From Candidatus Omnitrophota bacterium (lineage in GTDB: Bacteria > Omnitrophota > Gorgyraeia > JAGLLT01): a stretch of DNA of 36,359 bases. Position 1 is the first letter of the stretch. Every line of letters starts with the position of its first letter. Under the pieces are notes generated by a model. That model was not told the origin of the DNA. It saw nothing but the letters and a program-made list of their open reading frames with translations, and did not search any database. The stretch is taken from assembly GCA_023140385.1 (NCBI GenBank), contig JAGLLT010000020.1, forward strand, positions 1 through 36,359, given 5' to 3'. Position numbers and translations under genes: made by a program. Shown here piece by piece: positions 1 to 36,359 of the stretch.

Positions 1-26
1 TAAGTAAGAACCGGAAGAGGAGTAAG

Positions 27-338
27 ATGGCAAAGCAACAACAAAAGATCAGAATAAAGCTAAAGGCATATGATCACAGAGTGTTAGACCAGTCCGCTGG
101 TGAGATAATGAATACCGCCAGGCGCACAGGAGCAAAGATTTCAGGGCCCGTGCCTCTGCCGTCAAAAAGAGAAGATTACACGGTTTTAAGGTCGCCGCAC
201 GTTGATAAAAAGTCAAGAGAGCAGTTTCAGATTAAAACCCACATGAGACTGCTGGATATAATTAATCCCAGCGCTAAAACGATTGATGCTCTTAAAAAGC
301 TTGATTTACCGACCGGTGTGGATATTGAGATAAAGTAA
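27..338 (+). CDS. rpsJ: 30S ribosomal protein S10
   Basis: [15 protein letters not shown]...GPVPLP...[21 protein letters not shown] upstream. Confidence 0.99.
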
Positions 339-349
339 AGGATATATAA

Positions 350-1036
350 ATGCCAATAGGATTGTTGGGTAAAAAAATAGGAATGACGCAGATTTTTAAA
401 GAAGACGGGAAAATTGTGCCGGCTACGGTTATTGAGGCGGGGCCGTGTTACGTTTTGCAGGTAAAGGCCGGGGAGAAAGATGGTTACCGCGCCCTTCAGT
501 GCGGATTTGACGGCCAAAAGGAATCCCGCGTTAAAAAACCGTTGTTGGGAAGGTTTAAAAAAGCTCACATCAAACCGCTTAAATTTATTAAAGAGATGCG
601 TGTAGATGAGGCTGATGAGAATAAATATAAAGCGGGGGATGAGTTGAGGGTGGATTTGTTTCATGAGGGTGATTTTGTGGATATTACCGGAACCTCTATA
701 GGTAAGGGTTTTCAGGGAGTTATGAAAAGGTGGCACTTTAAGGGCCATCCGGCCAGTCATGGCGCGAAGGTTCACCGGACTCCCGGTTCAATCGGCGCCA
801 GCGCCAGCCCTTCAAGGGTTTTCAAAGGAAAGCATTTGCCGGGCAGGATGGGCGGCAAGCGGATTACCACGCAAAACATAAAGGTTCTTAAGGTGGATAA
901 AGATAATAATTTACTGGTAGTAAAAGGAGCTGTTTCGGGGTCGAAAAACAGTTACCTGGTAATTAAGCCGGCCCTGAAAAAGAAGAGGCAAGGCAAGCCA
1001 ATAAATATCGAATCTGGCACAGAGAGTAAAGTATAA
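350..1036 (+). CDS. rplC: 50S ribosomal protein L3
   Basis: GLLGKKIGMTQ, GKGFQGVMKRW, PGSIG motifs; operon order. Confidence 0.99.
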   Translation: MPIGLLGKKIGMTQIFKEDGKIVPATVIEAGPCYVLQVKAGEKDGYRALQCGFDGQKESRVKKPLLGRFKKAHIKPLKFIKEMRVDEADENKYKAGDELRVDLFHEGDFVDITGTSIGKGFQGVMKRWHFKGHPASHGAKVHRTPGSIGASASPSRVFKGKHLPGRMGGKRITTQNIKVLKVDKDNNLLVVKGAVSGSKNSYLVIKPALKKKRQGKPINIESGTESKV

Positions 1037-1665
1037 TGAAAGAGTTGCAAGTTTATAATGTAAAAGGACAAAAAGTTAGTTCTCTGAAATTAGACGAAAA
1101 GCTTTTTGATGGGAAGGTAAATGAAGCCGTTTTGCATGAGGCTATTGTAATGTACCGGGCAAATAAAAGAGTTGGCGCGGCATCTACAAAAAGAAGGTCT
1201 GAGGTAAGCGGCGGAGGCATAAAGCCCTGGCGCCAAAAAGGTACGGGGCGGGCGAGGACCGGTTCCATCAGATCGCCAATTTTTAGAGGGGGCGGATCCA
1301 TATTCGGCCCCAAGCCCAGAGATTATTCATACAGTATTCCTAAAAAAGTAAAAAAGAAAGCACTGCTATCTTCTATCAATTCAAAGCTAAATGACGGGAA
1401 TATTATTATTGTGGAAGAGATAAAACTTGATAAAATTAAAACCAGGGAGTTTGTTGATATTTTTAAAGCCCTAAAGATGGCGGAGGATAAAGTTCTTCTG
1501 GTGGTAGAAAAAGTCGAAAATAAGTTGAGGAAGTCCGCAGGTAATGTTAAGAATATTACCGTAAAAAGCGCGGATAACTTTAATACCTATGACGTCCTGG
1601 CCAACAAGAAGATAGTAGTAACAGAGAAATCAATAGAACTTATAAATAAGCGGGTTTCATTATGA
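1036..1665 (+). CDS. rplD: 50S ribosomal protein L4
   Basis: KPWRQKGTGRARTGSIRSP. Confidence 0.99.
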   Translation: MKELQVYNVKGQKVSSLKLDEKLFDGKVNEAVLHEAIVMYRANKRVGAASTKRRSEVSGGGIKPWRQKGTGRARTGSIRSPIFRGGGSIFGPKPRDYSYSIPKKVKKKALLSSINSKLNDGNIIIVEEIKLDKIKTREFVDIFKALKMAEDKVLLVVEKVENKLRKSAGNVKNITVKSADNFNTYDVLANKKIVVTEKSIELINKRVSL

Positions 1666-1940
1666 AAGATGCGTACATAATTCTTAAAAGTTTACTAAGA
1701 ACAGAAAAAGGAGCGGTTTTAAACCGTGAAAATAAGTACCTTTTTGAAGCGGACAAGAAAGCGAATAAGATTGAAATAAAAAAGGCGGTAGAAACTATCT
1801 ATAAGGTGAAGGTTGATAGCGTCAATGTAGTGTCCATGCGGGGCAAGCAAAAAAGAGTGAGATATAAAAAAGGCAAAACTCCGGATTGGAAGAAAGCAAT
1901 TGTAACTTTAAAAGAAGGCCAGACAATCGACATTATGTAG
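1662..1940 (+). CDS. rplW: 50S ribosomal protein L23
   Basis: TEK...[11 protein letters not shown]...WKKAIVTL. Confidence 0.98.
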
Positions 1941-1959
1941 GGTAGTATGGAAGGAAATT

Positions 1960-2811
1960 ATGGGAATTAAAGCAAGAAAGCCAAGCACACCATCACAGCG
2001 TTGGACCAAACTTCTGGACTTTAAGGAGCTGGAACCCCGCAATAAAAAGCCGGAGAAGTCTCTGACCTTTCCTTTAAAAAAGAGCGGAGGGCGCAACTCT
2101 CACGGGCATGTTACCTCACGCCACAGAGGCGGCGGACACAAACGCAAGTATAGATTAATAGATTTTAAAAGAGATAAAGACGACGTGATGGCAAAGGTAG
2201 TTTCCGTTGAGTATGATCCAAACAGATCGGCGAACATTGCTCTTTTGCTTTATCCTGATAGTGAGAAAAGGTATATTATAAGTCCTTTGGGCTTAAAGGT
2301 TGGTGAAGAGGTTGCTTCAGGTGAAAACGCTGAAATAAAAATGGGCAATTCGTTGCCGCTTTTTAAAATACCTCCCGGTATGCCGGTGCATAATATTGAA
2401 CTTGCTCCCGGTAAAGGCGGGAGACTTGTTCGCGGCGCCGGAGGCACGGCCTCAATTATGGCCCTAGAAGGGAAGTTTGCCCACGTAAAATTGCCTTCAG
2501 GTGAAATTCGACTGATTAAGAAGGAGTGCCGGGCCACTATTGGCCAGGTTGGAAATATTGGGCACGAGAGAAAGTCCATAGGTAAGGCAGGGCGCTCCCG
2601 CTGGATGGGCAAGCGTTCATCTGTCAGGGGCGTAGCCATGAATCCCCACGATCACCCGATGGGCGGCGGCGAAGGTAAGTCTTCCGGAGGCAGGCATCCA
2701 ACAACCCCATGGGGCAAGGCTACCAAGGGATTAATAACCAGAAAAAAGAAAAAATATTCTAATAAGTATATTATTAAAAAGCGGCCGTCAAAGCATAAAC
2801 GGAGGAAGTAA
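1960..2811 (+). CDS. rplB: 50S ribosomal protein L2
   Basis: [34 protein letters not shown]. Confidence 0.99.
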
Positions 2812-2813
2812 GG

Positions 2814-3098
2814 ATGTCAAGGTCATCTAAAAAAGGCCCATACGTACACCCCAAACTGTTAAAAAAAGTTGAGAAAATGAAAAAGACCGGCCAGAAACAG
2901 CCTATTAAGACTTGGTCAAGGAGCTCTATGATTTTACCGGAATTCGTAGGGTATACCTTCACCGTTCATAACGGCAAAAAGTTTATTCCGGTATTTATTT
3001 CCGAAAAAATGGTGGGACATAAATTAGGGGAGTTTTCTCCCACGAGGACGTTCAGAAAGCATGGTTCTCACACTGAGCGCACAGCCGCTCGTAAATAG
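2814..3098 (+). CDS. rpsS: 30S ribosomal protein S19
   Basis: [20 protein letters not shown]. Confidence 0.99.
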
Positions 3099-3106
3099 GA
3101 ATTAAT

Positions 3107-3517
3107 ATGATAGCCAAAGCGAAAATAAAATTTGCCAGAGTATCCGAAAAAAAAGCCAGAGATGTTGTTAATTTAATCAGGGGCCGGAAAGCCCAAGACG
3201 CCGTGGATATTGTGGATAATCTGAATAAGGGATCTTCTAAAATAGTAGCAAAGTTATTAAAGTCTGTTATAAGTAACGCTAAGCCGGTTGAGGCGGACGT
3301 AAGTAATCTTTATGTAAGTAAAATAACGGTGGATCAGGCAACTCCCCTAAAGCGTTTTAGGGCCCAGGCTTTTGGGCGGGCGGCGGTAATACTCAAAAGA
3401 ACGTCTCATATAGTGATAGAGCTTGATAGAGTAAAAAAGGTTGTCTCCTCTAACAAGCCGAAAAAGGTAGCTGCTAAAAAGAAGGCGGTAAAAAGGGTTG
3501 AAAGGAGAAGTGAATAA
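3107..3517 (+). CDS. rplV: 50S ribosomal protein L22 (Lys-rich C-terminal extension)
   Basis: KRFRAQAFGRA..ILKRTSHI; position after rpsS. Confidence 0.97.
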   Translation: MIAKAKIKFARVSEKKARDVVNLIRGRKAQDAVDIVDNLNKGSSKIVAKLLKSVISNAKPVEADVSNLYVSKITVDQATPLKRFRAQAFGRAAVILKRTSHIVIELDRVKKVVSSNKPKKVAAKKKAVKRVERRSE

Positions 3518-4186
3518 GTGGGGCAGAAAGTACATCCTTATAGTTTTAGATTAGGCTACATAAAAACGTGGAAGTCGCGATGGTTTTCCAATAAGAAAAA
3601 CTTTGGAGCAAAGCTGGCTGAAGATTTAAAGGTTCGTAGTTATATTAAGAAGAACTTCAATCAAGCCGGTATTTCGAGTATAGAGATTGACAAAGCTTCG
3701 GATAAAATAAAGGTGACAATTTTCGCGGCCCGGCCGGGAATTATTATTGGCAGGCGGGGGTCTGAGATTGACCGGCTTAAAGAGGACCTGCAGGAGGTAA
3801 CCGGCAAGGATGTCTACGTTGATATTAAGGAGGTAAAGATGCCAAGGACTGATGCTCAGCTGGTTGCGGAAAACATCGCTTTTCAGATAATTAAAAGAGT
3901 ATCATTTAGAAGGGCGATGAAAAAAGCGGTTTATGATGCTATGAGCTCAGGCGTCGGAGGTGTCAGGATAACCTGTTCGGGAAGATTGGGGGGGGCCGAG
4001 ATGTCCCGCAGGGAAACCTATAAAGACGGAAAGGTTCCGCTGCATACGTTGAGAGCCGATATACATTACGGCTTTACGGAAGCTAGAACAACTTACGGGG
4101 CTATCGGTATAAAAGTTTGGATTTATAAGGGTGAAATAATTCCTGAAAAAGGTACCGCTGAAGGAAACAATAAGAGGGAGAAGTAA
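3518..4186 (+). CDS. rpsC: 30S ribosomal protein S3
   Basis: [29 protein letters not shown] start. Confidence 0.99.
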
Positions 4187-4188
4187 AA

Positions 4189-4608
4189 ATGCCTTTAATG
4201 CCGAAAAGAGTTAAGTTCAGAAAGACCCATAGAGGAAAACGCCGCGGCATGGCGCATACCGGCTCAAAGGTTAATTTTGGTGAATTTGGTTTGCAGGCAT
4301 TGGAGAGCGGGTGGATTACCAATAGGCAAATAGAAGCTGCCCGTGTTGCTTTAACAAGGCACGTAAGGCGTGGCGGAAAGGTTTGGATAAGAATTTTTCC
4401 GGACAAACCGGTAACTAAAAAGCCGGCTGAGACCAGAATGGGCAAGGGAAAGGGAGCTCCGGAATTTTGGGTGGCCGTAGTTAAGCGGGGAAGAGTTCTG
4501 TTTGAAATGGATGGTATTCCCAGAGATTTAGCCAGAGACGCGTTAAGGCTGGCATCACATAAGCTGCCGGTGAAGACTAAATTTATAACAAGGCAAGGTT
4601 TGATATGA
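4189..4608 (+). CDS. rplP: 50S ribosomal protein L16
   Basis: [17 protein letters not shown]. Confidence 0.99.
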
Positions 4609-4811
4609 AACCTGAAAAAGCAAAGAGTCTGAGAGATTTAACCAAGGATGAGCTAAATCAAAATCTCCAGGATTATAGACAGGAACTGCATAAGTTGCGA
4701 TACGACGTAAAAAGCGGCAGAGTTGAAAAGCCGGACAAAATAAGGATCATCAGGAGAAATATTGCACGAGTTTTAACGATTTTAAGGGAGAAGGAGAATG
4801 CCCAGAGTTAA
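4605..4811 (+). CDS. rpmC: 50S ribosomal protein L29
   Basis: LRDLTKDEL...[14 protein letters not shown]; operon order. Confidence 0.96.
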
Positions 4812-5058
4812 TCAGGATAGAGGCACGCGCAAGCAGCAAATTGGCGTGGTTGTCAGTGATAAATCAGATAAGACTATTATTGTAAGAGTTAAAAGGGTTG
4901 GTAAGCATCCGGTTTACGGCAAGGTTATCAAGCGGTATTCTAAATTTAAAGCGCATGATCCGGAAAACAAAGCAAAGCTTAACGACCAGGTAAGGATTGT
5001 TGAGACCAGGCCTCTTTCGAAAGAAAAGAGATGGAGATTAGCGGAGATAGTTAAATGA
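4798..5058 (+). CDS. rpsQ: 30S ribosomal protein S17
   Basis: [28 protein letters not shown]. Confidence 0.99.
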
Positions 5059-5423
5059 TTCAGTTAAGGACAATTCTGGAAATAGCCGACAATTCCGGCG
5101 CCAGGAAGGCCAGTTGTATTAAGGTGGTCGGCCGTTCAGCTAAAAAATATGCTGAAATAGGAGACATTGTTACCGTAAACATTAAAGAAGTTATACCGGA
5201 ATCCGAGGTGAAGAAAGGGGAGGTGGCTAAGGCCGTAGTTGTCAGGACGCACTCTCCTATCAGGCGTAAAGACGGGTCTTATTTAAAATTTGACAATAAC
5301 GCCGTCGTTTTGATAGACGGCCAGAAGAATCCCAGGGGAACGAGAATATTCGGCCCGGTGGCGCGGGAATTAAGAGAAAAAAACTTTATGAAAATTGTAT
5401 CTTTAGCTCCGGAGGTTATATAA
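5055..5423 (+). CDS. rplN: 50S ribosomal protein L14
   Basis: [19 protein letters not shown]. Confidence 0.99.
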
Positions 5424-5424
5424 A

Positions 5425-5733
5425 GTGCTGCGCATAAAAAAGAATGATACTGTGGTTGTCAGGCGGGGTAAGGAAAGAGGGAAAAAGGCCAAAGTGCTTA
5501 AAGTCATCCCCGTGACCGGTAAGGTTATACTGGAAGGCCTGAATATAATAACGAAACACGCAAAAAAAAGGCGCCAGGAGGATCAGGGAGGCATTATCAA
5601 AAGAGAGTCTCCGGTTAATATATCAAATGTTATGCTTTATTGCGCCAAATGCAAGAAAGCCGTTAGAACCGGCTTTGTCAGGAAAAAAAACGGCGTTAAC
5701 AGAGTTTGTAAAAAATGTAATCAGGAGCTGTAA
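5425..5733 (+). CDS. rplX: 50S ribosomal protein L24
   Basis: IKKNDTV, GGIIKRESPVNISNV; GTG start; two CxxC pairs at C-terminus. Confidence 0.98.
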   Translation: MLRIKKNDTVVVRRGKERGKKAKVLKVIPVTGKVILEGLNIITKHAKKRRQEDQGGIIKRESPVNISNVMLYCAKCKKAVRTGFVRKKNGVNRVCKKCNQEL

Positions 5734-5741
5734 GGATTGTG

Positions 5742-6287
5742 ATGAAAAAGTCAAGATTATTAGAGAAGTACAATAAAGATATTATTCCCGCAATGATGAA
5801 AAAGTTCGGGTATAAAAATAGATTTCAAACTCCTAAAATTAAGAAGATTGTCATTAACGCCGGGTTGGGGGAAGGGTCTAAAGAGTTTAAAATAATTGAA
5901 CAGGCAATGAAAGAGCTGGCCCAGATTACCGGCCAAAAACCCGCTATTACCAGGGCAAAAAAGGCAATTTCTAACTTTAAGATTAGAGCCGGTGATGCCG
6001 TCGGGTGCAAGGTTACTTTGAGGGGTAGCCGTATGTACGACTTCTTAGATAGGTTTATTAACATAGCCATACCCAGAATCAAAGACTTTAGAGGTATAAA
6101 CCCTAAATCATTTGATAGCAGTCATAACTTTACCGTAGGCATAAAAGAACAGTCTATGTTTCCCGAGATTGATTATGACAGGATAGACAGGACCATCGGT
6201 ATGAATATCACCTTCGATATGTCCTCTCGAAGCAAAGAAGAATCTCATGAGTTGCTAAGGTTGTTTGGAATGCCGTATAAAAAGTGA
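5742..6287 (+). CDS. rplE: 50S ribosomal protein L5
   Basis: KIVINAGLGE, ITGQKP, PRIKDFRG; ATG 5742 preferred over GTG 5739 on SD (AAGGA) spacing. Confidence 0.99.
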   Translation: MKKSRLLEKYNKDIIPAMMKKFGYKNRFQTPKIKKIVINAGLGEGSKEFKIIEQAMKELAQITGQKPAITRAKKAISNFKIRAGDAVGCKVTLRGSRMYDFLDRFINIAIPRIKDFRGINPKSFDSSHNFTVGIKEQSMFPEIDYDRIDRTIGMNITFDMSSRSKEESHELLRLFGMPYKK

Positions 6288-6309
6288 GTAATCGTTTAAA
6301 GGAAAATCA

Positions 6310-6495
6310 ATGGCTAGAAAATCATTAATTGAAAAAGCAAAGAAGGAACCTAAATACACCACCCGCAAACAGCACAGATGTTTGCGTTGCGGACGTTCAA
6401 GAGGCTACATTCGTAAATTTCAAATTTGCCGAATATGCTTTAGAGAGTTAGCCTCCTGCGGGGAAATACCGGGTGTAACTAAAGCAAGCTGGTAA
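6310..6495 (+). CDS. rpsN: 30S ribosomal protein S14, short zinc-binding (type Z)
   Basis: 61 aa, RCLRCGR...[10 protein letters not shown]...[11 protein letters not shown]. Confidence 0.99.
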
Positions 6496-6535
6496 AACGG
6501 CTTAGCGGCAGGTTAAATTTTATTAGGAGATTTAT

Positions 6536-6931
6536 ATGATAACTGATTTAGTCGCCAACGCGCTAACCATGATAAGAAACGCTTCTTTAAGAGGAAAAGA
6601 GACGGTAAATATTCCCGCTTCTTCAATGCTTAAAGAGATAATAAGAATCTTTAAGGAAGAAAATTTCATAAAAGATTTTAGAGTATTGGAAGATGACCGG
6701 CAGGGCTCTATAAGGGTTTATCTGAAATATACTAAGAATGATGAATCCGCGATATCTCATATAAAAAGGATTTCTAAGCCGGGTTTGAGAATTTATAAAG
6801 GTAAGGAAGAAATACCTAACGCCTTGGGAGGCCTCGGGGTAACGATTTTGACCACTTCCCGCGGCATATTAACTGACAAAGAAGCAAAAGCAAAAGGTGT
6901 TGGCGGAGAAATTATCTGCCAGATATGGTAA
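6536..6931 (+). CDS. rpsH: 30S ribosomal protein S8
   Basis: LTMIRNA, RISKPGLRIY, GGEIICQIW. Confidence 0.99.
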   Translation: MITDLVANALTMIRNASLRGKETVNIPASSMLKEIIRIFKEENFIKDFRVLEDDRQGSIRVYLKYTKNDESAISHIKRISKPGLRIYKGKEEIPNALGGLGVTILTTSRGILTDKEAKAKGVGGEIICQIW

Positions 6932-6948
6932 GTTAAAGGGGAAAATTA

Positions 6949-7485
6949 ATGTCGAGAGTCGGGAAAAAACCTGTTTCAATTTTAGATAAAGTAAAGGTGT
7001 CCGTTGATAGAAACGTAGTTTCCGTTGAGGGGCCTAAGGGTAAGCTGGAATTGACGGCGCATCATCGAATGAAGGTTGAAGTAATTGATAAAGAAGTTGT
7101 GATTAAGAGGCCTTCAAATCTGAAGCTTGATAAATCACTGCATGGTCTAACTAGGAGCCTGATACAAAATATGGTAATCGGCGTAACCTCCGGTTACAAA
7201 AAGGAGCTTGAAATACAGGGGGTAGGCCTAAGAGCTCAAGTGCAAGGTAAGAAGTTAAATCTCCAACTTGGTTTTTCTCATCCTATAAATTACGAAATAC
7301 CACAGGGGATCAGCATAGAAACTCCTAAGCCGACCGAGATTATTGTAACGGGTATAGATAAGCAACTGGTAGGAGAAGTGGCGGCCGAGATAAGGCACTA
7401 TTATAAACCGGAGCCGTATAAAGGAAAAGGCATCAGGTATAAAGGTGAATATGTCAGAAGAAAGGCCGGTAAAACGGTTGTATAA
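6949..7485 (+). CDS. rplF: 50S ribosomal protein L6
   Basis: MSRVGKKP, PEPYKGKGIRY. Confidence 0.99.
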   Translation: MSRVGKKPVSILDKVKVSVDRNVVSVEGPKGKLELTAHHRMKVEVIDKEVVIKRPSNLKLDKSLHGLTRSLIQNMVIGVTSGYKKELEIQGVGLRAQVQGKKLNLQLGFSHPINYEIPQGISIETPKPTEIIVTGIDKQLVGEVAAEIRHYYKPEPYKGKGIRYKGEYVRRKAGKTVV

Positions 7486-7513
7486 ACGCTAAAAAAAAGG
7501 TTATTGTTATAAA

Positions 7514-7879
7514 ATGATAAAGAAAAAAATGACGGATAAGAGAAAGAAAAGGCATCAAAGAGTAAGAAAGCAGGTGTTTGGCACAGCCCAGAAACCAAGG
7601 CTGAATGTTTACAGGAGCCTGGCGCATTTTTACGCTCAGCTTATTAATGATACAAGTGGAAAGGTGCTATTAAGCATGTCTACTTTAGCTGAGGGCTTTA
7701 GAGAGAAAAATAAATACGGAGGCAATAAAGAAGCCGCCGAAGCATTAGGTAAGATATTCGCCGAGAAGGCTCTTAAAGCAAGCATAAAAGAGTGTGTTTT
7801 TGACAGAGGCGGCTATATGTATCATGGGAGAGTTAAAGTATTCGCGGAAGCCGCGCGTAAAGCCGGCTTGAAATTCTAA
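7514..7879 (+). CDS. rplR: 50S ribosomal protein L18
   Basis: PRLNVYRS, FDRGGYMYHGRVK. Confidence 0.99.
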   Translation: MIKKKMTDKRKKRHQRVRKQVFGTAQKPRLNVYRSLAHFYAQLINDTSGKVLLSMSTLAEGFREKNKYGGNKEAAEALGKIFAEKALKASIKECVFDRGGYMYHGRVKVFAEAARKAGLKF

Positions 7880-7893
7880 CGAGGGTGTAATTT

Positions 7894-8394
7894 ATGGCAC
7901 GAGAACGAAGAGAAATAAAAAGTGAGTTTTTTGAGAAGGTCGTCTTTGTTAACAGGGTATCTAAGGTGGTAAAAGGCGGCAGAAAATTTTCCTTTACAGC
8001 AAGTGTTGTTGTAGGGGACGAAAAGGGTTCTTTTGGCTGCGGCTACGGTAAAGCTAAAGAGGTTCCCGAGGCTATTCGTAAGGCATCCAGTAGCGCTAAA
8101 AAAGCAATGTTTAAAGTAGCAATAGACGGCAGTACCATCACTCACCAGATTATTGGCAAGCACGGGGCTGCCCGGGTTTTACTTAAGCCCGCTAAAGGAG
8201 GTACCGGTATTATTGCCGGCGGAGCTGTTAGGTCGGTCTGTGAGGCGGTGGGTATTAAGGATATACTTACTAAGTGCCTGAAATCCAATAACACTTTAAA
8301 TATTCTCAAGGCCTGCGAACAAGGCCTCAAGAGCCTTAAGGCAAAAGATTATAGAAGTAGAAATATTAAAGGAAAGACTGATGAGACTAACTGA
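7894..8394 (+). CDS. rpsE: 30S ribosomal protein S5
   Basis: [23 protein letters not shown]. Confidence 0.99.
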
Positions 8395-8824
8395 ATTAAA
8401 ACCCGCAAAGGGAAGTACTAAGAGAAAGAAAAAGCTTGGGCGGGGTTGCGGCTCCGGCAGAGGAAAAACTTCCGGAAAGGGGCACAAGGGGCAGACGTCA
8501 CGCTCCGGGTCTAAATCTATGCTGGGATTTGAAGGCGGCCAGATGCCGTTAATAAGGAAGCTGCCCAAGAGAGGATTTAACAATAAATTTAAGGTAATCT
8601 ATCAGATAGTGAATGTTGAACGCCTGAACGCCTTTAAGGATGGCGAGGTGGTGGATATAAAGAAGCTAAAAGAAGTTAATTTGATAAGCACTTTAGCTCA
8701 CAGAGTAAAAATTTTAGGCAATGGTGAATTATTAAAACCGTTGACCGTTTGCGCTCATAAGTTTACCCAGAGCGCGAGAGATAAAATCGAAAAAGCAAAA
8801 GGAACTGTAAAGGTTATAGCATAA
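8381..8824 (+). CDS. rplO: 50S ribosomal protein L15
   Basis: [28 protein letters not shown]. Confidence 0.99.
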
Positions 8825-8825
8825 T

Positions 8826-10157
8826 ATGCTCAAAGCGTTAGGCAGTGCGTTTAAGATACCGGAGCTTAAGAAAAAGATACTGTTTACTTTAGCGATGATT
8901 GCCGTTTTCAGGTTAGGAGCCTATGTTCCGACACCGGGGATTAATGCCCAGGCCCTGGCTCTTTTTTTTGAGCAGCAGTCGGGCACGCTTTTTTCCCTAA
9001 TGGATATGTTTTCAGGGGGCGCTATGAGCAAGGCGACCGTTTTTGCCCTGGGCATTATGCCCTACATTTCCGCGTCTATTATTATGCAGCTTTTAACGGC
9101 GGTTGTACCTTTCTTTATGAAGATTGCCAAAGAGCCCGACGGGAGAAAAAAGATTACCCAGTATACAAGATACGGGACGATTGTTCTATGTATTATCCAG
9201 TCGCTTTTTATTGCTTCCTATCTGGAGGGATTCAGCGGGATGGGCAGTATGGCAATGACGCTTTTTACCGGTTGGAAGCTTAGGCTGTTGGTAATAATCA
9301 CCTTAACCGCCGGCTCCGCTTTTTTGATGTGGCTGGGGGAGCAGATGTCCACCTTTGGTATAGGAAACGGCATATCCATAATTATTACCGCCGGTATCGT
9401 ATCCCGTATGCCACCGGCCTTTAAGCAGTTTATTGAATATATTACGCCTTTTGGCCATGACGCAAGGATAAAACCACCGACAATACTGCTCTTGGTTATC
9501 ATGCTCATCGGCGTAATAGTAGGCGTTATTTTGATTACCCAGGGGCAGAGGAAGATACCTGTCCAGTATGCTAAGCGGGTAATCGGCAGAAAAATTTATG
9601 GCGGCCACAGCAGCTATATTCCTTTAAGAGTAAATCAGGCGGGTGTAATTCCTATTATATTCGCTCAGTCCGCGCTTATGTTTCCGCAGACAATCTCAAG
9701 CTTCGCCAAAGAGAATGTGTTTATAGAGAATGTAACCAGATGGCTGGGCATGGGACATCCGGTTTATATTGTTTGTTTCACCTTGCTTATCGTGTTCTTT
9801 ACGTATTTTTATACGGCTATAATATTTAATCCCCAGGATGTAGCCCAGAATATGAAGAAGCACGGCGGGTTTATTCCCGGCGTAAGGCCCGGAAAGCCGA
9901 CCGAGCAGTACTTTGATTACATTTTGGGCAGGATAACACTGCCCGGGGCAATATTTTTAGCCGGCATTGCTGTTATGCCGACCATTATCAATGGCTGGCT
10001 AAAGGTTCCATATCTGATCGCGAGCTTCCTGGGCGGGACGGGTATTTTGATTATCGTTGGTGTAATGCTTGACACAATGGGACAGATTGAATCGCACCTG
10101 CTGATGAGGCACTACGAAGGTTTTATGAAAAAAGGTAAAATAAGAACGAGGAGATAA
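8826..10157 (+). CDS. secY: Preprotein translocase subunit SecY
   Basis: FALGIMPYISASII, GIGNGIS, AGVIPIIFA, FIPGVRPG. Confidence 0.99.
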   Translation: MLKALGSAFKIPELKKKILFTLAMIAVFRLGAYVPTPGINAQALALFFEQQSGTLFSLMDMFSGGAMSKATVFALGIMPYISASIIMQLLTAVVPFFMKIAKEPDGRKKITQYTRYGTIVLCIIQSLFIASYLEGFSGMGSMAMTLFTGWKLRLLVIITLTAGSAFLMWLGEQMSTFGIGNGISIIITAGIVSRMPPAFKQFIEYITPFGHDARIKPPTILLLVIMLIGVIVGVILITQGQRKIPVQYAKRVIGRKIYGGHSSYIPLRVNQAGVIPIIFAQSALMFPQTISSFAKENVFIENVTRWLGMGHPVYIVCFTLLIVFFTYFYTAIIFNPQDVAQNMKKHGGFIPGVRPGKPTEQYFDYILGRITLPGAIFLAGIAVMPTIINGWLKVPYLIASFLGGTGILIIVGVMLDTMGQIESHLLMRHYEGFMKKGKIRTRR

Positions 10158-10161
10158 TTCT

Positions 10162-10818
10162 TTGAGGATAATATTACTTGGTCCGCCGGGAGCGGGCAAA
10201 GGAACCCAGGCAGACATCCTTTCAGATCATTATAATATCGCTCATATTGCTACCGGCGACCTATTGCGTGAAGAGGTGGACAATGATACGGCGCTTGGGC
10301 AAAAAGCAAAAGAGTATATGCGAAAAGGAGAGTTGGTTCCTGATAGCCTGGTTATCAAGATGGTTTTGAAGAGGCTTGAGAATCCTGATACCAAGAACGG
10401 ATTTATCCTTGACGGATTTCCAAGAAATATTAATCAGGCGCGGGAGTTAAGCGCGGGCCTAAAAGATAAGAAGATAGAGATTGATTTAACCGTCTATCTG
10501 GAGACTTCAGAAGAGGTTATTATAAAGAGGCTGTCCGGCAGAAGAATATGCAGGAGCTGCAGGGCGGTTTATCACATAGTCAACGTGCCGCCTAAAGTTG
10601 AGGGTGTTTGTGACAGATGCGGCGGAGAATTATATCAGAGAGTTGACGATAATTCCCAGACCATAAAAAAAAGGCTGATGGTTTATGAGCAGGAGACGGC
10701 CAGCCTTATAGATTTTTATAAGGGTTTGGATAAATTGTACGTAGCTTCAGGTGACATAGACGCTCAGCAACTTTTTCATAATTTAACTGAAGTTTTTGGA
10801 AAAAAAATCGCCGCATGA
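10162..10818 (+). CDS. adk: Adenylate kinase (zinc-LID type)
   Basis: GPPGAGKGTQ, LDGFPR, LID CRSC...CDRC; TTG start. Confidence 0.99.
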   Translation: MRIILLGPPGAGKGTQADILSDHYNIAHIATGDLLREEVDNDTALGQKAKEYMRKGELVPDSLVIKMVLKRLENPDTKNGFILDGFPRNINQARELSAGLKDKKIEIDLTVYLETSEEVIIKRLSGRRICRSCRAVYHIVNVPPKVEGVCDRCGGELYQRVDDNSQTIKKRLMVYEQETASLIDFYKGLDKLYVASGDIDAQQLFHNLTEVFGKKIAA

Positions 10819-11558
10819 TATTGCTAAAATCACCGGCTGAAATTGATAAGATAAGGGCTTCGTGCAAGATAGTCCGTCGAACACTTGATCTTTTAAAAAG
10901 TAAAATAAAACCGGGAATAAAAACAAAGGAACTAAATATCGCGGGAGAAGAGTTCATTTATTCCCAAAAAGCCCAGCCATCATTTAAGGGTTATATGGGG
11001 TATCCCGCCGGCATCTGCGTTTCTGTAAATGAAGAGTTGGTGCATGGGATTGGTTCAGAGAGGAGACTGAAGGAGACGGATGTCGTCAGTCTGGACGTAG
11101 GAGTTGAGCTGGACGGTTTTTTTGGAGATGCGGCCGAAACCTTCGCGGTTTCCGGCAAGATAAGCGGGGAGGCCAAAAGGCTGATAGAGACAACCCGCGT
11201 TTCACTTGAGCGCGGAATAGAGCAGGCTGTTTGCGGGAAAAGATTGTTTGACATATCAGCCGCCATACAGGCATGCGTGGAAAAAGCCGGTTTTTCGGTT
11301 GTGAGGCAATTTGTCGGCCACGGTGTAGGCTTAAAGGTGCACGAAGATCCGCAAATACCAAATTACGGCAAGCCTCATACGGGGATTAAGTTGAAGGCGG
11401 GCATGGTGCTAGCCATTGAGCCCATGGTAAACGCCGGCAGTTGGGAAGTAGATATATTAGATGACGGCTGGACAGCGGTAACTAGAGACAGAAGATTGTG
11501 CGCTCACTTTGAACATACAGTGTACATAGGCGATAAAGAAGTAGAGATTTTAACTTAA
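10815..11558 (+). CDS. map: Methionine aminopeptidase type I
   Basis: [33 protein letters not shown]. Confidence 0.99.
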
Positions 11559-11572
11559 AAGGAATTTGTGAT

Positions 11573-11791
11573 ATGGCAAAAGAAGAAGCTATAGAGGTTG
11601 AGGGGAAGATACTTGAAGCCTTGCCTAATACCATGTTTCGTGTTGAGCTTGAAAATGGCCACAAAGTTTTAGCTCATATATCCGGCAAGATGCGAATGCA
11701 TTTTATCAGAATTCTTCCGGGTGACAGGGTTAAAATGGAACTTTCGCCGTATGATTTAAATAAAGGTAGAATTACCTATCGGATAAAGTAA
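11573..11791 (+). CDS. infA: Translation initiation factor IF-1
   Basis: [11 protein letters not shown]...[19 protein letters not shown]. Confidence 0.99.
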
Positions 11792-11835
11792 GCCGGAACC
11801 GGTTTGCCGGACTTAACGTACTGGAGCGGATAATT

Positions 11836-11949
11836 ATGAAGGTAAGAGCAAGTGTTAAAAAGATATGCCCTAAGTGTAAAATAATTAAAAGAAAAGGTGT
11901 AGTCAAAGTTATTTGTTCTACGCCTAAGCATAAGCAAAAACAGGGATAA
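11836..11949 (+). CDS. rpmJ: 50S ribosomal protein L36 (zinc-ribbon type); absent from ORF track
   Basis: Hand translation: [41 protein letters not shown] upstream. Confidence 0.98.
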
Positions 11950-12029
11950 AATAAAATTCAAAACGTAAAACGACTATTTATCCGGTTTAGAAGGATTGAA
12001 TTTTCGAAAAACAGTAGCGAGGAGGGAAA

Positions 12030-12404
12030 ATGCCGAGGATTTTAGGAATTGATTTACCAAAAAATAAAAAGATCAAGATAGCACTTACTTATATTTATGG
12101 TATTGGCCTTGTAAGGGCGGCCCGGGTTTTGCAAACAGCGGCTATTGAACCTGAAAAAAAGGCCGGTACTCTTACAGAAGAAGAGGTTTCTAAAATAACT
12201 TCTGTGATTCAGAAAGACCTGGTGGTTGAAGGCGAGCTCAAAAGATACGTTTCGAGTAACATCAAGAGGCTGATGGATATTGGTTCTTACAGGGGTTTAA
12301 GGCATAAGCGGGGTTTGCCTGCGCGGGGACAGCGAACGTCCAGTAATGCCCGCACACGCAAGGGCCCCAAGAGAACAGTGGGTATAAAAAGGAAAAAAAG
12401 TTAA
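12030..12404 (+). CDS. rpsM: 30S ribosomal protein S13
   Basis: [26 protein letters not shown]. Confidence 0.99.
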
Positions 12405-12425
12405 GTAAGGGAAAAGAGGTTTAAT

Positions 12426-12812
12426 ATGGCGAAGAAGAAAAAGGGTAAAAAGAAGATTACGAGAGTGGTTACCGAAGGTATAGCTCATATACAAGCGACT
12501 TTCAATAATACCCATGTTACGATTACTGACAGAAACGGCAATGTTTTATGTTGGTCGACAACGGGATGCGCCGGCTTTAAGGGTTCGAGAAAATCTACTC
12601 CCTTTGCCGCTCAGATGGCGGCTAAGGATGTAGCTAAAAGAGCCATGGAGTTCGGAATGAAACAGGTTGAAGTGCGTGTGAAAGGGCCCGGCTCCGGAAG
12701 AGAATCAGCTATAAGGTCATTACAGGCGGCGGGGCTAAACGTTAAAGCCATAAGGGATGTTACACCAATACCGCATAATGGCTGTCGGCCCCCCAAAAGA
12801 AGGAGAGTTTAA
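12426..12812 (+). CDS. rpsK: 30S ribosomal protein S11
   Basis: [33 protein letters not shown]. Confidence 0.99.
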
Positions 12813-12817
12813 AGGTT

Positions 12818-13435
12818 ATGGCAAGAAACTTAACACCCCGGGGAAAGATTGTCCGCCGGTTAGGAATTAATATTTTTGGAAGCCCCAAGTATGACCGAAT
12901 ACTTGAAAAAAAGCCTTATGCCCCCGGAGAACACGGCAAAGGAAGGCGGACAAAGGTTTCTAACTACGGGATACAGCTTCAGGAGAAACAAAAGGTAAAA
13001 AAGATGTACGGTATTTTAGAAAAACAGTTTAGAAGATATTTTAGAGAGGCCGAGAGAGCAAAGGGAATAACCGGTACTATTCTTCTTCAGAAGCTGGAGC
13101 GCAGGCTGGACAACGTGGTTTTTAGAAGCTGTTTGGCTGAAACAAGAAATGCCGCCAGGCAGTTGGTGAGGCACGGCCATATAATAGTTAACGGAAGAAA
13201 AACAGATATGCCTTCTTTTTCGGTTAGCCAGAATGATACCATAGAAGTCAGGAACAAAGAGAATATAGTTAAAAAGGTAAAGGAAACTGTAAAAAAACTC
13301 GAAGGCAGGCAAATTCCTGCCTGGCTGGAAGTAAAAAGAGACAAATTGGAAGTTCAGGTAAAGACACTGCCTGAGAGGTCAGATATTCAGATTCCGATTA
13401 AGGAACAGCTGATTATTGAGTTGTATTCTAAATAA
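12818..13435 (+). CDS. rpsD: 30S ribosomal protein S4 (no N-terminal zinc cysteines)
   Basis: PGEHG, QLQEKQK, LERRLDNVV, ARQLVRHGH, IIELYSK. Confidence 0.99.
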   Translation: MARNLTPRGKIVRRLGINIFGSPKYDRILEKKPYAPGEHGKGRRTKVSNYGIQLQEKQKVKKMYGILEKQFRRYFREAERAKGITGTILLQKLERRLDNVVFRSCLAETRNAARQLVRHGHIIVNGRKTDMPSFSVSQNDTIEVRNKENIVKKVKETVKKLEGRQIPAWLEVKRDKLEVQVKTLPERSDIQIPIKEQLIIELYSK

Positions 13436-13477
13436 AGCCGGTTAGTTTTAATTAAGATATACCAGGAGGTAAATGGA

Positions 13478-14476
13478 ATGGGAGTAAGGTGGCGAGGTTT
13501 TGAGTTACCCAAGAGGTTGAAGATAGATGAAGCAACCCAAACTGATACGTATGCTAAATTTATTGCTGAACCCTTTGAACGCGGTTATGGGGTCACCATC
13601 GGCAACGCCCTGAGGCGGGTTTTGATTTCTTCCATTGAGGGCAGCGCTGTTACCTCTTTAAGGATTGAAGGCGCGCCGCATGAATATTCGAGCTTGGAAG
13701 GCGTGGTAGAGGATACAGCCGAGATTATCTTAAATATTAAAAAGATTGTTTTGAGATTGCACACCAAGAAACCTAAAATTATTCAGCTCGCGGTCTCAAA
13801 AAAAGGAGAGGTAAAGGCGGGGGATATACAAACAGATGAGACGGTGGAAATCTTAAATCCTGAGTTGGTTATTGCCACTTTAACCAAAGACAGGAAGTTT
13901 AAAATAGACCTGGAGGTGGGAAGAGGCCGGGGGTATGTCCCTTCGGAAAGAAATAAAAAAGAAAACCAACCGATAGGTTTTATCGCGGTGGACTCTGTTT
14001 TTTCACCGGTAAAAAAGATCATGTTCCATGTTGAAAATACGCGTGTCGGCCAAAGAACAGACTATGATAAGTTAATTACGGAAGTCTGGACTAACGGTAG
14101 TATCAGCCCCAAGGATGCTATGGTATATTCGGCTAATATTCTGCACCGCCATCTTGATTTGTTTGCCGCTTTCGGTGAGTTTCCGGAAGAGGATGAAGAG
14201 ATGGAGGAAGAGAAGTCTCAGCAGGAGAAAGAACTTTTAGAGAAGTTTGATAAGTCTGTTTCAGAACTTGAGTTGTCTGTTAGAAGCGCTAATTGCCTGC
14301 GGGAGGCAAAAATTCAAAGTATCGGGGATATGGTTAAAAAAACCGAAAATGATATGTTGAAGTATCGCAATTTCGGCAAGAAGTCACTAACCGAAATCAA
14401 GGAAATGCTCCAGCAGATGGGTTTACATTTTGGCATGAAGATAGAGCGGGTTGACAAAAAAGATAAAAAGGATTAA
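13478..14476 (+). CDS. rpoA: RNA polymerase alpha subunit
   Basis: EPFERGYGVTIGNALRRVL, ELELSVRSANCL, NFGKKSL. Confidence 0.99.
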   Translation: MGVRWRGFELPKRLKIDEATQTDTYAKFIAEPFERGYGVTIGNALRRVLISSIEGSAVTSLRIEGAPHEYSSLEGVVEDTAEIILNIKKIVLRLHTKKPKIIQLAVSKKGEVKAGDIQTDETVEILNPELVIATLTKDRKFKIDLEVGRGRGYVPSERNKKENQPIGFIAVDSVFSPVKKIMFHVENTRVGQRTDYDKLITEVWTNGSISPKDAMVYSANILHRHLDLFAAFGEFPEEDEEMEEEKSQQEKELLEKFDKSVSELELSVRSANCLREAKIQSIGDMVKKTENDMLKYRNFGKKSLTEIKEMLQQMGLHFGMKIERVDKKDKKD

Positions 14477-14487
14477 GGTAATTTACT

Positions 14488-15030
14488 ATGAGGCACGGAA
14501 ATGACAGACGAAAATTAGGGAGAACATCATCTCACCGCAAGGCTTTTTTAAAAAATATGGTGAGAAATTTAATAATTTATGAAAGCATCAAGACAACTTT
14601 GCCCAAAGCGAAAGAAGCCCAGAGAGCGGCGGAGAAGCTAATTACCTTAGCCGGGGAAGATACCCTCAAAAATAAAAGGGCGGTATATGATATCGTTCAG
14701 GATCACGCGTTAACCTCGAAAATCTTCAGTGAAGTCGGCCCCCGATTTAAAGAGAGGCCGGGGGGCTATACAGCCATTAAGCATCTTGGAATAAGACCGG
14801 GGGATGGGGCTCAGATGGCGATATTAAGTTTGGTAGAGTTGAAGGCCAAGGCTGTCTCTAAAGATAAAAAAAGTCTTGATAAGGAAGAGCTGAAGACAAA
14901 AGGCAAAGTTCCTCAGGAGGCTGATAAGAAGAGTAAAGAGGCCGAGCAGACGGATAAGAAAAAAGAGCAGGGATTTTTTAAGGGCTTGAGAAAGTATTTG
15001 GGTAAGGATAACCGACCCGAAGGGAATTAA
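14488..15030 (+). CDS. rplQ: 50S ribosomal protein L17 with about 60-aa C-terminal extension
   Basis: MRH...KLGRTSSHRKA, IKTTLPKAKE, RPGGYT, RPGDGA. Confidence 0.98.
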   Translation: MRHGNDRRKLGRTSSHRKAFLKNMVRNLIIYESIKTTLPKAKEAQRAAEKLITLAGEDTLKNKRAVYDIVQDHALTSKIFSEVGPRFKERPGGYTAIKHLGIRPGDGAQMAILSLVELKAKAVSKDKKSLDKEELKTKGKVPQEADKKSKEAEQTDKKKEQGFFKGLRKYLGKDNRPEGN

Positions 15031-15068
15031 GTTAGCGGAGTAGAACTGACCAAGAGGGCTTGGGTATT

Positions 15069-16022
15069 ATGAAGTTGTCTTTAACAAAAAAACGAAATGA
15101 GATGTTTTATGCCTATCTATTTCTTGTTCCCAATCTCATCGGTTTTTTAGTCTTTACCTTTTTTCCGGTTGTAGCGTCATTGCTTTTGAGTTTTATTAAA
15201 TATAGGGTCATAACTTTAAGCTGGCCGCTTGACATAGAGTTTATCGGCCTTACTCATTTCATAAAGCTGTTGGGTTTTCATAGGGAAACAGCGGGAATAG
15301 TTGCCAACGACCCTCTTTTTTGGAAGTTTCTCTGGAATACGGCTTATCTGATGTGCGGCATTCCTGCCGGTATGGCCGGTTCATTGATGCTGGCTATAGT
15401 CTTAAACAGAAAACAAAAGGGAATTGTTTTTTTCAGGACACTGTTTTTTCTGCCCTCTATGTGTCTGACAGTCGCGGTAGCTTTATTGTGGGTCTGGATA
15501 TACAATTTTGATTATGGTATATTAAACACCTTCATTAGAGGCATCGGCGACCTTTTTAACTTTAATCTTGAAGGTGTCCATTGGCTAAGCGCTGAGTGGA
15601 TTAAGCTTTCTATGATTATCGCCTGCTTTTGGACATTTTTAGGCGGCCACAACATGATACTTTATCTGGCTGCTCTACAAAATATACCCAAGGCGCTTTA
15701 TGAGGCGGCAGACATTGACGGAGCTACTAAAGCGCAGAAGTTCTGGGCGGTAACCTGGCCTATGATATCGCCTACCACCTTTTTCATCAGTATTATGAGT
15801 ATAATCGGCGGCTTTCAGGGTGGATTTATGTTTGCCTACATCTTTGCCAGAGGCGGGCCGCATCAGGCCAGTACGACTCTCATGTACTATATTTTTAATA
15901 ATTTTTTTGAATGGAATAACTTCGGTTATGCCTGCTGCATTGCCTGGTTTATGTTTGTCTTGATATTCGCAGTGACTATCTTCAACTGGCGCTTTGGCGG
16001 TAAGCTGGTGCATTATAGTTGA
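15069..16022 (+). CDS. Carbohydrate ABC transporter permease (MalF/UgpA-like)
   Basis: Multiple TM helices; EAA loop YLAALQNIPKALYEAADIDGA; ATG 15069 chosen over TTG 15060. Confidence 0.93.
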   Translation: MKLSLTKKRNEMFYAYLFLVPNLIGFLVFTFFPVVASLLLSFIKYRVITLSWPLDIEFIGLTHFIKLLGFHRETAGIVANDPLFWKFLWNTAYLMCGIPAGMAGSLMLAIVLNRKQKGIVFFRTLFFLPSMCLTVAVALLWVWIYNFDYGILNTFIRGIGDLFNFNLEGVHWLSAEWIKLSMIIACFWTFLGGHNMILYLAALQNIPKALYEAADIDGATKAQKFWAVTWPMISPTTFFISIMSIIGGFQGGFMFAYIFARGGPHQASTTLMYYIFNNFFEWNNFGYACCIAWFMFVLIFAVTIFNWRFGGKLVHYS

Positions 16023-16044
16023 TAATATTAGAAGTGAGAAAAAG

Positions 16045-17220
16045 ATGGCCCCAGAGATAGAAAAGAGACGTAAAAAAGATAAGTTCAGACAGGATTTGAT
16101 TTTCTATATCCTTCTTTCAATAACGGCCGCGTTTATGGCTGTGCCTTTTATCTGGATGATATCTACCTCACTTAAGCATCCCGATGCCGTCTTTATCTAT
16201 CCCCCCAAGTGGATACCCGACTATAACTATATTATTGAAAACGGCAAAAAGGTAACGGTTAATGTGATCGGGGAAAAGTATGAGATTGAATATTTAGAGG
16301 GCAGGCTCAAGGGGCAAAGGGGTGAAACCTTCAAAAAAATTATGGAGGTAGATTCAAAGCATTGGTGGCAGCCGTGGAAGAAAAAATATAGTGTTAATAC
16401 CTCAGAGGAGAAAAACTTTTACCAGTGGGATGAAATTAAGCTCTTAAAGGGTGAGGCCGTAGTTGAAATTGTTAAGGAGGTCGATGAGGTTTATGCGGTT
16501 GAAAAAAGAACTTTACCCATTAAGGATGTTTATACGGGGATAAAGCCCGTCTGGTCGAATTATAGAACAGTCATTGAAAAGATACCCTTTGCCAGATTTT
16601 ATTGGAATAGTATAATTGTCGCTTTCTGTGTAACTATAGGGCAGGTTTTTACCAGCGCTATGGCGGGCTATGCCTTCTCCAGGTTGAGCTTTCCCGGCCG
16701 GGACAAACTCTTCTTTGGCTATCTGGCAACAATGATGATTCCTCAAGCGGTTATCCTTGTTCCTGTTTTTATCCTGATGACCTGGCTGAACTGGATAGAC
16801 TCTTATAAAGCGTTGATAGTACCGGCTATGTTTAGCGCTTACGGCACCTTTATGCTGAGGCAGTTTTTTATGACCATCCCCGTGGACCTGGAGGATGCCG
16901 CTAAGATAGACGGCTGTAACTATATCAGAATATTCTGGAGCATTATTCTTCCCTTGAGTAAGCCGGCCCTGGCTACTTTGACTGTTTTTACCTTTATGGG
17001 CTCGTGGATGAACTTTATGTGGCCCTTAATTGTGACTAACAGGGTTGAGATGAAAACTCTTCCCGTCGGCCTGGCCTACTTTCAGGAAACAGGCTTTGGC
17101 ACGCAGTACGAACTTTTGATGGCCGGCGCCTTTATGGCCGTTATACCTTTGGTTCTCATCTTTATCTTTACTCAGAGGTTTTTCGTTGAAGGTATTAAGA
17201 TGCAGGGTATCAAAGGTTAG
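16045..17220 (+). CDS. Carbohydrate ABC transporter permease (MalG/UgpE-like) with large extracytoplasmic insertion
   Basis: PFIWMISTSLK, AGYAFSRL, FFMTIPVDLEDAAKIDG, QRFFVEG; start at ATG 16045 inferred. Confidence 0.93.
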   Translation: MAPEIEKRRKKDKFRQDLIFYILLSITAAFMAVPFIWMISTSLKHPDAVFIYPPKWIPDYNYIIENGKKVTVNVIGEKYEIEYLEGRLKGQRGETFKKIMEVDSKHWWQPWKKKYSVNTSEEKNFYQWDEIKLLKGEAVVEIVKEVDEVYAVEKRTLPIKDVYTGIKPVWSNYRTVIEKIPFARFYWNSIIVAFCVTIGQVFTSAMAGYAFSRLSFPGRDKLFFGYLATMMIPQAVILVPVFILMTWLNWIDSYKALIVPAMFSAYGTFMLRQFFMTIPVDLEDAAKIDGCNYIRIFWSIILPLSKPALATLTVFTFMGSWMNFMWPLIVTNRVEMKTLPVGLAYFQETGFGTQYELLMAGAFMAVIPLVLIFIFTQRFFVEGIKMQGIKG

Positions 17221-17274
17221 CCTTCCTCCAAAGCACCTTACATTCCCTTCGCGCGTAGATCGGGTTAATTTTGC

Positions 17275-17303
17275 TTGAATTAGCCGCCCCCATCTGATAA
17301 AAT
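17275..17303 (+). promoter_or_regulatory. Putative sigma70 promoter for tmk operon
   Basis: TTGAAT 17275-80, 17-bp spacer, extended -10 TGnTAAAAT (hexamer 17298-303). Confidence 0.6.
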
Positions 17304-17311
17304 CAAAAGAT

Positions 17312-17941
17312 ATGGAAAATAGAAAAGGAAAATTTATAACTTTTGAAGGGCCGGAAGGAAGCGGAAAAAGCACGCAAATCAGGCTTCTCGCCGAGTACCT
17401 AAGCTCCAAGGATTATAAAATTGAGCTTTTAAGAGAGCCGGGCGGTACAGAAATAGGTGAAAAGGTAAGGGCGATACTGCTTGATGTAAAATTTGACAGG
17501 ATGTCTTCTTTTTGTGAGCTTTATCTCTATCTGGCAGCTCGCGCCCAATTAATTGAAGAGAAAATCATACCTTTTTTAAATGAGGGTAAGGTTGTTTTTT
17601 GCGACAGGTTTATTGACGCTACAATAGCCTATCAGGTGTGCGGTTCGGGAGTAGCGCCTGATTTTGTAGACGGCTTTCAAAAGTTTGTGGCGGCGGGCCT
17701 TACTCCGCGTTTAACTATTCTACTGGACATAGATGTGGAGACCGGGCTTAAAAGGGCCGCTTCCTCTCATCCGCAAGACCGCCTGGAAAAAAAGGATGTT
17801 ATTTATCACCAAAGGGTAAGAGAGGGTTACCTGGAGCTTGCAAAAAAGAACCCTAAAAGAATAAAGGTTGTATCCTCGCTGGCTTCTATAGAGGACGTTC
17901 AGAAAAAGATTCGGGGGCTTATTGCCGATGTGTTTAAATGA
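17312..17941 (+). CDS. tmk: Thymidylate (dTMP) kinase
   Basis: FITFEGPEGSGKSTQ, REPGGT, CDRF. Confidence 0.98.
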   Translation: MENRKGKFITFEGPEGSGKSTQIRLLAEYLSSKDYKIELLREPGGTEIGEKVRAILLDVKFDRMSSFCELYLYLAARAQLIEEKIIPFLNEGKVVFCDRFIDATIAYQVCGSGVAPDFVDGFQKFVAAGLTPRLTILLDIDVETGLKRAASSHPQDRLEKKDVIYHQRVREGYLELAKKNPKRIKVVSSLASIEDVQKKIRGLIADVFK

Positions 17942-18797
17942 ATTTTTTGATAGAGAAAAAATACTTGGGCTTTTTAAAGATTTGACAGATAATAGAAGAC
18001 TGCCGCCCACCCTGCTCTTTACCGGAAATAGCGGGCACGGAAAGCGGGAGGCGCTTATAGATATAGCCGCGTTAATAATTTGTGAAAACGGCCGGGGGCC
18101 CGCCTGCGACTGCTCTGACTGCCGGAGAGTAAGGGGGGGGAATCACCCGGACGCAGTCTGGTTTGAACCCTGCGGCAGCCCGCCCTCCATTAAGATTGAG
18201 CAGATAAGGGAATTAAGGAGAAAGATAATCTTAAAGCCTTATGAAGCAAAGAAGAAGGTCTTTATTATCTTTCAGGCGGAAAAGATGACCGAGGGGGCTC
18301 AAAACGCGCTATTAAAAACTCTGGAGGAGCCGCCCGCGGAGTCTATGCTGCTCTTAGCCGCTCCGAATGCCGGCGGCCTGTTGGATACGATAGCTTCCAG
18401 ATGCCGAATAATTAAATTTAGAGTCCGCGAAGATCCGGCGAGTGAGCCTGAACGCCGTGAAATTATTGATGATTTTTTATCTTTGAGAGAAGAGAAGGTT
18501 GAGGAGCTTTTTGATTGTCAAAACAGGGAGCGGTTTTTGTCCGTTTTAAAGGCACTCCAGGGTTTTTATAGAGACGTCCTTTTTTTTAAGTCAGGCGCGG
18601 ATAAAAAACTTATATTAAATAAAGAGAGGCAAAGCGAAATATTTAATTTATCGGGTTTTTACACCAGCGATAGTTTGCGCGGGGCAATCGGCTTTTTGAA
18701 TGAGATGGCGAAAATGGCCAATTTTAACGTGAGTTTAAGAGTTTGTATATTGAATACAGCCGCAGGGCTTAAAAGTGTTAGAGGAGCAGAGGTTTAA
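17928..18797 (+). CDS. holB: DNA polymerase III delta-prime subunit
   Basis: GNSGHGK, zinc cysteines, NHPD, AQNALLKTLEEPP, TIASRC; follows tmk; start (ATG 17928 vs TTG 17922) uncertain. Confidence 0.93.
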   Translation: MCLNEFFDREKILGLFKDLTDNRRLPPTLLFTGNSGHGKREALIDIAALIICENGRGPACDCSDCRRVRGGNHPDAVWFEPCGSPPSIKIEQIRELRRKIILKPYEAKKKVFIIFQAEKMTEGAQNALLKTLEEPPAESMLLLAAPNAGGLLDTIASRCRIIKFRVREDPASEPERREIIDDFLSLREEKVEELFDCQNRERFLSVLKALQGFYRDVLFFKSGADKKLILNKERQSEIFNLSGFYTSDSLRGAIGFLNEMAKMANFNVSLRVCILNTAAGLKSVRGAEV

Positions 18798-18798
18798 A

Positions 18799-19608
18799 AT
18801 GCGTGAAGTTGTTCAGGTAAAAATCAGAGAAGCTGGCAAGGTTTCATATTATGATGTTAATAATCTGACACCGGTGATAGGCGGTTACGTGATTGTGGAA
18901 GCTGACAGGGGACTGGAGTATGGCCAGGTTATCTCAGAACGTGAAAAGATTGTGGATGAAGACATAGATGGTGTCTTGCGAAAGATTGCGCGGGCAGCAA
19001 CCGCTCATGATTTAAGGCAGATAAAAGAGAATGAAAAGAAGGCCTTCAGCGCCTTAAAGACAGCCTCAAAAAAGATTGAAGAACATAAGTTGGGGATGAA
19101 GCTTATAGAGGTTGAATACTCCTTTGACAGATCGAAGATCATCTTTTACTTTACGGCTGAGGGGAGAGTAGACTTTAGGCAGTTGGTTAAAGATTTAGCC
19201 GGAGTTTTTAAGGCAAGGATTGAGTTGAAGCAGATTGGAGTGAGAGATGAAGCTAAGTTCCTGGGAGGAATAGGCCCCTGCGGAAGGCCGTTATGCTGCG
19301 CCAAATTTTTAAAGAATTTTGAGCCGGTAACCATCAGGATGGCTAAAGATCAAAAGCTTCCTCTTGCTTCTTCCAAGATTTCCGGCTTGTGCGGCAGGCT
19401 GATGTGTTGTTTGAGCTTTGAATATCAGACCTACAAGGAGTTTTTAAAAGGACTGCCGAAAGCGGGACAAACTATAAGTACGCGGGCAGGTAAATGTAAG
19501 GTTGTTGATGTAGACGTGCTTAATAGATCGGTTTCTGTTGAGACTGAGGACAAGAGGATATTAAAGGTGGAGTTTAATGAAGAAGGAAAGCAAATCCAGA
19601 CGAAGTAA
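18799..19608 (+). CDS. ricT: PSP1-domain / stage 0 sporulation family Fe-S protein (YaaT/RicT)
   Basis: FYFTAEGRVDFRQLVKDLA, GPCGRPLCC, KISGLCGRLMCCL; conserved tmk-holB-yaaT order. Confidence 0.9.
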   Translation: MREVVQVKIREAGKVSYYDVNNLTPVIGGYVIVEADRGLEYGQVISEREKIVDEDIDGVLRKIARAATAHDLRQIKENEKKAFSALKTASKKIEEHKLGMKLIEVEYSFDRSKIIFYFTAEGRVDFRQLVKDLAGVFKARIELKQIGVRDEAKFLGGIGPCGRPLCCAKFLKNFEPVTIRMAKDQKLPLASSKISGLCGRLMCCLSFEYQTYKEFLKGLPKAGQTISTRAGKCKVVDVDVLNRSVSVETEDKRILKVEFNEEGKQIQTK

Positions 19609-21121
19609 ATTTTACATAACGACGGCCATAGATTACGCGAACGCGTCCCCTCATATGGGCCATGCCTATGAAAAAATATGCGCGGACGCTATAGCCCGCT
19701 GGCACAGGTTCAAGGGGGAAGATGTTTTTTTTCTGACAGGGACAGATGAAAACGCCCAGAAGAACGTCCAGGCGGCCGGGGAGGCCGGGGTAGAAGTTGA
19801 AAAGTTCGTAGACGACAACTCCCGGAAGTTTATTAATCTATGCGGTGCCCTGAATTTATCCCACGATGATTTTATAAGAACAACCGAGAGCCGGCACAAA
19901 GAGGTGTCCCAGGCAATATTCGCGAAACTGTACGAAAAAGGAGATATATATAAAGGCTTTTACGAAGGACATTACTGTGAAGGCTGTGAGGCCTTTATTA
20001 CGGAAAAAGAACTTATTAAGGGTGAGTGCCCGGAGCATAATCTCAAGCCAAAGCTTATAAAGGAGGAGAGCTATTTCTTTAAGCTCGCTAAATATCAGAA
20101 AGACATTTTAAAGCTCCTGGAGGAGGGTTTGGTTGAACCTGAAACGAGAAAGAATGAAATTGTTAACAGAGTTAGAGACGGCTTAAAGGATTTAAGCGTC
20201 AGCAGAAAAAATTTAGATTGGGGCATAGCTGTTCCTTTTGATAGTGATCATAAAATTTATGTTTGGATAGATGCCTTGATAAATTATATTTCCGCCCTGG
20301 GCTGGCCCGACGGCGAGAAGTTCAAGAAGTACTGGCCGACGGACCTTCATCTAATCGGAAAAGGAATTAACTGGTTTCATTCTGTAATCTGGCCGGCTAT
20401 ATTAATGTCAGCCGGCATAGAGCTTCCTAAAAAAATATTTGTCCATGGTTATTTGACCATTGAGGGCCGGAAGATTAGCAAATCTTTAGGTAACGCGGTA
20501 GATCCTACTCCCTTTATTGAGGAATATGGAGTCGACCCTATAAGGTATTTTTTAATGAGAGATGTTTCTTTTGGGCAGGACGGAGATTTCTCCCGGGAGG
20601 CCTTTATACAGAGATACAATGGTGACCTGGCCAATGACCTGGGTAATCTTTTAAACAGGACCCTGACAATGATAGAGAAATATTTTAAAGGCCTTATACC
20701 GCCAGGCGGTGAAGAGTTAGGCGCGGATGAGGATTTATTGAACTTCGCCAGGGGGCTTCACAAAAAACTGGATACCAGTATGGCCGGCCTTGATATCAAC
20801 AGAAGCCTGGAAACAATTTGGGAGCTTATTAATAAGGCCAATAAATACATAGAGGACTCTAAGCCCTGGGAGTTATTTAAAGGTGATAAGCGAAGATTGG
20901 AGGTTGTTATCTACAATCTGGCGGAGGTCCTAAGGCTGGTTTTGTTATCTATCCGCTCTTTTATTCCCAAAACCGCGGAAAATATGCTTAAACAGTTAGA
21001 TCCATCCAGCGCTATAGAACAGGCAGGTTTTGATGATTTGGCCGCCTGGGGCAAGCTTAAAGCCGGGACGAAAATCTCAAAAGGCAGTCCCTTGTTTCCC
21101 AGAATACAAAAGGAACAATGA
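19577..21121 (+). CDS. metG: Methionine--tRNA ligase (short form, no C-terminal tRNA-binding domain)
   Basis: FYITTAIDYAN, HMGH (HIGH), TGTDE, YVWIDAL, KISKSLGN (KMSKS). Confidence 0.97.
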   Translation: MKKESKSRRSKFYITTAIDYANASPHMGHAYEKICADAIARWHRFKGEDVFFLTGTDENAQKNVQAAGEAGVEVEKFVDDNSRKFINLCGALNLSHDDFIRTTESRHKEVSQAIFAKLYEKGDIYKGFYEGHYCEGCEAFITEKELIKGECPEHNLKPKLIKEESYFFKLAKYQKDILKLLEEGLVEPETRKNEIVNRVRDGLKDLSVSRKNLDWGIAVPFDSDHKIYVWIDALINYISALGWPDGEKFKKYWPTDLHLIGKGINWFHSVIWPAILMSAGIELPKKIFVHGYLTIEGRKISKSLGNAVDPTPFIEEYGVDPIRYFLMRDVSFGQDGDFSREAFIQRYNGDLANDLGNLLNRTLTMIEKYFKGLIPPGGEELGADEDLLNFARGLHKKLDTSMAGLDINRSLETIWELINKANKYIEDSKPWELFKGDKRRLEVVIYNLAEVLRLVLLSIRSFIPKTAENMLKQLDPSSAIEQAGFDDLAAWGKLKAGTKISKGSPLFPRIQKEQ

Positions 21122-22194
21122 AGATAAAAAAGTTAACTCGCGGGTTTTTTAGAGAAAACGTTATTTATCTCCTGCTTTTGTTATTTATAAGCCTTTTTTA
21201 TATGGCGTCTGCCTCCCTGAATTTATTGGAAGAAGTAAAACCGGCAATAGAGAGCGGAAGCCTGATTAAGGCTCAGACAGACCTTCCTTCGGAAGAGGGG
21301 CTGCGAAAGCTGTTTGCCGAAGGCAACATTTACGCGATCGGCCTTTACGGAATAGGCACACTGTTGATTTTGGGTTTTCTTGCCGGTATTGGCCTGGATT
21401 TGGTTTTTGTCGTTTTAAAGTTTAAGGGAAAAGAGGTTATTCCCAGAAGTTTTATAATGCCTGAGGCCGGATGGCAGGCAATGGATATTGTCAGAATTAT
21501 CATTTTGTATCTGTTTTTCTCCTGCCTGATAAACTGCGCCTTTGCCGCGAGCAGGTATATTTTTTTTATTGAAAGTTTGATTGTAGCCGTGGGCAAACTC
21601 GATGAACTCAGCCGCCTGGCTCTAAGTCTGAGCGTATCTTATATTTTAATTATTAGCCTGCTTGTTTACTTTATAGTCGTTAAGTACAAGTACAAAATAG
21701 AGGTTCTTGGATTAAGCGTAAAAGGTTTCTTTAAAAATGTTTTTTTAGGAGCGGCCGGATACATAGCCCTCATACCCCTGCTAACTCTATCCGCCTACGT
21801 GTCACTTCTTCTTGCTTCTTTTTTTAATATCGGCCCCGAGGAAAACCCCCTGTTAAACGTTTTTCAAACGGAAGGCAGGCCGGCGCTTGTTGCCTATTTC
21901 GTTATTTGCATATGTTTTTTAGGGCCGGTGGTGGAGGAGATATTTTTTAGAGGCTTCCTCTATAAAGCTCTCAGGAAGAGCTTTGGGGTATTACCGGCGG
22001 TTGCCGTAAGCTCTGTCTTTTTTGCCTGGCTTCATATGACCTTTATCGGCTTTCTGCCAATTATGGTTTTAGGTTTACTGCTTGCCTATTTGTATGAAAA
22101 AAACGGCACCTTAATTCCCAGTATAACAGTTCACATAATTCATAACAGCGCCATCATAATTTTTGTAATGATTTTTAAAGGCTTGGGGTCGTAA
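21118..22194 (+). CDS. CPBP (CAAX/Abi) family intramembrane glutamic endopeptidase
   Basis: PVVEEIFFRG, FAWLH, HIIHN motifs; many TM helices. Confidence 0.92.
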   Translation: MKIKKLTRGFFRENVIYLLLLLFISLFYMASASLNLLEEVKPAIESGSLIKAQTDLPSEEGLRKLFAEGNIYAIGLYGIGTLLILGFLAGIGLDLVFVVLKFKGKEVIPRSFIMPEAGWQAMDIVRIIILYLFFSCLINCAFAASRYIFFIESLIVAVGKLDELSRLALSLSVSYILIISLLVYFIVVKYKYKIEVLGLSVKGFFKNVFLGAAGYIALIPLLTLSAYVSLLLASFFNIGPEENPLLNVFQTEGRPALVAYFVICICFLGPVVEEIFFRGFLYKALRKSFGVLPAVAVSSVFFAWLHMTFIGFLPIMVLGLLLAYLYEKNGTLIPSITVHIIHNSAIIIFVMIFKGLGS

Positions 22195-23112
22195 ATGAGA
22201 TTAAAAGATATCAATGAATTTGATTTAATTAGAAAACTTACGGCAGGAGCAAAAGGGAATAAGGCGCTAATTAAAGGTATTGGAGACGATACAGCCGTTA
22301 TAGCTTATAAAAAAAACAACTATCTTCTTTTCACCACTGATATTATTATAGAAGGTGTTCACTTTGATCTCAAAAAGGCGAAGGCCGGGCAGATAGGGCA
22401 TAAGGCGTTAGCTTCTAATATAAGCGATATAGCCGCGATGGGTGGTTCTCCGGCATACGCGGTGGTATCTCTGGGCCTGCCCGGGAAACTGCGGCTTGAT
22501 TTCGCGAAATCACTTTATAACGGGATAAAAAAGACTGCCAATTGTTTTAGTGTTAAGATTGTCGGCGGTGACGTCTCGGCTTCAGAAAAGTTGATTATTA
22601 ACATTGCCCTTTTAGGATTTGCTAAAAAGAAAAATTTGACATTAAGGAGCGGAGCCAGGGCCGGCGACCGGATATTTGTTACCGGGCGGCTGGGAGGGTC
22701 AGGGAGAAAAAAGCATCTGACTTTTAAGCCGCGTGTTAAAGAAGCCTTGCTTCTGACTTCAGGATATAAAATAAACGCCATGATAGATTTATCCGACGGC
22801 CTGATTAGCGACCTAAGACACATTGTAAATGAAAGCGCGGCGGGTGCCTGCCTATACCGGAAAAAGATTCCTTTATCAAAAGAGGCTTCCGGGGAAGAGT
22901 CTGCCTTATACGAAGGAGAAGACTTTGAACTGCTGTTTACCTTAAATGAAAAGGAAGCAGGAAGGTTAAAAGAGCGCGGGCTAAAAGGTTCAAGGTTAAA
23001 GTTAACCGAGATTGGAAGAGTGACAGAAAAAGATCGGGGACTTACAATAGTTGATGAAGACGGCAAAGAGAAAAAGTTGTCCTTCGGGAAGGGGTTTAGA
23101 CACTTTAAGTGA
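22195..23112 (+). CDS. thiL: Thiamine-monophosphate kinase
   Basis: GIGDDTA, EGVHF, NISDIAAMGG, IDLSDGL, GEDFELLFT. Confidence 0.97.
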   Translation: MRLKDINEFDLIRKLTAGAKGNKALIKGIGDDTAVIAYKKNNYLLFTTDIIIEGVHFDLKKAKAGQIGHKALASNISDIAAMGGSPAYAVVSLGLPGKLRLDFAKSLYNGIKKTANCFSVKIVGGDVSASEKLIINIALLGFAKKKNLTLRSGARAGDRIFVTGRLGGSGRKKHLTFKPRVKEALLLTSGYKINAMIDLSDGLISDLRHIVNESAAGACLYRKKIPLSKEASGEESALYEGEDFELLFTLNEKEAGRLKERGLKGSRLKLTEIGRVTEKDRGLTIVDEDGKEKKLSFGKGFRHFK

Positions 23113-23591
23113 AGAGGGTTATAGCGCGAGGCGAAGAAGAGACGAAGAAGGTTGCCGGGCGCCTGGCAGATTTTTTGCGGCCGGGGGACGTTCTGGCGCT
23201 GGTAGGTGACTTAGGATCAGGCAAGACGACCTTTGTAAAAGGGCTGGCCCGGGGGCTGGGAGTTAAGGGCCGGGTTGTCAGCCCTTCTTATGTTTTATTG
23301 AGAGAGTATAAGGCAAAATCGCCGCTTTATCACTTTGATTTATACAGATTAGGTTATTATGAAGAGGTGGAACTTTTAGGCTATGAAGAGTATTTTTACG
23401 GAAACGGTATAACCTGTATTGAGTGGGCTGATAAGATAGAAAAACTTTTGCCCAAAAGCTATCTGAGGATACAGTTTGAATTTCTGGGAGAAAAAAAGAG
23501 AACTATTAGATTTTTAGCTGTAGGCCCGCCCGCCCGCCGGACAGGCGGACAGGCGGACAGGCATTATCAGGAACTTATTGATAGGATATAA
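23109..23591 (+). CDS. tsaE: tRNA t6A biosynthesis ATPase TsaE
   Basis: GDLGSGKTTF, VVSPSY, YHFDLYRL, IEWA; GTG start. Confidence 0.97.
   Translation: MKRVIARGEEETKKVAGRLADFLRPGDVLALVGDLGSGKTTFVKGLARGLGVKGRVVSPSYVLLREYKAKSPLYHFDLYRLGYYEEVELLGYEEYFYGNGITCIEWADKIEKLLPKSYLRIQFEFLGEKKRTIRFLAVGPPARRTGGQADRHYQELIDRI
23524..23562. repeat. GC-rich REP-like repeat inside tsaE: (GCCC)3GCC + (GGACAGGC)3
   Basis: Read directly from sequence; folds as a G-T wobble hairpin on the minus strand. Confidence 0.8.
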
Positions 23592-23606
23592 AGGGCAGGT
23601 GTTTCT

Positions 23607-24317
23607 ATGAAAATTTTAGCGGTTGATACTTCAACATTATGTTTGTCGCTGGCTGTGGCGGACGAAAATAAAATAGTATGTGAATATAATAAAAGGCTAA
23701 AGAAGCCTGACCACTGCCGCTACCTTATCCCCGGCATAAAAGATATGCTGGAGAAAGAGGGATTAAAGTTAAGGGATATGAATGCTTTTTGCGCGGGGCT
23801 GGGCCCCGGCTCTTTTACAGGCTTGCGTGTGGGGCTGGCCGCCTTAAAAGGATTAAGTATGGTTTTGGGCAAGAGGTTAATCGGTATTTCCAGCCTGGAT
23901 GCCATTGTCCATAATATAAAGCGCAAGGAGAGGCTTGTTGTCTGTATTCAGGATGCCAGAAAGGGAAAGGTTTATAGCTGTCTTTATCATAAGAATGGTT
24001 CATTAGAAAGATTAACGGACTATCTTCTCTTGGAATTTAAAGAGTTGGTGGAACTGGTAAAAAAAGTTAATAAAAAGCGAGGCAAAAAAGTTCTCTTTAC
24101 CGCGAGCGGCGTCGAAATTTTTAAAGATGATATTTTGAAAGTATTTCCTGAAGCAGAATTTAGCGTGAAGAGAAGCTGGTATCCCAGGGCCTCAAATCTG
24201 GTAAAAGAGGCGGCGGTCATTCTAAAGAATAGCAAATGCCCTAAAATATCCGCTGACATTGAACCTCTTTATCTCCACTCTCAGTATGCCAATATAACCA
24301 GGCCGAAAAAATTATGA
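23607..24317 (+). CDS. tsaB: tRNA t6A biosynthesis protein TsaB
   Basis: MKILAVDTST, GPGSFTGLRVG, DARKGKVY, IEPLYL. Confidence 0.97.
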   Translation: MKILAVDTSTLCLSLAVADENKIVCEYNKRLKKPDHCRYLIPGIKDMLEKEGLKLRDMNAFCAGLGPGSFTGLRVGLAALKGLSMVLGKRLIGISSLDAIVHNIKRKERLVVCIQDARKGKVYSCLYHKNGSLERLTDYLLLEFKELVELVKKVNKKRGKKVLFTASGVEIFKDDILKVFPEAEFSVKRSWYPRASNLVKEAAVILKNSKCPKISADIEPLYLHSQYANITRPKKL

Positions 24318-25453
24318 AAACGACAGGTGATACTTATTACCATAGCTCCGCCAGAATAGACTTAGAGGCCCTGGATTATAATCTAAAGCAGATAAAAAAA
24401 ATTGTCTCAAACAAAGTGAAGGTACTGGCTACCGTTAAAGCCAACGCTTACGGCCACGGGATAACCGGCATATCTAAGTTTTTAGAGGATAAGGTAGATT
24501 ACCTCGGGGTGGCCTTTGTGGAAGAGGGGGTTAAGATAAGAAAAGGGGGAGTCAAGACCCCGGTTTTAATTTTAGGCAATACCCTGGCGGCAGGCCTGCC
24601 AGAGGCGGTCGATTTTGATTTAACCGTTACCCTTACCGAAAAGAAAACAGCCTATATTTTGGAAGATTTAGCCGCGAGCAAAGGCAGGAAGGTTAAAGTC
24701 CAGATAAAGATTGATACGGGCATGGGGCGGATTGGTTTTTGGTATAAGGATGCCCTTAAAGATATTATGGAGATTCATGGCCTTAAGCGCCTTGAAATTG
24801 AAGGTATATATACTCATCTTTCAAGCGCCGGGGGAGACGAGGACTTTACAAGGGAACAGCTTAAAAGGTTTAACGGTTTTATTGAGGAGGCGGGCCGAAA
24901 GGGTATAGAAGCTCCCCTTTATCACGCGGCCAACAGTCTGGCCACTCTGCGCTATAAAGAGTCACATTTTAACCTTGTCAGGCCGGGCCTGATTTTATAC
25001 GGGGTATATCCATCTGCTAACTTAGAAGGGGCAATAAAAGTAAGGCCGGTTCTGTCCTTTACGGCCAAGGTAGTTTATGTGAAAGAGGTTGAGGCCGGAC
25101 GTTCCGTCAGTTATGACAGAAGTTACATTGCCGAAAAGAGGATGAAGGTGGCAACCGTGTCAGCCGGTTACGCCGACGGCTACAGCCATCTTTTAACCCA
25201 CAAGGCCAAAATTTTAATAAACGGCCGCTTCGCCCCCGTTATCGGGAAGATATGTATGGATCATATCATGGCGGATGTCAGCCATATCAAAGAAGTCAAA
25301 ATAGGCGATGAGGCAGTCCTAATCGGCCGGGACAATAACAAGGAGATAACAGCCGAAGAATTAGCCCGCATGACAGGAACCATCCCCTACGAAACCCTAT
25401 GCCGGATAGGGGAAAGAGTAAAAAGGATATATCTTAACGGAAAAACTGATTAA
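24314..25453 (+). CDS. alr: Alanine racemase
   Basis: VKANAYGHG (PLP lysine), KIDTGMGRIG, GYADG, GKICMD, TIPYE. Confidence 0.98.
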   Translation: MKTTGDTYYHSSARIDLEALDYNLKQIKKIVSNKVKVLATVKANAYGHGITGISKFLEDKVDYLGVAFVEEGVKIRKGGVKTPVLILGNTLAAGLPEAVDFDLTVTLTEKKTAYILEDLAASKGRKVKVQIKIDTGMGRIGFWYKDALKDIMEIHGLKRLEIEGIYTHLSSAGGDEDFTREQLKRFNGFIEEAGRKGIEAPLYHAANSLATLRYKESHFNLVRPGLILYGVYPSANLEGAIKVRPVLSFTAKVVYVKEVEAGRSVSYDRSYIAEKRMKVATVSAGYADGYSHLLTHKAKILINGRFAPVIGKICMDHIMADVSHIKEVKIGDEAVLIGRDNNKEITAEELARMTGTIPYETLCRIGERVKRIYLNGKTD

Positions 25454-25524
25454 ACTTGACTATTCCCTGTAGCCTGTAAGTCGGGTGATTTATTGCCTTA
25501 ACAAATTCGTTCTTAACTTTGGTC

Positions 25525-25554
25525 TTGACAAAGGGAAGTGTTTCATAGTACAGT
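25525..25554 (+). promoter_or_regulatory. Possible sigma70 promoter for RHS gene
   Basis: TTGACA 25525-30, 18-bp spacer, TACAGT 25549-54; SD AAGGAG before ATG 25644. Confidence 0.4.
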
Positions 25555-25643
25555 AATTTATGTAGGTGTAAAGTTGTCTTTATTAACCTACCCCGCCGCC
25601 ATAAGTTGACAAAAAGAGCGCCATTATAAAAAAGGAGTTACCG

Positions 25644-28600
25644 ATGAAACAAGCCCTTTTGTTTATAAGCCGCCGACTATCCAAACCTCTTTTTATACTA
25701 ACTCTTCTGCTATTTTTTCTCTCATCCCATAGCTTGCCGGCTATAGCCGACGGCTCTATTTCAGGCAAAGTTACTATCCAGAACAGAACCGACCACTCCG
25801 CCCCTATCACCTTTAAGCTAAAAATTCCCGGGCAGACCGCACCCATTCAAGCCTCTGAGGCAACTACCGCCTCTGACGGCAGCTACCAGCTAAATAATAT
25901 CCCTGCCGGTATCTATAACCTCTCCGCCAAGGCTTTAAACTCCTTAAGTCAAAACTATGTGTTGATAGAAGTAACCGAGGGACAAAATACCTCCAATATA
26001 GACTTCTCACTCCTCGGAGGAGACGCCAACAATGATAACTCTGTTGCCTTAAGTGATAGATTTATCCTAAGGAAGGCCTGGAATACTAACATAGGGGACG
26101 TCAATTGGGATGAAAGAGCTGATTTTAATGGTGACAACTCAATTGGCCTAAGTGATAAATTTATCTTAAGCGCCAATTGGTATAAAAACGGCTCTGAGCC
26201 CCAGATATCCATTGATTTACCGGAGGATAACAGCATAAGCGCCGTTTCTCCTATTTCCGTTTCAGGTACTACAGATAACGATGTCTCTACAGTTACAGTT
26301 AACGGCCTCAGCGCTACCATAGACAGCGGTACTTTTTATGCCGACAACGTACCTTTATCATCAGGCTTAAATGTTATTTCAGCTATAGCTGTTAATGCTA
26401 TGGGTAATAAAAACGCGGATCTGATTAGGCTTAGCTATGATCCCAACTTCACTCCTACAGAAGTATTTGAAGACTTTGACGGAAATAATCCGAGAGTAGA
26501 CTACTGGTGGAATGGATATGACGGAGAGAATGTATATACACGCTCGTTAGACCATACCCTATTTCGCGGCGGTTCTACCTCTATGAAGGTAGAATACAAC
26601 AAGTCAGGCTATCCCTTATCTCTTTTTGCTGTTCAGCTTAAGTGCAATGGAATAGATAATGACTTTAGTAAGTATGATAAGCTTTCATTCTGGGTTTATA
26701 CCGATAACCCTCAACTTACAATAAGAGTGAAGTTTGAAGATGGCGACGGCCATAGCTGGGAAGGAGACTGTTCCTCAAGCGTCCAAGGGGAATGGCAGAG
26801 GTTTGTTTATGATTTCAGCGGCGCCCATGGATATATGGATTTATCCAATATTTCATGGAACCTTCTTTTCTTCGCCGACCCGGGCCAGGCTAATACTCAG
26901 GGCATATTTTACATGGATGATATAGCCCTTCACTCATCAAAACCGTACTTCCATCCGCCTCTTACTACACCCACACTAAGCGGCCCTACAGAGCCGGTTT
27001 ACGGTGAATATCAGCTTAACTGGACAGATATACCGGGAGCGGGAATCTATGAACTCCAGGAAATTAAAAGTCATGACTTTAGCAGCACATATGTCTACTG
27101 GACAAACGATACCTATAGAAACTTTAATAATCGCGTAATTCCAACTGCCTATTATTACAGACTCAGGGCCTGGTCAAATGTTCCTGAAGAAGGCGGAACC
27201 TCGAGCGGCTGGAGCAATATTATTTCTCTAAAGATAATAGACGGCCCGCCTATAATAAGCGAGGTTTACTCTCTCTACCCTATAGAATCTCATGGAACCT
27301 ATGTCCATAGTGTCGGCGACTATGTCAAGATATGCTTAAAAGAAAAATACAACGCTCCCGATATAACCTCAGGCACATTCAGGATTATATCAGCTTCTCA
27401 ATCTTATGATTCAGGATTAGTTGAAGCCACTAAATCTGAAGACGGGTTATATTATTTCTATCACTGGGATACCAACGGCCTAAACCCGGCCGACGACTAC
27501 ATAGTAGCCGCCATCTTAACTGATGCCATAGGCCAGACAGATACAGACGGCTCAGATGAAGACCCTGATTTAACCATCTCTCTAATCCTCGCGGCGCCTT
27601 CGCGTTACGGCGTTAACTTGGAGGCAGACTTCTCCATTTCTTCCATAGGCATACCTCTGAAGTTTGAAAGGTTCTATCACAGCGATATGCTCTACGACGG
27701 CCCCATGGGAGACAGATGGACTCATAGTTATAATATGCAGGTTGAAGAACAGGAAGACGGCAATGTTGCCTTATTGTGGAAGATAGAGGATTATTGGAAC
27801 TTTTTCATCAAAAACCCCGACGGAACATATAAAAGTCCCCTGGGCGGCCAGATGGAGTTAATCAAGAACCCCGATAGCACCTTTACCTTAAAAAGAAATA
27901 ACATTAACTACAACTTTAACCCGGATAACAAGCTTGCCAACATAGAAGACCTGAATGGCAATCAGGTTACCCTCACTTATTTTGAAGGACTACTTTATAC
28001 CATTACCGATACCTCAGGCAGGCAGATTACCTTTGGCTATTATACCGGCTATACCAACCCCAAGATTAAATCTATCACCGACTTTGCCGGAAGAACCTTT
28101 AATTATGAGTATGACTCATCCGGTAATCTTGTAAAATATATCAATCCCGCTGGCTATGAGACTACTTATAACTATGACGGCCACAACCTAACTATTATCA
28201 CCAACCCGAGAGGTTATCATACTTATTTTAGCTACATTGATGATAAACTATATTCTAAATCCAATGATGATGGCATAAACCATACTACCTATACTTTTCT
28301 CACCGAACCAAATAGAACAATAATTACCAACGCCAGGGGTTACGAAACTACTTATATAATGGAAGATACGACTCACTCCTCCACAGTCGATGCCTTAGGC
28401 AACATTACCACTACTATTAGTAGTGATCAGGGCTATCCTCTTTCTGTTACTGATGCTAATGAGAACACCTGGTTCTATGCCTGGGATGAAAATGGCAATC
28501 GTACAACAGTAACATGTCCTTATGAAAATACCACCACTTATGTTTACAATCAACTAAACCTTATTGCCTCAAGAACTGATGCTAAAGGGAATGCTACAAG

Positions 28601-31046
28601 CTATACTTATGGTGAGAGGGGTAATCTTGTCGAAGAAAGAGATGCTTATGACAATGTCGCAACAATGAGTTATGATCAATATGGTCAGATAGCTCAGATG
28701 GTTGACAAAAATGGTAATATTACGAAGTTTGAATACAACGACATCGGCTCAGTAGTTAAGATTACCAAGAAGATGAAAGATGCACCTGATCCCGATGTTG
28801 ATCTTATAGTAACCATGGAATATGATTCTATAGGAAACCGCGCAAGTTTTACTGATCCAGAAGGAAATACTACTACATTTGATTATGATATTCTAAATAG
28901 ATTAATCTGTACCACTGACCCAATAGGTAATAAGACTGGCTATACTTATGACGAAAATAATAATATTACACAAATTACCTATAAGGATTCAAATGACGCC
29001 GTCTTAAAGACAACATCAAAGACCTATGATGTTGCTGACAGGTTAAAAACTGTTACTGACCATCTTGGGAATACTACAATTTATGATTATGATGTGAACG
29101 GCAACACAATTAAAATAACCGATGCCTTAGGCAATGCAAATACCTTTACCTATGATGAGAGAGACCTACTTTCATCAAAGACAGATGCCAATGGCAGCCT
29201 AACTACCTATTCTTATAATGTTGTTAAAAAACTAACCTCGATAGAAGACGCGAACAACAATATAACAAGTTATAACTATAATGATGTAAACAAACCAATA
29301 ACTATAACCTACCCTGATTTTTCTCAAGAAACCTATACCTATAATGAAGTAGGCAATCTACTTAGCAAAACTAACCGGGCAGGTGAACAAATTGCATACG
29401 CATATGATAGCTTAAATAGACTAATTACCCAAACGTATCCTGATTTAAGTACAGTTCAATATGTCTATGATAATAATTCAAGACTTATTACTGCAACAGA
29501 TTCAAATGGAACTACAACTTACTCATATGATAAAGCGGATAGATTAGTAAGCGTAGTTGATATTTACGGCAAGGTTGTAAGCTATGAATACAGTAAAGCG
29601 GGCGGCAGGACTAAGATGACATATCCGGATAATGAATATATCACTTACGCGCGAGACGAACTAAACAGACTTACAAGCATAAAGGATATATCAGACAACA
29701 ACATTGCGGCCTATGACTACAATGCTCTCTTAAGGGTAACTAATCTTACACTTGAAAATGGAACCGAGACTGCCTATGAATATGATAATATCGGCCGTTT
29801 ATTAGACCTTGTCAATAAAAAAACCACAACTGCGCCGGAGACAATCTTGTCATCATTCGGCTATACTTATGATAATATAGGTAATAGACTTACCAAGACA
29901 ACCATGAATGGAACATACGACTATACTTATAACAACATCTATGAGCTCACTCAGGTAGAAGATCCAGAGAATAATATCACAGTTTACAATTATAACGGTG
30001 TTCACAGCAGAACTAATGTCAATGGTGAAAGTTACATTATTAATAATCTCAATCAATATACAAATGTTGGTTCTACTAACTATATCTATGATACAAAAGG
30101 AAATCTTACAGGAGATGAGAGCTGGAGCTACACCTATGACTATGAAAACAGACTAATCTCTGCGGCAGATGGTATAACAACCGCAACCTATACCTATGAC
30201 TATTCAGGAAGAAGGATAGCTAAGGATGTTGATGGTGTAACTACAAGATATGTCTACGACGGCATTCATATAATAGCTGAGTATGATGCCTCTGACAGTC
30301 TCCTTCAAAGAAATATCTTTGGAATTGGAACTGATGAAATATTAAAGCGTACGGATTACACAGGTGAATATCCTGTTGATTATTACTATCATAAGGACGG
30401 ACTGGGTTCGGTAGTTACTATATCAGATTCAGCCGGTGATATAATAGAAAAGTACTTCTATGACGTTTATGGTGATGTTATAATAAAAGACAGTAATGAC
30501 AATATTTTTTCTCAAAGCGCCATAAATAATAGATATATGTTTACAGCAAGGGAATATGATAGAGAGACAGGACTTTATTATTATAGAGCCAGGATGTATT
30601 CAAGCGCACTTGGCAGGTTCCTCCAGCCTGATCCTGTTGGTTATTATGAAAGTATGAATCTGTATCAGTATGTAAAAAATAATCCGGTTAATTGGATTGA
30701 TCCTATGGGGTTGTATAAATGTGATCCATCGCTTTGTGAGAGAAACAAAAGAAGTTGCCTACAAAGCGCAAAACAGGAGCTTAGACGATGTCTTCAGAAA
30801 CAAACAGGAGAAGCAGGGATGTCTGGGTACGTTGGTGTACCTGGAGCTATTATTACTGGTGCCTATGTAGGTGCGCGAATAGGTGGTCCATATGGTGCTA
30901 TTGTAGGTGCGGCCACCGGCTCTCTTTATGGAGTAGGAGGACTCTTTATCTCCAACTGGAATCTAAACTTATGCCAGGAAAACTACGAGGATGCGGAAAA
31001 AACTTGCCTTAAAATTTATGGAATCTGTATGAGTGCCTGCAAATAG
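25644..31046 (+). CDS. Secreted RHS/YD-repeat polymorphic toxin-like protein (signal peptide, dockerin-like, Ig, CBM11-like, FN3, DUF6531-like, RHS core, Cys/Gly-rich C-terminal domain)
   Basis: N-terminal hydrophobic signal; GDANNDNSVALSD / ADFNGDNSIGLSD duplication; many YD repeats; core end ETGLYYYRARMY...GRFLQPDP...NPVNWIDPMGL. Accessory domain names are by-eye motif matches. Confidence 0.93.
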   Translation: MKQALLFISRRLSKPLFILTLLLFFLSSHSLPAIADGSISGKVTIQNRTDHSAPITFKLKIPGQTAPIQASEATTASDGSYQLNNIPAGIYNLSAKALNSLSQNYVLIEVTEGQNTSNIDFSLLGGDANNDNSVALSDRFILRKAWNTNIGDVNWDERADFNGDNSIGLSDKFILSANWYKNGSEPQISIDLPEDNSISAVSPISVSGTTDNDVSTVTVNGLSATIDSGTFYADNVPLSSGLNVISAIAVNAMGNKNADLIRLSYDPNFTPTEVFEDFDGNNPRVDYWWNGYDGENVYTRSLDHTLFRGGSTSMKVEYNKSGYPLSLFAVQLKCNGIDNDFSKYDKLSFWVYTDNPQLTIRVKFEDGDGHSWEGDCSSSVQGEWQRFVYDFSGAHGYMDLSNISWNLLFFADPGQANTQGIFYMDDIALHSSKPYFHPPLTTPTLSGPTEPVYGEYQLNWTDIPGAGIYELQEIKSHDFSSTYVYWTNDTYRNFNNRVIPTAYYYRLRAWSNVPEEGGTSSGWSNIISLKIIDGPPIISEVYSLYPIESHGTYVHSVGDYVKICLKEKYNAPDITSGTFRIISASQSYDSGLVEATKSEDGLYYFYHWDTNGLNPADDYIVAAILTDAIGQTDTDGSDEDPDLTISLILAAPSRYGVNLEADFSISSIGIPLKFERFYHSDMLYDGPMGDRWTHSYNMQVEEQEDGNVALLWKIEDYWNFFIKNPDGTYKSPLGGQMELIKNPDSTFTLKRNNINYNFNPDNKLANIEDLNGNQVTLTYFEGLLYTITDTSGRQITFGYYTGYTNPKIKSITDFAGRTFNYEYDSSGNLVKYINPAGYETTYNYDGHNLTIITNPRGYHTYFSYIDDKLYSKSNDDGINHTTYTFLTEPNRTIITNARGYETTYIMEDTTHSSTVDALGNITTTISSDQGYPLSVTDANENTWFYAWDENGNRTTVTCPYENTTTYVYNQLNLIASRTDAKGNATSYTYGERGNLVEERDAYDNVATMSYDQYGQIAQMVDKNGNITKFEYNDIGSVVKITKKMKDAPDPDVDLIVTMEYDSIGNRASFTDPEGNTTTFDYDILNRLICTTDPIGNKTGYTYDENNNITQITYKDSNDAVLKTTSKTYDVADRLKTVTDHLGNTTIYDYDVNGNTIKITDALGNANTFTYDERDLLSSKTDANGSLTTYSYNVVKKLTSIEDANNNITSYNYNDVNKPITITYPDFSQETYTYNEVGNLLSKTNRAGEQIAYAYDSLNRLITQTYPDLSTVQYVYDNNSRLITATDSNGTTTYSYDKADRLVSVVDIYGKVVSYEYSKAGGRTKMTYPDNEYITYARDELNRLTSIKDISDNNIAAYDYNALLRVTNLTLENGTETAYEYDNIGRLLDLVNKKTTTAPETILSSFGYTYDNIGNRLTKTTMNGTYDYTYNNIYELTQVEDPENNITVYNYNGVHSRTNVNGESYIINNLNQYTNVGSTNYIYDTKGNLTGDESWSYTYDYENRLISAADGITTATYTYDYSGRRIAKDVDGVTTRYVYDGIHIIAEYDASDSLLQRNIFGIGTDEILKRTDYTGEYPVDYYYHKDGLGSVVTISDSAGDIIEKYFYDVYGDVIIKDSNDNIFSQSAINNRYMFTAREYDRETGLYYYRARMYSSALGRFLQPDPVGYYESMNLYQYVKNNPVNWIDPMGLYKCDPSLCERNKRSCLQSAKQELRRCLQKQTGEAGMSGYVGVPGAIITGAYVGARIGGPYGAIVGAATGSLYGVGGLFISNWNLNLCQENYEDAEKTCLKIYGICMSACK

Positions 31047-31064
31047 CCTGATAGGAGAGGTAGG

Positions 31065-31862
31065 ATGTTGAGTCAAAAATATAAAAATGATACAAAACTA
31101 TTAAGAAAACTTATTCTCTTAATTGGAGGTCTTCTTCTTTTTGAAGAAGGATTAAATTGGCTAACTTTATCCTTAAACTTAGATGTGAGATTTTATCTCT
31201 GGTTTACGTTTATAGCAGTTAGTATAGTAGTAATAATAGTGATTTCAGTGCTTTACAGAGCATACCGAAGGTGCTCAAGCATAGTTAAGGGACTAGAAAA
31301 CTTAAACCAAAAACAGAAAAGATACTTAAAGCGAGCCAGAAAACACCGAATTCTTCTTTTAATTATAGGTATCCTTATTTTTGTAGGTGTTCATTATTAT
31401 ACCTTAATATGCATAAGTTCACTTTCATTTTTAGATGTGAAATTTCACACTTGGTTTTTACCTATAATATTGGGTACAATACTCGGTTTAATATCTTGCT
31501 GGGAAGACCCTGAATGGTTAAATATAGTTGATAATTTAGGAAAACTAAGCCAAAAACAGAAAAGGTACATCCAGCGATACAGAAAATTCCTGATACTTCC
31601 TTTAATTGTTGGCATTATTAGTATAGTTAGTGGTGTACAATTTGCTTTACAAACGCATAAAATCAGTTCGATTTTAGATATAAAAATTTATCAGGTTCCT
31701 ACATTTTTTCTCATTCCTCGTTCTGTAGCATTTGCCATATTTGCTTTAGTAGGATGGTATTATTTCTATTCTGCGTTAAAAATAGTACAAAGGGTCAAGT
31801 CTCGACTTGACTACACAAACAACGGGGTCACACACAAACACATAAATCGGGGGACACTGTAG
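31065..31862 (+). CDS. Multi-pass membrane protein of three internal repeats; putative immunity protein; 3' end probably altered by insertion
   Basis: 18 bp after RHS stop, SD AGGAG/GAGGT; about 6 hydrophobic segments; last ~25 codons run through the repeat array. Confidence 0.7.
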   Translation: MLSQKYKNDTKLLRKLILLIGGLLLFEEGLNWLTLSLNLDVRFYLWFTFIAVSIVVIIVISVLYRAYRRCSSIVKGLENLNQKQKRYLKRARKHRILLLIIGILIFVGVHYYTLICISSLSFLDVKFHTWFLPIILGTILGLISCWEDPEWLNIVDNLGKLSQKQKRYIQRYRKFLILPLIVGIISIVSGVQFALQTHKISSILDIKIYQVPTFFLIPRSVAFAIFALVGWYYFYSALKIVQRVKSRLDYTNNGVTHKHINRGTL

Positions 31863-31893
31863 TAACGGGGTCAGACTGTAGTACGGGGTCAGA
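31792..31893. repeat. Cluster of five GGG(G)(T/A)CA motifs with hairpin and tandem duplication
   Basis: Motifs start 31792, 31824, 31849, 31867, 31885; hairpin GTCAAGTC-TC-GACTTGAC 31794-31811; tandem ACTGTAGTA(A)CGGGGTCAG 31856-74 and 31875-92. Confidence 0.85.
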
Positions 31894-31912
31894 CCTCGAA
31901 ATGCGAAAAGGA

Positions 31913-31941
31913 TTGACAGAGGTAAATAGAAGCAGTAGAAT
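31913..31941 (+). promoter_or_regulatory. Near-consensus sigma70 promoter of the transposase
   Basis: TTGACA 31913-18, 17-bp spacer, TAGAAT 31936-41; ATG at 31948. Confidence 0.75.
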
Positions 31942-31947
31942 ACCAGT

Positions 31948-32895
31948 ATGGCGAGGCCCTATCGATTACAATTAGAAGATTGTTTATATCATATAATTAG
32001 CCGCGGGGATGACCGAAAGAAGATATTCATAAATAGATATGATTATGAGAAGTTTCTAGAATATCTTCAGTTAGCTAAAGACAAATATAAATTTTATCTT
32101 TACGCCTATTGTTTGATGCCCAACCATTACCATCTTCTTATAGAAACCACACAACCTAATCTTTCCCGTATAATGCAATATATAAACGCCTCCTATACTA
32201 TCTATTATAATACCAAACGCCGCAGATGCGGACATGTATTTCAGGGGCGCTATAAGTCTATAGTGGTAGAAGGAGATAGCTATTTTCTTGAATTAAGCCG
32301 CTATATTCATCTAAATCCTGTACGGGCGAAGATGATAACGGATCCTTCAGGATATAAATGGTCAAGTTATCGCGGATATATAAAAAAGAAAAGTGATGAA
32401 CATATAGATAAAGAGTACGCGCGAAGATACTTTGATATGAGTGTTAAGCAATATCAGAATTTTGTATTAGAAGGGATTAATAACCAGAAAAACCCCTTTA
32501 AGGATATATATGTGGGGTTTATATTAGGCAAGACGAAGTTTATCAAAGATAAATTGAAGAGGTTAAAAGGACAGATTGAAGGAAGAGAAGTCTCCTACAA
32601 GAAGAGAATTAGCGGCAGCTCAGATATAGATAGTATAGTTAGAGCGGCAGCTCAGAAGTATGGACAGAAGGTTGACGATATTTACAAAGCAAAAAGAAAG
32701 CCGTTGTTATCGAAAAAAATAGCGCTATACTTATCAAAGAGGCTTACCGGATTAACCAATAGGGAGATAGGTGAATTTTTCGGAATAGGTCATTCAGCAG
32801 TGAGTAAGGCAGCTATGGATATTTTAAAGTTAGCGGAAAAAGATAAAGTGATTAAGAAGGAGATAGAGGAGCTCATTTCGCATTTCGAGGTCTGA
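31948..32895 (+). CDS. REP-associated tyrosine (Y1/HUH, IS200-like) transposase with C-terminal DnaA-C-like HTH
   Basis: YHIISRG, AYCLMPNHYHLL (HUH), GHVFQGRYKS, RYIHLNPVRA (catalytic Tyr), KWSSY; tail ALYLSKRLTGLTNREIGEFFGIGHSAVSKA. Confidence 0.92.
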   Translation: MARPYRLQLEDCLYHIISRGDDRKKIFINRYDYEKFLEYLQLAKDKYKFYLYAYCLMPNHYHLLIETTQPNLSRIMQYINASYTIYYNTKRRRCGHVFQGRYKSIVVEGDSYFLELSRYIHLNPVRAKMITDPSGYKWSSYRGYIKKKSDEHIDKEYARRYFDMSVKQYQNFVLEGINNQKNPFKDIYVGFILGKTKFIKDKLKRLKGQIEGREVSYKKRISGSSDIDSIVRAAAQKYGQKVDDIYKAKRKPLLSKKIALYLSKRLTGLTNREIGEFFGIGHSAVSKAAMDILKLAEKDKVIKKEIEELISHFEV

Positions 32896-33284
32896 CCCTA
32901 GAGTACTAGAGGTCTACGGTATTTTGCAAAATATTTTAAGGATAAAAAAAGAAAAAATCAGGCTGGTCGAGTATAAAAGTATCAAATCAGGGATAGCTCA
33001 TTGTGTCCCCTGATTATGAGTTTGAGCAAGAACCCCCTATGGATGAAAACTAACCGACCTTTACTTAATCTTAAAGGTTGTCCAAAACGCTTATCTCATT
33101 TTTCCCTTATTTAAAATTCTTCTTGATTTTTATATCAATAGGTGACCCCGTAACTATGTGGATGCCGAGAAACTCGTTGAATTCTTATAATTCAAGCCGC
33201 CCTTTTTTATTAACCCCGCCAAACGTTACAAAAACTAAATAATTTTTAAGTAAAATAATACTATAAAAAGACAAAAAGTTTCTA

Positions 33285-33313
33285 TTGACAGTTCACTGTT
33301 TGTTTAGTATATT
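33285..33313 (+). promoter_or_regulatory. Putative sigma70 promoter of the GH2 gene
   Basis: TTGACA 33285-90, 17-bp spacer, TATATT 33308-13; A-rich upstream region. Confidence 0.65.
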
Positions 33314-33361
33314 TAAGACACACGAGTGCATTAATTAAAACAAAACGATAAGAGGAAAAGA

Positions 33362-36359
33362 ATGATGAAAAAAACATATTTTGGAAGCTCCCTACTTATA
33401 GCAGTGATATTTATTACTTCAATATTCCTGACTGCGCAGGCCATTGCTCAGACGAATGTTCTACAGAATTATAGTTTTGAAGATAATACTGGTTGGTGGT
33501 CTTCTCCTGATTGGTGGGCAATAGAAGGAAATGCCAGTTGGAAAGGGGCTATCCAAGGGACTACTCACCAAGGGGATTGGGCACTCGGCATAGGCAATGA
33601 CCGGGGTCCTCGCGGGGCTAATGGTTATACCTTTCAAGATATTTGTTCTAATTTCAATTCGGGTGATGTTGTTAGTTTTAATATGTGGGTTAAGTCAGAA
33701 GTAAACTATTCCGGTAATGCCAGTTTAATACTCGAGTTTCTTGATGTTAATAATAATGTAATTACTTTTTTTCAGAGTTCAATTTATAGCGGCACTTTTG
33801 ATTGGGTTCTGGCTGGTGTAAATGGCGCCGTGCCGGCGGAAACAGCAAAGGTGAGAGTTTACTGCCTGAGTGAAAATATGTCCCGAGGCTCAAGAAGCTC
33901 GCTTGTTATTTTTGATGATGGCAATGTAGCTATTGAACATTCTATACTATCCAGAGAAGTAATTAATCTTAATGGCACGTGGGAAATTGAACCTTCAGAT
34001 ACACAGCCAACCAATTTTAATCATACCATTTCGGTACCTGGTTTAGTAGATTTAGCTGTTCCTTCTATTGATTGGAATTCCTGCAATTATTTCTGGTATA
34101 AAAAAACCTTTACCTTAATTCCTTCCCAAGCCCGTAACCATGCGTTTATAAAGATAGACCAGTCCAAATATGGCACAGAGGTTTGGCTTAATGGAACCTA
34201 CTTAGGTAGTTATATCGGCTGTTACACTTCTCATAAATATGATGTTACAGATATTATAAATTATAATGGCGAAAACGTACTTTTGGTGAAAATAGGTCAA
34301 AAGGGAAATTTACCTGTTGAGAGTGCCGTGGGCTATGAGTATGAAAAAGAATCTTTTATCCCGGGCATCTGGGGTGATGCTTCTTTAATTCTTACCGGCA
34401 ATCCGATTATAGAAAGGGTTCAGATAATTCCTTATATTGATACCAATACGGCTGAGGCAAGGATAACGTTAAAGAACTTAGAGAATACAAGTCAAGAGAT
34501 TACTTTTTCTTCAGCAATATTTGAAAAAGTTTCAGGCCTATCCGCTTCAGATGAGATTAACACCAATTTCACCTTAGCCGCTTTAGAGGAGAAGACAGTT
34601 ACTGTAACCCTGCCCGTATCAAATATGCAATTATGGTCACCGGACAGTCCTTTTCTTTATAGTTTAGTTTCAAGGGTTAAAACAGGAGAGACAGAAGCGG
34701 ATACTTTAACCACTACCTTCGGCATGAGGGAGTTTAAGATCGTCGGCTCCGATTTTTATCTGAATAATGACCGTATTTTCTTAAAAGGCGGTAATATCGC
34801 CTTTCACCGATTTTTGTCTGACTCGGATAGAGCTGACCTACCTTGGAATGAGGCTTGGATAAAGAAGATCTTGATAGATATTCCAAAAAAACACAATTTT
34901 AACTTTTTCCGCAATCACTTAGGCCAAATGTATAACAAATGGTATGATATTGCCGATGAATATGGGATGCTGCTCCAGAATGAGTGGGCATTTTGGGTTA
35001 TTACGGGTACAGAGGAACAGATACGGGCGGAGTTTACCCAGTGGCTCTATGACAATTGCAACCACCCCAGCATCATTATCTGGGACGCGATGAATGAGCC
35101 GCATGATAATGGTGAGATGAGCCGTGATGTCATCCGAGGTATAATTATCCCGGAGATGAAACAAATTGACCCAACCCGACCATGGGAAGGTGGTATAAAC
35201 GCGAATATTGATTTTGAACCCGACGCTTGGCATCCTGTAGATTTTGCCGAGGATCACCCCTACATATATTCCATGGGATCTGTATTAAACAAAGACAACT
35301 TTGGTTATTCCCGCTCCATAGAGGGGATAAAAAATAGTAATGAACCTACCATATTAAATGAATTTGTCTGGTTCTGGTTAGATAAAAATGGTGGGCCCAC
35401 TTCTCTTATGGGTTATGTTCTCCCGCGCTGGCTCGGCGAAAACAGTACTCCTCAGCAGCAGCTAAAATATCAGGCACAACTTGCCTCAGACTTAGTAGAG
35501 TTATTCAGAAGGATAGATGTAGACGGCATTGCCCCTTTTGTCTATTTAAGTAATGAAGGCGCGTTGACCTCCAACTGGTTTACCGGAGATATCGCCGACC
35601 CGGGAGTAAAGCCCATTATGGCGGCTTTAAAGAATGCCTATGCCCCCTTTGGCGTAAGCATTGAGCTCTGGGACAGGCACTTTCTTATTAATGAAGCAAG
35701 AAATATAGATGTCTATATCTTTAATGATTCTGCTGTAGCTAAATCAGGCACCTTGCGCTGCCGCATAGTTGATGAGGACGATACAGAAGTAGTTAATATA
35801 GGGGATTATACCGTCAATGTTCCAGCTAGCCAAACCATAACTCAGCCTATTTTTTGGACGATGCCATCCGCTACAGGCACTTACTATCTAAATGCCCAGA
35901 TTATTCCCGATGGAGAGGCAAGCCCAGTTGCCGCAAGCAAGAAAATCATCCATATCTTAGAGCAACCTGATATTCCTTCTAATCTTTTAAATGCCAAAAT
36001 TATGGTCTATGACCCCGACAATGAAGTCTTAGATTATCTTGTCTCCTTAGACTTAAATGCTGTCACTTATGACAGTGCTCAACTCTCCCAGCAGGATATC
36101 TTAATTTTAGGCGAAGGAGCCCTAGTAGATACTAATTATGGCTCCCGCGTAGGAGATATTACCGATTTTATAAAGCAGGGCCACAGCTTAATAATTGTTG
36201 AACCCAGCTATAACATTACCAATTACCAAGAGCAAGAATATTCCATTTTATCCGATCTATCTATAGCTATGAACAAGCGCGAGGATAAATTTGATGGCGG
36301 CTATGATTCTTACTGCTTTGCGGAGGAATTGAAACTTAATGTCAAAGAAGTCACCTCTT
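33362..36359 (+). CDS. Secreted glycoside hydrolase family 2 with N-terminal CBM-like domain (3'-partial; absent from ORF track)
   Basis: Hand translation: MMKKTYFGSSLLIAVIFITSIFLTAQAIA signal; NVLQNYSFE CBM-like start; INLNGTW, VWLNG, LWSPDSPFLY, FGMREF, NHPSIIIWDAMNE, ILNEF; SD AGAGGA; no stop noticed before the window end. Confidence 0.88.
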   Translation, partial: MMKKTYFGSSLLIAVIFITSIFLTAQAIAQTNVLQNYSFEDNTGWWSSPDWWAIEGNASWKGAIQGTTHQGDWALGIGNDRGPRGANGYTFQDICSNFNSGDVVSFNMWVKSEVNYSGNASLILEFLDVNNNVITFFQSSIYSGTFDWVLAGVNGAVPAETAKVRVYCLSENMSRGSRSSLVIFDDGNVAIEHSILSREVINLNGTWEIEPSDTQPTNFNHTISVPGLVDLAVPSIDWNSCNYFWYKKTFTLIPSQARNHAFIKIDQSKYGTEVWLNGTYLGSYIGCYTSHKYDVTDIINYNGENVLLVKIGQKGNLPVESAVGYEYEKESFIPGIWGDASLILTGNPIIERVQIIPYIDTNTAEARITLKNLENTSQEITFSSAIFEKVSGLSASDEINTNFTLAALEEKTVTVTLPVSNMQLWSPDSPFLYSLVSRVKTGETEADTLTTTFGMREFKIVGSDFYLNNDRIFLKGGNIAFHRFLSDSDRADLPWNEAWIKKILIDIPKKHNFNFFRNHLGQMYNKWYDIADEYGMLLQNEWAFWVITGTEEQIRAEFTQWLYDNCNHPSIIIWDAMNEPHDNGEMSRDVIRGIIIPEMKQIDPTRPWEGGINANIDFEPDAWHPVDFAEDHPYIYSMGSVLNKDNFGYSRSIEGIKNSNEPTILNEFVWFWLDKNGGPTSLMGYVLPRWLGENSTPQQQLKYQAQLASDLVELFRRIDVDGIAPFVYLSNEGALTSNWFTGDIADPGVKPIMAALKNAYAPFGVSIELWDRHFLINEARNIDVYIFNDSAVAKSGTLRCRIVDEDDTEVVNIGDYTVNVPASQTITQPIFWTMPSATGTYYLNAQIIPDGEASPVAASKKIIHILEQPDIPSNLLNAKIMVYDPDNEVLDYLVSLDLNAVTYDSAQLSQQDILILGEGALVDTNYGSRVGDITDFIKQGHSLIIVEPSYNITNYQEQEYSILSDLSIAMNKREDKFDGGYDSYCFAEELKLNVKEVTS

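Follow-up and report, generated by a model that had tools for sequence, protein, structure and literature searches.

A GGGG(T/A)CA motif array at the left end of a TIRtron in an Omnitrophota genome, and short duplications across TIRtron junctions

REPtrons are reportedly units in which a RAYT/TnpA_REP enzyme is accompanied by GTAG-tagged REPs and BIMEs, and their description is said to go back to Nunvar in 2010 and to Ton-Hoang in 2012. Iterons are short direct repeats of a single orientation, found next to the sites where the HUH replication initiators of geminiviruses, circoviruses and rolling-circle plasmids nick DNA; they have regular spacing and are part of the replicon. Elements of the IS200/IS605 type (IS608, ISDra2) carry a Y1 HUH transposase of about 130-150 aa and have asymmetric subterminal hairpins but no terminal inverted repeats. 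Closest to the locus described here are the TIRtrons, RAYT-like genes with flanking terminal inverted repeats whose enzymes have been named TIRYTs (Di Nocera, De Gregorio and Rocco, 2013; PMC3733652). According to the text of that paper, TIRtron repeats share the sequence GGGGWSAS and are also found singly, as dimers or grouped. In the text of a later classification, TIRYTs are placed in subclass 2.1 of TnpA_REP, and the proteins bearing a DnaA_C domain in its subgroup 2.1.2 (Quentin et al., 2018; PMC6006769). TnpA_REP relatives are described as cutting single strands near REPs at C/T or C/A (slash, position of the cut); they stay bound to the 5' end, and the free 3'-OH is available for priming synthesis or for attack on a further strand (text of Corneloup, 2021; PMC8266576).

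The window analysed here is a stretch of 36,359 nucleotides from a Candidatus Omnitrophota bacterium (contig JAGLLT010000020.1, assembly GCA_023140385.1). Below, labels beginning with C denote places in the same genome, those with L homologous loci and those with X sequencing runs.

The motif array and its element

The stretch at 31780-31915, AAATAGTACAAAGGGTCAAGTCTCGACTTGACTACACAAACAACGGGGTCACACACAAACACATAAATCGGGGGACACTGTAGTAACGGGGTCAGACTGTAGTACGGGGTCAGACCTCGAAATGCGAAAAGGATTG, holds four exact GGGG[TA]CA heads and one GGGTCA, all on the + strand and together spanning 31792-31891, just upstream of a transposase gene. The parts of the array and of the element are as follows.

31790..31816, + strand: solo REP-like repeat AAGGGTCAAGTCTCGACTTGACTACAC, with three G rather than four; includes the palindrome at 31794-31811
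31792, + strand: GGGTCA motif with three G only (AGGGTCA)
31813..31839, + strand: head b, AAACAACGGGGTCAC, with ACACAAAC on either side at 31813 and 31832
start 31824, + strand: exact GGGG[TA]CA head, GGGGTCAC (pattern search)
31845..31857, + strand: head c, AATCGGGGGACAC, which fits GGGGWSAS
start 31850, + strand: exact GGGG[TA]CA head, GGGGACAC (pattern search)
31856..31894, + strand: 18-nt tandem duplication across the junction ("stutter"), flank CTGTAGTA(A)C plus head GGGGTCAGA
starts 31867 and 31885, + strand: exact GGGG[TA]CA heads, both GGGGTCAG (pattern search)
31885..31908, + strand: left terminal inverted repeat, GGGGTCAGACCTCGAAATGCGAAA (inverted-repeat search)
31913..31941, + strand: promoter-like site TTGACA-17-TAGAAT, 11/12 consensus matches (pattern match alone)
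31948..32895, + strand: TIRYT gene, 315 aa, with a Y1 HUH transposase domain and a C-terminal DnaA-domain-IV-like HTH
32876..32898, - strand: right terminal inverted repeat, overlapping the gene from its last codons through the TGA stop
33003..33015, - strand: head c', AATCAGGGGACAC, inverted partner of head c
33122..33151, - strand: head b', ACGGGGTCACCTATTGATATAAAAATCAAG

The first-pass annotation, made from the letters of the window, had described five GGGG(T/A)CA motifs in one orientation before the transposase. All five lie on the + strand and four are exact, the motif at 31792 having three G. Their spacers, put at roughly 10-26 nt, measure 26, 19, 10 and 11 nt, and the reuse of spacer sequence holds as described: the 8-mer ACACAAAC occurs at both of its listed positions and CTGTAGTA at 31857 and 31876, with TAGTAC at 31879 (and also at 31783 and, on the - strand, at 32908). 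The hairpin that had been reported is likewise present, with 8-nt arms GTCAAGTC (31794-31801) and GACTTGAC (31804-31811) that as DNA are predicted to form 7 pairs around a 4-nt loop (-5.4 kcal/mol).

The bare 7-mer GGGG[TA]CA is not enriched, either in the window (9 occurrences vs 5.9 +/- 2.1 in shuffles, 10 of 100 shuffles reaching 9) or genome-wide (202 vs about 217 expected from base composition). Unlike this frequency, the clustering of the motif here is not due to chance: the array is the sole place in the 1.495-Mb genome where four same-strand matches fall within 68 nt, for which the Poisson expectation genome-wide is 5.5e-5. Only this clustering and the tie of the motif to repeat ends are significant.

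The gene product appears closest to the REP-associated transposases. It matches Pfam Y1_Tnp with 58.7 bits (cut-off 23; 8e-16) and Bac_DnaA_C with 37.2 bits (cut-off 31.5; 3e-9). Its best NCBIfam model is REP_Tyr_transpos ("REP-associated tyrosine transposase"), at 71.8 bits and below the cut-off of 80, whereas the IS200 model reaches 20.4 bits against a cut-off of 55; homologs carry the database name "REP element-mobilizing transposase RayT", and the names attached to close homologs suggest an Omnitrophota-like host for the window. Residues 227-310 align to domain IV of E. coli DnaA (1j1v; E 9.7e-5), which was the sole match of the whole protein among solved structures, while a single-sequence phmmer search with the Y1 domain returned only spurious weak structural matches. 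An alignment of 19 sequences shows no variation at H60-Y61-H62 or at R118-Y119, and by analogy with published RAYT motifs Y119 is the putative catalytic residue. The promoter-like site stops 6 nt short of the ATG; a leaderless mRNA is therefore possible.

The terminal inverted repeats (31886-31908 and 32876-32898) are perfect over 23 nt. The head of the left repeat, GGGGTCAG, fits GGGGWSAS, and that of the right repeat, GGGTCAG, has one G fewer. The left repeat is predicted to fold weakly (-4.3 kcal/mol); it recurs as a solo copy at C38:21993, and the repeat families related to it have 5-9 members in the genome. Two additional heads lie 3' of the gene on the - strand (33004-33010 and 33143-33149), and with the right repeat included the heads on both sides are all oriented toward the gene. 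The six flanking 8-mers, from the four exact left heads and the two inverted downstream ones, all fit GGGGWSAS (6/6). The genome has seven Y1-transposase loci, at least four of them with GGGG-headed inverted repeats of their own. On this sequence evidence the element is a TIRtron, a unit of about 1 kb in which a TIRYT gene lies between 23-nt terminal inverted repeats; the array is the left fringe of that TIRtron and belongs to a known class, and GGGGWSAS is the family-wide outer "head" of each terminal repeat.

The likeness to published TIRtrons extends to the putatively RAYT-like Y1 gene with its HTH tail, the GGGGWSAS inverted repeats, one of which overlaps the 3' end of the gene, and the solo and grouped repeat copies elsewhere in the genome. 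Unlike the TIRtrons of the published text (PMC3733652, PMC6006769), in which copies of flank plus head outside the ends are not described, the element here has such short tandem copies. Among the papers searched, nothing relevant on tandem duplication at RAYT or HUH transposon ends was found. With the REPtron the locus shares a homologous HUH/Y1 enzyme, a gene bracketed by an inverted and also dispersed short tagged repeat (text of PMC8266576), and a 4-nt tag at the 5' foot of a palindrome. The REPtron enzyme is described as cleaving near the repeat and leaving a usable 3'-OH (text of PMC8266576), a property that this TIRYT may share. However, the tag here is GGGG in place of GTAG, inverted repeats of 20-30 nt form the ends where the REPtron has bare hairpins, and there is an additional HTH domain. 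BIMEs alternate in orientation, whereas the stutters keep one orientation and include flank. A REPtron with GTAG REPs is ruled out by the GGGG(T/A)CA heads. IS200/IS605 elements are similar in their Y1 HUH transposase, in having no target-site duplication and in the single-strand chemistry expected of them, but are ruled out by the symmetric 23-nt inverted repeats, the 315-aa two-domain protein and the score of the IS200 model below its cut-off.

The five motifs of the array are not equivalent. The one at 31792 appears to be a solo REP-like repeat of a different TIRYT family: the repeat AAGGGGTCAAGTCTCGACTTGACTACA of 31790-31816 has seven copies in the genome (three on C10, one on C13 and three on C38), and in a same-genus genome a TIRYT gene (L018) is flanked on either side by terminal repeats of this sequence. 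The motifs at 31824 and 31850 read as additional heads with inverted partners beyond the gene, in a "grouped TIRs" layout. Head b occurs in a longer form, AAACAACGGGGTCA(G), at C5:34473, C14:41801 and C56:11999 and as the variant AAACAAACGGGGTCAG at C38:21990. Its inverted partner is weak, 31822-31848 pairing with 33125-33151 over 27 nt at 70% complementarity, and the b' region has inverted matches to 31822-31848 and to 31860-31873. Head c and its partner at 33003-33015 are 92% complementary over 13 nt. The b/b' and c/c' pairs are nested in order around the gene; being short (10-14 nt), they could partly reflect chance among motif-bearing sites. The motif at 31885 is that of the working left repeat itself, and the one at 31867 a partial copy arising from the 18-nt tandem duplication, comprising flank and the first 9-10 nt of the working repeat. 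The duplication has period 18, 2.1 copies and 95% matches (31856-31894, Tandem Repeats Finder) and corresponds to the direct-repeat families D4 and D9. Of the five motifs, only that at 31867 was copied in place.

The array might instead have been built by accretion and not by local copying, each motif being the remnant of a TIRtron, or of a derivative that has no gene, which inserted separately or in nested fashion at a favoured site and was later reduced by deletions. The nested inverted partners of heads b and c across the gene are in keeping with such a history, as are the dispersed seven-copy family of 31790-31816, the copy of b' on C5 (34994-34967, 27/28 nt identical), the grouping of TIRs mentioned in the text of PMC3733652, and TAGTAC, which adjoins three ends here. 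No event at this site is needed to account for the heads at 31792, 31824 and 31850. As a general account of the array, accretion is nevertheless unlikely, for it accounts neither for perfect tandem units nor for partial heads that share the local flank of a full end, both of which recur among homologous loci.

Assembled runs agree with the form of the array seen in the window. It occurs without indels in the Logan contigs of X1, X2 and X4, which belong to one study and possibly to the source sample. In X1 and X4, contigs depart from the right end at 32894 into CTAGAGGTCTACATATGCTAGAGGTCTACA; this alternative right junction is without a repeat head, has tandem units of its own, and in X1 reaches a depth of 3.4 vs 5.0 for the window form. 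In X5, from a different study, a related left end is preceded by AACAGTACT-GGGGTC-T-AACAGTACT, a stutter with a different flank. A search for the empty or orthologous site found the DNA of 30700-31790 in 0 of 12 relatives.

Duplications across the junctions of homologous elements

The survey covered 193 loci with a homolog of the TIRYT, inverted repeats being accepted at 15 or more matching positions of 20. Repeats headed by GGGTC[AG] were found at 104 of the 193, in Omnitrophota, WOR-3, Desulfobacterota, Planctomycetota, Verrucomicrobiota, Acidobacteriota, Chloroflexota, Patescibacteria and other phyla that host homologs. The motif is indeed the end motif it had been taken for, heading the terminal inverted repeats of this transposase family, consistent with the consensus GGGGWSAS in the text of PMC3733652.

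In an exploratory set of 99 non-identical elements, which includes the locus of the window, an added head of the same orientation lay within 40 nt outside the end in 30 of 174 cases and one of the opposite orientation in 2 of 174; with the window shifted outward by 60 nt the counts were 7/174 and 3/174. Accretion leaves this near absence of inverted remnants beside ends unexplained. Among 54 partial copies within 70 nt, 39 end 5-7 nt past the start of GGGTC, and 33 share at least 4 nt leftward with the full end, one of which is usually the fourth G. Local flank accompanies the partial copies almost without exception, and the arrangement flank, head, flank, head, flank, full repeat is seen, for example, at L117, L050, L174, L108, L105, L181, L141 and L189, and perfect tandem units occur at L117, L050, L174, L108, L181 and L203. 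One of the stuttered loci, L108, is from a cultured isolate, Desulfobulbus alkaliphilus DSM 24258, so the stutter is not an artefact of metagenome assembly.

A junction test independent of the motif asked whether 9 nt or more of sequence running across the junction is repeated exactly within 60 nt outside the end. Such copies were found at 25 of 181 ends in the exploratory set vs 7 of 972 control positions 100-500 nt outside; controls inside the element gave 0-3 of about 181-198. Because the pattern had been discovered in the exploratory set, a hold-out set was drawn, consisting of 41 new deduplicated elements from 400 other genomes of the phylum, and here the copies were present at 13 of 81 ends vs 3 of 289 controls. 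With both sets pooled, 38 of 262 TIRtron ends carry them vs 10 of 1261 controls (odds ratio 21). Of 123 elements, 7 are stuttered at both ends, 7 at the left only, 13 at the right only and 96 at neither; co-occurrence at both ends has an odds ratio of 7.4 (p 0.002, although p-values overstate the case because the loci are related by descent).

Across many phyla, TIRtrons recurrently bear micro-duplications that span the junction and are specific to the ends; about 85% of ends lack them. Their periods range from 7 to 53 nt with no phasing. The duplicated segment includes 3-15 nt of the element end (6-9 nt in 24 of 38 cases), and the partial copy usually ends 6-9 nt into the head and brings 3-13 nt of local flank; the break point is a zone rather than a single bond. 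Since the partial copies carry the flank of their own locus, they arise locally, after insertion. In the genome of the window, stutter is also seen at solo repeats (C10:8693/8681, C45:33109/33097, C56:4458/4445 and C36:4702/4726). The first-pass annotation had proposed that each event leaves an end motif and a bit of flank. The 18-nt unit here and the duplications across the family match that description. The motifs at 31792, 31824 and 31850 are better read as solo or older heads of other families.

Origin of the copies

The copies are made locally, at ends and in one orientation, and they break within the head. From where they break off we infer that the transposase is their cause, and the array is probably best described as a left TIRtron fringe bearing a junction stutter made by this enzyme. 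The transposase would break one strand within the head, or block synthesis on it. By one route, the 3' end, consisting of flank and partial head, would slip back, be re-extended and be resealed, the break falling within GGGGTC(A). By another, a head cut on one copy would be cross-joined by strand transfer to a flank cut on the sister copy. Either route would add one unit of flank plus head, and repeated cycles would yield arrays. The reciprocal products would be head-less ends, as the cross-joining route predicts, and such ends occur, as head-less partner arms at L057, L182, L118, L126, L062, L060 and L140. A search for target-site duplications of 3-9 nt in 92 elements found none beyond chance, which fits expectation because the enzyme is of the Y1 type.

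Slippage independent of the transposase could produce similar units. A G-run or hairpin at the head would stall the polymerase, and slipped-strand mispairing would duplicate the stretch just copied with no enzymatic nick. The perfect tandem cases, read by eye, show 0-3 nt of microhomology, which together with the variable units of 7-53 nt is typical of slippage, and many of the repeats contain a GTCAAG...CTTGAC hairpin. However, how far the partial head extends shows no relation to the predicted foot of the hairpin (r = -0.15, n = 22), and stutter is about equally common at ends with strong hairpins (12 of 76) and with weak ones (11 of 108). With no correlation to the foot and no clear dependence on hairpin strength, the hairpin-stall account appears weakened. 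The genome of the window has nine motif clusters, and the four read in context (C10, C45, C36, C56) all lie at repeat-like ends; in addition, both ends of one element are stuttered together, which points to a factor at the level of the element. Slippage of this kind is therefore a doubtful source of the copies.

The extra heads may alternatively be under selection as additional sites for the DnaA-like HTH or the HUH domain, in an iteron-like array that raises occupancy or regulates the promoter. Conservation within the repeat is highest in the stretch that is copied, the protein does have an HTH like that of DnaA domain IV, and the heads stand just 5' of a promoter-like site close to consensus. 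A selected array of binding sites accords poorly, however, with unphased periods of 7-53 nt, with the equal presence of copies at the right end, away from the promoter, and with their absence from about 85% of ends. The copies also contain arbitrary local flank; each locus therefore makes its own, and the element does not carry them along. Selection for binding is quite improbable as an explanation. Iterons in the strict sense are set apart by their regular spacing and by belonging to the replicon, while the copies here are irregular and contain host flank; an iteron array is ruled out by the periods of 7-53 nt and the locus-specific flank in the units.

For the transposase as the maker of the copies, a more specific proposal would be that TIRYT catalysis left the stutters and head-less ends as scars in vivo, with cleavage in a zone near GGGGTC/A in the conserved head. 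This is tentative, and plausible rather than probable. The putative zone resembles the C/A and C/T sites of TnpA_REP.

The RHS neighbour and the TIRtron family

The element lies directly after an ORF that follows a gene for an RHS protein of 1800 aa, and the first-pass annotation had suggested that the array acts as a local diversifier, reshuffling a toxin-immunity boundary. The last 24 codons of that ORF (...KIVQRVKSRLDYTNNGVTHKHINRGTL) are indeed read from the array. Yet the array does not separate the toxin from the presumed immunity gene; it occupies the 3' end of the ORF that follows the RHS gene. When motif clusters, Y1 genes and RHS repeats are mapped across the genome, as had been recommended, no link to RHS appears: RHS repeats occur at two loci (C13 and C27), and only this RHS-Y1 pair is adjacent, that is, one of seven Y1 loci and one of two RHS loci. 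Similar arrays and stutters accompany elements with unrelated neighbours in many phyla, and the contigs of three runs show no variation. A diversifying role is thus extremely improbable, and the suggestion can be set aside. The tail that the upstream ORF takes from the array is the ordinary consequence when repeats land where a gene ends, and these last 24 codons are the only visible effect of the array here.

For annotation, clusters of GGGGTCA-like motifs beside Y1 genes are to be read as element debris and not as new systems, and such debris can extend or alter the 3' ends of adjacent ORFs, as it does here. The matter is of some reach, as TIRtrons are very widespread: 245 of 401 sampled genomes of the phylum have a strong match to the TIRYT, and more than 7000 protein clusters match it. 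The stutter scar predicts where cleavage should be sought, namely in the first 6-9 nt of the GGGGWSAS head, and may serve as a cheap comparative marker of activity. If the proposed mechanism is true, TIRYTs of many bacterial phyla nick and rejoin DNA at the ends of their own elements, and unit counts at the junctions would offer a sequence-only read-out of active TIRtrons.

Transposase gene boundaries and the neighbouring open reading frame

The right terminal repeat of the TIRtron (32876-32898) codes for the last residues of the TIRYT transposase (..SHFEV*), and the homolog at L037, an element of a WOR-3 MAG, likewise ends in ..FEV* (read by eye). While the right repeat matches the L037 repeat (1139-1162, 2129-2152) at 22 of 24 nt, the two proteins are only 55% identical. 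The repeat is thus conserved more strongly than the gene, perhaps through its double duty as repeat and coding end. At the left side, a -35-like TTGACA is found just inside the repeat, a placement shared by several relatives. Within 31913-31948, the -10 element of this promoter-like site ends 6 nt upstream of the transposase ATG, suggesting that the mRNA is leaderless.

Upstream, one further open reading frame follows the RHS gene:
31065-31862, internally repetitive, membrane-like protein (KQKRY.. segments)
The segment at about 31275-31335 is repeated at 31546-31607, and the only domain match (DUF4231) is weak and under the cut-off. Its reading as an immunity protein is a guess based on its position.

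Variation at element ends

The sequence TAGTAC or AGTAC(T) lies directly outside three ends:
31783
31879
32908 (minus strand)
The motif also occurs outside a related copy in run X5 of another study (loose end at 31885). The C22 paralog, the C38 solo repeat and L037 showed no such sequence. It may reflect a target preference of the sub-lineage to which the window element belongs.

Contigs assembled from metagenome runs X1 and X4 contain a second form of the right junction, from 32894 onward, in which the 3' end of the transposase gene continues into CTAGAGGTCTACATATGCTAGAGGTCTACA; tandem units are present and the GGGGT head is absent. The form stems either from another allele or from an additional copy.

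Among surveyed TIRYT loci, head-less ends occur at L057, L182, L118, L126, L062, L060 and L140, where one repeat arm only retains the GGGG(T)C head and its partner begins 4-10 nt further in. Such ends may be the reciprocal of stutters, the short tandem copies of flank and partial head outside an end.

Other Y1 genes of the genome

Two further genes are found on other contigs:
C5:34441-34626 (minus strand), Y1 gene remnant breaking off right after the HUH motif (..SNHFH)
C26:16125-16601, shorter RAYT-like gene flanked by the palindrome GTCCCACCTCGTAGGTGGGAC

An AAACAACGGGGTCAG head starts where the C5 remnant stops; this repeat head interrupts the transposase gene. In the C26 gene, the searches made gave no match to a DnaA_C domain. 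Its palindrome is distinct from the TIRtron repeats and also dispersed in the genome (sites: C26:1288, C26:16666, C47:3127, C56:10577 and C56:12146). With this gene and its palindrome, the small genome would carry a second system, one resembling a REPtron.
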